Shown here: one piece after another, positions 1-64,000 of the stretch
Layout of the letters: each line of letters begins with the position of its first letter
Position numbering within the stretch: the stretch's first letter is position 1
Program-made: the position numbers and the translations under genes
The notes under the pieces: model-generated
What the model was told of the DNA's origin: nothing
Databases searched by the model: none
What the model saw: the letters and a program-made list of their open reading frames with translations, nothing else
Origin: an uncultured delta proteobacterium
Lineage (GTDB): Bacteria > Myxococcota_A > Polyangia > Polyangiales > Polyangiaceae
Assembly (NCBI GenBank): GCA_963782055.1
Contig: CAWAIF010000002.1
Location: forward strand, 128,001-192,000
Reading direction: 5' to 3'
Length of the DNA: 64,000 nucleotides

Positions 1-1725
1 GTACTGCTGGCCGGCGCTGTAGCCGCTCCACTGCATGAAGCGGCGGTTGTCTGGGTCGCCGGCGCCGGGCATGCCCCACTCGTCGCCGTAGTAGATGAGC
101 GGCGCGCCGTGGTTGGTGAGCATCACCGCGAAGGCGTTGGCGAGCTTCTCGTACGCCTTCTGCTGCGTCACGATGCCCGGCTGGTTCTGCCACGCCAGGT
201 TCTTGCCGTCGGAGCCCTGGTCGGTCCAGAGCGGGGGCTCCTGCGCGAGGTGGATGACGCGCGGCAGGTCGTGGTTGCCGAGGAAGGGGCTCATCACCGC
301 CGTCGAGCCGTAGAAGTAGTCGTTGGAGTCGTAGAAGCTCGCGAGCTGGTCCATGCCCTGGTACTTGAGCAGCATCGTCTCGACGAGCATGCGCCGCGCG
401 GGGAAGTCGAACTGGCCGTCCAGCTTGGTCTTCGGGTCGACGAAGGACTTGATGTAGTCGCGGTTGAAGAAGTCGTACGTCTCCCCGACCATGTAGAAGC
501 GCTGCGGCGGGCTCTCCTTCGCCACGACCTCGGTCTGGATGTCGCTGCGGAGCTGCAGCAGCCAGCTCTGGTCGACGTGCTTGATGGCGTCCAGCCGGAA
601 GCCGTCGGCGCCGGTGTCGGTGATCCACTTGACCGCGTTGTTGACCGAGTAGTCGCGCGCGGCGGGCACGGTGTAGTTCCAGTGCGGGAGGTAGCTGGTG
701 AACCAGCAGCGGTCCGCCTGCGCGTCCCAGCTGCAGTTCTGCCCGCAGATGCAGTCGCCGCCGTTGTAGGAGTTGGGCCAGAACCAGCCGGGGTTCTGCT
801 GGTAGATGGGGCTGTCGATCTCGACGTGGACCATCGCGTAGTCGAAGAGCACCTTCAGGTTCTTCGCGTGGGCGGCGGTGACCAGGTTCTTCAGGTCCTG
901 CAGCGTGCCGAACCGCGGCTCCGGCTGCGAGGGGTCGTAGGGCCAGTAGCCGTGGTAGGCGGAGTACAGGTGCGAGTCGCCGCCGGTGCCCTGCCCGGCG
1001 AAGGTGTCGGCGTTCTTCACCGGCACGGTGATCCAGAGGGTGTTGACGCCCAGGTCGGTGAAGTACCCGGCGTTGATCTTCTGGGTGACGCCCTTCCAGT
1101 CGCCGCCCTGGTACTGCGCGGGCGGCAGCACGCCGCCGAGGGGGGAGCCGTTGTTGCTGGGGTCGCCGTCGAAGAAGCGGTCGACGAAGACGAAGTAGAT
1201 GACCGCGTCGCGCCAGTCGTAGACGCCCGCCGGCGGGGAGGGCGGCTCCTCGCAGATGGCCGGGTTGCAGGTGACCGGCTGCAGCAGGTTGTTGGTGTTG
1301 TTGTTCTGGTCGGTGGTGGTGGGGTCGCCCGGGTTGACCAGCCACTGCGTGCCGTTGACGAGGAACTTGTACTGGACCGCCGTGTTCAGCGGCACGTTCA
1401 CCGTGACGGTCCAGGAGCTTCCCTGGTGCGTCATCGGGTCGCCGTTCTGCCAGGAGTCGGCGCCGCGGTAGTCGCCCCGCAGCTCCACGCTCGACTCGTT
1501 GTTGAACGGGAAGGTGAACGCGTGCGCGCAGCGCTTCAGCTCGTCGGGGCAGACGAAGCCCAGCGAGGTGCCCGCGTCGTAGCTGCCGCCGTTGTTGCTG
1601 CCGGGGTCGAAGAGGGCGGCGTCCGGCGGGTCGCCGTAGTCCGGGTTGTGAACCGCGTCGCTGCCGCACGCGGCGGTGAAGGCGAGCCCGCCCAGGATCA
1701 GCGGGAGTGCTACGGCGAGGCGCAT
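1..1725 (-). CDS. GH13 alpha-amylase/neopullulanase-family lipoprotein (3' end runs off the window)
   Basis: Not in ORF track (no stop in window). ATG at 1725 gives MRLAVALPLILGGLAFTAAC (lipobox). Motifs AYHGYWP, GFRLDAIKH, APLIYYGDEWGMPGAGDPDNRR. Start overlaps the end of the upstream GH13 gene. Confidence 0.9.
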   Translation of the reverse strand, partial: MRLAVALPLILGGLAFTAACGSDAVHNPDYGDPPDAALFDPGSNNGGSYDAGTSLGFVCPDELKRCAHAFTFPFNNESSVELRGDYRGADSWQNGDPMTHQGSSWTVTVNVPLNTAVQYKFLVNGTQWLVNPGDPTTTDQNNNTNNLLQPVTCNPAICEEPPSPPAGVYDWRDAVIYFVFVDRFFDGDPSNNGSPLGGVLPPAQYQGGDWKGVTQKINAGYFTDLGVNTLWITVPVKNADTFAGQGTGGDSHLYSAYHGYWPYDPSQPEPRFGTLQDLKNLVTAAHAKNLKVLFDYAMVHVEIDSPIYQQNPGWFWPNSYNGGDCICGQNCSWDAQADRCWFTSYLPHWNYTVPAARDYSVNNAVKWITDTGADGFRLDAIKHVDQSWLLQLRSDIQTEVVAKESPPQRFYMVGETYDFFNRDYIKSFVDPKTKLDGQFDFPARRMLVETMLLKYQGMDQLASFYDSNDYFYGSTAVMSPFLGNHDLPRVIHLAQEPPLWTDQGSDGKNLAWQNQPGIVTQQKAYEKLANAFAVMLTNHGAPLIYYGDEWGMPGAGDPDNRRFMQWSGYSAGQQY

Positions 1726-3851
1726 GGATCACCCTTCGGCAGAAAGACGCGGACCGAGAATGGACGAGCGTCCAGATTTGTCAACTCAGGGTTGAGTGAC
1801 GCTTCCTCCCCGGACAGCGCGTCCACGTACTCACCCGCGGGCACGCCGGGCAGCGCCTCGATCATCGGCGCGAGGCCCGCGCGCATGGCCACGACGATCG
1901 CCGGGGCCGCGCCGTCCGCCTCTCGGGCGAAGGCGAGGGTCTCTCCGCCGACGACGAGGGGGCGGTACGTGCCGCGGCGAAGCGACACGGAGCACGCGCG
2001 CACCTTGCCCAGCGCCGCCACGAAGTCGCGCGTCGCCTTCTGGTCGGCGGTGAGCGTGTCGTCCGCGGGGAGCACCCGTCGCGAGTCGGGATCGTGCCGG
2101 CCGGCGAGGCCCACCTCGTCGCCGTAGTAGACGACCGGGACGCCCGGGAGGGTGAAGACCATCCCGAGCGCCATGCGCTGCCGCGCGTAGACGCCCGGGT
2201 CGGTGGGCTGCGGGGCGGGGGTGAAGCCGCTCCCGTCCGCGCTGCCGTCGCTCTCCGAGGCGAAGCGCGTCACGTCGTGGTTGCCGATCATCAGGGCCAT
2301 GATCGCGCCGGCGCCCTTCCACGTCTGCTCGCCGGTCTGCACGGCCAGATCGATGTCGGAGAGGGGCTCGGTCTCGTCGGCGATGGCGCCGCGCAGCGTC
2401 CACATGAGCGGGAAGTGAAACTCGCCGTCCAGGCCGGAGGGCCCGAGCTGGTAGCGCAGCTCGTCGTAGCCGCCGGGGCCGGTGAAGTTCTCGCCGAGGA
2501 CGTAGGTGCGGTTGCCGGGGTGGTCGAAGCGGCGCCGCAGCTCCGCGACGATGCGCCGGGTGGCGGCGCGCGGCATCATGGGCACGGCGTCGATGCGGAT
2601 GCCGTCGCCGTCGAACCGGTCGATCCACCACGCGACGTCCGCGGTCACCGTCTGCGCCACGTCGTCGCGCGTCCAGTCGAAGCTGGGCAGGTAGGGCGCG
2701 AACCAGCAGTCGGTGAGGTGCGTGCCCCAGTCGCAGGTGGCGGTGCCGCAGACGCAGTCCTTGCCCCAGTCGGTGAACCAGGCGCCGTCGGCGTGCGCCG
2801 CGACGTACGGGTGCTCCTGGTGGACGTGGTGCGGCACCACGTCGAAGAGGATGCGGATGCCGCGGGCGTGCGCGGCGGACACCAGCGCGTCCAGGTCCGC
2901 CTCGGTGCCGAAGCGCGGGTCGAGCGCGCGCGAGGCGGTGGGCCAGTAGCCGTGGTAGGCGGAGTACATGTGGCCGTCGGTGCCCGGAAACTCGCCCTGC
3001 GGGTTCTGGTAGAGCGGCGAGAGCCACAGGGTGTTGAAGCCCATCGCGGCGAACTTGCCGCTCTGGACATCCGCGAGCACGCCGGAGAGGGTGCCTCCCG
3101 CCCAGCCCGCGGGATCCGCCGGGGGCGGGAGGGCCTCGCCGCCCGGCCCGCGGTAGCGGTCCACCATCACCTGGTAGATGGACGCGTCGCGCCAGTCGAA
3201 GGGCGAAGCCTCCTCCCACACGGTGACGCGGCCGGGCTCCGCGTCCTTCCCCGAGGCATCGCGTGCCGCAACGAAAAGCGTGTGCTTGCCGGGCGCGAGA
3301 CCGTGCGCGGTGACGCTCACCGTGCCCTTCGCCGGGTCCGTCGCCACGTCCACCGTCGCGCTCGAGCCCCCGAGCTCCGTCACCCGCACGCTCGCCGGGT
3401 CGAGGGGGGACGCCGACGCGGCGGCGAGGAAGGTGAGCGAGGCCTCCGCGGTGCCGTCGGCGTGACCGGCCGCGGCATCGACGCGCAGCGCGGGCGCGGA
3501 GCAGTCGTCCACATGCACCAGCGAGACCTCGATGCCGTCGTGGAATGCGGTGGTGCCCACGTTGGGGTCCGCCATCCACTGCCCGTCCTCCACGATCCCG
3601 TACTCCTGGTCTCCGGGGGGCGGGTCGTAGCGGGTGACGCGCCAGCCGTCGCCGCGGTCGGCGGGGAGGATGCGACCGGGTTGCTTCCAGCCATCCCAGC
3701 TCGTCACCACCTCCACCTGCGCGGCGTTGCTCGCGGCGCGGTGCCACACCGTCACCTCGCACGAGCGCAGCGGGATCGACGGCGCCGGCGCGTCCTGGGT
3801 GCACGCCACGAAGGGGAGCACACCGACCAAGAGCAAGCCAAGCCACCGCAC
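1710..3851 (-). CDS. GH13 alpha-amylase-family lipoprotein with N-terminal CBM48-like/Ig-like domains
   Basis: Within ORF 1710..4340. Likely GTG start VRWLGLLLVGVLPFVAC. Motifs IYQVMVDRY, AYHGYWP, DGIRIDAV, GNHDVTRF, VYYGDEVG. Confidence 0.9.
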   Translation of the reverse strand: MRWLGLLLVGVLPFVACTQDAPAPSIPLRSCEVTVWHRAASNAAQVEVVTSWDGWKQPGRILPADRGDGWRVTRYDPPPGDQEYGIVEDGQWMADPNVGTTAFHDGIEVSLVHVDDCSAPALRVDAAAGHADGTAEASLTFLAAASASPLDPASVRVTELGGSSATVDVATDPAKGTVSVTAHGLAPGKHTLFVAARDASGKDAEPGRVTVWEEASPFDWRDASIYQVMVDRYRGPGGEALPPPADPAGWAGGTLSGVLADVQSGKFAAMGFNTLWLSPLYQNPQGEFPGTDGHMYSAYHGYWPTASRALDPRFGTEADLDALVSAAHARGIRILFDVVPHHVHQEHPYVAAHADGAWFTDWGKDCVCGTATCDWGTHLTDCWFAPYLPSFDWTRDDVAQTVTADVAWWIDRFDGDGIRIDAVPMMPRAATRRIVAELRRRFDHPGNRTYVLGENFTGPGGYDELRYQLGPSGLDGEFHFPLMWTLRGAIADETEPLSDIDLAVQTGEQTWKGAGAIMALMIGNHDVTRFASESDGSADGSGFTPAPQPTDPGVYARQRMALGMVFTLPGVPVVYYGDEVGLAGRHDPDSRRVLPADDTLTADQKATRDFVAALGKVRACSVSLRRGTYRPLVVGGETLAFAREADGAAPAIVVAMRAGLAPMIEALPGVPAGEYVDALSGEEASLNPELTNLDARPFSVRVFLPKGDPCASP

Positions 3852-3961
3852 GCTGGATCCCTTAGCGCGACCTTCCTTCGGCGCAAACGCTTCCGGCCCA
3901 CGGGGCCCGATGACGCCCCTGGCGAAGTCGCCGGACGCATCGCGCCGGGGCGGCGCCCAGC

Positions 3962-4486
3962 TCAGTGCCTCGTGTCCGGCGGCGCCGTCATCGCGCCTGC
4001 GTCCGCGGGACCCAGGGCCGCCGCGCCTCCGCCCTTCGCGAAGCACATCGCCGCGAGCACGTCCGCTTCCCGCTGCTGGCCGCGTGCGCGGAGCACCTGC
4101 GCGGCACGACACTCCGCCGGATCCGGCTCGCCGTCGCGCTTCGCGGTGAAGGGATCGTAGGGGGTGGTCTGCAGGTCGTGGCGCGCCGTGTTGTCCACGC
4201 TGGCCGTGGCAACCGGAGGCGTCGGTTCGGGCACCGCCCTGTCCGGGTTCTCGCCGACCTTCACAGCCGCGCAGCGCCGGTCGAACCAGTCCAGGTGCTC
4301 GGTCCGGCCAGTCTCGCGCAGCGCGCAGGCCGCCGCGCAATCGGGGATGTCCTCGTGACAGCCCGGCGTCCTCGCGCTCATGGTCCGGATGGGCGCCGCG
4401 GCGGTCGTCGGCTCCGGCTCGTCGCCCGAGCCAGGCGGCTGGCAGGCGGCGATGAGCAGAACGAGGAGTATCGAGGAGCGGGACAT
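3962..4486 (-). CDS. Hypothetical Cys-containing lipoprotein
   Basis: C-terminal part of ORF 3962..5455. MSRSSILLVLLIAAC lipobox, then CHEDIPDCAAAC. Confidence 0.6.
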   Translation of the reverse strand: MSRSSILLVLLIAACQPPGSGDEPEPTTAAAPIRTMSARTPGCHEDIPDCAAACALRETGRTEHLDWFDRRCAAVKVGENPDRAVPEPTPPVATASVDNTARHDLQTTPYDPFTAKRDGEPDPAECRAAQVLRARGQQREADVLAAMCFAKGGGAAALGPADAGAMTAPPDTRH

Positions 4487-4524
4487 GGGCGGGCGAGTAT
4501 ACCCGCGCTGGCCTCGCCTCGCGA

Positions 4525-5385
4525 TCAAGCTGCTTCGAAGCGGGCGACGGCAGACGAGGCGCCCCACCGGCCGCGATCGTCCAGCTCCGGCCGCGCGGCG
4601 GCGACGCCGGGGTCGTGGGTGAAGAAGAGCCACCCGCGCTCGTCCTTCACGCGCTGGAGCACCGCGCGCTTCTCCTCCACGAGCTGCTCCGGGAAGCGGT
4701 CGTAGCCCATCGTGATCGGCAGGTGCACCCACGGCACGCCCGGGATGAGGTCGGACGCGAAGGTCACCGGGCCCGACGGGCCGCGCACGGTGGTGAGCAT
4801 CAGCCCCGGCGTGTGACCCTCGGAGAAGGCGAAGGAGAAGAGGGACGCCGGGAGCGACGCAGCGCTCTCTCCGTCGACGAGCTCCAGGCGGCCGCTCCCC
4901 TCGAGCAGGGCGTTGAGGTGCGGGATGAAGGATGCCCTGTCGCGCAGGTGAGGGTGGCGCGCCCGCTCCCACGCGCGGGCGCCCACGACGAAGGTCGCCC
5001 GCGGGAAGAGCAGCCGAGGCTCCTTCCCCTCCTCCCAGGCGGAGAGCAGGCCGCCGGCATGATCGAAGTGCAGGTGCGAGAGCACCACCACGTCCACGTC
5101 CTCGTGGCGCACGCCCTGCTCGCCCAGCGAGCGAAGCAGCACGTGCTCGGCGGGCTCCACGCCGAAGCGCGCCCGCAGCTTTGGCTCGAAGAAGGCGCCG
5201 ATGCCCGCCTCGAGCAGCACCCGCCGGCCGTCGTCCAGCGTCGCGAGCAGGCACCGGCACGCGAGCCGGATCCGCCCCGCGGTGTCGGGCGGCGACCATT
5301 TCTCCCATACCGGCCGCGGGCAGTTGCCGTACATGGCCCCGCCGTCCAGGTACTGCACGTTGCCCTCGATGGAGACGAGGCGCAT
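4525..5385 (-). CDS. MBL-fold metallo-hydrolase (YtnP-like)
   Basis: [20 protein letters not shown] start; [10 protein letters not shown] (HxHxDH), GHTPG, FTHDP. Confidence 0.9.
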
Positions 5386-5411
5386 CGGGCTCAGTGTACT
5401 CCCTCCGGGCC

Positions 5412-5963
5412 TCAGTCCTTCGGTCCCTCGCTCCTGCGCGGCGGCAGCAGCCCAAACGACGCCTTGCGGCGCAGATCCTCCAGCCGCTTGCCCAGCTCCG
5501 CCGTCTCGATCATGGCGAAGCGCTCGTGCAGGACGAAGGGCTCGCCCTCCCGGAGGCGGAACAGCAGCGTGGTCGGCGCCTGGAACTCCACTCGCTCCAG
5601 ATCGTCCCACGTCATGTGCAGCGCCTTGCCGTTGCGCTCGAACACCACACCATCCCCGCGCGCCGCCAGGAACGCCTCGTCGCGGAGCGACCGTGCGAGC
5701 CGCAAGATGGCGGACGCGGGCCCCACGGTGATGCACACCGCCCCGACGACGAGCAGGCCGTAGTGCACCAGCGGCTGTGTCTTGAAGAAGAGGAAGGAGA
5801 TGGCGGCCAGCGTCGGACCGAGGAACAGCACCCCCGCCCCCACGAAGAGCGCGACCAGGATGTTGCCCGCGGCCTCCACGCGGTGCCACTCGAAGACCCG
5901 CGGCGCCGCCGGGACCGGGGCCGGCTCCGTCGCGGTCGCGTCTTCGCCGGCCTCGGTGCTCAC
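5412..5963 (-). CDS. Hypothetical membrane protein (2 TM helices plus PH-like C-terminus)
   Basis: GTG start overlapping the upstream stop (GTGA); two hydrophobic segments. Confidence 0.6.
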
Positions 5964-6613
5964 CCGCCGCTCCGGTACAGGGCATAGATGACGCCCCAGC
6001 ACATGGCGAGAAGGACCAGGAACGCCGTCCACGAGACGATGTTCATGTGGCGGAGGCCGCGCCGGCTGGAGACGACGCCCCAGCCCATGGCGAAGGTCGA
6101 GAGCCCGTTTCCCAGGTGGTACGCGACCCCGAGCGTCCCGAGCAGGTACACGACGAGCGTGGGCGTGTGCGTGCGCATCTCGTGGGCGATGTCGGCGAAG
6201 GCCTCGGCGTGACCCTCCATGAAGCGCGGCTTGAGCATGGCGAGCCACAAGTGTGCCCCGAGAAAGAGCAGGACGCCCACCGCGGACAGCCGCTGCAGCA
6301 GATACTTGAGGTTGGCGACGTACCCGTAGCGCACGTTGTTGGGGCGGCTCGTCAGCAGGCGCCCCAGGCCCCACACCGAGTGCAGCACCAGCGGCAGGAG
6401 CACCACCACCGCCGTCACGAGCTGCGCGATCGGGTGGGAGTAGGTGGTGACCGACGCCTGCCAGGCCTCCGGCCCGCTGAAGGCGGAGAGGTTGTTCCAC
6501 ACGTGAATGAACGTCCACACCGCGAGCGGGACGAGCGCGAGGAACGACCCCAGCCGGGCTCGCAGAAAACCGCCGAGCCCCTGCGCGTTCTGGGAGGTGA
6601 CGGCGGTGGCCAT
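5960..6613 (-). CDS. sdhC: Succinate dehydrogenase/fumarate reductase cytochrome b subunit (b558 type)
   Basis: Five TM segments with spaced His (FIHVWNN, VLHSVWG, GAHLWL, AYHLGNG) and LQRLSAV, the Bacillus-type SdhC pattern. Confidence 0.75.
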
Positions 6614-6721
6614 GGGTGGCCGAACATTTAGGGCTTTGCGTGCCCCGACACAAGCGCAGCCCGATCGTTCGCATGCTCGCGACCCGATTGGGCGTAGCCG
6701 AACGCGGCACGCCGGCATACC

Positions 6722-8194
6722 GTGGCCCGCGTGAAGCGTCTGGTCGGCGTCGCGCTCTTCTTGACCGCCTGGGCGGCCAGCGCGCCCGCCCTGGCCACGC
6801 GCCCCGCCGCCGCGCAGGCGACCCCCGCCCCGGCGCCGAGCGCCGCCACCAGCTCAGCCGCGCCCGCGACCCACGCCGCGCCGCCCCTCCCCGAGCACGC
6901 CGCCGTGCGCGAGGGCGCCATCGCCCGCGCCGAGCTCGCCGCCGGCGGCACCCGCCGCAGCGTGAGCTGGTCCGATCTGGCGTCGCTCCACGTCGACCCG
7001 GGCGCCGCGACGCTGACCCTCTCTGTCCCCGGCGATCGCGACGCGGTGCAGGTCCCGCCCTGCGCCGGCCGTGGCGCGGTGACCCTCGACGGCCACGTCT
7101 ACGCTCCGCCCCCCGGCCCCTTCGTCATACGCTTGACCCATCAAGCGTCGCCCCACACCCTGACGCTCGCCCTGCGCGTGTCCAGGTACGAGCACCGCGT
7201 CGCCTGCGGCGAGCCGGTGCGCGCGGGCAAGATGGTGCAAAAGCGCGACGGCTTCGTCACCCTGCGCTTTTCCAGCCCCGCACGCCGCGGCGGAATCGCC
7301 GTGCTCTACGTGCCGCCAGGCCACGACGTCCGCCGCCCCGGCGTGCTGCTCGTCGGCCTCCACCCGTGGAACGGCGGCGTGTGGACGTACGCCGCCTACG
7401 CGCAGCTCCTCGGCGCCGCCCGCGAGCACGACGTCGTCCTCCTCTTCCCGAGCGGCCTGGGCAACTCCCTCTACGTCGCCGCGGCCGATCACGAGGTCCT
7501 GCGCGCCCTCGACGCCACCGAGCGCGCGGTGGCGATCGACCCGCGGCGGGTGTCGGTGTGGGGCGCGTCGATGGGCGGCGCCGGCGCCACCACCATCGCC
7601 TTCCATCACCCCGATCGCTTCGCCTTCGTCGCGAGCTTCTTCGGCGACTCTCGCTACGACCTCTCCACCTACGTCCGCGCCATCCTGCACGACCAGGCCG
7701 GCGCGCACGCCGTCAACGCGCTGGACGTCGTCGACAACGCGCGCCACCTGCACGTCATGCTCGTCCACGGCGAAGCGGACAAGGTCTCGCCCATCGCGCA
7801 GAGCAAGATGCTCGCCGACGGCCTGCGCGCGCACCACGACTCGGTGCGCACGTCCTGGGTGCCCGGCAGAGGGCACGAGGGCTCCCTGGCCGAGCGGGCC
7901 ACGCCGGCGGTCGTCCAGTTCGCGGCCTCCTACCGGGGTGGGGGCCGGCCCGCGCGCGTCACCTACCGGACCGTGCGCGCGGAGGACACCGGGGCGTACG
8001 GCGTGCGGCTCGTGCGCGCGCATCCGGGCGACGCCTTCGTCGACGTCGGCTTCGAGAGCGGCAAGGTGGTGGTCTTCGCCGCGGAGAACGTGCGGGAGAT
8101 CGTCCTCGCGCCCGGAGCCCTCCATGGCGCACCTCGCGGCGCCCCCGTCGAGATCCGCCCCCGCGGCGTCAAGCTCACGCTCCGCTGGCGGTGA
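6722..8194 (+). CDS. Secreted alpha/beta-hydrolase (esterase / prolyl-oligopeptidase-like)
   Basis: Signal peptide; GASMGG nucleophile elbow, VHGEAD, GRGH (catalytic triad order). Confidence 0.8.
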   Translation: MARVKRLVGVALFLTAWAASAPALATRPAAAQATPAPAPSAATSSAAPATHAAPPLPEHAAVREGAIARAELAAGGTRRSVSWSDLASLHVDPGAATLTLSVPGDRDAVQVPPCAGRGAVTLDGHVYAPPPGPFVIRLTHQASPHTLTLALRVSRYEHRVACGEPVRAGKMVQKRDGFVTLRFSSPARRGGIAVLYVPPGHDVRRPGVLLVGLHPWNGGVWTYAAYAQLLGAAREHDVVLLFPSGLGNSLYVAAADHEVLRALDATERAVAIDPRRVSVWGASMGGAGATTIAFHHPDRFAFVASFFGDSRYDLSTYVRAILHDQAGAHAVNALDVVDNARHLHVMLVHGEADKVSPIAQSKMLADGLRAHHDSVRTSWVPGRGHEGSLAERATPAVVQFAASYRGGGRPARVTYRTVRAEDTGAYGVRLVRAHPGDAFVDVGFESGKVVVFAAENVREIVLAPGALHGAPRGAPVEIRPRGVKLTLRWR

Positions 8195-8762
8195 CCTTCT
8201 TCGCCGCCTTGTTGGCGAAGGCGCGCGCCGCCTCGAGCAGCCAGCTCAGCGACTGCGGGTCCGGCCGCAGCGCCACCGGCGCCAGGATGAAGCCTCCCTG
8301 GCGCACCTCGAAGTGCACCGGCGTCCGCCAGCCGAGCGTGAGCTTGCGCAGGCTCGGCGTGACGACCTGGCGCGCCTGCGCCTCCGTCTCGGCGTAGGCG
8401 ACGAACGCCGCGTCGAACGCCGCGTCGCCCGTGTACTGCCGCGGCAGCGCGACGGCCTCGTCCCGGAAAGGCGACGAGGCATCGCTGGTGGCCGCCGCGC
8501 GCCCGCCAAGCCGCTCGTCCTGCGCGATGGCGATCCAGCCCTCGTCGCCGACCCCCCACCCCTCCCGCGGGGAGAGCACGAAGCGCGAGATGGTGAGCGC
8601 CGCCGTCGTCCCCGTCGCGTGGAGCGCGTGCTCGTAGCGGATGGGCGTGCGCAGCGTCGCGTACGGCTCCCACACTCGCATCCAGCGCTCGTCCGGCTCG
8701 GCCTCGTAGCGCATCCCGGCGCGCGCGGCGAAGTCGACCATCCAGCGGACGGCGCCGGCCAT
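8175..8762 (-). CDS. Hypothetical protein
   Basis: MAGAVRWMVDFAARAG...; ATG overlaps the ccmE stop; protein-like composition. Confidence 0.6.
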   Translation of the reverse strand: MAGAVRWMVDFAARAGMRYEAEPDERWMRVWEPYATLRTPIRYEHALHATGTTAALTISRFVLSPREGWGVGDEGWIAIAQDERLGGRAAATSDASSPFRDEAVALPRQYTGDAAFDAAFVAYAETEAQARQVVTPSLRKLTLGWRTPVHFEVRQGGFILAPVALRPDPQSLSWLLEAARAFANKAAKKVTASGA

Positions 8763-9340
8763 CAGTAGCCGGGTGTGGACTGATCCAGCGCGGCGTGCGG
8801 CATCTTCTCGCCGTGGGCCGCCTTCTGCTTCATCTCGTACTTGCTCGGGCACTTGGCGAGCACGCTCGTCGCCTCGAAGCTGCCGTCCGCCTTGAGCTGG
8901 CCCTCGACGGTGACGTTGACGTCCATCCCGGGTACGTCGCGGAAGGTGTCGGGCACCACGCACTGCGGGTAGCGCACCGGCACGTCGACGCCGTTGCTGG
9001 TGATGGTGAACCGGTACTCGCAGGGCTTCTCCCGCTTGACCAGCGTCCCGTGCACCAGCGTCCCCTCCGCGCGCACGGGGCGGTGCGCGTACTTGAGCTG
9101 GTTGTGGACGAGCTGGTCGATCGGCTTGGAGTAGATGCCGGTGTCCTTCATCATCACCATGACCAGCGCGACAATCGCGGCCGCGGCGGTGACCAGGGCG
9201 ACCACCACCGCCGGGGAGGTGCCCTTCGGCGCGGCGTCCATGCGGCGTCGGCGGCCGATGGGGACTTCGAATCCGTCTCCCTCGGGAGGGGGCTGCCCCT
9301 CCGGCGGGGGCGCGGCGGGCTGGCCCGTGTCTTCGCTCAT
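8762..9340 (-). CDS. ccmE: Cytochrome c maturation heme chaperone CcmE (CxxxY variant)
   Basis: N-terminal TM, VPDTFRD, VTVEG, VLAKCPSKYE. Confidence 0.88.
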   Translation of the reverse strand: MSEDTGQPAAPPPEGQPPPEGDGFEVPIGRRRRMDAAPKGTSPAVVVALVTAAAAIVALVMVMMKDTGIYSKPIDQLVHNQLKYAHRPVRAEGTLVHGTLVKREKPCEYRFTITSNGVDVPVRYPQCVVPDTFRDVPGMDVNVTVEGQLKADGSFEATSVLAKCPSKYEMKQKAAHGEKMPHAALDQSTPGY

Positions 9341-9429
9341 GCGTGAAATGGTAGTCCCCGCGGAGCCGGCGTCAACATCGGGCCCCCAAACTCGCCTCTC
9401 GCCCCGCATGCTATGCTTGCTGTCAGGGC

Positions 9430-10005
9430 ATGACCGACGTTCTGTCCAGACCAGTACTCGCGCTCAATCGGTACTTCGAGCCTGTCCAGGTGACCACGGC
9501 GAAACGCGCCTTCGTGCTGCTCTACGGCGGTGCGGCTCAGGCACTCGACGAGGTCGGCGAGGCCTACGACTTCGACCTCTGGCGCTCCCTGCCCGTGCGC
9601 GAGACGGACGACGCCCTGCCCATCGTCGGCGGCGTGCTCCGGGTGCCGCGCGTGCTCCACCTGCACCGCTACGACCGTACCCCCCGCGTCACCGTCCGCC
9701 TGACTCGCAAGAACCTGATGCTGCGCGACCAGCACCAGTGCCAGTACTGCGGCAAGCGCCCCCCGCTCCGCGACCTCAACATCGACCACGTGGTGCCCCG
9801 ATCCCGCGGCGGCGACGACTCGTGGGAGAACCTGGTGACCGCCTGCCGCGTGTGCAACCTGCGCAAGGGCTGGAAGACGCCGGAGGAGGCCAACATGCGC
9901 CTCGCCCGCCGCCCCTTCCGTCCCAAGTGGACCATGACCGCGCAGATCCTCATGGGCGCCAGCTCCCGCTTCGACGAGTGGGACCCCTTCCTCAAGGCGA
10001 GCTGA
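9430..10005 (+). CDS. HNH endonuclease (McrA/HNH_5-like)
   Basis: VLALN..., RDQHQCQYCG, IDHVVPRSRGG, WENLVTACRVCNLRKG. Confidence 0.92.
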   Translation: MTDVLSRPVLALNRYFEPVQVTTAKRAFVLLYGGAAQALDEVGEAYDFDLWRSLPVRETDDALPIVGGVLRVPRVLHLHRYDRTPRVTVRLTRKNLMLRDQHQCQYCGKRPPLRDLNIDHVVPRSRGGDDSWENLVTACRVCNLRKGWKTPEEANMRLARRPFRPKWTMTAQILMGASSRFDEWDPFLKAS

Positions 10006-10034
10006 GAGGAAGGGAGGCATCCTCGGCCGGAGGA

Positions 10035-11648
10035 TCAGGACGCGCCGAGGTACAGCTTGAGCGCCTGCGCGGCGCCCCGGCGATCGAACGGCACGTCGGC
10101 GATCTCCTCGCGCTTGCCGATCTGCTCGAGCAGCCCGGTCAAGAACACGTGAAACTGCTCGCACTCGGCGATGGCGCGCTCCAGCCTGTCCGGCTGCAGC
10201 AGGTCGGTCTCCTCGAGCGCGGACATCGCGCCCATGAAGGCGTCGAAGCGCGGGTAGTCGGCGGCGCGCAGCAGCGGGTAGCCCATCGCCCGGAAGTAGG
10301 AGAGAAACTCGCGCACGAACTGGAGCGGCGGCACGCCCGTCCAGCGCACCTCCCCGGTGCGCGTGGACCGCGCCTTGTGCGCGAACGCCCGGACGATCTG
10401 CGCGAACATCCACACGTCCCGCCTTAACCGCTCCGAGAGCAGCCGGCGGGCGGCCGCGTCGTCGAACACGCCCTGCTCGTCCAGGCGCACCCCCAGCGAC
10501 TTGCCGAGGAAGAGGATGCCGTTCTGCAGCGCCGGCCGCAGGTTCTTGACCGCCCGGGCGACGGCGGTGCGCACCTGCTCCGGCGGCGGCCCGAGCTCCG
10601 GCGCGGGGAAGTCGTGCTCGAAGGCGCGCCGCATCTCCAGCCGCAGGTTGGCGCCGATGCCCTCCAGCGAGGCCTTCATCTCCAGCAGGCGATGGCCCTC
10701 GGCCAGCAGGGAGTCGTAGCGCCGGGCGAGCTGCGAGGCGGGGACCGCCAGCACGTCCTTGTCGTAGCCCTCGGCGAGGACGTCCCCGGCGCGGTGTCGC
10801 AGGTACGTCGTCAGCGCGCGCGCGTCGGAGCGCAGCACGCTGAGCACGACGTACACCACCCCCGCGCTGCGGCGCGGGCCTTCGTGCGCCGTCTGGAGCG
10901 TCGTCTCCAGCAGCGACAGGTAGCGGAGCATCCGGAAGAGCGCGAGGAAGGTGAGCGCCACCAGTCGCCGCGCGTGCTCCCCGGGCACGCTGCGCATCAG
11001 CTCGAGGACGCGCGGGTTGCCGATGCGATCGAACTCCGGCCGGAACTCCAGCGCGCGCAGCGGGTTGAAGTACGCCGACTGCGCGACCTCCCGCTGGCCG
11101 ACGCCCATGACCGCGTAAAAGAGCCGGAAGGGCACCCGCGGCAGGCGCGCCACACCCGACGCCACCTCCAGAAGGTTGGTCATGCCGTGGCGCAGGTAGA
11201 AGAGCGACTCCTCCGGCGTGTCCTGCGCCGTCGCCCCGTGCACCAGCCGCGAGCGCACCGCGTCGTCGGGCAGCACCGTCTCCAGGTAGCGCTGGAACAC
11301 GAAGGCGCGATCGCGCTCGAACAGCAGGCCGCGGCAGAGGGTGGTGATGCGCCCCATCGCCTCCCGCCCCAGCGCCAGCGCCTCCCGGAAGTCCTGCGCC
11401 ACCACCGGCGGACGCCGCGTGGGGCCGGGGTGGTTTCGCGGGTTGGCGAAGCACGCCAGGCCCTTGAGCAAGATCTCCAGCTCGAAGAGCTGGTCCTCGC
11501 GTCGCGCGGCGGCGAGCCGGTTCACCCACTGCTCGCGGAGCTGCGCTTTGTCCTGCTCCAGGCTGCGCGTCTCGCGCAGCAGGTCGGTGTAGGCGTCGCG
11601 CTCGCCCGCGCTCGGAACCACGGATCGAGGAGGAGCCAGCGAAGGCAC
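10035..11648 (-). CDS. Uncharacterised all-helical protein (~537 aa)
   Basis: C-terminal part of ORF 10035..12737 with normal protein composition (LFELEILLKGLACFANPRNHPG). GTG start is inferred. Confidence 0.7.
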   Translation of the reverse strand: MPSLAPPRSVVPSAGERDAYTDLLRETRSLEQDKAQLREQWVNRLAAARREDQLFELEILLKGLACFANPRNHPGPTRRPPVVAQDFREALALGREAMGRITTLCRGLLFERDRAFVFQRYLETVLPDDAVRSRLVHGATAQDTPEESLFYLRHGMTNLLEVASGVARLPRVPFRLFYAVMGVGQREVAQSAYFNPLRALEFRPEFDRIGNPRVLELMRSVPGEHARRLVALTFLALFRMLRYLSLLETTLQTAHEGPRRSAGVVYVVLSVLRSDARALTTYLRHRAGDVLAEGYDKDVLAVPASQLARRYDSLLAEGHRLLEMKASLEGIGANLRLEMRRAFEHDFPAPELGPPPEQVRTAVARAVKNLRPALQNGILFLGKSLGVRLDEQGVFDDAAARRLLSERLRRDVWMFAQIVRAFAHKARSTRTGEVRWTGVPPLQFVREFLSYFRAMGYPLLRAADYPRFDAFMGAMSALEETDLLQPDRLERAIAECEQFHVFLTGLLEQIGKREEIADVPFDRRGAAQALKLYLGAS

Positions 11649-11701
11649 GGGCGCCCGAGGGTACCAGGACTCCCCCCGCCGCGCGAGCGCGCCCCCTCTG
11701 C

Positions 11702-12532
11702 TTACCGCGTCGCCCGCCGCTTCTTCGGCGCGGGCGGCAGCAGCGTGTCCAGCTTGCCCACCCTGTCCCCGAGCAGCTTGGCCATGACGCCCTCCACCGG
11801 GCGCCCGGTGCGCTGCGCGAGCAGGGTGATGTCCAGCGCGATCTGACTCGTCGCCACCTCGGCGATGGCGGCCGTCTCGCTCACCACCGCCGCGTCCCCT
11901 TCGACCTTCTCCGTCGCGCCGATGAGCGTCGTCCGGTCGTCCGCCACCACCATCAGCCGGTGCTTCCAGAACGCCTCGAGCGAGGCCTCCGGCAGCTCGT
12001 AGCTGAAGACCTCCCCCGGGAGCTTGGGCAGCGCGCAGTGCGAGAAGACCACCAGGTACGCGCCCCGCTTGGCCGCCCGCCGCAGCTCGGCGGCGAGGGT
12101 GTCCACCTCTCGCGCCCAGCCGCTCACCGCAAGCCGCGTGCTCGCCCCGCGGATGATGCGCTCCGCCTCCTCCAGGATGCGGTCGTAGCCCCGCACGCTG
12201 AACGCATCCGGCGTCGGCGGAGCCGTGTCCAGGCGGCGGATCGCCTCGGAGAGGTTGTCCGCCGACCCGTCGAAGCGCTTGCGCAGCAGCGACAGCAGGT
12301 CCTCCGGCGGCGCAGCCGCGAAGCGCTCCGGCGAGCCGGAGATGGCCCGCGCCGCGCCCGCCTTCACCAGCCGGCGAAGTACGCCGTACACCGCCGACCG
12401 CGGGATCTGCGCCCGCACGCCCACCTCGTAGCCCGTCGCCGGGCTGTCCACGAGCAACGCCGCGTATGCCCGCGACTCGTTGAGGCTGAAACCCAGCGCC
12501 TCCAGAGAAGAAACGATGTCCGCGCCGCCCAC
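11702..12532 (-). CDS. TrmB-family transcriptional regulator
   Basis: LEALGFSLNESRAYAALL...ATGYEV...IPRSAVYGVLRRLVKAG wHTH, followed by a PLD-like effector domain. Confidence 0.88.
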   Translation of the reverse strand: MGGADIVSSLEALGFSLNESRAYAALLVDSPATGYEVGVRAQIPRSAVYGVLRRLVKAGAARAISGSPERFAAAPPEDLLSLLRKRFDGSADNLSEAIRRLDTAPPTPDAFSVRGYDRILEEAERIIRGASTRLAVSGWAREVDTLAAELRRAAKRGAYLVVFSHCALPKLPGEVFSYELPEASLEAFWKHRLMVVADDRTTLIGATEKVEGDAAVVSETAAIAEVATSQIALDITLLAQRTGRPVEGVMAKLLGDRVGKLDTLLPPAPKKRRATR

Positions 12533-12737
12533 GCCTGCGATCTACACGTATCCGGGGTCGCCCGCACCTCTCCCGGAGGGGGGCCGGGGCCGGAGGAGTC
12601 TTTTTTGTCCCATCCGGGGCGAAACCCTTTGTACCCTGGCGGGCGCAGAGCGTGAGGCCCTCGATGTCGAGGCTACCGCACGAGCCACAACATCCTTGGG
12701 CACACCATGCACCAGGGGAGGACAGGGAGAGACGCAC

Positions 12738-12992
12738 ATGAAGATCGGAAAGACCCTCGCTGTGACGGCCGCTTCGGGACTGCTGCTGGGCCTCATGGCA
12801 GGCTGCGGTGGTGACAACGCTTCGAGCGGCGGCGCTGCGACCCCGTCGGGCGGCGACATGGCTGCTCCGGCGGACAGCTCTGGCGGCGGCGCGAAGGCGA
12901 GCTGCAGCGGCGCCGGCGGTGGCGCGGCTCCGGCCGACACTGGCAGCGCGGCTGGTGGCGAGGCGACCCCTCCCCCCGCTCCCGCTCAGTGA
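12738..12992 (+). CDS. 84-aa lipoprotein-like peptide; candidate MNIO RiPP precursor
   Basis: GGAGA RBS; MKIGKTLAVTAASGLLLGLMAGC lipobox; Gly/Ala/Ser-rich body with one further Cys (AKASCSG); lies directly upstream of DUF692. Confidence 0.75.
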   Translation: MKIGKTLAVTAASGLLLGLMAGCGGDNASSGGAATPSGGDMAAPADSSGGGAKASCSGAGGGAAPADTGSAAGGEATPPPAPAQ

Positions 12993-13047
12993 CCTGCTGA
13001 ACCCCCTGGCCGCGGTCGTCCTCTCGGACGGAGGCGGCGCGGGTGGG

Positions 13048-13096
13048 GCAAGGACGCCGCGGCCACCTTTCGGTGCCGCGGCGTTCGTGCTTTTGT
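13048..13096 (+). terminator. Intergenic stem-loop / leaky intrinsic terminator between precursor and MNIO genes
   Basis: GGACGCCGCGG-C-CACC-tttc-GGTG-CCGCGGCGTTC followed by GTGCTTTTGT. Confidence 0.6.
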
Positions 13097-13108
13097 GACC
13101 AGACGTCC

Positions 13109-13966
13109 ATGGGTTTTCGCGACAAGCACGGCATCGTGGACCTGGGCGTCGGCGTCGGGTTCCGTCCCAAGCACGCGGCCGACGTCCTGGAGCGCGGCGG
13201 CTCGCCCGAGGTGGCCTGGTACGAGATCGTCAGCGAGAACTTCATGGGCTCCGGCGGCCGGCCGCGCGCCCAGCTGGAGCGGCTCCGCGCGGCTTACCCC
13301 GTCGTGCCGCACGGCGTGTCCCTCTCGGTGGGCTCGGTCGCCCCACTCGACCGCGAGTACCTGGAGCGTCTCGCCGCGCTCGTGCGGCACGTCGACCCGC
13401 CCTACTTCACCGACCACCTCTGCTTCTGCCGCGCGGGCGGCCTCGACCTGCACGATCTCTTGCCGCTGCCTCTCACCCCCGAGGCCGCCGCGCACACCGC
13501 GGCGCGGGCGCGGGAAGTCCAGGACAGGATCGGCAGACCCTTCGCGATCGAGAACGCCTCGAGCTACCTCGCCTACCGCGAGAGCTCCATGCCGGAGTGG
13601 GAGTTCCTCGCCGAGATCGCCGAGCGCGCCGACATCGGCATCCTGCTGGACGTGAACAACGTCTTCGTGACCGCGCACAACCTGGACTTCGATCCGGCCG
13701 CCTACATCGACGCGATCCCCGCCGACCGCGTGGTGCAGATCCACCTCGCCGGCCACACCGACAAGGGCAGCTACCTGCTCGACACCCACTCCGATCACGT
13801 GCGCGAGGAGGTGTGGGCCCTCTACGAGCGGGCGATCCGCCGCATCGGGCCGGTCAGCACCCTCATCGAGTGGGACGAGCGCATCCCCAGCTTCGACGTG
13901 CTCGCGCGAGAGGCCGCCCTCGCCGCCGAGCACCGCGCGAAGGCCCTCGCGGAGGCCGGGCGATGA
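13109..13966 (+). CDS. DUF692 / multinuclear non-heme iron-dependent oxidative enzyme (MNIO, MbnB/TglH/BufB family)
   Basis: GVGFRPKH, EIVSENF, HGVSLS, TDHLCF, HDLLPLP, IENASSY, LLDVNN, QIHLAGH, DTH, LIEWD. Confidence 0.95.
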   Translation: MGFRDKHGIVDLGVGVGFRPKHAADVLERGGSPEVAWYEIVSENFMGSGGRPRAQLERLRAAYPVVPHGVSLSVGSVAPLDREYLERLAALVRHVDPPYFTDHLCFCRAGGLDLHDLLPLPLTPEAAAHTAARAREVQDRIGRPFAIENASSYLAYRESSMPEWEFLAEIAERADIGILLDVNNVFVTAHNLDFDPAAYIDAIPADRVVQIHLAGHTDKGSYLLDTHSDHVREEVWALYERAIRRIGPVSTLIEWDERIPSFDVLAREAALAAEHRAKALAEAGR

Positions 13967-14766
13967 GCCGCCTCGACGAGACGCAGCGCCTCTTCGCCGA
14001 GGCCCTCCTCCACCGCCAGACGCTCGCCGAGGATGGCGCGCTCTCCGCCCGCGCGGAGGCGACCGCCGCCGGCAGCTCGCGCATGACGCCCACCGAGCAG
14101 CTCGACGTCTACCGCGAGCAGTTCTGGCTGCGTCATGTCGCCTGCCTGGCGGAGGACTACCCCGTCGTCGAGGCGCTGGTCGGGAAGGCCCCCTTCGAGG
14201 ATCTGGTGGCGGCCTACCTCGACGCCCACCCCCCGCAGCGCTTCCTCATCCGCGATCTCGGCCAGGACCTCGCGTCCTTCCTGGCGCGCACACCGCCCTG
14301 GAAAGAGGACGCGCTGCTCACCGACGTCGCCCGGGTGGAGTGGGCGTTCGTGGACGCCTTCGACGCCCCCGACGCGCCGCCCCTCGACCCGGCCTCGATC
14401 GCCGGCATCGGCGAGGACGACTGGCCGCGGGCGCGGCTGGTGCTCCACCCGTCCTTGCAGCGGCTGCAGCTCCAGCACCCCGCGCACGAGCTGCGGGTCG
14501 CGCACCGGGCGGGCCAGCCCGTCGTGCGTCCCCGGCCCGCCCCGGCGGCCGTGGTGGTCTACCGCCGCGAGCTGGGCACCTACCAGGAGATCGTCGATCG
14601 CCGCGCGCTCGCGCTGCTCGACCTCCTCGCGGCGGGCGAGCGCCTCGGCGACGCCGGCGAGCGCGTCGCGGCCGAGAGCGGTGGCGGCGACGCGGTGGAG
14701 GCCAGCATCGGCGACTGGTTCGCCCGCTGGGCCGCCCTCGGGTGGATCAGCCGCGTCGAGGTCTGA
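13963..14766 (+). CDS. DUF2063-type MNIO partner protein (HvfC/BufC-like, RRE-like N-terminus)
   Basis: ATGA overlap with MNIO; QLDVYREQFWLRHVACLAEDYP, YLDAHPP, DVARVEWA, LHPSL. Confidence 0.88.
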   Translation: MSRLDETQRLFAEALLHRQTLAEDGALSARAEATAAGSSRMTPTEQLDVYREQFWLRHVACLAEDYPVVEALVGKAPFEDLVAAYLDAHPPQRFLIRDLGQDLASFLARTPPWKEDALLTDVARVEWAFVDAFDAPDAPPLDPASIAGIGEDDWPRARLVLHPSLQRLQLQHPAHELRVAHRAGQPVVRPRPAPAAVVVYRRELGTYQEIVDRRALALLDLLAAGERLGDAGERVAAESGGGDAVEASIGDWFARWAALGWISRVEV

Positions 14767-14781
14767 GCCCCCGCGCGCCGA

Positions 14782-15396
14782 TCACTTCCGGTGGTGGTGC
14801 GGGTGGAAGTTGAACGGGTAGTGCGCGTGGGTCTCCACCCCGCGCGGGCTGGCGGCGAACTTGATCTTCTTGATCACCTCGCCGATGCACTTGATGACCC
14901 CGGGCTCGGCGATCTGGCTCTTCGAGGCGTCGACGCCCGTCGCGGTGACGTTGCCGTCGGGGTCGATGGTCCAGGTGATGTCCACGAACCCCTCGATGCC
15001 CGGGTGCGTCTTCTCCCCGGCGTCGTAGCAGGCGCGCGCGTCGCCCCGGTGCACCTGGATGATCCCCTGGATGTCCTGCGGGCTGCGCCCCGGATCATGC
15101 CCGCCCTTCCCCGTGCCCGGGCCCCTGGGCGCGGTCGTCGTCGAGCCGCCGTCCATCGTGACCGTGGACGACGAGGTGAGCTTGGTGCCCTGCAGGTCGC
15201 CCGCGTCCCCCAGCGTCGCGGTGGTGGTCGTCGTCGGGCCGGCGTCCACCTCAGCCGCGGCGGTCGACCCCGTGCCGCCCCCGCCCCCCGCGCCCTCCGG
15301 GGTCTGCGCGGGCGGAGAGCCGCCCCCGCACGCCGCCAATGCCAGCGTGATCGCCCCCATGCCCATCAGCCCAGCCAGACTCGTTCGCTTCGTCAT
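14782..15396 (-). CDS. Lipoprotein with AgmX/PglI C-terminal (TonB-C-like) domain
   Basis: LALAAC lipobox; IQVHRGDARACY...GFVDITWTIDPDGNV...CIGEVIKKIKF...YPFNF. Confidence 0.8.
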   Translation of the reverse strand: MTKRTSLAGLMGMGAITLALAACGGGSPPAQTPEGAGGGGGTGSTAAAEVDAGPTTTTTATLGDAGDLQGTKLTSSSTVTMDGGSTTTAPRGPGTGKGGHDPGRSPQDIQGIIQVHRGDARACYDAGEKTHPGIEGFVDITWTIDPDGNVTATGVDASKSQIAEPGVIKCIGEVIKKIKFAASPRGVETHAHYPFNFHPHHHRK

Positions 15397-15546
15397 GACG
15401 GCTCCTCGGGGAGAGGACGGTAGCGGCTCGGCCCCCCGCTCCGCAAGCGCAGCGCTCCGTCGCCGGACGCCCCGGCCCCCGGCCGGGCACGCGATTGGTT
15501 TGCGATTGGACGAACCGTCTCGGTCGTGCTTCGATTCAAGGAGGTT

Positions 15547-17019
15547 TTGACCCCTCCCGATGCGCCCGCTCCTCCGGCGCCGCTGGGACGCGCCGGCGGT
15601 TACGACCTGCTGCTGGAGCTCGCCGCCGGTGGCATGGCCACGGTGTATCTCGCGCGGGCGGTGGAGCGCGACGTCATCGCTGCGGTGAAGCGCCCGCACA
15701 AGCACCTGGCGAGCGATCAGACCTTCTCCTCCATGCTCGTCGACGAGGCCCGCCTCGCCTCTGCCATCGACCACCCCAACGTCGTCAAGGTGCGCGAGCT
15801 CGGCTTCGAGGGCGCCGTCCCCTTCATCGTCATGGACTATGTCGAGGGGTGCAGCCTCTCCGATCTGCGCAAGGAGCTCGGCGCGGTGGATCGCGCGCTG
15901 GACTCGCGCGTGGCGGTGCGGGTCATCCTCGACGCCCTCGCCGGGCTGCAGGCCGCGCACGAGCTGCGCGACGAGAACGGCAAGCACCTGGGCATCATCC
16001 ACCGCGACATCAGCCCTCACAACGTGCTCGTGGGCGTGGACGGTCGCGCGCGCGTGACCGACTTCGGCATCGCCAAGGCGGAGGACAGGCTGCAGGTCAC
16101 GCGCACGCACGAGGTGAAGGGCAAGCTCGCCTACCTCGCCCCCGAGCGCGTCGATCGCCGCCGCCTCTGCACCCGCCAGAGCGACATCTTCTCCATGGCG
16201 GTCGTGCTCTGGGAGTGCCTCGCCGGGCGGCGCCTCTTCCGCGGTGACGAGGCCATCGACACCCTGCAGGAGGTCATGAAGGCCCCCATCCCCCGCCTCC
16301 GCCAGCTCGGCGCCGACATCGCACCCGGCCTGGACGACGCGCTCGCCAAGGCGCTCTCGCGCGATCTGGGGGTGCGCTACCAGACCGCCGAGGACTTCGC
16401 CCGCGCGCTGGAGCGCGGGGCGGGTCGCGGGCACATCGGCTCGTACGAGGATGTCGCGCGCGTCGTCGAGGCGGTCTTCGGCTCACGTCTGGCGCACCGG
16501 CACGACCAGGTGCGCAAGGCCGTCGGCGACGAGAAGCTCCACGCCGTGATGGCCCGCTCGCAGCTCCGCGAGCGCCCGCCGCCCGCGGGAGGACTCACCC
16601 CCGACAGCCAGCTCCTCGCCGCCATCGCGCCCGCCGCGCCGAGCGCGCGCTACGCCTTCGGAGCGCTCGCCTCCGGGTCCACGTCACGGCGTCCGCGGTG
16701 GCTCGTCCCGGTCGCGGTGGGCGCGGGCGTCGGGCTGGTGGCCGGCGTGCTGGTCATCGCGGTGATGGCGGGACGCTCCGGGCCCGCCCCGCGCGCCGCC
16801 GGTGCCTCGGGCACGCCCTCCTCGCTCGCCTCCGCGCCGACAGGCCGCCCGACCGCCACCGTCGCGCAGCCCACGCCATCGGATACCGGCGTGGAGGAGG
16901 CGATCGACCTGGGCGATGTCCTGTCCGACGCATCGACCCCCGGCGCACGCCCGCACCACGTCCACAAGGCCACGAGGCCCATCGGCACCGTGCGCGACGG
17001 CTTCACCAAGCTCCGATGA
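15547..17019 (+). CDS. Membrane-anchored Ser/Thr protein kinase (Pkn type)
   Basis: GGMATVY, AVKR, HRDISPHN, DFGIAK, APE; C-terminal TM. TTG start after GAGG (alternative start 15526). Confidence 0.93.
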   Translation: MTPPDAPAPPAPLGRAGGYDLLLELAAGGMATVYLARAVERDVIAAVKRPHKHLASDQTFSSMLVDEARLASAIDHPNVVKVRELGFEGAVPFIVMDYVEGCSLSDLRKELGAVDRALDSRVAVRVILDALAGLQAAHELRDENGKHLGIIHRDISPHNVLVGVDGRARVTDFGIAKAEDRLQVTRTHEVKGKLAYLAPERVDRRRLCTRQSDIFSMAVVLWECLAGRRLFRGDEAIDTLQEVMKAPIPRLRQLGADIAPGLDDALAKALSRDLGVRYQTAEDFARALERGAGRGHIGSYEDVARVVEAVFGSRLAHRHDQVRKAVGDEKLHAVMARSQLRERPPPAGGLTPDSQLLAAIAPAAPSARYAFGALASGSTSRRPRWLVPVAVGAGVGLVAGVLVIAVMAGRSGPAPRAAGASGTPSSLASAPTGRPTATVAQPTPSDTGVEEAIDLGDVLSDASTPGARPHHVHKATRPIGTVRDGFTKLR

Positions 17020-17462
17020 CGCGGACCTTGCTCCTCGCGCTGGGGCTGCTGCTCGTGACCGCCGGGTGCGACGATCAGGTGCTCGCGACCTGTCGCGACA
17101 TCCCGGACGGTGGCTGCCCCGTCGCCTCCGGCGTGGCGTGCTCCGACCCGGCGTGCGCGGCCGCGTACGCGTGTCAGGCCGACGGCACGTGGGCGATCGT
17201 CCAGGTGTGCGCCGCGCAGGATGCGTCGATCGGCGACGACGCCGCGTCTCCGGTCGATGCGGGTACGCGCGACGTGTCCACCGACGTGGAAGGAGCGTTC
17301 GGTGGGCCCGGCTGCATCGATCTGCAGCCGCCGGACTGCGCGCTGGGCACCGCGCTGGCGTGCTCGGCCGGCTGCTGCGGCTGCGAGGCCCTCTTCGTAT
17401 GCCGCGCCGGCGGGTGGGATCCGTGGGGCGCGTGCGACGAGGCGGGCGTGCACGGCCCGTGA
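17016..17462 (+). CDS. Cys-rich lipoprotein with two-fold internal repeat
   Basis: ATGA overlap with the kinase; LLLVTAGC lipobox; two Cys-rich modules each ending W-x5-C. Confidence 0.75.
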   Translation: MTRTLLLALGLLLVTAGCDDQVLATCRDIPDGGCPVASGVACSDPACAAAYACQADGTWAIVQVCAAQDASIGDDAASPVDAGTRDVSTDVEGAFGGPGCIDLQPPDCALGTALACSAGCCGCEALFVCRAGGWDPWGACDEAGVHGP

Positions 17463-17472
17463 GCGGCAATAG

Positions 17473-17580
17473 TTGACACGTCATCTTTTCGCCAATCTAG
17501 ACTTCGAAAAGGAGACGCGTCAGGGGTCCCAGCCGCGGGGCACTGCACAGCCCTGCAGCCGTCGCAGATGGGCGGTACTA
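17473..17580 (+). ncRNA. Candidate structured small RNA / regulatory element (family not recognised)
   Basis: No convincing CDS here. TTGACA at 17473 and TAGACT at 17498 (19-bp spacer); several stems; A-rich tract ACTAAACAAAAT. Confidence 0.3.
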
Positions 17581-17626
17581 AACAAAATGACAGAAGGCGC
17601 CTCCCCGTGGGGGGAAGCGCCCTCTG
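17578..17626 (-). terminator. Intrinsic terminator of the histone-like gene
   Basis: Minus RNA CAGAGGGCGCUUCCCC-CCAC-GGGGAGGCGCCUUCUG then UCAUUUUGUUU. The stem is fully paired with G-U wobbles only on the minus strand. Confidence 0.75.
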
Positions 17627-17689
17627 CTTCCTGCTGAGCAGCCCGACCGCTGCAGCTCAGCAAGAATGACCGGCCGCCAAAGCGGCCTT

Positions 17690-18058
17690 CTACTCTTCCC
17701 CGTCGTCCAAGCCGTGGCTGGATGTCGGAGCCCCGCCCAGCATGGACGGGACTCCTACGGGGGGAGCAGCCTTGGGAGCCGCTTTGGTGCCGCCGGTAGT
17801 ACGCCTGCCGGCGGCCCGGCCAGGGCCGGTCTTGGCCTTTGAAGCAGCCTTCTTTTTGGCAGGCTTCTTTTTGGCGGCCTTCTTTTTGGCAGGCTTCTTT
17901 TTAGCAGCCTTCTTTTTGGAGGCTTTTTTGGCACCCTTCTTCGCAGACTTCTTCTTGGCCGTGCGCTTGGCGGACTTCTTCTTCGCCGTCTTGCCAGCGG
18001 CCTTCTTGGTGGTCTTCGTCTTCTTGGGAGCCTTCTTCGCAGACTTCTTAGCAGCCAT
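17690..18058 (-). CDS. Histone H1-like Lys/Ala-rich nucleoid protein
   Basis: MAAKKSAKKAPKKTKTTKKAAGK...(KKKAA/KKKPA)n; GGAGGG RBS; own promoter and terminator. Confidence 0.8.
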   Translation of the reverse strand: MAAKKSAKKAPKKTKTTKKAAGKTAKKKSAKRTAKKKSAKKGAKKASKKKAAKKKPAKKKAAKKKPAKKKAASKAKTGPGRAAGRRTTGGTKAAPKAAPPVGVPSMLGGAPTSSHGLDDGEE

Positions 18059-18093
18059 GGTGTCCCTCCAGGTTGGTGAGGTGATCTACATGA

Positions 18094-18122
18094 CCTATAT
18101 GGTCACCTACGTCAGGTGTCAA
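18094..18122 (-). promoter_or_regulatory. Sigma70-type promoter of the histone-like gene, with a dyad over the -10
   Basis: Minus strand TTGACA-N17-TATAGG; dyad TGACC-TATAT-GGTCA at 18091-18105. Confidence 0.65.
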
Positions 18123-18399
18123 ACAAAAATCAGATCATCAACTTGATTTTTTTTTTCGGATAGTTCGTGTTTGACCAACACGAACAGGGCGGCCGGAGGT
18201 GGGGATCGCCGTTCGCGGCGGGGGGATTTGGGGGAGGCATCCGGTCGCCTCGAGGCCACGGCGCGAGGATGGAATGGGCGCGGGTTCTCGCGTGGCGCGC
18301 GCGTCGGGGGCGCGAGCGGCATGGAAGGGGAGAGGAGAGGAGAAGGGGAGAGCGGGGCGCGTGGGTGGTGGGTGGGGTGAGGGAGAGGGTGACCGGTCG

Positions 18400-18785
18400 C
18401 GAGTGGAAGAGGGAGCTCGAGCGAGCGGGAGAGGGAGCGCGGGGGCGAGCGCGGGCGCGGGGGCGGGAGTGGAGAGGGAGCGCGGGGGCGAGCGCGGGCG
18501 GGAGAGGGAGCGCGGGGGCGAGCGCGGGCGCGGGGGCGGGAGTGGAGAGGGAGCGCGGGGGCGAGTGCGGGCGAGAGGGAGAGGGAGCGCGGGCGCGGGG
18601 GCGGGAGTGGAAAAGGGAGCGCGGGGGCGAGCGCGGGCGCGAGAGTGGAGAGGGAGCGCGAGGGCGAGCGCGGGCGCGAGAATGGAGAGGGAGCGCGGGC
18701 GCGAGAGTGGAGAGGGAGCGCGATCGCGGGCGCGAGAGTGGAGAGGGAGCGCGATCGCGGGCGCGAGAGTGGAGAGGGAGAGGGG
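18400..18785. repeat. Purine/G-rich degenerate tandem array, core GGAGAGGGAGCGCG (~12 copies)
   Basis: Read directly; the right end has exact 31-bp units GCGAGAGTGGAGAGGGAGCGCGATCGCGGGC. Confidence 0.9.
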
Positions 18786-18913
18786 GTCGCTCGGGGGAGG
18801 GCATCGTCCCGCCGTGCTCGAAGTCCGCAAGGCCGGGCGGTGCTCGTGTCGCTCGCCTTCGTGGTCGGGTGAGCGCAGGCGCGAGGCCGTGACCGAAGGG
18901 CGCGAGCGACGCG

Positions 18914-19267
18914 TCACCGGGTGAGGCCGGTGAGCAGCGCCACGAGCCAATCCGCGATCCGCACGCACCGCTCCGCCGGAGCGGCGTCCGCCTCGCCGGT
19001 GGCCGCGGCGATCTCCACCGCCGCCACCGCCTCGACCGCCTCGCCCCGCGCGATGGCGAACGCCCGCGCCTTGTCCCGCCGCGTCACCCGTCCCGCGCCC
19101 TCCGTCGCGTTCAGGCACGCGCTCTTCGCGGCGCGCATCGCCTCGTCGCGCAGCTTCGCGTCGCGCACACCAGCCGCCCGCACCGCGACGAGCAGCTCCA
19201 CCGCGCCCCGAAAGGCCACCAGCTTGTGATGAGGAAGAGAGCGAGGGGTCGTGTCTTGGTCGGTCAT
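18914..19267 (-). CDS. Four-helix-bundle protein (23S rRNA IVS protein / Avd-like family)
   Basis: HHKLVAFRGAVEL...LRDEAMRAAKSACLNATEGAGR...DKARAFAIARGEAVE matches the family pattern (L.D Q..RA..S...N.AEG.GR...F..ARGS..E). Confidence 0.85.
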   Translation of the reverse strand: MTDQDTTPRSLPHHKLVAFRGAVELLVAVRAAGVRDAKLRDEAMRAAKSACLNATEGAGRVTRRDKARAFAIARGEAVEAVAAVEIAAATGEADAAPAERCVRIADWLVALLTGLTR

Positions 19268-19385
19268 GCCCCCCATCGCGCGGCATGCGTGACAGCGCGA
19301 TCCGTCCCTCTCGCCCCACCCTCGCGCCAGCGCTGGCGTGCATGGTGCGCGCAAAGGCGTGACCGACCAAGACACGACCCCGCGC
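19241..19385. repeat. 30-bp inverted repeat (19241-19270 / 19356-19385) with 85-bp spacer
   Basis: GCGAGGGGTCGTGTCTTGGTCGGTCATGCC vs GGCGTGACCGACCAAGACACGACCCCGCGC: 28/30 complementary, perfect 22-bp core. Confidence 0.92.
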
Positions 19386-19430
19386 GCCCGCCCATCCCCA
19401 CGCGCGGCGAGCATGTCCCCCCGAGTTCAC

Positions 19431-19540
19431 CCCCCCCCGACCCCAACCCCAACCCCGACCCCGACCCCGACCCCGACCCCAACCCCGACCCGACCCCAAC
19501 CCCGACCCCGACCCCAACCCCGACCCCGACCCCGACCCGA
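19431..19540. repeat. Hexamer microsatellite (CCC[G/A]AC)n, ~18 copies
   Basis: Read directly; the minus strand is (GGGGTC/GGGGTT)n. Confidence 0.92.
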
Positions 19541-19791
19541 GCCAAGTGACACCGAGCGCGGGGGAGAGTGTGACACCAAGAGAAAGCGCGGGAACATGGA
19601 CGCGCAAAATGCTCGAACTGGAATGCAAAGGAGTCGCTCGCGGTTCTTCCGCGCGACCAAGCCCGGGACGCCTTGACGCACGGCTACGGCGGCGGCTACC
19701 GTCCGCAACCGCTCGCGAGACGTAACCCAGCGCGGGCCGGCGGCGTCGCACGAACGTGTGCGCGCTTCTCGCGAAGCCAGGAGGTGCTCTT

Positions 19792-20655
19792 GTGATTGCG
19801 ATTGCGAAGACCATGAAGCTGGGCATCGTCGCCCTCACCACGGCGCTCGCGCTCAGTAGCGTGGGCTGCGGCTACTCCCAGGAGGAGATGGACGCGAAGA
19901 CCCACGAGGTCGAGCGTCTGACTGCGGAGCTGAAGACCGCCAACACCAAGATCTCGGACGACCAGAAGAAGTTCGCCGACGCCCTGGCCCAGCAGGCCAA
20001 GCTGCGCGACGACCTCAAGCGGGCCGGCATCGACCTCGAGGCGTCCAAGAGCAACGCCGAGAAGCTCGAGCAGGCCATGCGCGAGTACAAGCAGCGCGCC
20101 GACCAGCTCGCGGCGATCGAGGCGCGCTTCCGCGACCTCAAGACTCGGCTCGACAAGCTGAACAACGTCGGACTCAAGGTGGTCGTGCGCAACAACCGCA
20201 TGGTCATCCAGCTTCCGGGTGACGTGCTCTTCGACTCGGGCAAGGATCAGCTCAAGAAGGGCGGCAAGGACGTGCTGCTACAGGTGGCCGACGTCATCCG
20301 CAACGACTCGACCCTCAACGCCCGCACCTTCCAGGTGGCCGGCCACACCGACAACGCGAAGTACCCGCACAACGGGCCCTTCCACGACAACTGGGGCCTC
20401 TCCCTCGCCCGCGCGCGTCAGGTCCTCCTCTTCCTGACCGCCCCGGTGGGCGACCCGAAGGCCAAGGACCCGAAGAAGCACGGCGGCGGCGGGCTCGACC
20501 CGAAGCACTGGTCGGCTTCCGGCTACGGGGACACCGACCCGCAGGCGGGCACCATGGAGAAGCAGACCAAGGACGAGATGAACAAGAACCGCCGCGTGGA
20601 GCTCGTCCTCGAGCCGAACGTGGAGGAGATGCTGAACCTCAGCACCATCAAGTGA
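19792..20655 (+). CDS. OmpA/MotB-family lipoprotein with coiled coil
   Basis: AGGAGG RBS then GTG; LSSVGC lipobox; LPGDVLFDSGK, VAGHTDN, NWGLSLARA, KNRRVE. Confidence 0.9.
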   Translation: MIAIAKTMKLGIVALTTALALSSVGCGYSQEEMDAKTHEVERLTAELKTANTKISDDQKKFADALAQQAKLRDDLKRAGIDLEASKSNAEKLEQAMREYKQRADQLAAIEARFRDLKTRLDKLNNVGLKVVVRNNRMVIQLPGDVLFDSGKDQLKKGGKDVLLQVADVIRNDSTLNARTFQVAGHTDNAKYPHNGPFHDNWGLSLARARQVLLFLTAPVGDPKAKDPKKHGGGGLDPKHWSASGYGDTDPQAGTMEKQTKDEMNKNRRVELVLEPNVEEMLNLSTIK

Positions 20656-20686
20656 ACGTCCGCCCGGCCGCGGCCGGGCAGGTGAG

Positions 20687-20730
20687 GACGCGGGGTCGGT
20701 TCCTTCCGGGATCGGCCCCGCCGTCTTTTT
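20687..20730 (+). terminator. Intrinsic terminator
   Basis: GACG-CGGGGTCGGTTCC-ttcc-GGGATCGGCCCCG-C-CGTC-TTTTT. Confidence 0.7.
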
Positions 20731-20743
20731 GTATGCTCGGCGG

Positions 20744-21667
20744 ATGCGCGTCGCCTCCATCGACATCGGCACCAACACCGTGCTCCTCCTCGTCGCCGAG
20801 CGGTCCGCCGCCGGCGAGCTCGTCGCCGTGCACGAGGAGGCCACCATCACGCGTCTCGGCGAGGGCGTGGACGTCGCGCGCAAGCTGAAGCCGGAGGCCA
20901 TCGCGCGCACCTCCGCGTGTCTCGTCCGCTACGCCGAGATCGTCCGCGACCTGGGCGTCGCGCGGACCGGCGTGGTCGGCACGAGCGCCATGCGTGACGC
21001 CGGCGGCGGCGACGAGGTCCGCGCGAAGGTGCGCGAGCTCCTCGGCGTGGAGGCGCGCACCATCTCCGGCGACGAGGAGGCCCGCCTCACGTTCCGCGGC
21101 GCTCTCTCCGGGCTGGACGTCTCCGGCGGCGTGGTCGTCTACGACATCGGCGGCGGCAGCACCGAGGTGGTCGGCGGGACGTGCAGCGCGGGCGCCGCCG
21201 CCGGCTTCACCTACGCGCACAGCTTCGACGTGGGGAGCGTGCGCCTGACCGAACGTCACGTGCACACCGACCCGCCGTCGGCGGAGGAGCTCGCCGCCCT
21301 GAGCCGCGCCGCGCGCGAGGCCTTCGCCGGGCTGCCGTCCCTGAAGAGCGACGGTCTGCCGGTGGGCATCGCAGGCACCGTCACCACCCTCGCCGCCGTC
21401 GCGCTCCGGATGGAGACCTACGACGGCGCGCGCGTGCACGGCCACACCATGACGCGCGACGAGCTGGAGCGGGTGGTGCGCGATCTCGCCGCGCTCCCCC
21501 TCGCCCGGCGGCGCGAGGTGCCCGGCCTGGAGCCGAAGCGCGCCGACGTGATCGTGGCGGGCGGCATGGTCGCCCTCGCGGTGCTGGACGCGCTGGGCGC
21601 CTCCGCCACGCGCGTCAGCGATCGCGGCGTGCGCTGGGGACTGGCGGAGGAGCTTTGCGGCGCCTGA
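20744..21667 (+). CDS. ppx: Ppx/GppA family exopolyphosphatase
   Basis: SIDIGTNT, TRLGEG, TSAMRDA, ISGDEEA, DIGGGSTE, RADVIVAG. Confidence 0.92.
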   Translation: MRVASIDIGTNTVLLLVAERSAAGELVAVHEEATITRLGEGVDVARKLKPEAIARTSACLVRYAEIVRDLGVARTGVVGTSAMRDAGGGDEVRAKVRELLGVEARTISGDEEARLTFRGALSGLDVSGGVVVYDIGGGSTEVVGGTCSAGAAAGFTYAHSFDVGSVRLTERHVHTDPPSAEELAALSRAAREAFAGLPSLKSDGLPVGIAGTVTTLAAVALRMETYDGARVHGHTMTRDELERVVRDLAALPLARRREVPGLEPKRADVIVAGGMVALAVLDALGASATRVSDRGVRWGLAEELCGA

Positions 21668-21668
21668 G

Positions 21669-22688
21669 TCAGCCGCTGGCGCCCCAGGTCCCCGCAGGCG
21701 GCGGTGGCGGCGGGTACGGGGCGCCAGGCGGCGGGTAATAGCCGCCCGGTCCCGGCGGCGGGCCGCTCTCCTGCAGCGGCTGCATCATCTGGTACTCGGG
21801 GCCGAGCGAGGCGATGGCGTACAGGCCGTACGCGCGCTCGAGCACGTAGTACGGCGCCAGCAGCGTCTGCTGGATGACCGGAAACGCGCCCAGACAGCAC
21901 GTGCAGAAGGTGAGCACCACGGCGACGAGCCCGGCGCCCAGGCCGAGCCCCGCGCGGATGACGAAGAAGAGGAGGACGGATCCCCAGTGACCGCGTACGG
22001 CGTCGAGGAAGCGTCGCCACGCGGCCATGCACGGCAGGTCGAACTGCAGCATGAACGGCGCGACGAAGTTGCGCAGCAGCGCGCGCACCACGCCGAGCAG
22101 TATGACGAACAGTGCGCCGACGACCAGGAAGGGCAGCAGGCCCAGCGCCAGCGCGTCGGCGTCGGTCACGCCGGCGTCGACGAGGTCGACGACACGGTAG
22201 AGGGCGAAGCCGAGCAGCGGCCCCCAGAGAAGGAGGGAGATGCCGCTCAGCGCCAGGCTGAACTTGAAGAGCGACCAGGCGGGCTTGCGTGTCTCGCGCC
22301 AGTGCTCCCCGATGGCCGGCCGCCCCGTCGCCACGGCGCGGATGGACATCATCTGCCCGCGCGTGCCCAGCCAGAGCGTGACGAGCGTCAGCGCCACCAA
22401 CGTGATCACCGCCACGATGGAGAGGACCACGACCAGCGTCGCGTTGTCCGCCATCCATGTGCGGGCCTCGTCCAGCATCCGGTGCAGGTCGAGGGGCGGC
22501 GCCGTGCCCCCCGGGCCGGACGATCCGCCGAAATTGGGCTTCCGGAAGGAGCCCCCCGAGCCTCCCTCCGCAAGCATCTGCAGGAAAAAGATGACCCCGA
22601 AGGAAATCCACGTACCTGCGCGGAATGGCTTGAATAGTTGCTGACTCGTCCGTTGCCAGGCGGTGCCCAGCGAGCCCGTCACATCCAT
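21669..22688 (-). CDS. Hypothetical integral membrane protein with Pro-rich C-tail
   Basis: Several TM segments; CTCC motif; PPPGAPYPPPPP tail. Confidence 0.75.
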   Translation of the reverse strand: MDVTGSLGTAWQRTSQQLFKPFRAGTWISFGVIFFLQMLAEGGSGGSFRKPNFGGSSGPGGTAPPLDLHRMLDEARTWMADNATLVVVLSIVAVITLVALTLVTLWLGTRGQMMSIRAVATGRPAIGEHWRETRKPAWSLFKFSLALSGISLLLWGPLLGFALYRVVDLVDAGVTDADALALGLLPFLVVGALFVILLGVVRALLRNFVAPFMLQFDLPCMAAWRRFLDAVRGHWGSVLLFFVIRAGLGLGAGLVAVVLTFCTCCLGAFPVIQQTLLAPYYVLERAYGLYAIASLGPEYQMMQPLQESGPPPGPGGYYPPPGAPYPPPPPPAGTWGASG

Positions 22689-22757
22689 GGCAGCCTCCGC
22701 GAGGTAGGGAAAGGTGGATGAGCTTGATCTAGATCAAGGCTTTTGGGTGCAATTCCT

Positions 22758-22787
22758 TTGACAATATGGGGTCGTTCCAACTAGAGT
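22758..22787 (+). promoter_or_regulatory. Sigma70-type promoter of cdnL
   Basis: TTGACA-N18-TAGAGT in an AT-richer intergenic stretch. Confidence 0.55.
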
Positions 22788-22986
22788 GCGCTCGCCTGAG
22801 CTTCTAGCCTCCTTTCGCGACCCGCCGGCGGACCCGTTGGCCCCCGGCAGAATTTTCGTCGCGAGTTCCCGAGGATCGAACAGCGGCACCAGAGCGCTCT
22901 CCCCGACCGCCGAGCGGATCGAGGGAACCGCATCGCTTTGGCCTGCGTCCGATGGGTTGAAGTCAGGCCAGCAACAAGGAGATGCC

Positions 22987-23496
22987 ATGCAAGCAGGTAC
23001 CGACGTCAAGTTCAAGGTCGGCGACAAGGCTGTTTACCCCAAGCACGGAGTGGGGGAGATCGTCCGCATCGTGGAGCTCGACATCGCCGGCTCGCGGCAG
23101 AAATTCTACGAGGTTCGGATCCTCGACAAGAATCAGAAGACGGTGAAGATCCCCGTCACCAACGCGTCCGCCGTCGGCCTGCGTCAGCTCGTGACCGAGG
23201 AGGAGATCGGGGAGATCTTCGACATCCTGCGCGAGCGCACGATCGCCTTCGACAAGCAGACGTGGAACCGCCGGTACCGCGGCTTCATGGCGAAGATCCA
23301 GACCGGATCCATCTACGACGTGGCGGAGGTCCTTCGTGATCTGTACCGCCTCAAGACCGACAAGCAGCTCTCCTTCGGCGAGCGAGCGATGCTCGACACC
23401 GCGCGCACACTCATCGTGAAGGAGATCGCCATCGCCCGCGGCCAGACGGAAGAAGCCGTCCGGACGGAGATCGAGGCGATCTTCATCTCCAACTGA
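22987..23496 (+). CDS. cdnL: CarD/CdnL family RNA polymerase-binding regulator
   Basis: AAGGAG RBS; FKVGDKAVYPKHGVG, QTWNRRYR, AEVLRDL, LSFGER; no HMGA tail, so CdnL rather than myxobacterial CarD. Confidence 0.92.
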   Translation: MQAGTDVKFKVGDKAVYPKHGVGEIVRIVELDIAGSRQKFYEVRILDKNQKTVKIPVTNASAVGLRQLVTEEEIGEIFDILRERTIAFDKQTWNRRYRGFMAKIQTGSIYDVAEVLRDLYRLKTDKQLSFGERAMLDTARTLIVKEIAIARGQTEEAVRTEIEAIFISN

Positions 23497-23557
23497 TCGA
23501 CGCCGTACCCCGCGCGCGGCCCGCCTCCCCGGCGTGGCCGCGCGTCGCGTTTTGTCC

Positions 23558-23800
23558 TCAGGACTCCAGGACGCCGAACTCCCAGCGCTCGTCCGGCTCG
23601 CGCAGGCCCGCGACGGCGGCCTCCACGCGCCGCAGCAGCTCGCCGGGGCTCGCGTTGGGGGAAGGGCGCACGCCGACGGCGACGGCCATGCAGGCCGTCG
23701 TCTCGTCCGGCCACTGCCACACGCGCGCGCCGGCGACGCCGTCCACCGCGTAGACCACCTCCAGCGTGCGCCGGAGCTTGGGCGGAAGCGCGCTCTTCAT
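23558..23800 (-). CDS. Small hypothetical protein (80 aa)
   Basis: MKSALPPKLRRTLEVVYAVDGV...; ATGA overlap with the nosL-like stop. Confidence 0.55.
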   Translation of the reverse strand: MKSALPPKLRRTLEVVYAVDGVAGARVWQWPDETTACMAVAVGVRPSPNASPGELLRRVEAAVAGLREPDERWEFGVLES

Positions 23801-24213
23801 CCGGAGAGCACCTCGGTGGTGACGTCGTCCAGGCCGATGTTCTTCTTGCCGGCGTGGTCCTTCATGAACTTCTGCGCGCGCGCCGCGTCCACGGGCACGA
23901 GGGCAGGACCCATCGGCCCGATGACATCGCTGCCGGTGACGAAGCGCATGCCCTTCGCGTCGCGCCAGGAGCGGTCGTAGAAGTCCTGCACCTTCACCGT
24001 GCCCTTCTTGCCGTCCTCCAGCCACTTGGAGAGGGCGCAGCGCGGCGTGTCGAAGGTGAGCGTCTTGCCGCCCGGCTCCTCGATGTGCGCGAGGAAGGGA
24101 CTCTTCGGATCGATCTTCATCCCGCAGTGGGCGCAGCGCTCCTCGTGCTTGCAGGAGGCGAGGGCCACCGCGCCGACGACCAGACCGACGAACTGTCTGC
24201 GACCGAGAGTCAT
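23797..24213 (-). CDS. NosL-family copper-binding lipoprotein (twin-Arg-like leader)
   Basis: MTLGRRQF...ALASC; CAHCGM, FDTPRC, VTGSDVIGPMG, FMKDHAG. Confidence 0.85.
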   Translation of the reverse strand: MTLGRRQFVGLVVGAVALASCKHEERCAHCGMKIDPKSPFLAHIEEPGGKTLTFDTPRCALSKWLEDGKKGTVKVQDFYDRSWRDAKGMRFVTGSDVIGPMGPALVPVDAARAQKFMKDHAGKKNIGLDDVTTEVLSG

Positions 24214-25229
24214 GGGAACAGCGACGCGCCCCCCGTCACGATGGCATAGCGCACGATGGGGAAGGCGCCCACCGCGAGGACGACGAGCCAGGCGACGGCG
24301 CCACGTCTGAGCCGCTGCCGGGCGAAGGCGGCCATCGCCGCGCGGGCGGCAGGGCCGCGCGCGAGCAGGGCGGAGAGGGCGGCGCCCGCGCCGTAGGTGA
24401 CGGCGAAGAACATCGCGGCGAAGAGCGGGTAGCCGATGCCCCACACGTCGGCGCGCAGCAGACAGAACGGACAGTGGTGCTGCGGGACCTCGAAGGCGTG
24501 GGGCGCGACCTCCAGCAGGACGGCACCGATGGCCACGGGCAGCGCCAGCACCGAGAGCGCGCCGGCGACGGCGACGAGCGGCGCGCGCGGCTTGCGCGCG
24601 GCGACGAAGGCCACCACCACGCTGGCCAGCACGATGGATGGCCCCAGCCACGTCGCCACCACCCGTGGGCCGGTGACGTACGCCGCGCGCGCGGCAGCCA
24701 CAGGATCGAGCTGGACCGAGCAGCAGGAGGCGATGACGTTGAGGTCCAGGTTGGTGAAGAAGAGGAGCTGCAGCGCGAGGTCGGCGATCGCGATGGGCGC
24801 GAGCACCAGCGTCGCCCAGGAGAGCGCGCGCACCATGTCCATGCCGCGCACGCGCGTGTCGAAGGCGTAGAGCTGGGCCACCACGCCGGCGGCCAGCGCG
24901 GCGAGCACGCTGGCGTAGAGCGCGCGGAAGCCCCACTCGTTGGAGGCGAAGGTGCCGTACGCGCACATCGCGCCGCGGATGCCGCGGCTGAGCTTGTCGG
25001 CGGCGAGCGCGGAGAGCAGCAGCGCGACAATCTGCGCCCCCGCGCCGACCCGGACGAAGGTGCCAGCGAGCTCCACCTGCCGCTCCAGCGCGAGCTGCCC
25101 CTCCGTGGCGCGGACCACGTCGAAGTGGCGGAGCACCTTCACCGCGGTCACGCTCGCGCGCACGAGCAGCGCCACGGCGACGAGGCCGGCGAGCAGCCGG
25201 AGCAGGACCCAGGGCTCGAGGAGCTGCAC
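24210..25229 (-). CDS. Cys/His-motif integral membrane protein
   Basis: About 8 TM segments; GAMCAYG, ASCCS, HHCPFC. Confidence 0.8.
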   Translation of the reverse strand: MQLLEPWVLLRLLAGLVAVALLVRASVTAVKVLRHFDVVRATEGQLALERQVELAGTFVRVGAGAQIVALLLSALAADKLSRGIRGAMCAYGTFASNEWGFRALYASVLAALAAGVVAQLYAFDTRVRGMDMVRALSWATLVLAPIAIADLALQLLFFTNLDLNVIASCCSVQLDPVAAARAAYVTGPRVVATWLGPSIVLASVVVAFVAARKPRAPLVAVAGALSVLALPVAIGAVLLEVAPHAFEVPQHHCPFCLLRADVWGIGYPLFAAMFFAVTYGAGAALSALLARGPAARAAMAAFARQRLRRGAVAWLVVLAVGAFPIVRYAIVTGGASLFP

Positions 25230-25233
25230 GGCG

Positions 25234-25902
25234 CTAGCTCACCTTCCCGTCGTGGACGTCGATGACCCGGGTGACGCCCTTGGCGTCGGCGACGCGGGAG
25301 TCGTGCGTCGCCGCGATGACCGCCCGGCCCTCCCGCGCGAGGGAGGCGAGCTCGTCGGCGACCTGTGAGGTGCGTGCGTCGTCCAGGTGAGCCGTCGGTT
25401 CGTCCAGCAGGAGCACCTTGGGATTGCGGACGAGGCCGCGCGCCAGGGCGACGCGCTGCCGCTCGCCGCCGGAGAGCTGCCGCACCCGCTTGCCCGCCGA
25501 GGACTCCAGGCCGAAGCGCTTCAGCAGCTCGTGCGCACGCGCGACCTCGGGATCGGCGATGCCGTCGGGCACGCAGGGGAGCAGCACGTTGTCGATCGCC
25601 GACATGCCGTCGACGAGCTGCACGTCCTGGAAGACGAAGCCCACCTTGTGGCGGCGCACCTCGGCGCGGTGCTCGTCGCGAAGTCGGGAGGTGGGCTCGC
25701 CGTCGATGAGGATCTCGCCTCGCGTGGGCAGGAGCATCGCGCCGAGCAGGCCGAGCAGGGTGGTCTTGCCGCTGCCGCTCGGCCCGCGCAGCACCACGAG
25801 CTCGCCGGTGTCGATGCGCAGGCTCACGCCGTCGATGACGGTGCGTCGCGTGGCGCCGTCGCGAACGCGCAGGACGACATCGACGGCTTCGACGGCGGGC
25901 AT
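25234..25902 (-). CDS. ABC transporter ATP-binding protein (LolD/MacB-like)
   Basis: GPSGSGKT, GFVFQ, LSGGERQRV, LLLDEPT, ATHD. Confidence 0.93.
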   Translation of the reverse strand: MPAVEAVDVVLRVRDGATRRTVIDGVSLRIDTGELVVLRGPSGSGKTTLLGLLGAMLLPTRGEILIDGEPTSRLRDEHRAEVRRHKVGFVFQDVQLVDGMSAIDNVLLPCVPDGIADPEVARAHELLKRFGLESSAGKRVRQLSGGERQRVALARGLVRNPKVLLLDEPTAHLDDARTSQVADELASLAREGRAVIAATHDSRVADAKGVTRVIDVHDGKVS

Positions 25903-26157
25903 GCCCCCATTTCCCTCCTAGGAGCGCGCGGCGCAAGCGGGACAGGATCGCGCGGTCGGGCCAGTCCCACTCCACCGCCCGATCGCGCCACCGCTAGCCT
26001 GCTCGCGATTGGACGCGTGGGAAGTGGATCCGGGGGAGGCCAGGGGGGCTCCGGGCGGCCGGCTCGGGGTGTGTCACCGTGTGCCAATCGCGGCCGCCGT
26101 GATCCGCCGACCACCCTGGATCTCCCGGCCTTTCCCGCATTTCCGGGATTGTGGAGC

Positions 26158-26173
26158 TGGCACTCCGCGTGCA
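26158..26173 (+). promoter_or_regulatory. Sigma54-type promoter
   Basis: TGGCAC-TCCGC-GTGCA (GG-N10-GC) about 20 bp before ATG 26193. Confidence 0.55.
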
Positions 26174-26192
26174 TTCTGGGTGGCGGGTCCTC

Positions 26193-26513
26193 ATGCGCGC
26201 CGTCCCCCTTGCAGCCTGGATTGCCATCTTCGCCCTCGGCGGAGTGGGCGTGGCGTGCTCGCTCAACCCGCAGCCGCTCCCGCCCAACGACTTGACCACG
26301 ACCGCAGACGCGGGGGCCATGGACGCGGCGCCCTTCGGGGCGGATGCCGGGTCCGACGTGGTCACCTTGCCCGCGCCGGAGGGGGGAGTCGACGCCGGCG
26401 CCGTGGACGGCGGGGCCGACGCCGCCGACGCGTCGGACGCCGGCGCGGACGCGTCGGACGCCGGGGACGCCGCCGCTGACGCCCCGAGCGATGCGCTGGA
26501 CGAGGGGGACTGA
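26193..26513 (+). CDS. Small acidic lipoprotein, CSLNPQPLPP motif, copy 1
   Basis: Signal ...GVGVAC, SLNPQPLPP, DAG/DAS-rich tail. Confidence 0.75.
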   Translation: MRAVPLAAWIAIFALGGVGVACSLNPQPLPPNDLTTTADAGAMDAAPFGADAGSDVVTLPAPEGGVDAGAVDGGADAADASDAGADASDAGDAAADAPSDALDEGD

Positions 26514-26845
26514 TGCGCGGGCGTCGACTCCTCGTCCTCGCGGGGCTCCTCGTCGGCGCCGCGGCCGCGTGCTCGCTCAACCCGCAGCCGCTACCGCCGG
26601 GGGCGAACTACCCTGGCGACGACGCGGGCACGGGCATGGGCGTCGACGGGTCGGTCCAGCAGGACGGCGGCGCGTTCGGCGACGCCGGGTGGCCGCCGGA
26701 CGAGGACGGCGGCGTCGACGCGGCCGGTAGTCTGGACGCCGGCGACGCCGCGGTGGACGCGTCCGACGCAGGGGAGGACGCGGACGCGGACGTCGACGCG
26801 AGCGACGCGTCGGACGACGCGAGCGAGGACGCGCTGGCGGAGTAG
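26513..26845 (+). CDS. Small acidic lipoprotein, CSLNPQPLPP motif, copy 2
   Basis: TGATG overlap; ...GAAAAC, SLNPQPLPP, DAG/DAS-rich tail. Confidence 0.78.
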   Translation: MRGRRLLVLAGLLVGAAAACSLNPQPLPPGANYPGDDAGTGMGVDGSVQQDGGAFGDAGWPPDEDGGVDAAGSLDAGDAAVDASDAGEDADADVDASDASDDASEDALAE

Positions 26846-26850
26846 CCCGG

Positions 26851-27375
26851 TCAGCGTCGCGAGACGTACTCGTCCAGCACGTTCGCCGCGATGTCCGCGA
26901 GGATGCCGTCGGTCACGCGCAGGCGCCGCGAGAGGTCACGCGCGATGTTGAGCGTGATGAGAGCGTACGACTTGAGGTCGTGGCGGTAGAGCGCGTCCAG
27001 GTCCTCCGCCGCGATGCGAAGGAGGCGCGTCGGCGCGAGGGCGCGGACGGTGGCGGAGCGCGGCTGCACGTCGATGATGGACATCTCTCCGAAGCCGTCG
27101 TTCGGCCCGAGGATGGCGACGCGCTGCGCGCGGCCGCGCCGGCTCTTCTTGAGCACCTCCACCTCGCCCTCCAGCACCACGTACATCTCGTGCGCCGGAT
27201 CGCCCTCGCGGAAGATCTCCGCGCCGGGGGAGTGCAGCGCTTGCCGGAGCGTGTCGGTGAGGTGGGTGATCACCTCGTCGGAGAGGGCCCCGAACAGGCC
27301 TATCTCCCGCAGGCGCTCCACCGAGAGCGGCTGCTGTGCGGCGGGCGCGACCGGGACGCGAGGCTGGCTGGTCAT
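26851..27375 (-). CDS. Cyclic-nucleotide-binding domain protein (stand-alone, no HTH)
   Basis: IFREGD, MYVVLEGEV, FGEMSII, PRSATVRA. Confidence 0.88.
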   Translation of the reverse strand: MTSQPRVPVAPAAQQPLSVERLREIGLFGALSDEVITHLTDTLRQALHSPGAEIFREGDPAHEMYVVLEGEVEVLKKSRRGRAQRVAILGPNDGFGEMSIIDVQPRSATVRALAPTRLLRIAAEDLDALYRHDLKSYALITLNIARDLSRRLRVTDGILADIAANVLDEYVSRR

Positions 27376-27812
27376 GGGAGCTCCTTGGTAAATACGATGC
27401 GGCGGCGACCCTTCCCGGCGTAGTCGTCGACCTCTAGCGCCTGCCATCCGACCGCAAGGTGGAAGCGGAGGGAGCCCTCGTTGCCCGCCGTGGTGATGGC
27501 CTTCATCCGCACGCAGCCGGTGGTGGCCGAAGCCTCGGTGAAGCGCGTGTACAGCTCGCGGCCCACGCCCTTGCGGCGGTGGTCGGGGTGGATGCCGACA
27601 AGGTGCACGTAGCCGGTGCGGACCGGCCGCTCCGCGACGAAGCCGAGGAGGAAACCGATCATCGAGCCCTCGTCCTCTGCCACCAGCGCCATGTCACCGA
27701 ACTCGTGGAAGAAGATGGGGTGGGCGAAGGTGCTGATGGGACCACCCCACCAGTGGTCGATCACCTCGACGATGGCGTCGAAGTCGGCCTTGACGATCTT
27801 GCGCGTGACCAT
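27372..27812 (-). CDS. GNAT acetyltransferase
   Basis: YVHLVGIHPDHRRKGVGRELY, NEGSLRFH; ATGA overlap. Confidence 0.88.
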   Translation of the reverse strand: MVTRKIVKADFDAIVEVIDHWWGGPISTFAHPIFFHEFGDMALVAEDEGSMIGFLLGFVAERPVRTGYVHLVGIHPDHRRKGVGRELYTRFTEASATTGCVRMKAITTAGNEGSLRFHLAVGWQALEVDDYAGKGRRRIVFTKELP

Positions 27813-27900
27813 GCGGATCGCCAGAAGACTCAGAGATTTGTGCGTCGGACGCAAGCGGGCGCTCGTGCATCGCCGCCGGTACTCGCCTATCGTGTCGGGC

Positions 27901-28584
27901 ATGGCTGCCGTGCGCATCGCTCCATCCATCCTTTCGGCCGATTTCGGGCGCCTCGCGGAGGAGGTGGCCCGCGTGGAGGCGGCGGGGGCCGACCTCATCC
28001 ACGTGGACGTGATGGACGGACGCTTCGTTCCCAACATCACCATCGGCCCGCCGGTGGTGAAGGCGCTGCGGCGGGTCACCAAGCTGCCGCTGGACGTGCA
28101 CCTGATGATCGTGGAGCCGGAGAAGTACCTGGACGCCTTCGCCGACGCCGGGGCGGACACCATCCTGGTGCACGTCGAGACGTGCCCGCACCTCAACCGC
28201 ACGCTGGACCACATCCGCAAGCGGGGGAAGCGCGCGGGCGCGGTGCTCAACCCTTCCACGCACGAGGACACGCTGCGCTACTCCGTCGACGCCCTGGACC
28301 AGATCCTGGTGATGAGCGTCAACCCCGGCTTCGGCGGGCAGTCCTTCCTTCCGCTCGTGCTGCCCAAGATCGCCGCCATCCGCGAGATGGTGGGCGCGCG
28401 CGCGGTGGACATCGAGGTGGATGGTGGCATCGCGCCGGGGACGGTGGGCAAGGCCGCGGCCGCCGGCGCGCGCGTGATGGTCGCGGGGAGCGCGGTGTTC
28501 GGCGAGGGCGACGACTACGCGAAGTCCATCGCGCGGCTCCGCGCGGAGGCCAACGAGGCCATCGGCTCAGGGGAGAAGCGGTGA
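27901..28584 (+). CDS. rpe: Ribulose-phosphate 3-epimerase
   Basis: IAPSILSADF, HVDVMDGRFVPNIT, DVHLMI, MSVNPGFGGQ, EVDGG. Confidence 0.97.
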   Translation: MAAVRIAPSILSADFGRLAEEVARVEAAGADLIHVDVMDGRFVPNITIGPPVVKALRRVTKLPLDVHLMIVEPEKYLDAFADAGADTILVHVETCPHLNRTLDHIRKRGKRAGAVLNPSTHEDTLRYSVDALDQILVMSVNPGFGGQSFLPLVLPKIAAIREMVGARAVDIEVDGGIAPGTVGKAAAAGARVMVAGSAVFGEGDDYAKSIARLRAEANEAIGSGEKR

Positions 28585-29945
28585 GGCGCGGCGGCTGGTG
28601 CGCCGCGCTCGTCCTCGTCGCGTGCGGCGGCACCCCGAAGGCGGCGCCGGTGGCCCAGGTGCCCATGGCGCCGCCCCCCGCGACGCGCCCGCCGGACCTC
28701 CCGCCCATCACCCACGCGGCCAGCGCCCGGGAGGCGGAGGCCGCCGCGCGTGTGAAGAAGATGCTCGCCAAGGTGGTGGCGGTGCGCGGCCTCGCCCCCA
28801 CGCGCGACGTGCCCGGCGTCATCCTCTCGCGCGACGAGCTGATGGCCCAGGTGAAGAAGCACATCATCGCGGAGGTGCCGGCCGCGGACATCCGCGAGGA
28901 GGGCGAGACCTACCAGCTCCTCGGCCTCATCCCGTGGAAGTACGACTACGAGCAGGGCACCTTCGACATGCTGCACTCGCAGCTCGCCGGGTACTACGAG
29001 CCGGCGGACGGGACGATGTACATGGCGGCGGACCTGGAGGGAGATGGCGCGTACCTCACCCTGGCCCACGAGCTGGATCACGCGCTGCAAGACCAGCACT
29101 GGGACCTGAAGAAGCGCTCGAAGTACGCGCCGGGCCACTCCGACGCGCAGCTCGCCCAGTCGTGCCTCGCCGAGGGGGACGCCACCAGCACCATGCTGGA
29201 CGTGATGCTCCAGCCCACCGGCAAGACCGCCGTCGACGTGCCCGACTCCATGCTCGACTCGTCGATGCTCGCCAGCATGAGCGCGGGTTCGGGCTCCTCC
29301 GCGCCGCCCTTCATGATGACCTCGCTGGTGGCGCCCTACGCGGAGGGCATGCTCTTCGTGAACACGCTGCGGCGGCAGGGCGGCTGGGACGCGGTCGACC
29401 GCGCGTGGGATCGCACGCCGTCGACGACCGAGCAGATCCTGCACGTCGACAAGTTCGACCAGGGCGAGGCCGCGCTCGACGTCGCCGACCCCACCTTCGC
29501 CGCGCTGGGCCCCGGCTGGACGGGATCAAACGCCGACACGCTGGGGGAGCTGACGCTGCGCCTGGTGCTGGGCCAGTGGCTCGGCGAGACGCAGGGCAAC
29601 GCGCTCGCGGCGCACTGGGGAGGCGACCGCGCGCTGGTCGTCTCGGCGCACGACAAGGCGGCGTTCGTCTGGCACATCCGCTACGACGCCGACGCGCCGT
29701 CGCAGCCGTCGGCGGTGCTCAAGGCGCTCGAGCGCGTGCTGGACGCCGCCGTCGTGCGCGAGCCCACCTTCGTCTGCAGCGAGCGGGCGGAGCTCGGCCC
29801 GCTGGCGGTGGCGCGCAAGGGCCACGATGTCCTGATCCTCGCCGGCCCGGCGAACACGCCCTCCGGCGCCTGGACCTCCGCGGGGACGTGCGCCCTCGCC
29901 CGGAAGTGGGCCGCGGAGCTCCTCGCTCAGAAGCGGAAGGTGTAG
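28581..29945 (+). CDS. Lipoprotein, putative zincin metallopeptidase
   Basis: GTGA overlap; LVLVAC lipobox; AGYY, LAHELDHALQDQH, LAEGDAT, STTEQILH. Confidence 0.78.
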   Translation: MRRGGWCAALVLVACGGTPKAAPVAQVPMAPPPATRPPDLPPITHAASAREAEAAARVKKMLAKVVAVRGLAPTRDVPGVILSRDELMAQVKKHIIAEVPAADIREEGETYQLLGLIPWKYDYEQGTFDMLHSQLAGYYEPADGTMYMAADLEGDGAYLTLAHELDHALQDQHWDLKKRSKYAPGHSDAQLAQSCLAEGDATSTMLDVMLQPTGKTAVDVPDSMLDSSMLASMSAGSGSSAPPFMMTSLVAPYAEGMLFVNTLRRQGGWDAVDRAWDRTPSTTEQILHVDKFDQGEAALDVADPTFAALGPGWTGSNADTLGELTLRLVLGQWLGETQGNALAAHWGGDRALVVSAHDKAAFVWHIRYDADAPSQPSAVLKALERVLDAAVVREPTFVCSERAELGPLAVARKGHDVLILAGPANTPSGAWTSAGTCALARKWAAELLAQKRKV

Positions 29946-30610
29946 GTCGCGAAGGCGCCGGTGGCGCTCGCCCCCACGCGCAGATCGCGCAGCTCGCGCG
30001 CCGCGCGCATCGTCTTGGGGGGGAGCAGGTACGGGAGCAGCGCGCCGGTGAAGGAGAGCCCGCCGGTGAGCAGCAGGCGCGTGACGCGCTCCTCGGTGGT
30101 CCAGTCGAGCGGCACCGGGCCGGTGGCGATGTTCTCGAACACCGGGCCGAGCACCATCGACAGGCCGGCGATGGCGAAGGCGAGGGGCCAGCTGGTGCGC
30201 ACGACGCCCTCCGGCGGCTCGGTCGGGGCCCAGTGCATGCTGCACTTCGGCATCGCCGGGTAGATCGCGCCCGCCATCACGCCGAAGGTCAGGCCCACGA
30301 GGCCCGGGCCGATGGTGCGCACGCCGGGCTGCGGGTCGAACTTGAAGACCTGCGTGTCCAGCACGATGGCGCCCGCGAACAGCAGCGGCGGCACGGTGAG
30401 GTAGAGCCAGTCGGGCGAGCCCGCGCGATCGCACAGCTCGCGCTCGCGCGCGTCGCGCGGGTAGATGTCGGTCGCTGCCGGCGGGGGAGGGGCCGGCGCG
30501 GTCTCCGCGGGCGGAGGAGGCAGGGCGTCCAAGGCGGCGCGAGCATAGCGCGGACGGTGCGGATGCAAAGTCCCGAGACCCGGCGGCCCGATGGAAGTCG
30601 TGTCCGGAGC
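29927..30610 (-). CDS. Hypothetical membrane protein (start uncertain)
   Basis: ORF 29927..30667; hydrophobic segments; C-terminal YTFRF. Confidence 0.55.
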   Translation of the reverse strand, partial: APDTTSIGPPGLGTLHPHRPRYARAALDALPPPPAETAPAPPPPAATDIYPRDARERELCDRAGSPDWLYLTVPPLLFAGAIVLDTQVFKFDPQPGVRTIGPGLVGLTFGVMAGAIYPAMPKCSMHWAPTEPPEGVVRTSWPLAFAIAGLSMVLGPVFENIATGPVPLDWTTEERVTRLLLTGGLSFTGALLPYLLPPKTMRAARELRDLRVGASATGAFATYTFRF

Positions 30611-30633
30611 GGGATGGAGGTTATGCTGGGCGC

Positions 30634-31254
30634 GTGCCGGCGCGCGCCTTCTACACTCAGGACGCAAAGAAGCGGACGGCCGAGTCCATCAAGAAGGTGG
30701 AGGCGCTGACCTCTGCCGAGGTGGTGGTCGCGGTCCGCCCGCGCGCGGGCTCCTACCGCACGACCGACGTCTACTTCGGCTTCTTCTGCGCCTGCGCCAC
30801 GCTGGGGTTCATGTGGCTCTCGCCCATCGTGTTCTCTCCGCTGGCGATGCCCTTCGACACCTTGCTCGCCTTCGCGCTGGGCACGCTGGTGTGCGCGCAG
30901 GTGATGCCGCTGCGCCGGCTGCTGACGCCGCGCCGCCTCGTCGAGCACTTCCTGCACGTCGAGGGGCGCGCCGCCTTCTACGACCTGGGCATCTCCCGGA
31001 CGACCGGGCGCAACGGCATCCTCGTCTTCGTGGCGATGCTGGAGAAGCGCGTGGCCATGCTCCCCGACGTGGGCGTGGACGTCGCGTCGCTCGGCGGCGG
31101 GTGGAGCGCCTCCGCCGCGGCCCTCGAGGCCGCGGTCCAACGCGGCGATCTGGACGGCTTCCTCTCCGCCCTGGAGACCCTCGGCCCGGTGCTGGGCGAG
31201 GCGATGCCGCGGCAGGAGGGCGACGTCAACGAGCTGCCGGACGAGCCGACGTGA
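30634..31254 (+). CDS. TPM-domain (DUF477-like) membrane protein
   Basis: IKKVEALTSAEVVV, TTGRNGILVFVAMLEKRV, DVNELPD. Confidence 0.85.
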   Translation: MPARAFYTQDAKKRTAESIKKVEALTSAEVVVAVRPRAGSYRTTDVYFGFFCACATLGFMWLSPIVFSPLAMPFDTLLAFALGTLVCAQVMPLRRLLTPRRLVEHFLHVEGRAAFYDLGISRTTGRNGILVFVAMLEKRVAMLPDVGVDVASLGGGWSASAAALEAAVQRGDLDGFLSALETLGPVLGEAMPRQEGDVNELPDEPT

Positions 31255-32768
31255 TGCGGGGGCGACGCGTCGACATGGTCCGGGCCCTCGCGTGGCTCGG
31301 CGCCCTGGCCACCCTGCTGGTGCCCATCTGCGCCTTCGCGCGGCCGGGTGGCGGGCATTCCTTCTCCGGCTCGCACTCCTCGGGCGGCGGCTTCTCCGGG
31401 GGCCACTCCAGCTCCGGCGGCGGCAACGGCGGGGCCATCATCTACCTGATCGCGCTCTGCTTCGAGCACCCGACGATTGGCATCCCGCTGCTCTTCGTGG
31501 TCGTCGTCTTCTCCATCGTGCGCCGGCGGCTCTCCTCGTCCGCGCGCGGGTGGAGCAGCACCTCCGGGTTGGCGTCGCAGCCCTTCCAGCCGCAGCCGGT
31601 CGCGTACTCGCAGGGCGTCTCGCGGCGGTCGCTCGACCAGATCCGCCAGAACGATCCGGAGTTCTCGACGGTGCTGTTCGAGGACTTCGTGTACGTCCTG
31701 TACGCCGAGATGCAGCGCGCCCGCTCGCGGGCGGGGGGGATGTCGCTCGCCGCCTACGTCAGCCCGCAGGTGCTCGCGCAGCTCTCGCGCGAGCAGGTGG
31801 ACGCGGTGCAGGGCGTGGTGATCGGCGCCATGCGCGTCTTCAGCATCAACCGCCTCCCGACGATGTGGCAGGTGGTGCTGGACTTCGAGGCGAACCTGAC
31901 CGACGTGGTCGGCCAGCAGCAGGTGCGGCGGTACGTGGTGGACCGCGTGACCCTCGTCCGCGGCTTCCAGGCGCGCAGCCGCCCGCCGGCCCGCTCCCGC
32001 ACGCTGGATTGCCCCAACTGCGGCGCCCCGCTGGCGTCGCTCCGCGGGGACGTGTGCAGCTATTGCCACCAGCAGGTCGGGATGGGGCGCTTCGACTGGT
32101 CGGTGACGACCGTCGCGCGGATGAAGACCGAGACACGCCCGCCGCTCATGACGAGCGACGTGGCGGAGGAGGGCACCAACCTGCCCACCGTGCGGTCTCC
32201 GGGCGTGGACCAGCGTCTCGCGGCCATCTCGCAGAAGGACCCGACCTTCGCCTACAACACGCTGCTGCAGCGGGTGAACCTCATCTTCCAAGAGATGCAG
32301 GCGGGGTGGTCCAACCGCGACCTCTCGCGCTCGCGGCCGTTCCTCAGCGACAACCTCTTCCAGTCGCAGATGTACTGGATCGATCTGTACACGCAGAACC
32401 GCGCGCGCAACGTCACCGAGAAAGCGCGCATCACGCACGTCGACCTCGCCGAGGTCGCCGGCGACGCACACTTCGATTCGATCACCCTGCGCATCTTCGC
32501 CACGGGCCTGGACTACACCATCACCGACGAGGGCAAGGTCCTCTCCGGCAGCCGCCACCGCGAACGCCCCTACAGCGAGTACTGGACGCTCATCCGCGGC
32601 GCCGCGCGCAAGGGCCCGACGCACACCGCCCCCGAGTGCTCCAACTGCGGCGCCCCGCTGAAGGTGAACATGGCGGGGAGCTGCGAGTACTGCAAGGTGA
32701 AGGTCACCAGCGGGGACTTCGACTGGGTGCTCTCCCGCATCGAGCAGGACGACAGCTACACCGGGTGA
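31254..32768 (+). CDS. Protein with two Tim44-like domains and two zinc ribbons
   Basis: ARPGGGHSF Gly-rich N-terminus, TM, DPEFS/DPTF, CPNCGAP..CSYC, EYWTLIR, CSNCGAP..CEYC, DWVLSRI. Confidence 0.82.
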   Translation: MRGRRVDMVRALAWLGALATLLVPICAFARPGGGHSFSGSHSSGGGFSGGHSSSGGGNGGAIIYLIALCFEHPTIGIPLLFVVVVFSIVRRRLSSSARGWSSTSGLASQPFQPQPVAYSQGVSRRSLDQIRQNDPEFSTVLFEDFVYVLYAEMQRARSRAGGMSLAAYVSPQVLAQLSREQVDAVQGVVIGAMRVFSINRLPTMWQVVLDFEANLTDVVGQQQVRRYVVDRVTLVRGFQARSRPPARSRTLDCPNCGAPLASLRGDVCSYCHQQVGMGRFDWSVTTVARMKTETRPPLMTSDVAEEGTNLPTVRSPGVDQRLAAISQKDPTFAYNTLLQRVNLIFQEMQAGWSNRDLSRSRPFLSDNLFQSQMYWIDLYTQNRARNVTEKARITHVDLAEVAGDAHFDSITLRIFATGLDYTITDEGKVLSGSRHRERPYSEYWTLIRGAARKGPTHTAPECSNCGAPLKVNMAGSCEYCKVKVTSGDFDWVLSRIEQDDSYTG

Positions 32769-32816
32769 AAACGCGGGGACTTGGGGGCCGCCGAGCTTCG
32801 TGTCATAACCCCCGGG

Positions 32817-34217
32817 ATGCGAGTGCCTGCGCACGTGTTCCGCGAATACGACGTCCGGGGGGTCGCCGACAGGGACCTCGACGACGAGCTCGTCCATGCC
32901 CTGGGCCTGGGTATCGGCACCATCCTCTCCGGCGGGTCGCGCCTGCGTATCGCGCTGGGCCGCGACTGCCGCGTCTCCAGCGAGCGCCTCTACCGCGCGC
33001 TGGTGCAGGGGCTGGTGTCCGCCGGCGTCCACGTCATCGACGTCGGAGTGGGGCCGACCCCGCTGCTCTACTTCGCCGTCCACCACCTCGACGCCGACGG
33101 CGGCGTGATGATCACCGGAAGCCACAACCCGGCCGAGGACAACGGCTTCAAGATCATGCGCGGCCGCGCCAGCTTCTTCGGCAAGGACATCCAGGAGCTG
33201 CGGCGCATCATCGAGAACGAGGAGCTGGTGCGCACGCCCGGCGGGAAGGTGGAGGCGATCGACGTCTCCGACGACTACGTGCAGGCCACGACGAAGGACA
33301 TCGTCCGGCCCACGCTGCCGCTGCCGGTGGTCGTCGACGCGGGTAACGGCTCCGGCGGCCCGCTCGCGCTGCGGTGCCTGCGCGCCATCGGCGTGGAGCC
33401 GGTGGAGTCGCTCTACTGCGACATGGACGGCCTCTTCCCGAACCACCACCCCGACCCGACCGTCCCCAAGAACCTGGAGCAGCTCATCGCCCGGGTCGCT
33501 GCGACGGGCGCGCGCGTGGGCATCGCCTACGACGGCGACGCCGATCGCCTGGGCGCCATCGACCAGAACGGCGACATCGTCTGGGGCGACAAGCTGATGA
33601 TCCTCTTCTCCCGCGCGGTGCTCGCGAAGAACCCCGGCGCGGCGATCCTCGGCGAGGTGAAGTGCTCGCAGACGCTCTACGACGACATCGCGAGCCACGG
33701 CGGTCGTCCCATCCTGTGGAAGACCGGCCACTCCCTCATCAAGGCCAAGATGAAGGAGGAGCACGCGCTGCTCGCCGGCGAGATGAGCGGCCACCTCTTC
33801 TTCGCCGACCGGTACTTCGGCTACGACGACGCCATCTACGGGTCGCTGCGGCTGCTGGAGATCCTCGGCTCGGACCCGCGCAGCCTGGGGGAGATGCTCG
33901 CCGACGTGCCGCGCACCTTCACGACGCCGGAGATCCGCGTCGACTGCCCGGACGACCTGAAGTTCGACCTGGTGAAGGCGGTCACCCGCCGCTTCGAGTC
34001 CGGCGGATTGCCCGTGGTGAAGGTGGACGGCGCGCGCGTTTCCTTCCCCTCCGGCGGCTCGGCGCCCTCGTGGGGTCTGGTCCGCGCCTCCAACACCGGC
34101 CCGGTGCTGGTGATGCGCTTCGAGGCGGGCTCGGAGGAAGAGCTCGCGCGCATCCGCAAGGAGATGGAGACGGCGGTCGACGAGGAGCGGTCTCGCCTCG
34201 TCACGGGAGCCGCGTGA
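32817..34217 (+). CDS. Phosphomannomutase/phosphoglucomutase
   Basis: FREYDVRG, ITGSHNP, DGDADR, GEMSGH, VRASNT. Confidence 0.95.
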   Translation: MRVPAHVFREYDVRGVADRDLDDELVHALGLGIGTILSGGSRLRIALGRDCRVSSERLYRALVQGLVSAGVHVIDVGVGPTPLLYFAVHHLDADGGVMITGSHNPAEDNGFKIMRGRASFFGKDIQELRRIIENEELVRTPGGKVEAIDVSDDYVQATTKDIVRPTLPLPVVVDAGNGSGGPLALRCLRAIGVEPVESLYCDMDGLFPNHHPDPTVPKNLEQLIARVAATGARVGIAYDGDADRLGAIDQNGDIVWGDKLMILFSRAVLAKNPGAAILGEVKCSQTLYDDIASHGGRPILWKTGHSLIKAKMKEEHALLAGEMSGHLFFADRYFGYDDAIYGSLRLLEILGSDPRSLGEMLADVPRTFTTPEIRVDCPDDLKFDLVKAVTRRFESGGLPVVKVDGARVSFPSGGSAPSWGLVRASNTGPVLVMRFEAGSEEELARIRKEMETAVDEERSRLVTGAA

Positions 34218-35086
34218 CCCAGAGCGAGCGGACCGAGCCGTGGACGATCGCCGCCGTGCTCCGCTGGGCGGCCGATGACTTTCGCTCGCGCGGGATCGAC
34301 AACCCGCGCCTGGACGCCGAGGTCCTGCTCGCCCACGCCCTGTCCGTCTCGCGCACGCAGCTCGTCATCGACGGCCCCAAGCCGCTCGCGGCGGAGGAGC
34401 TCGGCCGCTTCCGCGAGCTGGTGAAGCGCCGCCGGTCGCGCGAGCCGGTGGCGTACCTGCGGGGGGAGCGCGAGTTCTACGGGCGGCGCTTCGCGGTGGA
34501 CTCGCGCGTGCTCATCCCGCGGCCGGACACCGAGGCGCTCGTCACCGTCGGGCTGGAGCGCACGCGGCACCTGTCCCTCTGCGCGCGGACGGCCGACCTC
34601 TGCACCGGGAGCGGGTGCGTCGGCGTCACGCTGGCGCGGGAGCGCCCCACGACGAAGGTCACCCTCGCCGACGTGAGCCCCGACGCGCTGGCGCTCGCCC
34701 GGCACAACGCCGCGCGCCTCGGCGCGTACAACGTGGCGTTTGCGCTGGCGGACGTCTTCGGGGAGCTCGCCGGGCCGTTCGACCTGGTCACCGCCAACCC
34801 GCCTTACATCCCGGCCGCCGAGGTGCCCGGCCTCTCGCCCGACATCGTGCGCTTCGAGCCGCGCCTCGCGCTGGATGGCGGGCCGGCGGGGCTGGACGTC
34901 ACCGCACGCATCGTCGCCGACGCGCCCGCGCGCCTGGCGCCCGGCGGCGTGCTCGCGATGGAGGTGGGCGCCGGGCAGGCGGACGCCGTGGCCGCCCTCC
35001 TCGGCGAGCGCGGCTTCGCCGATGTCGTCCGCACGCGCGACTACGCCCGCATCGAGCGGGTCGTCTCCGGCGTGTGGAGAGGCTGA
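34214..35086 (+). CDS. prmC: Release factor glutamine methyltransferase
   Basis: EPVAYLRG, VLIPRPDTE, DLCTGSG, NPPY, ALDGG. Confidence 0.95.
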   Translation: MTQSERTEPWTIAAVLRWAADDFRSRGIDNPRLDAEVLLAHALSVSRTQLVIDGPKPLAAEELGRFRELVKRRRSREPVAYLRGEREFYGRRFAVDSRVLIPRPDTEALVTVGLERTRHLSLCARTADLCTGSGCVGVTLARERPTTKVTLADVSPDALALARHNAARLGAYNVAFALADVFGELAGPFDLVTANPPYIPAAEVPGLSPDIVRFEPRLALDGGPAGLDVTARIVADAPARLAPGGVLAMEVGAGQADAVAALLGERGFADVVRTRDYARIERVVSGVWRG

Positions 35087-35093
35087 GCTGGTG

Positions 35094-36329
35094 ATGCGTC
35101 TGACGGGCTTCCTCGTCTTCCTCACCGGCGCGTCGGCGCTGGTCCACGCCATGCTCTACGTCTGGGCGGTGGACGCGTTTCCGTGGGTGCGCGCGCGCAA
35201 GCGCCTCCTGCGTCGCGTGCTCTATGGAGTGGTGGCCGTGCTCCCGGCGGTGCGGGCGGTCACGCTGGTGTCGCAGTCCTCGGTGGCGGGCGCCGCCCTG
35301 GCGTTGCTCACCACCGAGCTGGTCGTGGTCTTCTTCGCGTCCCTCCCGATGATCGCGGTGCGCGGCGCGTCGCGCGCCATCTTCCGCGACAGGTCGGGCA
35401 AGCTGGGGCGGGCCGCGCCTGCCGCGCCCGCTGCCCCCGGGGCGCAGCTCGCGGACGAGCGCGCCACCCCCCCTGCGCACGTCACCCGCCGGCAGCTCCT
35501 CGAGGGAGGCGGCGGGATCCTCGCGCTCGGCACGACGGGCGCCGTCATGGGGTGGGGTGCCCTGCGAGGTCGCTACGAGTTCGGCATCCAGGAGGTGCCG
35601 GTCCGCATCCCGGGACTTCCCCGCGCGCTGGACGGGTACACCATCGGCCAGGTGTCCGACCTGCACGTCGGCACCTTCCTCTCCGAGCACGCGCTCCGCC
35701 AGGGCCTCGGCGAGCTGGCCCGCGTGAAGGCGGACATGGTGGTCGTCACCGGCGACATGGTGGACTTCGACCCGCGCTACATCCCGGCGATGGTGCGGGC
35801 GCTGGGTGGCATCCGTGCGCGTGATGGCGTCTACTCCATCCTGGGCAACCACGACTACTACACCGGCGCGGCCGCGGTGACCGCTGCGCTCCGGCAGGGT
35901 GGCGTCGACGTGCTCGTCAACCAGGGGCGGCTGGTGCGGCCCAAAGACGGCGGCGGCTTCGCGCTCCTGGGGGTCGACGACCTCTGGGGTGCGCACACCG
36001 GCGGCCCCGGCCCGCGGCTGGATCGCGCGCTCTCCGCGGTGCCGGAGGACCGGCCGCGCGTCCTGCTCTCCCACCAGCCGCGGTCGGTGGACCTGTGGGC
36101 GGGGCGCGTGGCGCTGCAGCTCAGCGGACACACCCACGGCGGGCAGATCAACCCCGGCTTCCGCCCTGCCGACATGCTCATGAAGTACGTCGCCGGTCGC
36201 TACGACGTGCCGAGCCTCGGCGCCTCCTCCACCACGCTGTACGTCAACCGCGGCTTCGGCGTGGCGGGCCCGCCGGTGCGCGTCGGCGCCCCGCCGGAGA
36301 TCACCAAGATCATCCTCGTCGCGGCCTGA
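35094..36329 (+). CDS. Membrane-bound metallophosphoesterase (YkuE/YaeI-like)
   Basis: N-terminal TMs; SDLH, TGD, GNHD, SHQP, SGHTHGGQ. Confidence 0.92.
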   Translation: MRLTGFLVFLTGASALVHAMLYVWAVDAFPWVRARKRLLRRVLYGVVAVLPAVRAVTLVSQSSVAGAALALLTTELVVVFFASLPMIAVRGASRAIFRDRSGKLGRAAPAAPAAPGAQLADERATPPAHVTRRQLLEGGGGILALGTTGAVMGWGALRGRYEFGIQEVPVRIPGLPRALDGYTIGQVSDLHVGTFLSEHALRQGLGELARVKADMVVVTGDMVDFDPRYIPAMVRALGGIRARDGVYSILGNHDYYTGAAAVTAALRQGGVDVLVNQGRLVRPKDGGGFALLGVDDLWGAHTGGPGPRLDRALSAVPEDRPRVLLSHQPRSVDLWAGRVALQLSGHTHGGQINPGFRPADMLMKYVAGRYDVPSLGASSTTLYVNRGFGVAGPPVRVGAPPEITKIILVAA

Positions 36330-36347
36330 CGCTGCTACGTTGCAACC

Positions 36348-37547
36348 GTGGCGTGCGTCCGGACTCGCGGTCTAGGAGGGCGAAGGCTCGCGGGCGCGGC
36401 GCTGCTCCTCGCGCTCGCCGCGGCGTGCGGGTGGGCCCGGCCCGCTGCGGCGGACGACTCTGCGGGCGAGGACGCGCTGGCGCGCGCGCGCTTCCTGGAT
36501 CAGCAGGGCGTGCGCGCCTACGCCGAGGGCCGCTACCTGGACGCGGCGACCCTCTTCCGCGAGGCGTATCGCTCCGGGGGCCCGCCGAGCGAGCTGTGGA
36601 ACATCGCCAAGTGCCACCTGAAGATGGACGACGGTCGCGGCGCGGAGGCCAACCTGCGGGAGTACCTGGCGCAGGACGGTCTGAGCGCCGGCGACAGGGC
36701 CGAGGGCGAGCGCATGCTGGCCGAGGTGGAGAGTCGCCCGTCCACCTTCGTCGTCGCCTCCGACCCCGACGGGGCGACCGTCTACGTCGACGGCACGCCC
36801 GTCGGCACGACGCCGCTCACCACCACCATCGCCTCCGGCGACCACGACGTGCGCGTGGCGCGCGCGGACGCGCCGCCCCACGACGACCACGTCCGCGCGC
36901 GCGACGGCGCGCCGGTGGTGCTGAGCGTCCCGCTGCGAGGCGGCGGCCCCGACCGCGGCGAGCCCCGGCGCGGCCCGCGTCGCTTCTCGGTGCAGCTCGG
37001 CCTGGGGCCGAACATCGGCGTGCACGGCGCCGACGGCCCGCACCTCTTCGTCGTCGGCTCGCTCGCCGTCGGCTACTCCTTCTGGGTCAGCCGCTCCGCC
37101 CTCCTCGGCGTGGCGCTGCGTGCGGCGCTGACGGGCGACCAGTGGACCACCACCCCGGGCGTGCCCAACACCACCGCCGGGTGCACCCCCCCCGCCGACT
37201 TCGCCGGCGCGGAGGTGGAGCTCACGCCCGTGCTCTACGGCGCGGTGCGCGTCGGCCGCGTCTCGGTGGGCGCCAAGCTGGGCGTGGGCGCGTCGCTCTA
37301 CTCCACCGGCACACCCATCGGAGGCGACCTCTTCTATCCCGCGTGCGACGCCTCGCCTGGTCCGGTGGTGGACGTCTACGGCGGCCTGGAGATCTCCCTC
37401 CCTGTGACGCCGGCGTTCCGCGTGGTGGTCGCCCCGCTCGAGGTGGACGGCCACGCCGCGTTCGACGGCGCGCGCACCACGCCGCTGGACGTGACCGGCC
37501 CGTGGCTGCGCTTCGCCAGCACCATCGGCGCGGCCGTCGACTTTTGA
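36348..37547 (+). CDS. TPR + PEGA domain protein with C-terminal beta-rich domain
   Basis: Signal peptide; TPR-like helices; SDPDGATVYVDG..VGTTP. Confidence 0.82.
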   Translation: MACVRTRGLGGRRLAGAALLLALAAACGWARPAAADDSAGEDALARARFLDQQGVRAYAEGRYLDAATLFREAYRSGGPPSELWNIAKCHLKMDDGRGAEANLREYLAQDGLSAGDRAEGERMLAEVESRPSTFVVASDPDGATVYVDGTPVGTTPLTTTIASGDHDVRVARADAPPHDDHVRARDGAPVVLSVPLRGGGPDRGEPRRGPRRFSVQLGLGPNIGVHGADGPHLFVVGSLAVGYSFWVSRSALLGVALRAALTGDQWTTTPGVPNTTAGCTPPADFAGAEVELTPVLYGAVRVGRVSVGAKLGVGASLYSTGTPIGGDLFYPACDASPGPVVDVYGGLEISLPVTPAFRVVVAPLEVDGHAAFDGARTTPLDVTGPWLRFASTIGAAVDF

Positions 37548-37620
37548 GCCGGCGCCCCCGGTTTGGCCGTAGAGTACCGGCCCGCCGGCCGCATTTCGGA
37601 CCGGACGCAGCAGGTCGCTC

Positions 37621-38280
37621 GTGATCGCCACGCTCTTCGATTTCAACGGCGTCCTCGTCGACGACGAGCTCGTCCACATGGAGGCGTTCCGCGAGGTGCT
37701 CGCCCCTCGCGGGGTGGTCCTGGAGGAGGCGCAGTACGTGGAGCGCTATCTCGGCTTCGACGACGCCGGCGCCTTCCGCGCCATCCTGACCGACCGCGGG
37801 ATGCCCGCCACCGACGCCGAGATCGCCGCGCTCATCGAGGCGAAGAAGCCGGTCTACATGCGCCGGATCGAGGGCTCGCTGCGCGTCTTCCCCGGCGCGA
37901 GGGAGATCGTCGCGCGCCGCGCCGCGCGCGGGACGGTGGGGATCGTCTCCGGCGCCCTCCGCCACGAGATCGAGCACTGCCTCGGGATCATGGGCGTGCG
38001 CGAGCACGTGGCCTTCATCGTCTCCGCGGAGGACACCACCGCCTGCAAGCCGGATCCGCAGGGCTACCTCCTGGGCGTCGCGCGGCTGCCCGCCGGCGCG
38101 CGGGCGGTCGCGGTGGAGGACTCCCTCGCCGGCGTGCGCGCGGCCAGGGCCGCCGGCCTGCGGTGCGCGGCGGTCACGCACGCCTACCCGGCCGGGCGGC
38201 TGCGCGACGCCGGCGCGTTCGTCGCGGTCGCCACCCTCGTGGATCTGGACGACGCGAAGCTGGACGGGGGAGACGCTTGA
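37621..38280 (+). CDS. HAD-family phosphatase
   Basis: LFDFNGVLVD, IVSG, KPDP, VEDSLAGV. Confidence 0.92.
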   Translation: MIATLFDFNGVLVDDELVHMEAFREVLAPRGVVLEEAQYVERYLGFDDAGAFRAILTDRGMPATDAEIAALIEAKKPVYMRRIEGSLRVFPGAREIVARRAARGTVGIVSGALRHEIEHCLGIMGVREHVAFIVSAEDTTACKPDPQGYLLGVARLPAGARAVAVEDSLAGVRAARAAGLRCAAVTHAYPAGRLRDAGAFVAVATLVDLDDAKLDGGDA

Positions 38281-39407
38281 TAGGTCAATGGATCGCCGGC
38301 GGCTTCCTCGCCGCGCTCGCCGCCACCGGCCCCATGCCCGGCGCCGACGGCTGGCGCGCGGCCGGGCTGGATGCGATCCGCGGCGTCACCATCGGCCCCA
38401 TCGAGAACGGCTACCACCCCGGAAAGGGCTACGGCACCGCGGCGTACGATCGCTCCCTCCAGGAGTGCCGGGCGCTCGGCGCCACGTGGGTGGCGATCAC
38501 CCCCTTCGGCCGCGTCAACGATCTCTCGGGCACCGGCGTGGACCTCACCTTCGAGGCGCCCTTCGAGAAGAACCGCGAGGACGTGGCGCGCGCCATCCGC
38601 ATGGCGCACGCGCGCGGCCTGCACGTGATGCTGGTGCCGCACCTCTGGGTGGAGTCCGGCGAGTGGCGCGCGCTCATCGACCCCAAGACCGACGAGGGCT
38701 GGTCGCGATGGACGCGGAGCTACGGCGACTTCGTGCTCACCTGGGCGCGCGTCGCCGAGCAGGAGCACGCCGAGATGTTCAGCGCCGGCGTGGAGCTGCG
38801 AAGCTGGGTGACGAGCGGCCACGCGACCAGCTTCCTGGATCTCATCGACGCGGTGCGCCGCAGCTACCACGGCCTGCTGACCTACTCCGCCAACTGGGAC
38901 GACGTGGACCAGACGATCATCCTGGGCGCGCTGGACGTCATCGGGATCAACGCCTTCTATCCGCTCGCGGACCGCCCCGGCGCGACGGAGGAGGAGCTCT
39001 CCCTGGGCGGCGAGAAGGTACGGGCGAAGGTGCACGACCTGGCGGAGACGTGGCGCAAGCCGGTGCTCTTCACCGAGATCGGCTACACCACGCGCCCCGA
39101 CCCGGCGGTGAAGCCGTGGGAGTGGCCGGACGCGATGAAGGGCGTGCGCGTCGACGAGGTGGCGCAGGCGCAGGCGTATCGCGCGCTGGTGCGCCCGCTG
39201 CTGGGGGAGCCGGACTTCATGGGCTTCTTCGTGTGGCGCGTCTACAGCGACCCGGACGACGTCTCGCAGGAGGCGGAGTGGGGCTTCTCCCCGCGGGGGA
39301 AGCTGGCGGAGCAGGTGGTGCGCGACGCGTTCGCGGCGCGGTGGTCGGGGGACGGCGAGCGGTGGACGGGCTGGCCGATGCGCGCGCTCGTGCCCTGGCC
39401 CCCCTGA
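38277..39407 (+). CDS. GH113-like TIM-barrel glycoside hydrolase
   Basis: TTG start overlapping the HAD stop; GVEL, LTYSANWD, GINAFYPL, LFTEIGY. Confidence 0.8.
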   Translation: MIGQWIAGGFLAALAATGPMPGADGWRAAGLDAIRGVTIGPIENGYHPGKGYGTAAYDRSLQECRALGATWVAITPFGRVNDLSGTGVDLTFEAPFEKNREDVARAIRMAHARGLHVMLVPHLWVESGEWRALIDPKTDEGWSRWTRSYGDFVLTWARVAEQEHAEMFSAGVELRSWVTSGHATSFLDLIDAVRRSYHGLLTYSANWDDVDQTIILGALDVIGINAFYPLADRPGATEEELSLGGEKVRAKVHDLAETWRKPVLFTEIGYTTRPDPAVKPWEWPDAMKGVRVDEVAQAQAYRALVRPLLGEPDFMGFFVWRVYSDPDDVSQEAEWGFSPRGKLAEQVVRDAFAARWSGDGERWTGWPMRALVPWPP

Positions 39408-39488
39408 CGCGGCCTGCGGACCCCGCGCCCGTGAGCGCGCGCCCGCCCGAACTTGGCCCGCCTCCGCGGCCTTCCATACAATCTCCCC

Positions 39489-40490
39489 GTGCGGATCGTG
39501 CGTACTCTCGCGGTGTTTCTCGCCTCCTCGCTCCTCGGCTCCTTCGCCGGGGCGAGCGTGCCGCGCGTGCGTCTCATGCATCCGGTGAAGCTCCCGCCCA
39601 CCGCGGTGCCGCCGCTGGACTCGCCACCCGCCATCGACTCCAGCCTCATCCCCGACCCCGACCCTTACCCGCGCCTCAACCCCACGTGCGACCGCGATCG
39701 CGCCTGGCTCCTCGCCGAGGGGCCGGCCCCGGTGCCCGGCGACGGCCGTCGCTACGTCACCCTCACCTTCGACGACGGGCCCTTCCCGGAGACGACGCCG
39801 GTGGTGCTCGACCTGCTCGCCCGCCACCACGTCACGGCCAACTTCTTCTTCATCGGCAAGTATCTGGTCGGCGACTCCGCGCGCGCCATCGCCTCGCGCG
39901 CGACCGCCCGCGCGGTCGCGGAGGCCGGTCACGTCATCGGCAGCCACACCGAGCACCACGCGCTGCTCACGGTGATGGACGACGACGCCATGCACGCGGA
40001 GATCGACACCGGCCTGGACGCGGTGCAGCGCGCGACCGGCTTGCGCCCGCACTTCTTCCGTCCGCCCTACGGCCGCCTGGACTCCCGCGGGGAGGACGCC
40101 CTCTGCGCGCGCCACCTGGAGCTGGTGCTCTGGAGCGTGGAGGCGGAGGACATGGAGCAGGACGACGTGGGCGCCATGGTCGACCGCCTGGAGACGGAGA
40201 TCGACTTCAACGGCGGCGGCACCGTCCTCTTGCACGACGTCCGCTGGAGCTCGGTGCACGTGCTCGAGCGCCTGCTCACCTGGCTGGACCAGCACGCCTG
40301 GAACCCGGCGCGCCCCGCGGACGTCGGCTATGTCATGGTCGATCTCCCCGACTACCTGCGCGTCACGTCCAGCCACCCGCAGCCCTACGCCGACCGCAAG
40401 GATCTGGAGGATGCGCGCGCCGCCGCCTGGCGCGCCGAGCACCCCAGGGCCGCTGCCCCCAAGCCTGCGGCCCAGGAAGCCGCCCAGTAG
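39489..40490 (+). CDS. Polysaccharide deacetylase (CE4)
   Basis: LTFDDGP, GSHTEHH, FRPPYG, LWSV, VLLHD. Confidence 0.92.
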   Translation: MRIVRTLAVFLASSLLGSFAGASVPRVRLMHPVKLPPTAVPPLDSPPAIDSSLIPDPDPYPRLNPTCDRDRAWLLAEGPAPVPGDGRRYVTLTFDDGPFPETTPVVLDLLARHHVTANFFFIGKYLVGDSARAIASRATARAVAEAGHVIGSHTEHHALLTVMDDDAMHAEIDTGLDAVQRATGLRPHFFRPPYGRLDSRGEDALCARHLELVLWSVEAEDMEQDDVGAMVDRLETEIDFNGGGTVLLHDVRWSSVHVLERLLTWLDQHAWNPARPADVGYVMVDLPDYLRVTSSHPQPYADRKDLEDARAAAWRAEHPRAAAPKPAAQEAAQ

Positions 40491-40527
40491 CGCCGCTTCA
40501 CACCCGCGAGAGGGCCGGGGGGTGAGG

Positions 40528-41211
40528 TCAGCCCGTCGGGCTCTCGCACAGGCGCGCGGCCGGGCCTGTCGTCTCGCCGTCCTTGATCTGCACCGGGCAA
40601 TAGCCGCCCTTGCGGATGTCGTCGATGAGCTCCACCACCGCGCTGTTGGACCACTCCCGCGCCCCGTCGAAGCGCGCGCGGATGATGCCGCGCTTGTCGA
40701 TGATCCACGTCTCGGGGAACAGGTGCGTGCCGAACTTGCCCATCACGACGTTGTCGCCGTCCGGGTCGAAGAGGATCGGGAAGGGGGGCTTCTGCCCGTT
40801 GAGGACCGTCTTGAGGGTGTCGGTCACTTCATCCGGGCCCTGATCGATCGAGATCGCGACGACGGCGGTGTCCGTCCGGTCCTTCAGGATGCGCGCGAGG
40901 TCGGCGATCTCCGGCATCTCCTCGAGGCAGGGGCCGCAGGTGCGCGTCCAGAAGTTGAGCACCACCACCTTGCCGCGGTAGCTGGACAGAGAGACCGACT
41001 TGCCCGTCATGTCCTTGAGGGAGAAGTCGGGCGCCCGGCGGTTGGCGCCGGCGTAGTTGGGGTGCAGCAGGCAGAGCGCCGAGCAGCGCCGCCGCGACTC
41101 GCCCTCGCGGGCGACGGACACGAAGCTGTAGACGAGCACTGCTGCGGCGATGACGAACGCCACGTACGCGGCGAGAGGAGCGGCGCCCTTGCTCGGCTCG
41201 GGAGTGGCCAT
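40528..41211 (-). CDS. TlpA/ResA-like thiol-disulfide oxidoreductase
   Basis: TM anchor; APDFSL, VLNFWTRTCGPC, FPET. Confidence 0.9.
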   Translation of the reverse strand: MATPEPSKGAAPLAAYVAFVIAAAVLVYSFVSVAREGESRRRCSALCLLHPNYAGANRRAPDFSLKDMTGKSVSLSSYRGKVVVLNFWTRTCGPCLEEMPEIADLARILKDRTDTAVVAISIDQGPDEVTDTLKTVLNGQKPPFPILFDPDGDNVVMGKFGTHLFPETWIIDKRGIIRARFDGAREWSNSAVVELIDDIRKGGYCPVQIKDGETTGPAARLCESPTG

Positions 41212-41261
41212 CGGTGCTCCTCTGTATAGTCGCCCGGCGGCGCGCTGTCACACCGGCTCGC

Positions 41262-42761
41262 TCACACCGGGGCGATGGCCAGGCTCCGCCTCGGCCGGGC
41301 CTTCCCCGGCGCCTCGAGCGCGGCGAAGGCACGCTTGTAGGCCGCAAAATCAGCGCCCTGCTCCACCGCCTGGAGCACGGCGAGGCCCTCGGCCTCGGCG
41401 CCCTGCGCCAGCACGTACTCCACCCAGGCCCACTTGGCGCTGGTGGAGCGCACGTCCGCCTTGCCCTTCAGCCCGGAGCGCAGCCGCGCGAGCCGGTCCT
41501 GCACCAGACGCACCCCGGCGAAGGGCTGACCGTCCATCGGCGTGTTGCGCTTGGCGCAGAAGGGCGCGATCCCGAGCGACACCGGCACCACGCGCGACAG
41601 CTCCCCCACGAAGCTCGCGCACTCGTCGATGTCGGCGTCGGTCTCGGTGGGGAGGCCGATCATCAGGTAGAGCTTCAGCCGGTCCATGCCGTGCGCCTTG
41701 GCGAGCGCGGCGCAGCGCTCCAGGTGCTTGACCTTCGCGCGCCGCTCCAGCGACGCGCGCAGCCGCTCCGATGGGCCGTCCATCGCCGTCGTGAGGGTGC
41801 GGTAGCCCCCGCGCTTCAGCGCGCCGACGAGATCGTCGTTCAGCCTGTCCGGCCGCAGCGAGGAGAGCCCCACCTCGCGCCCCTGGTCGGCGAGGGTGTT
41901 CACGATCTGCGCGATACGCGGGTGATCGCTCACGGCCGCGCCGACGAGCCCCACGCGCTTCGCGTCCGGGGGCACCAGCCCCAGGATCGTCTCCATGGGC
42001 ACGAGGCGCATGCCGCCGTTGGTGCTCCGCCGCATGACGCAGTAGGTGCAGGTGCGCGAGCAGCCGCGCTCCGTCTCCACCAGGAACATGTCCTTGAGCA
42101 CCGCGTGCGGGGTGCGGATCGCCGCCCACGCGGGGACCATCTCCGGCGGCGCCTTCGCCACCAGCGGCAGCACCGACCCGTGGTGCTCCGGCACGAAGAC
42201 GTGGGGGATGCGCGCGAGCGCGGCGAGGCGCGCCGCCTTCCCCGCCGTGCCCTCCAGCGTGCGCAGCACCTCCACGACCAGCGCCTCCGCCTCCCCCACC
42301 ACGATGGCGTCGGCGAAGGGCGCGAGCGGCAGCGGGTTGGAGAAGGTGAGCGGCCCGCCGGCGAGGACGAAGGGGTCCTTCTCCCCGCGCTCGTGGCGCA
42401 GCGGCGGGATGCGCGCGGCCTGGAGCATCCGCAGCATGCCGGCCATCTCCAGCTCGTAGGCCACGCTGAAGGCGACGACGGGCAGCTCCTCCATCGGCCG
42501 GAGCGACTCGTAGGTGCGCGGTCGCGACTGCCTGGCGAGGCGGCCCTCCGCATCGTCGTCCAGGAAGACGCGCTCGCACGCCAGGCCGTCGGCCTCCTGG
42601 ATGGCGCGGTAGATGCGCTGGTAGCCGAGCGAGCTCATCCCCGCCGCGTAGGGCGAGGGGTAGGCGAGGGCGACGGTGAAGGGCGCCTGCTTGGGCAGGG
42701 CCCCCACCTCGTCCGCGAGCCGTGTCCGGATCAGCGCGTCCTGTCGCACGACACGCTCCAT
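41262..42761 (-). CDS. Radical SAM protein with N-terminal B12-binding-like domain
   Basis: YPSPYAAGMSSLGYQ, GGP, RGCSRTCTYC (CxxxCxxC), KLYLMIGLP. Confidence 0.9.
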   Translation of the reverse strand: MERVVRQDALIRTRLADEVGALPKQAPFTVALAYPSPYAAGMSSLGYQRIYRAIQEADGLACERVFLDDDAEGRLARQSRPRTYESLRPMEELPVVAFSVAYELEMAGMLRMLQAARIPPLRHERGEKDPFVLAGGPLTFSNPLPLAPFADAIVVGEAEALVVEVLRTLEGTAGKAARLAALARIPHVFVPEHHGSVLPLVAKAPPEMVPAWAAIRTPHAVLKDMFLVETERGCSRTCTYCVMRRSTNGGMRLVPMETILGLVPPDAKRVGLVGAAVSDHPRIAQIVNTLADQGREVGLSSLRPDRLNDDLVGALKRGGYRTLTTAMDGPSERLRASLERRAKVKHLERCAALAKAHGMDRLKLYLMIGLPTETDADIDECASFVGELSRVVPVSLGIAPFCAKRNTPMDGQPFAGVRLVQDRLARLRSGLKGKADVRSTSAKWAWVEYVLAQGAEAEGLAVLQAVEQGADFAAYKRAFAALEAPGKARPRRSLAIAPV

Positions 42762-42813
42762 ACGTCCTGGGCGGCCGGGCGCAAGCAAAACGTGCAATCT
42801 GCACGCATGCTCG

Positions 42814-43404
42814 TCACCGCCGGCTGCTGGGCGCCTCGCTGCGGGTGGTACGCGGTGCGTCGCTGTTGCGGACGCGCGGGGTCGGCGGGTCGGAGGGGAG
42901 CGTCGCGCGGCCGTTGGCCAGCCGGTCGATCTGGCGCATCATGTCGCCGACCAGGGTGCGCAGCGCGAGGATGCTCGCCGCGTGGTCCCGGCTCTCCCCC
43001 GAGCGGCGCCCGCGCCCCGCCGTGGGCGGCTCCCACGAGGCCTTCTCCAGGTCCTCCACCTGCCGGCGCAGCTCCGCCATGCGGGCGTCCTGCACCGTGC
43101 GCTCCTCGTTCAGCTTGGCGAGGGTCTTCTCCAGCTGGGAGACCCGTTGCTCCGCTTGCGTCGCCCGCGCGATGAGCCGGCCGAGGAGCACGTCCAGGTC
43201 CCCCTCCGCCTGCGCGCGTTCCTTCGCGAGCTCCACCTCGACGGAGTTGTTCCGCGGATGGCGCTTGGAGCCCTCCACCTTCGGGAGGTCCGACTCGCTC
43301 ATGCGCCCCCGGCGCGAGGACGCCTCGTTGGGGGGCATGGTATCGACGCGCGGGTCTCGCTTCGCTCGGCCTAGCTTGGTGGTGGGGCGGCGCTGATCGC
43401 TCAT
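42814..43404 (-). CDS. Hypothetical coiled-coil protein
   Basis: Heptad-rich centre (AEQRVSQLEKTLAKL...); start uncertain. Confidence 0.6.
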   Translation of the reverse strand: MSDQRRPTTKLGRAKRDPRVDTMPPNEASSRRGRMSESDLPKVEGSKRHPRNNSVEVELAKERAQAEGDLDVLLGRLIARATQAEQRVSQLEKTLAKLNEERTVQDARMAELRRQVEDLEKASWEPPTAGRGRRSGESRDHAASILALRTLVGDMMRQIDRLANGRATLPSDPPTPRVRNSDAPRTTRSEAPSSRR

Positions 43405-43564
43405 GAGTGGCGGACGACGATGATGCCTCAACTGCGGGGGAGCCCGCCGCTCTTTTTGCGAGCGCGCCCCGGCGTGACGTTCGTGCGAAAAGACGCCCCG
43501 CCCCTGGCGAAAGCGCAGGGTTCCCTACATACTATGGTCCACCTTTTTTTGCGGCGGAGGCTTC

Positions 43565-46135
43565 ATGGCGACGGCTTGGACGTGGGGGGTGCGGCTGGGG
43601 ACGGTGACGGCGGCGCTCTGGCTGGCGGTGGGGGCCGCGACCGGCTGCTCCGACGACAACGGCACCTCGCCCGACGCCGGCCAGCCCGACGCCGGCGGGG
43701 ACGTCACGGCCGACGCGCCCTCGCAGGGGGACATGCTGCCGCCCAACGCTCCGGACAAGGTGACCGAGTGCAACCGTCCGGACATCCCGCCTGCCACCAC
43801 AGGCACGTGCTCCGTCACCGCCGGCACCAAGGGCAAGCTCTTCCGCGGCACCGTGCTCGCCCCGCACGAGGTCCTGCACAAGGGCGAGGTGCTCATCGAC
43901 GACGCCGGCATGATCGTGTGCACCGGCTGCGACTGCTCCAGCTCGCCCGATTACGCCGCGGCCACCGTCGTCGCCTGCGCCGACGGCGTCATCTCCCCCG
44001 GCCTCATCAACCCGCACGATCACATCACCTACGCCAACAACGCGCCGGTCCCGCCCTCGACGGAGCGCTACGACCACCGCAACGAGTGGCGCAAGGGCCT
44101 CAACGGGCACCCGCCCATCTACACCAAGAGCGGCGCCAACACGCAGGTCCAGCTCTACGCCGAGCTGCGCTTCGTCATGAGCGGCGCCACCAGCCTCATC
44201 GCCTCCGGCGGCAAGAAGGGCCTCGCCCGCAACCTGGACGCCAACGACCCGATGCTCCACGAGGGCGTGCCCATCCAGGGCGCGGACTACGACACCTTCC
44301 CGCTCGACGACTCCGACGGCACGATGCTCACCTCCGGCTGCGCGTACGGTTCCCGTCGCACCAAGGCCGCCACGGTCGCGCACGACCAGGCGTACGTCCC
44401 TCACCTCGGCGAGGGCGTCAGCGCCGCGGCCCACAACGAGCTGCTCTGCACCAACAACTCCGCCGGCGACTACAATCTCTTCCAGCCGCCGACGTCCATC
44501 ATCCACTCCGTCGCCGCCCTCCCCGACGACGCCGCGCAGATGCGCACCGACCAGACGCGCATCATCTGGTCCCCGCGCTCCAACCTCTCGCTGTACGGCA
44601 ACACCGCGCCGGTCACCATGTACGACGCCATGGGCGTTCCCATCGCCCTGGGCACCGACTGGATCCCCTCCGGCGGCATGAACATCCTGCGCGAGCTCAC
44701 CTGCGCCGACTCCCTCAACCAGAAGTATTTCGGCAAGCACTTCAGCGACGCCGACCTCTGGCGCATGGTCACCCTGAACGCCGCGTACGCCGGCGGCGCG
44801 GGCGGGGTGCTCGGCGCCCTCAAGCCCGGCTACCTGGCCGACATCTCCATCTTCGACGGCAAGGTCAACAAGGACCACCGCGCGGTGATCGACGCCGGCG
44901 TGGAGGACGTGGTGCTCGTGCTGCGCGGCGGCAAGGTCCTCTACGGGGACGACGCGCTCGTCGCCGACCCGGCCATCGGCGGGCAGAGCTGCGAGTCGAT
45001 GGGCGACGTGTGCGGCCGCGCCAAGCGCGCCTGCGTCGCGCAGGACGTGGGCGGCACCACCACGCTGGCCACCCTGCACGCGGCGGGCGACCCCATCTAC
45101 CCGCTCTACTTCTGCAAGGATCAGACGCCGACGGACGAGCCCACGTGCACGCCCTACCGCGACACCTACCCCAACGGCATCACGGCGACGGACAAGGACG
45201 GCGACGGCATCGACGACGCCTCCGACGACTGCCCCGACGTCTTCAACCCCATCCGCCCGATGGACGACGGCAAGCAGAGCGATCAGGACAGCGACGGCAT
45301 CGGCGACGCGTGCGACAAGTGCCCGCTCGACGCCGCCAACGCCTGCGCCCGGCCCAACGCCCAGGACATCGACGGCGACGGCATCGTCGACGACCTGGAC
45401 GACTGCCCCCGCGTGGCGGACCCGTCGCAGGCGGACGGCGACGGCGACGGCGTGGGCGACGCGTGCGACAGCTGCCCCGTCAAGAACCCCGGCGCGACGC
45501 CGTGCCCGCTCTCCATCGAGACGATTCGCGACCCCAAGGCCGCCAACCACCCGCCGCCCGACGCCATCGTGGTCTTGCCGCCCGCCTACGTGACCGAGTC
45601 GGTCTCCGGCGCCAACGGCGGCTTCTCCATGCAGGACGACACGCTGGCGCCGTACAGCGGCATCTACGTGACGTACGGGTCGGGCGCCTCGTCGATCAAG
45701 CGCGGGAACAAGGTCGTGGTCACCGGCGTCGTCATCGACGGGTTCGGCCTCGGCACCATCATCGCGTCGGACGTGCAGGTGGTCGACTCGGGCACCACCC
45801 TGCCCTTCTCGCCCATCCCGGTCTCCACGCAGGACATCGGGACGGGCGGCCCGCTCGTCGACACCTACCAGAGCATGCTGCTCACGCTCTCCAACGTCAC
45901 CATCACCGACGACATCCCCGACGGCGCGAACAGCAAGTTCTACGAGTTCGTCGTGAACGGGAACGTGCGCATCGACGACCAGTTCTACACGCGCTACGGC
46001 ACGCCCACCAACGGCCCGTACCCGCCCACCGGCTTCACCAAGGGCACGACCTTCACCACGCTCACCGGCGTGCTGGGCTACTCCTTTTACAACTCCAAGC
46101 TCTGGCCCAGGGACTCCGGCGACATCGTTCCCTGA
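43565..46135 (+). CDS. Lipoprotein: amidohydrolase + thrombospondin type-3 repeats + OB-like C-terminal domain
   Basis: AATGC lipobox; [30 protein letters not shown]; DxDGDGI.D..D.CP repeats; GIYV...GNKVVVTG. Confidence 0.85.
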
Positions 46136-46263
46136 GAAGGACGGCCGCCCACGCGGTGTCCTCCCGGGGCCCTTTTCCCGGGCAATCCGTGGTATCTGCA
46201 AGGTCCGGGTGGATCCGGGCCTCCGGGCCTCGGGGGGCCCGCCCACTCCACGGAGGACCTCGG

Positions 46264-47415
46264 ATGGCGCGCGTGAGCCTGCGTACAGTCCTGCTGGTCG
46301 CCGCGGCGGCGTGCGTCGCGGCGGTCGCCGGCTGCAAGTCCAACAAGAACCAGATCGTGGTGGGGGCCTACCTCTCCCTCTCCGGCCCGGACACCACCTT
46401 CGGCACCGACACCCGCGAGGGCATCGAGCTCGCCCTGGACGAGGTGAACGCGAAGGGGGGCATCAAGGGCAAGAAGGTGAAGGTGCTGTACGAGGACGAC
46501 AAGTCCAACACCAACGAGGCGACCAACAAGGTCCAGCAGCTCATCGACCGCGACCACGCGGTCGCCGTCCTGGGGGAGGTGGCGTCCAGCCGGTCGCTCG
46601 CCGGCGGCCTGGTCTGCAACAAGAAGCACGTGCCGATGGTCACGCCCTCCTCCACGGCGGTCGAGGTGACGAAGGACCGCGAGTGGGTCTTCCGCGTCTG
46701 CTTCACCAACGACCAGGAGGGCGACGTCGCCGCCCGCTTCCTCCACGACACCCTGAAGAAGAAGGACGTGGCCGTCTTCTACGTCGCGCAGGACACCTAC
46801 TCCTCCGGGCTGGCCCAGGCCTTCAAGGACAGCTTCCAGAAGCTGGGCGGGCACATCGTCATCGAGAAGGGCTACCAGAAGGGGGAGACCAACTTCACCA
46901 CGTACCTGGATGACATCAAGGCCGCACACCCGGACGTCATCTACACGCCCGTCTACTACAACGACATGGTGCAGATCGCGCGGGACGCCCACGAGGCGGG
47001 CATCCCCGGCAGCACCTTCTTCGGCGGCGACGCGTGGGACTCGGCGAACCTCATCGAGGGCGCGGGCGGCCTGCTGGAGGGCGCCTACTTCACCGACCTC
47101 TACGCGCCGGACGTGCCGTGGCCGAGCTCGCACGCCTTCCTCTCCGGGTACACCAGGAAGTACGGCCACGCGCCCTCCAGCATGGCGGCGCAGGGCTACG
47201 ACGCCGCGCGCCTCCTCTTCGACGCCATCGGCCGCGCCAGGCAGCCGAAGCCACAGGACATCAAGGACGCCCTGGCGAGCACCAAGGACTTCCAGGGCGC
47301 CACCGGGACCTTGACCATCGACAAGGAGCACAACGCCAACAAGCCGATCGTCGTCGTCCAGATCAAGAACAAGAAGTTCACCTACTCCACGCAGCTCTCC
47401 TCCGCCTCGGAGTGA
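46264..47415 (+). CDS. Branched-chain amino-acid ABC substrate-binding lipoprotein (LivJ/K-like)
   Basis: GGAGG RBS; VAGC lipobox; LSLSG, EDDKS, GEVASS, VFRVCF, QGYDA. Confidence 0.92.
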   Translation: MARVSLRTVLLVAAAACVAAVAGCKSNKNQIVVGAYLSLSGPDTTFGTDTREGIELALDEVNAKGGIKGKKVKVLYEDDKSNTNEATNKVQQLIDRDHAVAVLGEVASSRSLAGGLVCNKKHVPMVTPSSTAVEVTKDREWVFRVCFTNDQEGDVAARFLHDTLKKKDVAVFYVAQDTYSSGLAQAFKDSFQKLGGHIVIEKGYQKGETNFTTYLDDIKAAHPDVIYTPVYYNDMVQIARDAHEAGIPGSTFFGGDAWDSANLIEGAGGLLEGAYFTDLYAPDVPWPSSHAFLSGYTRKYGHAPSSMAAQGYDAARLLFDAIGRARQPKPQDIKDALASTKDFQGATGTLTIDKEHNANKPIVVVQIKNKKFTYSTQLSSASE

Positions 47416-47440
47416 GGGGCGCGGGCGCCGGGACGCACAC

Positions 47441-48355
47441 GTGGAGAAGCTCGTCAGCGCGCTGGTGACCGGTCTCGCCCAGGGCGCGATGATCGCCCTC
47501 GTCGCGCTCGGCTACTCGATGGTCTACGGCGTCCTGAAGCTGATCAACTTCGCCCACAGCGAGGTGTTCATGATGTCCGCCTACGCGGGCCTCTTCGCCA
47601 TCGCGGCGCTCGGCGGCGAGGCCCACCCGCTGCTCGCCGGCGTCGCGGGCACCGTCGTGGCGATGGGCGCCGCCGCCGTGCTGGGCATGACGATCGAGCG
47701 CGTGGCCTACCGCCCCCTGCGCGGACGCGGCAGCGGCACGCTCGCCCGCGTGACCCCGCTGGTGACCGCGCTCAGCGTCTCGGTGCTCCTGCAGAACCTG
47801 GCGCAGCTCCTCTTCAGCGCGCGCTACCGCCCGTACCCGCCGCTCTTCCGCGGGGTCTCCGCGCTCAAGATCGGCTCCCTCGACGTCGGCCCGTCGCGCG
47901 TGGTCATCGTCGTCGCGGCGGTGGTGGTGATGGGCGCGCTGGAGCTCATCGTCCGCCGCACGTGGTTCGGCAAGGCGATGCGCGCCCTCTCCGCCAACGA
48001 GGAGGCGGCCAGGCTGATGGGCGTCAACACCTCCCGCGTCATCGCCCTCACCTTCGCGCTCGGGTCCAGCCTGGCGGCGGTGGGCGCGGTGCTCTTCTGC
48101 CTGGACCAGTCGCAGGTCTACCCGGTCATGGGCGTCATCATCGGCACACGCGCCTTCGTCGCGGCGGTGCTCGGCGGCATCGGCAACGTCACCGGCGCCA
48201 TGCTGGGTGGCCTGCTCCTCGGCGTCCTGGGCGAGCTGGTCAAGCTGACCGACTACTCCGGCGGCGTGGACGTCCTGGTCTTCGTGGTGCTCATCGTCGT
48301 CCTGCTGGTGCGTCCGGCGGGCCTGCTCGGCAGCACGCGCACGGAGAAGGTATGA
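47441..48355 (+). CDS. livH: Branched-chain amino-acid ABC permease
   Basis: ALVALGYSMVYGVLKLINFAH, GKAMRA, AAVLGGIG, VRPAGLLG. Confidence 0.9.
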   Translation: MEKLVSALVTGLAQGAMIALVALGYSMVYGVLKLINFAHSEVFMMSAYAGLFAIAALGGEAHPLLAGVAGTVVAMGAAAVLGMTIERVAYRPLRGRGSGTLARVTPLVTALSVSVLLQNLAQLLFSARYRPYPPLFRGVSALKIGSLDVGPSRVVIVVAAVVVMGALELIVRRTWFGKAMRALSANEEAARLMGVNTSRVIALTFALGSSLAAVGAVLFCLDQSQVYPVMGVIIGTRAFVAAVLGGIGNVTGAMLGGLLLGVLGELVKLTDYSGGVDVLVFVVLIVVLLVRPAGLLGSTRTEKV

Positions 48356-48990
48356 AGGGCTCCCTGCTCGGCGTCTTCTTCGCCTCCGGCTTCGCCGCGC
48401 TCCTGTACCAGGTGGTGTGGCAGCGGTCGCTCTACGCCATCTACGGGATCAACATCGAGTCGGTCACCGTCGTCGTCACCGCCTTCATGCTCGGCCTCGG
48501 CCTGGGCAGCCTGGCCGGCGGCGCGGTGTCGAAGAACCCGAAGCGCCCGGCGCTCCTGGTCTTCGCGCTGGTGGAGATGTCCATCGGCGTCTTCGGCGTC
48601 CTCTCCCTGCCGCTCTTCCACTGGGCGGGCGCCCTCACCCTGGGCCTCTCCCCGCCGCTCACCGCCCTCTTCACCTTCCTGCTGGTGCTCTTCCCCACCA
48701 TGCTCATGGGCGGCACGCTCCCGCTGCTCGTCGCCCACGCGGTGCGGACGTCCGGCAACGTGGGGAAGGCGGTCGGCGCGCTCTACTACGTCAACACGCT
48801 GGGCTCGGCGTTCGCCTCGGTGCTGGCGGTGCTCGTCCTGATGGGCCGGCTCGGCCAGCAGCACACCATCTTCGTCGCCGCGGGCATCAACGCGCTCGTC
48901 GGGCTCACGGTGCTGCGGATGCACCTGCGCGAGCGCAGAGACGAGCGCGGGGCGGCCGCAGGCGCGTCGCCCGCGGGGGGTGACGCGTGA
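48352..48990 (+). CDS. Stand-alone membrane domain of the MFS-like/spermidine-synthase fusion family
   Basis: FFASGFAALLYQVVW, FMLGLGLG, PTMLMGGTLP, LYYVNTLGS. Confidence 0.82.
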   Translation: MKGSLLGVFFASGFAALLYQVVWQRSLYAIYGINIESVTVVVTAFMLGLGLGSLAGGAVSKNPKRPALLVFALVEMSIGVFGVLSLPLFHWAGALTLGLSPPLTALFTFLLVLFPTMLMGGTLPLLVAHAVRTSGNVGKAVGALYYVNTLGSAFASVLAVLVLMGRLGQQHTIFVAAGINALVGLTVLRMHLRERRDERGAAAGASPAGGDA

Positions 48991-50555
48991 CCTTCGCCGT
49001 CGCCCTCTTCATCGCCGCGGCCACGGGCTTCATCGCCCTGTCGTACGAGATCGTCTGGTACCGCGTCGTCGCCTTCCTCACGTGGAGCTCGCCGGCGTCC
49101 TTCGGCATCCTGCTCGGGGCGTACCTCACCGGCATCGCGCTCGGCTCGGCGGCGAGCGGGCGCTTCTGCCGCGATCCCGGCGCGCGGGGGCAGCCGCGCT
49201 ACCTCAGGGCGCTGGCCGCGTTCGTCTTCTTCGCCAACGTGGCGAGCTTCTTCGTGGTGCCGTCCATCGCCTACGCCGCGACGCGCGGGTCAGTCCTCTG
49301 GCCGCTCGTCGCCATCGCGGCCGCCGCCGGGCTGATGGGGGCGATCCTGCCGCTCCTCGCCCACTTCGCCATCGCCCCCGACGATCACGCCGGCCAGCGC
49401 CTCTCGTACCTGTATCTCGCGAACATCGTGGGCTCCGCCCTGGGCAGCCTGATCACCGGCTTCGTCTTCCTGGACCGGATGACCTTGCGCCAGGTGTGCG
49501 TGCTGCTCGCCCTCTCCGGCTTCGTCCTCGGGGCGCTGCTCTGGGTGGCCAGCCGCCCCGGCGTCGCGCGCGCGGCCGCCGGCGTCACCCTGGCCGCGGC
49601 GGCGTGCTTCGGCGCGTCGCGCGGGTCGACGTCGCTCTTCGACCGCATCTACGAGCGACTGCACTACCGCCATTTCTACACCGGCCAGCGCTTCGCCGAC
49701 GTCGTCGAGACGCGGAGCGGCGTCATCACCGTCACGCAGGACGGCGTGGTCTACGGCGGCGGGGCGTACGACGGCAGCATCAACACCACCCTCACCGACG
49801 ACCGCAACCACGTGGTGCGCATCTACGCCGCGCTCGCCATGCACCCGCACCCCCGGAAGGTGATCATGATCGGCCTCTCCTCGGGCTCGTGGGCGCAGAT
49901 CATCGCCAACGACACGCAGGTCGAGCACGAGACGGTCATCGAGATCAACCCGGGCTACCTCGGCATCATCCGCAAGTACCCGCAGGTCTCGTCCCTCCTT
50001 CACGACCCGAAGGTGGACATCCAGATCGACGACGGTCGCCGCTGGCTGCTGCGCCACCCCGACGCCAAGGCGGACCTCTTCGTCATGAACACGACGTGGC
50101 ACTGGCGCGCCCACTCAACCAACCTGCTCTCGCGCGAGTTCATGGAGATCGTCCGCGCGCACCTGCTCCCCGGCGGCATCCTCTTCTTCAACACCACCTC
50201 GTCCGGAGACGTGCAGAAGACGGCGGCGACGGTCTTCCCCTACGCTTACCGCGTCGTGAACTTCATGGCGGTGAGCGACAGCCCCTTCGCCCTCGACCCG
50301 GCGCGGTGGCGCGGTCTGCTCGAGACCTTCCGCGTGGAGGGCGACCCCGTCATCGACACCTCCACCGAGGCCGGCCGCACCCTCATGGCCAAGCTGATGA
50401 AGCTCCCGGCGTCGCTCTACTGGGACCCGCCCTCGGAGTGGGGAATGGAGTCGCGCGACAGCGTGCTCCGGCGCACCGCGCACGCGCGCATCGTGACCGA
50501 CGACAACATGGCCCCGGAGTTTTACCGGCCGCTGCGCTTCCCCGACCCGAATTGA
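48987..50555 (+). CDS. Membrane domain + spermidine-synthase-like SAM-binding domain
   Basis: ALSYEIVW, LYLANIVGS, MIGLSSGSW, IEINP, DDGRRWL, TDDN. Confidence 0.85.
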   Translation: MTFAVALFIAAATGFIALSYEIVWYRVVAFLTWSSPASFGILLGAYLTGIALGSAASGRFCRDPGARGQPRYLRALAAFVFFANVASFFVVPSIAYAATRGSVLWPLVAIAAAAGLMGAILPLLAHFAIAPDDHAGQRLSYLYLANIVGSALGSLITGFVFLDRMTLRQVCVLLALSGFVLGALLWVASRPGVARAAAGVTLAAAACFGASRGSTSLFDRIYERLHYRHFYTGQRFADVVETRSGVITVTQDGVVYGGGAYDGSINTTLTDDRNHVVRIYAALAMHPHPRKVIMIGLSSGSWAQIIANDTQVEHETVIEINPGYLGIIRKYPQVSSLLHDPKVDIQIDDGRRWLLRHPDAKADLFVMNTTWHWRAHSTNLLSREFMEIVRAHLLPGGILFFNTTSSGDVQKTAATVFPYAYRVVNFMAVSDSPFALDPARWRGLLETFRVEGDPVIDTSTEAGRTLMAKLMKLPASLYWDPPSEWGMESRDSVLRRTAHARIVTDDNMAPEFYRPLRFPDPN

Positions 50556-50623
50556 GAGGACGCGCGCGCGGCGCGGTTTGGCCGACGGCCGCCCGCACGG
50601 GAGAGTAGACTCCGCCTCCGTCC

Positions 50624-53608
50624 GTGAAGCGTCTCCGCAACCTTCTCGCGCCGCTCGTCGTCCTCGGGGCGACTGCCCTGGCGATGCCGGCCCGCGCGGC
50701 GGGTGACCCCAATCTGAAGTGGGAGACGATCGAGACGGCCCACTTCCGCGTGGACTACTACTCCGGCGAGCGCGAGATCGCCGAGCGCCTGGCGGATCTC
50801 TCGGAGGCCATCTACGGGCGGCTGGTGCCGGCGGTCGGCTGGCCGCCCAGCGAGAAGGTGGAGCTCTCGGTCACCGACCAGACCGACAGCGCCAACGCCT
50901 TCACCTCCGCGCTGCCCTACGACTCCATCCGCTTCTTCGCCACCGCCCCGGACGACCTCTCCCCGCTCGGCGACGTGGACGACTGGTACGTGGAGCTCGT
51001 CACCCACGAGTTCACCCACATCCTGCACACCGACCACATCCGCGGCATCCCGGCGATCATCAACATGATCCTGGGCAAGACGCTCGCACCCAACCAGGTG
51101 GAGCCGCGGTGGATCCTGGAGGGCCTGGCGGTCTACGAGGAGAGCTCCAAGACGTCCGGCGGGCGCCTGCGCTCCTCCATCTGGAACATGTTCATGCGCG
51201 CCGACGTGCTGGAGAACAACGTCGCCCCGCTGGACGTCTTCTCCAGCAACGTGCGCCGCTGGCCGCAGGGCAACCTCTGGTACCTCTACGGCTCCTTCTT
51301 CATGCAGTGGATCGCCGAGACGTACGGCGAGCAGGCGATCCGCGACATGATCGACGACTACGCCTACCAGCTCATCCCGTACGGCATCAACCGGTCCATC
51401 CGCCGCGCCACCGGCGTCACCTACGAGCAGATGTACCCCGCGTGGGTCGGCACCATGCGCCGCGAGTACCAGGCGCAGGCCGCCGCCATCCGCGCGCGCG
51501 GTCTGCGGGAGGGCACGCGCGTCACCTTCGGCGGGCAGAACGCGCGCACCCCACGCTTCATCCCGCCCAACGCGTGGGCCGGCGCCGGCGGCGACCTCGT
51601 CTACTACCGCGACGACGGCCACCGCACCGCGGGCATGTACCGCGTGCCGCTCCGCCGTCTCCGGACGGGGTACGTCGTCGCCGCCGGCAAGGACTCCGAC
51701 GACGAGCTGCTCGCGCGCACCCTCGGCGGCGGCACCGCGGCCTTCACCCCCGGCGGCGGCGTGGTCTTCGATTCAGTGGAGACCTACAACAACCTCTACG
51801 GCTTCGACGACCTCTTCTACCTCCCGCGCGGCGCGAAGAGCCCCGGCGGCCTGGAGGCCGCGCGGGTGCGCCTCACCCGCGGCTTCCGCGCCACCAGCCC
51901 GGACGTCTCGCCCGACGGCCGGCACGTCGTCTTCGTCTCCAACCACCGCGGCACCAGCTACCTGCAGATGGGCGACCTGGACCTCCCTGCGGGCAAGCTG
52001 CGCAACGTCCACGCCCTGGTCCGCTCCGAGCGCTTCAATCAAGTCTACTCTCCGCGCTTCTCCCCCGACGGCCGCACCGTCGCCTACAGCGTGTGGCTGG
52101 CAGGCGGCTACCGCGACGTGCACCTGGTCGATCTCGCCACCGGCCGCGTCACCGAGGTGACGCACGACCGCGCCCTGGACGGCTCCCCCTGCTTCTCGCC
52201 CGACGGCAAGCTCCTGTACTTCCACTCCGATCGCACCGGCGTGATGAACATCTACGCGTACGACCTCGCGTCGCACGCCCTCGCCGAGGTCACCAACGTC
52301 ATCACTGGCGCCATGCAGCCGGAGGTCTCGCGGGACGGCAAGACCCTCGCGTACCTCGGGTACACGCACGCCGGCTACGACGTCTACCTCATGCCGCTCG
52401 AGCGCTCGCGCTGGCTCCCCGCGGAGCCGTACGCCGAGGATCGGCCGCCGCCGCCGCCGCCGCCGGTGCACCACGCCTATCATCCGCGCCCGTACAACCC
52501 GATCTACACGCTCGTCCCGCGGCACTACACCGCGAACACCCAGCCCGGTGACTTCGGCCAGGAGTTCTCGGTCACCGTGAGCGGCAGCGACATCGCCGGG
52601 CACCACGCCGTCGGCCTCACCCTCGCCACCCAGACCGAGAGGCCCGACCCGCAGGTGGACCTCACCTACACCTACAGCCGCCTCCCCTTCGACCTCTCCT
52701 TGCGCGGCTACCGGTCCATCTCACCCGGCGGCACCTACTCGGTCGGCCCGAGCAAGCAGACGTGGGTGGCCGATGTCCTCGGCGCGCAGTCGAGCCTCTC
52801 CTACAGCATCCGCGGCGCCTTCGCGACGCACGACTTCAACGTCGGCTACAGCGTCAACTCGGTGAGCGGCGATACCAACCTCGGCAAGGACGCCGGCCTC
52901 GACCCGTACGACACCCCACGCATCCCGCAGCGCCTGCTCGCCGGCGTCCTGAGCTTCAACTGGTCCTGGAGCAACGCGCAGCGCTACCTGTGGAGCGTCA
53001 GCGCGGAGAAGGGCTTCTCCCTCTCGGCGGGGATCGACCTCACCCACCCGGTGCTCGGCAGCGACTACCGCGGCTTCCGCACGCACGCCGACCTGGAGGC
53101 GTACTACGCGATGCCGTGGCTGCGGCACCACGTCCTCGCCTTCCACGCCGGCGGCGGCCTGAGCGGCGGCTTCTTCCCCGGCGGCCCCTTCTACGTCGGC
53201 GGGTACGTCGACGTGGCGCCGCTCGATCAGCTCCGCTCCGCCGTCCAGAACGGGAGCTTCCTCACGCAGGGGGGCATCGTCCTGCGCGGCTACCCGGTCG
53301 CGGTCGAGACCGGGGCGTACTACACGCTCCTCAACGCCGAGTACCGCTTCCCCATCGTGAACATCGACCGCGGCCTCTCCACGCTCCCGGTGATGCTCAA
53401 CCGCATCTCGGGCAACGTGTTCGTCGACTACGGGAGCGCGTTCAACACGCCGGAGACGGCGATGTTCAAGACCGGCGTCGGCGCCGAGCTCTGGGTGGAC
53501 CTCACCATCGGCTACTTCCTCTCGCTGTACTTGCGCGGCGGCTACGCGCGCGGCCTGGCGAGCGGGGGGATCGACAAGGTGTATCTGGTCGCCGCGGTGC
53601 CCTACTGA
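50624..53608 (+). CDS. Omp85/BamA-like protein with N-terminal HExxH peptidase-like domain and PD40 beta-propeller
   Basis: Signal peptide; THEFTH..WILEGLA; SPDG repeats; LRGY, EYRFP, GVGAEL in the C-terminal barrel. Confidence 0.85.
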   Translation: MKRLRNLLAPLVVLGATALAMPARAAGDPNLKWETIETAHFRVDYYSGEREIAERLADLSEAIYGRLVPAVGWPPSEKVELSVTDQTDSANAFTSALPYDSIRFFATAPDDLSPLGDVDDWYVELVTHEFTHILHTDHIRGIPAIINMILGKTLAPNQVEPRWILEGLAVYEESSKTSGGRLRSSIWNMFMRADVLENNVAPLDVFSSNVRRWPQGNLWYLYGSFFMQWIAETYGEQAIRDMIDDYAYQLIPYGINRSIRRATGVTYEQMYPAWVGTMRREYQAQAAAIRARGLREGTRVTFGGQNARTPRFIPPNAWAGAGGDLVYYRDDGHRTAGMYRVPLRRLRTGYVVAAGKDSDDELLARTLGGGTAAFTPGGGVVFDSVETYNNLYGFDDLFYLPRGAKSPGGLEAARVRLTRGFRATSPDVSPDGRHVVFVSNHRGTSYLQMGDLDLPAGKLRNVHALVRSERFNQVYSPRFSPDGRTVAYSVWLAGGYRDVHLVDLATGRVTEVTHDRALDGSPCFSPDGKLLYFHSDRTGVMNIYAYDLASHALAEVTNVITGAMQPEVSRDGKTLAYLGYTHAGYDVYLMPLERSRWLPAEPYAEDRPPPPPPPVHHAYHPRPYNPIYTLVPRHYTANTQPGDFGQEFSVTVSGSDIAGHHAVGLTLATQTERPDPQVDLTYTYSRLPFDLSLRGYRSISPGGTYSVGPSKQTWVADVLGAQSSLSYSIRGAFATHDFNVGYSVNSVSGDTNLGKDAGLDPYDTPRIPQRLLAGVLSFNWSWSNAQRYLWSVSAEKGFSLSAGIDLTHPVLGSDYRGFRTHADLEAYYAMPWLRHHVLAFHAGGGLSGGFFPGGPFYVGGYVDVAPLDQLRSAVQNGSFLTQGGIVLRGYPVAVETGAYYTLLNAEYRFPIVNIDRGLSTLPVMLNRISGNVFVDYGSAFNTPETAMFKTGVGAELWVDLTIGYFLSLYLRGGYARGLASGGIDKVYLVAAVPY

Positions 53609-53628
53609 GAGACGTGCGCCCGCGGCGC

Positions 53629-54114
53629 TCAATCCGCGATGCGGACCGTCGGGAACTGGGCGTGCTGCTCCGGGCCGTCGGGGCGGATCACGTCCACCCG
53701 CTCGCCCAGCACGCCGACGTCACCGTCGGTGCGCTCCTCGCCGTCCAGCAGCCACGCCGTCTTGTAGCGATGCCACGCCTGCTTGATCGTCGTCACGTGC
53801 AGGTCGCCCTCGTCCACGCGATACCACCCCAACCGCACCACCACGTCGGCGCGGTCCGCGCCCTTCATCCGCATGCCGGCGGTCTCCGCGTCGGTCACGC
53901 GGATCGGCCCGCCCCAGAGCCGGTGCCGCTTGGTGAACTCCTTCTGGTAGTTCGGCGCCACGTCCTCGAAGGCGAGCGCCATCCGCCCGAAGCGGGTGTT
54001 CACGTTGAACTCCTCCGTCGTCTGCTGGACGAGCGCGGCGCCGGTGGGCTGATTCAGACACCCCAGGCCGAGCGCGGCCGCGAGGGAGACGAAGACCAAG
54101 CGTGAGGGTCGCAT
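53629..54114 (-). CDS. Hypothetical lipoprotein
   Basis: LGLGC lipobox; FNVNTRFGR. Confidence 0.7.
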   Translation of the reverse strand: MRPSRLVFVSLAAALGLGCLNQPTGAALVQQTTEEFNVNTRFGRMALAFEDVAPNYQKEFTKRHRLWGGPIRVTDAETAGMRMKGADRADVVVRLGWYRVDEGDLHVTTIKQAWHRYKTAWLLDGEERTDGDVGVLGERVDVIRPDGPEQHAQFPTVRIAD

Positions 54115-54173
54115 GCCTGCAAGCTACCGGCGCGCGTCGCCCCGGCCCACTTTTCGGCGGACCTCGAGGAAGG

Positions 54174-54314
54174 TCAGGCCTTCTTCTTCGTCGGCTTCTT
54201 CACGCCCCGCGCCTTGGCCTTCTCGGTGGCCCGGCGCTTGAGGCGGTCCTTCTTCTTGGCTTGCGCCTTGCGGCGACGCATCTTCTCGGAGGCCCGGCGA
54301 TCGAACTTACCCAT
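54174..54314 (-). CDS. 46-aa very basic protein (not in ORF track)
   Basis: MGKFDRRASEKMRRRKAQAKKKDRLKRRATEKAKARGVKKPTKKKA*; AAG-rich codons; fills a gap between co-oriented genes. Confidence 0.65.
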   Translation of the reverse strand: MGKFDRRASEKMRRRKAQAKKKDRLKRRATEKAKARGVKKPTKKKA

Positions 54315-54359
54315 GGTGGCGGCGCACCATGCCGGCCTCCCCTCGAGACGTCAAGCCCC

Positions 54360-54608
54360 TCAGCCTGCGCTCTCGGCGACGGCGTCTTCCCGGCCGCGGA
54401 CCTCGAGGCGGTAACGGCTGTTGATCGTCTCGATGTAGAAGACCTCGCGCCCGGCGATGCGCAGCACCCGCTTGACCGGAGTCGTCACGTACTCATGCAT
54501 GCCATCGGGGAACTCGATCACAACGACCGATCCCTTTCGTGGCGCCCGCACGAGGCGGCCCGCCACCGCACGCGAGCCCTTTCCGAGCTTCCGCAGAACG
54601 ACGTCCAC
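54360..54608 (-). CDS. Small hypothetical beta-rich protein (82 aa)
   Basis: GTG start; VDVVLRKLGKGSRAVAGRLVRAPRKGSVVVIEFPDGMHEYVTTPVKRV... Confidence 0.65.
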   Translation of the reverse strand: MDVVLRKLGKGSRAVAGRLVRAPRKGSVVVIEFPDGMHEYVTTPVKRVLRIAGREVFYIETINSRYRLEVRGREDAVAESAG

Positions 54609-54851
54609 GCTTCCAATGTAGCATCGCCGCGGCATGCGTCTACAGGTCCATGCACCCGCGGGGCGAGCTTTGTCGGCACAAAGGCCTCCAGTGTGGGACA
54701 CGCGCCCGGAGGCCTGTGCATGATGCACGGATGAGCAGCGGTCACGGCGCCGACCATCCCCTCCGCCGGTCACCCGAGCCTTGTGCCCCTGCCTCCAAGC
54801 CCGGGGCCTCCCGCCTTCTTTTGTGCGCGAAAGTCGGGTAAGGGCCACCCC

Positions 54852-55472
54852 ATGGCGCACGCCTCCCATGTCGATCGCGAGCACGGCGAGCACCTGGGGC
54901 AACCCCGGGCGCGGGACGGGCGGCAGGGCTGCGTCGAGGTGGTGTGCGGCTCCATGTTCAGCGGCAAGACCGAGGAGCTCATTCGGCGCATGAAACGCGC
55001 GCGCCTGGCGCGCCTGCCCATCGTCGTCTTCAAGCCGCGTGTCGACAACCGCTACGACGAGGTGAAGGTCGTCACGCACGAGGGCATCGGCACCGACGCC
55101 GTGCCCGTCGGCGGCGCGAAGGAGATCACCGGCCTCGTCGGGCCCAACGTCGCGGTCGTCGGCATCGACGAGGTGCAGTTCTTCGAGCCGGACCTGGTGG
55201 ATGTGGTGGAGGACCTCGCCAACCGCGGCGTGCGGGTCATCTGCGCGGGGCTGGATCAGGACTACCGCGGGCAGCCCTTCGGGCCCATGCCGGCGCTCAT
55301 GGCCATCGCCGAGTACGTGACCAAGCTGCACGCGGTCTGCGCGCGGTGCGGCGGCGAGGCGTCGCGCTCGCAGCGGCTGGTCGCGGCGGAGGCGCAGCTC
55401 TTCGTGGGCGGGGCCGCCGCCTACGAGGCCCGCTGCCGCCGCTGCTTCGTCGACCACCCCGTGGAGGCGTGA
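54852..55472 (+). CDS. tdk: Thymidine kinase
   Basis: GSMFSGKTEEL, IDEVQFF, AGLDQDY, CARC, YEARCRRC. Confidence 0.96.
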   Translation: MAHASHVDREHGEHLGQPRARDGRQGCVEVVCGSMFSGKTEELIRRMKRARLARLPIVVFKPRVDNRYDEVKVVTHEGIGTDAVPVGGAKEITGLVGPNVAVVGIDEVQFFEPDLVDVVEDLANRGVRVICAGLDQDYRGQPFGPMPALMAIAEYVTKLHAVCARCGGEASRSQRLVAAEAQLFVGGAAAYEARCRRCFVDHPVEA

Positions 55473-55473
55473 G

Positions 55474-56814
55474 CTACTTGCGCCGGTGCGCGCCGTGGCG
55501 CGATCCGGAGCGCTTCGACCTCGGCTTCTGGTGCGAGGTATGGTGGGCGTCGCGCTCGCCGCGGAAGTAGTCGCGGAGCATCTCCCGGGCGACGACGTTG
55601 GCCTTCACGTGCCAGAGCGGGTGGTTGACGACCAGCACCGCGATGGCCACCTGCTTCTCACCGGCCTTCGGGTGGACCGGGGCAAAGCCGGTGAACCAGG
55701 AGTACAGGTGCTGCCGATCGGGGTCGGTCAGCGTGCCCGTCTTGCCCGCGGCGATGACACCGGCGGGCAGGTAGGGCGTGCGGTGCGCGTCGTGGAAGGC
55801 GCGGTAGCTCGTCCCCTCGCTGACGGTGCGCTCCATCATGCGCGTCAGCGCGGCGGCGGTCTGGGGGGAGGTCACGCGGCGGCCTGTCGGGCCCGGCGCC
55901 TCCCACACCTTCGAGCCGCCCGGGTCGTCCAGCTCGCGCACCACGAAGGGGCGCATCTGCTCGCCGCCGTTGGCCACGGTCGCGCTGATGAGCGCGGCCT
56001 GCAGCGGGGTGAGCGTGGAGTTCCAGAACCCGGCGGACGTCCGCGCGAAGCCGAGCGGGTCCTCCGGCACGTGGACCGCGCTCTGCTGCACCGTCACGTC
56101 GAAGGAGGGCGCGCCGCCGTACCCGTACGACTTTGCGGTCTCGGTCTCGATCGCGGGCGTGAGGTCGCGCGAGGCGAGCCGGGCGAACACCGCGTTGGTG
56201 CTGTGACCGAGCGCCTTGGCGATGGAGACGCACCACTTGTCGCGGTGCGGGTCCACCACCAGGTCGCGCTGCGTGATGCGCTGGCTCCCCCCGCCCGCGT
56301 AGCACTCGCGCGTGTCCGGCCCGAGCTTCGCGTGGTCGACGAGCGCCGTCGCCGTCACGATCTTGAACACGCTCGCCGAGGGGGCCCGCGCCTCCGCGCA
56401 GATGTCCCGCGCGCGCCCCGACTGCACGTGGCTCGCGTAGACGAGCAGCGCGCCGGTCTTGGGGTCGATCATGACGATGGCCGCCTCGGGCAGGCGGTGC
56501 GCGCGCATGAGGCGCTCCGCCGCGTGCTGCAGCCGTGCGTCCAGGGTGAGCTTGGCGACGCGGTTGCCCGCGTCGGCGGTGGCGCCGTCATCGCTCAGGT
56601 GCACGTGCACCAGGTCCAGCCCGGCGAAGGGAGGTCCGGCGACCGCGGCGGGCCTCTTCGCCGCGACGGGCGCCACCTTGACCGCGGCCGGGGCCTCCAC
56701 CTTCATCGCGAGCGCGGTCTGGGCCGCCGCCGCGCGCGGGGAGAAGTGCCGCAGCAAGCTCACGCTCCCGGTGATGAGCGCGAACGCAGAAAACCCAACC
56801 AGCCAGCGCCGCAT
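55474..56814 (-). CDS. Penicillin-binding protein, transpeptidase domain only
   Basis: SVFK (SxxK), STN (SxN), KTGT. Confidence 0.88.
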   Translation of the reverse strand: MRRWLVGFSAFALITGSVSLLRHFSPRAAAAQTALAMKVEAPAAVKVAPVAAKRPAAVAGPPFAGLDLVHVHLSDDGATADAGNRVAKLTLDARLQHAAERLMRAHRLPEAAIVMIDPKTGALLVYASHVQSGRARDICAEARAPSASVFKIVTATALVDHAKLGPDTRECYAGGGSQRITQRDLVVDPHRDKWCVSIAKALGHSTNAVFARLASRDLTPAIETETAKSYGYGGAPSFDVTVQQSAVHVPEDPLGFARTSAGFWNSTLTPLQAALISATVANGGEQMRPFVVRELDDPGGSKVWEAPGPTGRRVTSPQTAAALTRMMERTVSEGTSYRAFHDAHRTPYLPAGVIAAGKTGTLTDPDRQHLYSWFTGFAPVHPKAGEKQVAIAVLVVNHPLWHVKANVVAREMLRDYFRGERDAHHTSHQKPRSKRSGSRHGAHRRK

Positions 56815-56885
56815 GCTCTCTTCGATGGCACACGCGGCGCGAAAGGGACAAACAAACGGCGCAAGGGCTCGTCTAAGCTTTCCCC

Positions 56886-59354
56886 ATGATCGCAGGCCCC
56901 AACCGCCACCTCGCCCTCCTCCTCGGCGCCGGCGCGCTCGCGCTCTCGCCGCGCGTCGCCCACGCGGCGAGCACGGCCTCCTCGCCCGCGGGCGGCGGCC
57001 TGCAAGCGGTCACGGCGAGCGTCGACACGGCCCACGCGCGCCTGGCCTACGGCACGTGCGCGGCCGCGCCGTGCGCGACGAGCGCCGGCGTGCCCGTCGA
57101 CCTCGGCGGTCAGCCCATCGCCCGCGGCGGCGCGCAGGTGCACGACGTCTCCGTCGGCCGCGGGCGGCACGCGCTCTGGGTCCACGTCGCCGCGGCGGAC
57201 GGCGAGCACACGTGGGACGCCGTGCTCGTCGGCGACAAGGCGTCGCCCGTGCGCTTCGCTGGCGCCGCCGGGCGTCGCGCGGGCCAGAGCGGTGACATGG
57301 ACGGCGAAGCCGTGGAGGTCATCGCCGGCAACGGGATGAGCTTCATCGCCAAGGGAGCCGTCAGCGACGACATCCGCCTCTGCGGGCAGAAGCGCACGCT
57401 GCTCCGGACCAGCGTCCTCGACGCGAAGACGATGCAGTGGCACGTCGCGAGCATCCAGCGCGTCCCCGCCGCCCAGCAGGCGAAGGCGAAGCGCGTCGTC
57501 GCGGTGGCGCGCACCACGCCCGCGCCCCGGCCCCTCGCCCAGCTGCTGGCGACGCACGCCGCCAGCAGCAGCGATCACGGGTCCCCCGGCGCCATCGCCG
57601 ACATGAACCCCGCGACGACGTGGAGCGAGGGCAAGACCAGCGCGGGTCGCGGCGAGTTCGTCCTCTTTCGCACCCCGCGGGAGGTGCCCATCGCCCGCCT
57701 GGCGATCACCGTGGCGCCGCCCCCGCCCGCCGGCGACGCCCCGCCGTCGCAGCCGACGAAGGGCGGCGCGGCGCCGAAGAGCTTCTTCCTGGTGACCGAC
57801 GACGAGACCTACGCGGTCACCATGCCCGAGGACGCGTGGCAGCACCCCGGCGCGTCGTACGACATCCCGCTGCAGGAGCCCCTCCGCGCCTCGTGCCTGG
57901 CGCTGGTGCTGGACGACGCCTACGCCCGCGGCAACGCGTCGCCGGTGGTCACCGTCGCCGAGCTCTCCGCGTACAGCTCCTTCGATGTCTCCGGCGCCAC
58001 GATGGAGACGGTGGCGCGCACGCTGGACGGCTCCGGCGGCCGCCTCGCCGACGCGGCGGAGAAGATCCTGGACCGGGTGGGCGACGCGGCGATGCCCGCC
58101 GTCGCCGCGGCCTACGCGAAGCTGGACCCGTCCGGACGGGAGCGCGCGGTGAACGTGGCCAGCTCCGCCTCGTGCGGTCCCGCGCCCACCCAGGTCTTCC
58201 TCCGCGCCCTGTGCGACGCCGACACGCGGGTGGAGCACAAGGCGGAGAACGCGCTGCAGGTGTGCGGGCACCGCGCGCAGATCGTCACCGCCGTGAAGGC
58301 CGCGCCCGACGTGGCGTGCCCCAAGGTGTTCACCTACCTCGCCCTGCTCGGTCGCAGCGGCGCGCTCGACGTGCTGGCGGACCGCCTGGCGAAGAAGGAC
58401 AAGGTCGCCGCCCGCACCGCCTTCGCCACCGCCGCGCGCGACGCGACGCCCGAGCGGCTGACGGCGCTGGTGGCCGACACCGCGCGCGCCCCCGCCGTGA
58501 AGCTGGAGATGCTGCGCGCCCTCGGCCCGCGCGTCGCCGAGATCGCGCCGGAGGCGCTGCGCCAGCTCGACGCGATGCTCGCGGGCTCGCCCACCCTCGC
58601 GACGCGCTACCTCGCGCTGGGGCCGCTGGCCCAGCTCGCCGCCGCCGGCGACGCCCCCGCACGCGATCGCGTGGCGCGCATGCTCGCGTCCGACCCCGAC
58701 TGGCCGGTGCGCGCGCACGCGGCGGAGGTCGCGCGCCGGGTGCCGTCGCTCCAGGCCGGCGTCGTCGCCGCGGCGGGCGACCCGCAGCCGCGCGTGCGGA
58801 TGGCGGCGCTCGACTCCTCCGCCGAGCTGCGCAGCGCGGCCGTCGTGGCGCGCGCCGCCCCGCTCCTCGCGCACGATCCCTGGACCTTCGTCCGCGTCTC
58901 CGCCGCGCGCGCGCTTGGCGCGGGGCCGGCCTCGCCGGCCGCGGACGGGGCGCTCGCCGCCGCGCTGAAGGGCGACGCCTCCCCGGAGGTTCGCGGCACC
59001 GCCGTCGACGCCCTCGCCGGTCACCGCGCGCGCGCCTACGCCGGCGCGGTGCGCGATTGCCTGGACGACGAGGACGAGACCATCGCCGTCCGCGAGGCCG
59101 CGGCCCGCGCCCTCGGCGCCATGTGCGCCGTGGAGTCGGTCGACCGCCTCACCGAGCTCGCCCACGCCGCGGCCCAGCCGCTCGCGGCTGACGCCGACGC
59201 GCTCGTCCTCGGCCTCGCCGCGCTGGAGGCGCTCGGGCAGCTCCACCCCGCCGACCTCGCCTCCCGCCTCGCCCCCCTGCGCGGCAAGAACGTGCGCGAC
59301 GCCGTGCGCGCCGCCGCCGAGCGCGCCCTGGTCACGCGCGGCCGCTGCCACTAA
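56886..59354 (+). CDS. Secreted protein with discoidin-like domain and HEAT repeats
   Basis: Signal peptide; DMNPATTWSEG; DPDWPVRAHAA / DPWTFVRVSAA / AVREAAARALG repeats. Confidence 0.78.
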   Translation: MIAGPNRHLALLLGAGALALSPRVAHAASTASSPAGGGLQAVTASVDTAHARLAYGTCAAAPCATSAGVPVDLGGQPIARGGAQVHDVSVGRGRHALWVHVAAADGEHTWDAVLVGDKASPVRFAGAAGRRAGQSGDMDGEAVEVIAGNGMSFIAKGAVSDDIRLCGQKRTLLRTSVLDAKTMQWHVASIQRVPAAQQAKAKRVVAVARTTPAPRPLAQLLATHAASSSDHGSPGAIADMNPATTWSEGKTSAGRGEFVLFRTPREVPIARLAITVAPPPPAGDAPPSQPTKGGAAPKSFFLVTDDETYAVTMPEDAWQHPGASYDIPLQEPLRASCLALVLDDAYARGNASPVVTVAELSAYSSFDVSGATMETVARTLDGSGGRLADAAEKILDRVGDAAMPAVAAAYAKLDPSGRERAVNVASSASCGPAPTQVFLRALCDADTRVEHKAENALQVCGHRAQIVTAVKAAPDVACPKVFTYLALLGRSGALDVLADRLAKKDKVAARTAFATAARDATPERLTALVADTARAPAVKLEMLRALGPRVAEIAPEALRQLDAMLAGSPTLATRYLALGPLAQLAAAGDAPARDRVARMLASDPDWPVRAHAAEVARRVPSLQAGVVAAAGDPQPRVRMAALDSSAELRSAAVVARAAPLLAHDPWTFVRVSAARALGAGPASPAADGALAAALKGDASPEVRGTAVDALAGHRARAYAGAVRDCLDDEDETIAVREAAARALGAMCAVESVDRLTELAHAAAQPLAADADALVLGLAALEALGQLHPADLASRLAPLRGKNVRDAVRAAAERALVTRGRCH

Positions 59355-59364
59355 CGTCCGGCCC

Positions 59365-59802
59365 ATGTCGATCACCCACCTCACGCCGGCCGAGGCGGCC
59401 GCGAAGATGAAGGACGGTTACAGCTACGTCGACGTGCGGACCGAGGCCGAGTTCGCCGAGGGGCACCCGCACGGCGCCCTCAACGTGCCCATCACCTTCT
59501 CCTCGCCGGGCGGCATGGTCCACAACGCCGACTTCCTGCCCGCCATGCGCGTCCTCTTCCCCGACCTCACCGCCGCCCAGCTCATCCTGGGCTGCCGCTC
59601 CGGTCGCCGGTCCATGCGCGCGGCGGAGGAGCTGTTGCGTGCAGGATACACACATGTCTTCGAGCAGAGCGCCGGCTGGGACGGCGCCCGCGATGCCTTC
59701 GGTCAGATCACCGAGCCTGGCTGGTCTCGCGCCGGCCTCCCCGTCGACTCCGGGGACCCCGAGCACCGCTCGTGGGCGGCGATCAAGAAGCGCATCGCCT
59801 GA
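59365..59802 (+). CDS. Rhodanese-like domain protein
   Basis: YVDVRTEAEFAEGHPHGALNVP, GCRSGRRS. Confidence 0.9.
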   Translation: MSITHLTPAEAAAKMKDGYSYVDVRTEAEFAEGHPHGALNVPITFSSPGGMVHNADFLPAMRVLFPDLTAAQLILGCRSGRRSMRAAEELLRAGYTHVFEQSAGWDGARDAFGQITEPGWSRAGLPVDSGDPEHRSWAAIKKRIA

Positions 59803-59826
59803 GCGGCCGCCCCCTCGCGCCGGACC

Positions 59827-60471
59827 TCACCCGCCGCCGCCCCCGTCGCGCGGCGGCACCGCCCTGCCGGCGGCGCGGTCGTAGTCGTCCGCCGACGCGC
59901 GCACGCTCTCCAGATCGCGGGAGGCCCGCTCGCTCTCAGCGACCAGGTCCGCGGTGAAGAGCGTCAGCCCCCAGATGCCGTTGTCCCGCCGGCGGAAGGA
60001 GTAGTGCGTCCCTCGCGCGGTCACCACGGTGGCGCGCGGCCCCTCGATCTCCACGCTGCGCACGCCGGAGAGGTCCTTGCGCAGCCGCGCGACCCAGCCG
60101 CGCTTCCGCGCCAGCAGGGCGAAGACGTCGGCCCCGTCCGGCGCGTTCGCCTCGGCGGAGTACGCCGCCAGCAGCCCGTCGCGCTCCTTGCCCGGCGGGT
60201 AGCTGCGGCGGATGCGATCGCACGCCTTCCGGCGCATGTCGCGGATGGTGTAGCTCGCCCACCGCCCGTCCTCTTCCAGGAAGGGGAAGGCGCCCTGCGG
60301 GTCGTCCTCCGCGATGGACTTGGCGATGCGCGTGTACGCCCCCGCCGGCGTGTCGACCTTGGGGAAGGGGCGGTAGATCAGCGCGAAGAGCGCGCCCGCC
60401 ACGACCACCAGGGCGACGACGACGAGGCGGCGGCGCTTCTTGCTGGCGGGCGGCGGAGGGGACGCGGTCAA
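59827..60471 (-). CDS. Hypothetical membrane-anchored protein
   Basis: KKRRR followed by a TM helix, then a soluble domain. Confidence 0.65.
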   Translation of the reverse strand: MTASPPPPASKKRRRLVVVALVVVAGALFALIYRPFPKVDTPAGAYTRIAKSIAEDDPQGAFPFLEEDGRWASYTIRDMRRKACDRIRRSYPPGKERDGLLAAYSAEANAPDGADVFALLARKRGWVARLRKDLSGVRSVEIEGPRATVVTARGTHYSFRRRDNGIWGLTLFTADLVAESERASRDLESVRASADDYDRAAGRAVPPRDGGGGG

Positions 60472-60520
60472 GGCCCACCAGTGCTAGCCCACCTCGCCGC
60501 CTCGGTGCTACAGCCTGCGC

Positions 60521-61324
60521 GTGCTTCACGGGTCCCGCGTCGTCGTGGTCGTGCCGGCGCTCGACGAGTCGCCGCGTATCGGGCGCGTGCTGCGCACCAT
60601 GCCGGCCGAGGTGGACCGCGTCGTCGTCGTGGACGACGGCAGCCGCGACGCCACGGCCGAGGTGGCGCGCGCGTCCGGCGACCCGCGCGTGGAGGTGGTG
60701 CGCCACCCGGCGCGCCGGGGCGTCGGGGCGGCCATCGTCACCGGCTACGAGCGCGCGCTGGAAGAAGCCGGCGGCCCGCGCGACGCCTTCGTCGTCATGG
60801 CCGGCGACGGCCAGATGGACGGACGCGATCTCCCCGCCCTCGTCGCCCCGCTGGCGCGCGGGGAGACCGGGTACGTCAAGGGCAACCGCTTCGCGTGGCA
60901 TGGCCGGACCCCCATGCCGCTGCCCCGACGCGTGGGCGGCGCCGTCTTCTCGCGCCTGACCTCCGCCGCGCTCGGCATGGCCATCCACGACAGCCAGTGT
61001 GGCTACACCGCCCTCGCGCGGTGGGCCGCCGCTCGCCTCGACCTCGCCGCCCTCTGGCGCGGCTACGGTTACCCGAACGATCTGCTCTCCCTCGTCACCT
61101 GCGCGGGCGTGGCCGTCGCCGAGGTGCCCGTTCGCCCCGTCTACGCCGGCGAGCCGAGCAAGCTCCACCCCCGGCACCTGCCGCGCATCGGCTGGATCGT
61201 GGCGCGGGCGTACGTGCGACGCCTGCAGACCCGGCAAAAGAGCGCCGCGGCGCCCGCGCCGCCGCCTCCAGAGATGCCTGCGGGCGGACCGGACCGCGCC
61301 CCTCCCGGCGCCGCCCTTTCGTGA
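60521..61324 (+). CDS. Glycosyltransferase family 2 (DPM1-like)
   Basis: VVPALDE, VDDGSRD, MAGDGQ, DSQCGY. Confidence 0.9.
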   Translation: MLHGSRVVVVVPALDESPRIGRVLRTMPAEVDRVVVVDDGSRDATAEVARASGDPRVEVVRHPARRGVGAAIVTGYERALEEAGGPRDAFVVMAGDGQMDGRDLPALVAPLARGETGYVKGNRFAWHGRTPMPLPRRVGGAVFSRLTSAALGMAIHDSQCGYTALARWAAARLDLAALWRGYGYPNDLLSLVTCAGVAVAEVPVRPVYAGEPSKLHPRHLPRIGWIVARAYVRRLQTRQKSAAAPAPPPPEMPAGGPDRAPPGAALS

Positions 61325-61437
61325 CTGGCAGCACCGGACAAGACGTACTACATTGCCCCCCTCTCGCCGCGGCGCCGGGGGCGCGAAGTCCCCGGGTCCC
61401 CGCGTGCGAGGCCCGGAAAAGAGTCAGGAGCAACGCG

Positions 61438-61815
61438 ATGCAAGGTGGTTATCCCCCTCCCCCGCCCGGTGGTTTCGGTCCTCCGCCCGGAGGCTATGGT
61501 CCCCCGCCCGGTGCCTACGGCAGCCCGCCGCCCGCCCCCGGCATGATGCAGCCGAACGCCCCGTACGGCATAGACCCGATGAGCGGCATCCCCTACTCCG
61601 ACAAGACCAAGATGGTCGCGGGCCTCCTGCAGATCTTCCTCGGCAGCTTCGGCGTCGGCCGCTTCTACCTCGGGTACACCGGCCTGGGCATCGCGCAGAT
61701 CGCCGCCGTGTGGCTCACCTGCGGCCTCGGCGCCGTGTGGCCGCTCATCGACGGCATCATGATGCTGACGGGCAAGGTCCCCGACGCCCAGGGCCGCCCG
61801 CTCCGCGACGGTTGA
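61438..61815 (+). CDS. TM2-domain protein with Pro/Gly-rich N-terminus
   Basis: AGGAG RBS; SDKTKMVAGLLQIFLGSFGVGRFYLG. Confidence 0.88.
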   Translation: MQGGYPPPPPGGFGPPPGGYGPPPGAYGSPPPAPGMMQPNAPYGIDPMSGIPYSDKTKMVAGLLQIFLGSFGVGRFYLGYTGLGIAQIAAVWLTCGLGAVWPLIDGIMMLTGKVPDAQGRPLRDG

Positions 61816-61830
61816 CGCCCCCGCCGTCGC

Positions 61831-63045
61831 GTGGCTGACGGCCGGCAGATCCTCCACGTGGACATGGACGCGTTCTTCGCGTCCGTGGAGCAGCGCGACG
61901 ACCCGCGCCTGCGCGGCAAGCCCGTGCTCGTCGGCGGGCGCTCGCCGCGCTCCGTCGTGGCGGCCGCCTCCTACGAGGCGCGCCCCTTCGGCGTCCACTC
62001 GGCGATGCCCATGATGGAGGCCCTGCGCCGCTGTCCCCACGCCGTCGTCGTCGTGCCGAGCCGCGGCCGCTACGAGGAGGCGAGCCGCCACATCTTCGCC
62101 GTCTTCCAGCGCTACACCCCGCTCGTGGAGGGCCTCTCCATCGACGAGGCCTTCCTCGACGTCACCGCCAGCCGCGGCCTCTTCGGCGACGCTGCCGCCA
62201 TCGCCCGCCGCATCAAGGAGGACGTCCGTCGCGAGACCGAGCTCACAGCCTCCGCCGGCGTGGCGCACTGCAAGTTCGTGGCGAAGGTGGCGAGTGATCT
62301 GCGCAAGCCGGACGGCCTGGTCGTGGTCCCCGAGGCCGAGGCCCGCGCCTTCCTCGCGCCGCTCCCCATCGAGCGCATGTGGGGCGTCGGTCCGAAGACC
62401 TCCCCGCGCCTGCGCGAGCTCGGCTACCGCACCCTCGGCGATCTCGCCGCCGCCCGCCCGGCGGACCTCTCGCGTCTGCTGGGCGAGTGGGGCGCGCACG
62501 TCCACGCGCTGGCTCGCGGCGAGGACACACGCGAGGTGGATCCGCGCGGCGTCGCCAAGAGCATCGGCGCGGAGGAGACCTACGACCAGGACCTCACCAC
62601 GCGCGCGGAGGTGGAGCGCTGCCTGCTCGACCAGGCCTCCCGCGTCGCCCAGCGCCTCGTCGCCGAGGGCATGTCCGCCGACGTCGTCGTGGTGAAGCTC
62701 AAGTGGGCCGACTTCACGCTGCGCTCCCGGCAGCTGCAGCTAAGGCAGCCAGTGTGCGACACCCTCTCGCTCCACCGCGCCGCCGTCCACCTGCTCGATC
62801 GCTTCGACTTGCAGGGTGCACGCATCCGCCTGACGGGCGTCGCCGTGGGCGGTCTGCGGGAGGGCCCGCCGCCGCGCCTGCTCTTCGACGTGGGCGACGC
62901 GGAGCGTGGGCGCAAGCTGGAGGAGGTCACCGCCCGCATCGCCCAGAAGCTGGAGACCACCCTCACGCGCGCCGAGCTACTCGACAAGCCGCGCAGCCGC
63001 TCCGCCAACGCCGACACCACCCGTCACCGCAAGGACCGGCGCTAA
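61831..63045 (+). CDS. dinB: DNA polymerase IV
   Basis: HVDMDAFFASVE, ASYEAR, SIDEAFLD, KPDG, WGVG. Confidence 0.96.
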   Translation: MADGRQILHVDMDAFFASVEQRDDPRLRGKPVLVGGRSPRSVVAAASYEARPFGVHSAMPMMEALRRCPHAVVVVPSRGRYEEASRHIFAVFQRYTPLVEGLSIDEAFLDVTASRGLFGDAAAIARRIKEDVRRETELTASAGVAHCKFVAKVASDLRKPDGLVVVPEAEARAFLAPLPIERMWGVGPKTSPRLRELGYRTLGDLAAARPADLSRLLGEWGAHVHALARGEDTREVDPRGVAKSIGAEETYDQDLTTRAEVERCLLDQASRVAQRLVAEGMSADVVVVKLKWADFTLRSRQLQLRQPVCDTLSLHRAAVHLLDRFDLQGARIRLTGVAVGGLREGPPPRLLFDVGDAERGRKLEEVTARIAQKLETTLTRAELLDKPRSRSANADTTRHRKDRR

Positions 63046-63046
63046 T

Positions 63047-64000
<954 letters not shown>

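Follow-up and report, generated by a model that had tools for sequence, protein, structure and literature searches.

A probable lipidated captophorin cluster with a one-cysteine precursor core in a myxobacterial genome

The window, i.e. the whole 64,000-nucleotide stretch of DNA that was analysed, carries a three-gene cluster composed of a short lipobox peptide gene, an MNIO (DUF692) gene and a DUF2063 partner gene (Table 1). The cluster is probably a real, intact, lipidated captophorin cluster, induced by stress. With moderate confidence, we read its product as a membrane-tethered lipidated captophorin (a bufferin-type DAG-RiPP) that would carry one 5-thiooxazole and bind copper only between molecules. 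Systems of this kind have been described before, as have the three-gene layout and the lipidation. The peptide belongs to a family without a name, and what sets it apart from close relatives is its single core Cys.

Table 1. Position of the cluster features in the window
Feature	Position	Strand	Basis or remark
TrmB-family gene, divergent neighbour	11702..12532	-	judged a syntenic bystander
Conserved promoter region	12601..12647	+	motif in relatives; same layout before ECF sigma/NrsF orthologues
T-tract	12601-12606		promoter element
ECF-type -35	12621-12626		promoter element
Inner hexamer	12632-12637		promoter element
-10 tetramer	12644-12647		promoter element
Precursor peptide gene	12738..12992	+	84-aa ORF translation, alignment, RNA-library contigs
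Signal peptide	residues 1-22		part of the precursor
Lipobox Cys23	12804-12806		part of the precursor
Cys56	12903-12905		part of the precursor
Two RNA hairpins (13002-13047 and 13048-13090)	13002..13097	+	folding compared with shuffles
MNIO (DUF692), BufB type, 285 aa	13109..13966	+	Pfam, NCBIfam, alignment
DUF2063 partner (PME type 1, BufC-like), 267 aa	13963..14766	+	Pfam, NCBIfam

The sequence of the precursor was considered in its two parts, leader and core. As the initial annotation had stated, translation of the ORF gives a lipobox Cys (LMAG-C) and only one other Cys (AKAS-C-SG). The leader has the pattern of a lipoprotein signal: K2 and K5, then an uncharged stretch from residue 6 to 22, then Cys23. 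The core is rich in Gly, Ala, Ser and Pro and contains a single KxSCxG repeat, with Cys56 followed by a small residue. Searches of Pfam and NCBIfam gave no match for the precursor at E<=0.1; this includes the Buf2 precursor model (NF050166) and DUF2282 (Buf1). Neither the EGKCG repeats that mark oxazolin and Buf_EGKCG nor the CPxCGxG motif that marks chryseobasin are present in its sequence, and it has one core Cys only, where captophorin precursors have several modifiable ones and the Buf1 and Buf2 bufferin precursors four or six conserved ones. The single core Cys is real, since contigs of the four soil RNA-library runs compared all match the peptide gene exactly (0 differences, 0 gaps; contig spans 12659-13031, 12699-13031 and 12715-13027). 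An assembly error at the origin of the one-Cys allele was rejected on this letter-for-letter agreement. The runs were selected via the peptide gene and may derive from the source sample; they carry two study codes, and two of them, X2 and X3, appear to be a single data set. As a sign of precursor expression these contigs are a hint, level, strand and ends not being visible in contigs; the MNIO and partner genes are present in the four runs as short loose-ended pieces, which give no real cover.

The gene order given by the initial annotation (84-aa ORF, hairpin, DUF692, coupled DUF2063) was recovered, with two hairpins in place of one. The MNIO reaches 345 bits on Pfam PF05114 and 335.7 on the NCBIfam MNIO_BufB model (NF050167, cut-off 310), and stays below the cut-offs of the other MNIO models (HvfB, 247 for 360; ChrH, 47 for 600). 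All the conserved residues are present (H68, H103, E148, D181, N184, H212, D225, H227, E254 and D256). D256 aligns with the ERD Asp of 3BWW, and His, Asp, Glu and Asn residues are likewise aligned to 3BWW; from the MbnB and TglH literature we take these residues to be iron ligands. The counterpart of D256 in FonB is the catalytic Asp249 (PMC13097082). The enzyme keeps 54 of the 55 positions that are near-invariant in 157 homologues, the single deviation being H192L, where 155 of them have His. We rejected the idea of a damaged enzyme, as 38 of the 157 homologues also miss at least one of these positions. The start of the partner gene overlaps the end of the MNIO gene by ATGA, and its product scores 70.7 on Pfam DUF2063 (PF09836, cut-off 27.2). 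As regards the C-terminal RRE fold of captophorin partners, the HvfC model covers residues 42-258 with 42 bits, under its cut-off of 142, and no match was found in PDB sequences. The gap between the peptide and MNIO genes folds better than its shuffles (z of -3.73; none of 200 fold as well), and the second hairpin is followed by four U; a simple terminator scan returned 1 short site for 0.9 expected by chance. The hairpins are likely to act as a partial terminator, which would leave more precursor transcript than enzyme transcript.

Upstream ORFs were taken next to related MNIO genes obtained from genome, family and metagenome searches. This gave 211 loci with a near-full MNIO match, and 161 non-identical ones with a called upstream peptide (locus L059, a wrong ORF call, was excluded from the tree and the enzyme alignment; the class of L181 and of L110 was changed manually). 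The initial annotation had proposed to see if homologues keep the upstream lipobox peptide and its Cys, and the comparison came out in its favour: such a peptide is present in 66 of the 161 loci, including all of the 12 closest ones, and the closest named loci are Polyangiaceae. Since relatives keep this peptide, its lipobox Cys is invariant (34/34 aligned rows) and both K53 and C56 are at least 90% conserved in the alignment of precursor relatives, the peptide is very likely a lipidated substrate. That it is instead an ordinary small lipoprotein, with the MNIO substrate encoded elsewhere, would agree with the lack of any matching family model, and seems to us hardly tenable: the peptide-MNIO-partner order is kept across relatives along with the core Cys, and a profile search of the genome for this precursor type found as only other member the Buf2-like precursor of another MNIO cluster.

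The number of core Cys varies within the family. Of the 66 lipobox peptides, 40 are of a repeat type, in which KxSC[SNG]G units are set in a linker of Gly, Ala, Ser, Pro and Thr. In these 40 precursors, which are kin and not independent, one core Cys is found in 2 cases (the window cluster and locus L126), two in 20, three in 11, four in 6 and five in 1. The 12 closest loci (67-73% MNIO identity), among which are all four same-genus genomes, have 2-3 core Cys. Profile search gave 76 homologues among the best 8000 candidates, none with a Pfam domain and all those named by taxon from Polyangiaceae; they are distributed as follows: one core Cys in 4, two in 47, three in 23, four in 1 and six in 1. 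The four one-Cys homologues are the L126 peptide, P0034, P0077 and P0079, and the group formed by P0072, P0077 and P0079 keeps one C-terminal Cys across diverged sequences. The initial proposal of a lipidated RiPP with one modified Cys is supported as to the lipidated substrate, but the single Cys is a minority variant and not a family trait, 38 of the 40 repeat-type precursors having 2-5 core Cys; it may represent either a minimum that still works or a loss.

Repeat-type and Buf2-type precursors have a leader in common, and a relative that has this leader and six Cys reaches 42 on NF050166, below 60. On the MNIO tree (a quick IQ-TREE on 89 of 159 rows, SPI-type rows being thinned) the two types interleave, the starred branches forcing at least three label changes. 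The repeat type and the lipidated Buf2 bufferins would then form one lineage with a variable core. Glu257, the equivalent in this MNIO of the substrate-selecting Phe250 of FonB, was considered as a marker of precursor type and rejected (23 E and 12 D in the repeat type, 29 E and 83 D in the Buf2 type). Pfam and NCBIfam hold no model for the lipobox plus KxSCxG repeat family (1-5 copies). In the literature searched, which was largely non-subscription, neither this family nor captophorins with one Cys turned up as the subject of a study, and there was no relevant paper joining bufferin with TrmB or MNIO with Polyangiaceae.

Alignment shows that the second repeat of the closest relatives is replaced in register, here, by an APADT stretch. 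This stretch resembles the one that precedes the first repeat, hence the mirrored linker described by the initial annotation, which is only weakly above chance: shared 3-mers are in excess (p=0.028, 5000 shuffles) and the longest shared word, of 5 aa, is not clearly so (p=0.084). As a designed feature the mirror image is weak, its left half being common to two-Cys relatives and its right half being what replaces the second repeat. The same replacement looks like a loss. A two-repeat ancestor could have lost its second KxSC motif by local overwrite, leaving a decayed allele with a product that is modified inefficiently or chelates badly. This is the main rival to our reading but rather unlikely in our judgement, even if none of the 12 closest loci has one Cys, the -10 element of the promoter carries a one-base change, and FonBC modified a two-repeat substrate in vitro and not a one-repeat one (PMC13097082). 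Decay would be tolerated as the genome has other lipidated MNIO precursors: two of its three further MNIO genes have multi-Cys lipobox precursors, and no assignable precursor was found for the fourth MNIO (G000:C3:4775777-4776550). Four DoxX matches lie elsewhere in this genome, one of them about 2 kb from another MNIO cluster. The MNIO and its partner are however intact, the miss of one position in 55 being ordinary; one-Cys forms occur in other lineages, with the P0072/P0077/P0079 group as a conserved case, and the RNA-library contigs, a weak hint, cover the peptide gene. Another reading of these recurring one-Cys precursors, which we advance tentatively as possible, is that they arose more than once in the family and represent a working minimal design, with a single 5-thiooxazole per lipid-anchored peptide, in which the membrane would bring two or more peptides together into a copper site, perhaps as a two-dimensional metal-trapping coat of mixed products from several co-regulated MNIO clusters.

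We then examined the sequences upstream of the precursor gene. The initial annotation had overlooked both the divergent TrmB-family gene and the ECF-type promoter at 12601-12647. A sigma-70 consensus scan found no promoter. The ECF-type site has a spacer of 17 and a -10 that is one base off the form found in nearly all relatives, and is the best site of the genome (24.4 bits with a matrix trained without the window). A three-block scan of the genome returned 64 sites of at least 14 bits, of which the window site alone has an A/T tract of at least 5; such a scan is too specific for mapping a regulon, of which three MNIO loci and the sigma operon are the putative members so far. In the same genome, two further MNIO precursors are preceded by the same promoter layout at lower score, and its -35/16 nt/-10 arrangement also precedes the ECF sigma gene, behind which lies the one NrsF gene of the genome (pair at G000:C3:2968012-2969351). 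When no motif was supplied, a spaced word pair was recovered upstream of 24 of 30 sigma orthologues (12 at most in shuffles), and the top pair before precursors was present in 9 of 22 (7 at most in shuffles). Among the 29 genomes that carry the closest cassettes, 28 gave an NrsF match (weak in two), compared to 110 of 201 overall. The one-Cys locus L126 has no such promoter (score of -1.8), and its genome, 83% complete, gave no NrsF match.

In Caulobacter, the SigF consensus is GTAACC-N16-CGAA (PMC3511200), from which this type of promoter differs by one base in each element, and both buf1 and buf2 are under SigF/NrsF control (PMC11626156). Because the promoter matches that of the ECF sigma gene itself, and given this precedent, the cluster is likely to be controlled in trans by a SigF-like ECF factor. 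The lack of an adjacent ECF pair leaves room for such control, and the cluster is probably not unregulated. Control by the TrmB-family regulator, with a tie to sugar or nutrient sensing, is on the other hand very improbable. As in the window, trmB and the precursor gene stand head-to-head at 21 of the best 30 family loci, and the intergenic regions share the promoter motif. However, we examined 1.1-3.3 kb upstream of 40 further trmB loci, chosen as not yet known to be MNIO-linked, and 37 of them have neither an MNIO nor the motif; several trmB loci keep the flanking lipoprotein and kinase genes while the cassette is absent, and trmB-only upstream regions gave no spaced word pair above shuffles. 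Conversely, among 22 cassettes without trmB, the promoter reaches at least 12 bits in 10, and the matrix scores below 12 bits in 12; four more promoters were recognized by eye. TrmB was rejected as regulator on these trmB loci without motif and these cassettes with promoter but without trmB; the match with the promoter of the ECF sigma gene also speaks against it. Copper is not singled out as the inducer of the SigF-like system, since chromium also triggers SigF/NrsF systems (PMC3511200) and an NrsF system answers chlorine stress, i.e. hypochlorite, through a sacrificial periplasmic peptide (PMC4436054).

The captophorin reading that we favour could proceed in five steps. Metal or oxidant stress at the envelope would free the SigF-like ECF sigma from the NrsF anti-sigma encoded elsewhere, and the freed sigma would switch on the window operon together with two or more further MNIO operons, as promoter identity suggests. 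The hairpins after the peptide gene would then keep the amount of enzyme far below that of precursor. In the cytoplasm, the BufB/BufC pair, judging by family, would turn Cys56 into a 5-thiooxazole (-4 Da): all characterised MNIO-PME1 pairs install this group, and FonBC prefers a small residue after the Cys (PMC13097082). The signal pattern predicts export by Sec and processing by Lgt, LspA and Lnt, with removal of residues 1-22 and lipidation of Cys23; Gly at +2 predicts no retention in the inner membrane. Lipidation and modification are combined in NedA (PMC13056109). In the last step, of which we are least sure, copper would be held between two tethered peptides or, alternatively, between this peptide and the multi-Cys lipidated precursors of the other MNIO clusters of the genome. 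In bufferin 1 a single copper is coordinated by 2 N and 2 S (PMC11626156), and one thiooxazole is half of such a 2N2S site, so that copper would have to be held between molecules. In single Cys-to-Ser mutants of BufA1, the remaining Cys is still modified and copper protection is weaker (PMC11626156). EGKCG captophorins aggregate with Cu, which was attributed to intermolecular coordination (PMC13097082). The oligomeric metal binding initially suggested is plausible. To sum up the evidence on the captophorin reading, an MNIO above the BufB cut-off, the lipobox peptide at the 12 closest loci, the recurrence of one-Cys forms and the promoter match with the sigma gene argue for it; the 2-3 core Cys of 12/12 closest loci, the in-register replacement of the second repeat, the one-base deviation in the -10, the lack of promoter at L126, the one-repeat substrate left unmodified by FonBC (PMC13097082), the weaker copper protection by single-Cys BufA1 (PMC11626156) and the lack of copper genes among the neighbours scanned argue against it.

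Alternatively, the modified lipidated product could be spent as a thiol on oxidants, or on soft metals other than copper, at the envelope and have no role in copper chelation. A single reactive thiol in each peptide would suffice for this, the stimuli of NrsF systems cited above (PMC3511200; PMC4436054) would fit, the thiols of 5-thiooxazoles are reactive to alkylation (PMC13097082), and precursors have any number of repeats between 1 and 5, which is what independently acting sites would predict. We hold this to be improbable: characterised captophorins generally bind Cu (PMC13097082), and the neighbours scanned include no reductase gene.

The gain in knowledge is modest, the class being known. 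The KxSCxG family does offer a natural series in which to ask if captophorin enzymes need two sites, and if copper is bound within or between peptides; if the one-Cys design is true, no natural captophorin would be smaller, and it would put intermolecular chelation directly to the test. In addition, the promoter match names a likely envelope stress regulon of SigF/NrsF type in Polyangiaceae. In the SigF/NrsF regulon of PMC3511200, the ECF sigma gene is followed by an NrsF-family anti-sigma gene, as here; the window system differs in being myxobacterial, with a putative regulon that is only partly mapped.

Captophorins, the 5-thiooxazole RiPPs made by MNIO-PME1 pairs (bufferins, oxazolin, fontiphorin and gonophorin; PMC13097082), share with the window cluster the precursor-MNIO-DUF2063 order, a BufB-type enzyme and a short repeat around Cys. 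The window peptide differs by its one core Cys and by the KxSC[SNG]G repeat, which is neither Lys-Cys nor Cys-Lys. The Cys-rich ORF table of that paper includes, among the matches listed, at least two lipobox KASC-type relatives (the L129 and L117 peptides), without comment in the accessible text, and at least five lipobox Buf2-type relatives. Lipidation was predicted for about 16% of Buf2 precursors in another study, which also noted hundreds of unassigned ORFs with a signal and between 1 and 18 Cys (PMC12452194); in the genome table of the same source, as far as it is available, two Sorangium rows and a Labilithrix row list 2-6 MNIOs with no assigned precursor. No DoxX, ECF or protease families and no copper genes were found among the neighbouring genes scanned, in agreement with the initial annotation as to the first three. 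The layout, which it had thought different from described clusters, is not new: fonABC has three genes (PMC13097082), and so has buf2ABC of Caulobacter vibrioides, which has no DoxX and is under SigF/NrsF control from another locus (PMC11626156). Lipobox Buf2-type precursors hold the same position in related Polyangiaceae. BufA2 is nevertheless a folded six-Cys periplasmic peptide with a disulfide (PMC11626156), whereas the window core is of low complexity, with one Cys and no match to NF050166. Nor does lipidation stand as a novelty, DAG-RiPPs (lipidated MNIO RiPPs) having been shown in 2026, lipidated bufferins and oxazolins included; in the available text of that work, lipidation together with MNIO modification is demonstrated for DybA and NedA only (PMC13056109). 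Like the window peptide, DybA and NedA have a signal-peptidase-II signal and a lipobox Cys before the MNIO-modified core; DybA combines CPxCGxG with a ChrH-type enzyme and NedA has three EGKCG repeats, whereas the window peptide has one KASCSG.

In the genome to which the window belongs (G000), the MNIO clusters are likely governed by an ECF sigma/NrsF anti-sigma pair acting as a master switch. The promoter of this pair, judged by eye, is kept in 28 of 30 orthologous loci, and the pair is apparently autoregulated through it. The promoter layout of the window cassette recurs at the third MNIO cluster, whose precursor contains three ASCG repeats and one further Cys, and, with an A-tract, at the second, where the opposite strand carries a DoxX gene some 2 kb upstream. 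Upstream of the fourth MNIO no small precursor was seen; a Cys-rich ORF lies on the opposite strand and ends just past the partner gene. Beside the ECF elements, cassette promoters retain a tract of A or of T together with an inner TAnnnT hexamer (window 12601-12637), neither of which is evident upstream of the sigma genes. These extra elements could represent a second promoter or the site of a second regulator.

Features of the window and of the compared loci
Feature	Location	Strand	Details
Gene downstream of trmB	window 10035-11531	minus	about 450-500 aa
TrmB-family regulator	window 11702-12532	minus	
Lys/Ala-rich ORF	window 17690-18058	minus	122 aa; contains 15-base repeats
23S_rRNA_IVP gene	window 18914-19414	minus	four-helix bundle
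ECF sigma + NrsF anti-sigma	G000:C3:2968012-2969351 (= L251:2013-3352)	+	
Second MNIO cluster	G000:C3:1686930-1688849 (L252)		lipobox, six-Cys, Buf2-type precursor
Third MNIO cluster	G000:C3 about 4695200-4697400	minus	long lipobox precursor
Fourth MNIO + partner	G000:C3:4774878-4776550 (L253)	minus	
Independent one-Cys precursor + MNIO	L254:1961-3176 (G010)		

Precursors vary among relatives. A tandem pair of lipobox precursors (L093, L094), with four and two core Cys, lies ahead of one MNIO. The independent one-Cys precursor of another genome, G010, has its Cys four residues before the C-terminus and is followed by an intact, long-branched MNIO; an ECF-type promoter was not found at this locus.

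Concerning the genes around the cassette, the TrmB-family regulator has a match in 72 of the 201 family genomes, and its more distant orthologues, read by eye, lie close to genes for apparent sugar-binding or glycoside-active proteins. The gene downstream of trmB is without Pfam match and shows 61-71% identity across 416-457 aa in several relatives. The Lys/Ala-rich ORF, also without Pfam match, has a composition resembling that of histone H1. On both sides of the 23S_rRNA_IVP gene, within window 18421-19538, there are tandem repeats of degenerate sequence whose periods range from 6 to 73.

The window MNIO itself carries Leu at position 192 (H192L, window 13682-13684), where 155 of 157 homologues have His; TglH likewise has Leu at the equivalent position.
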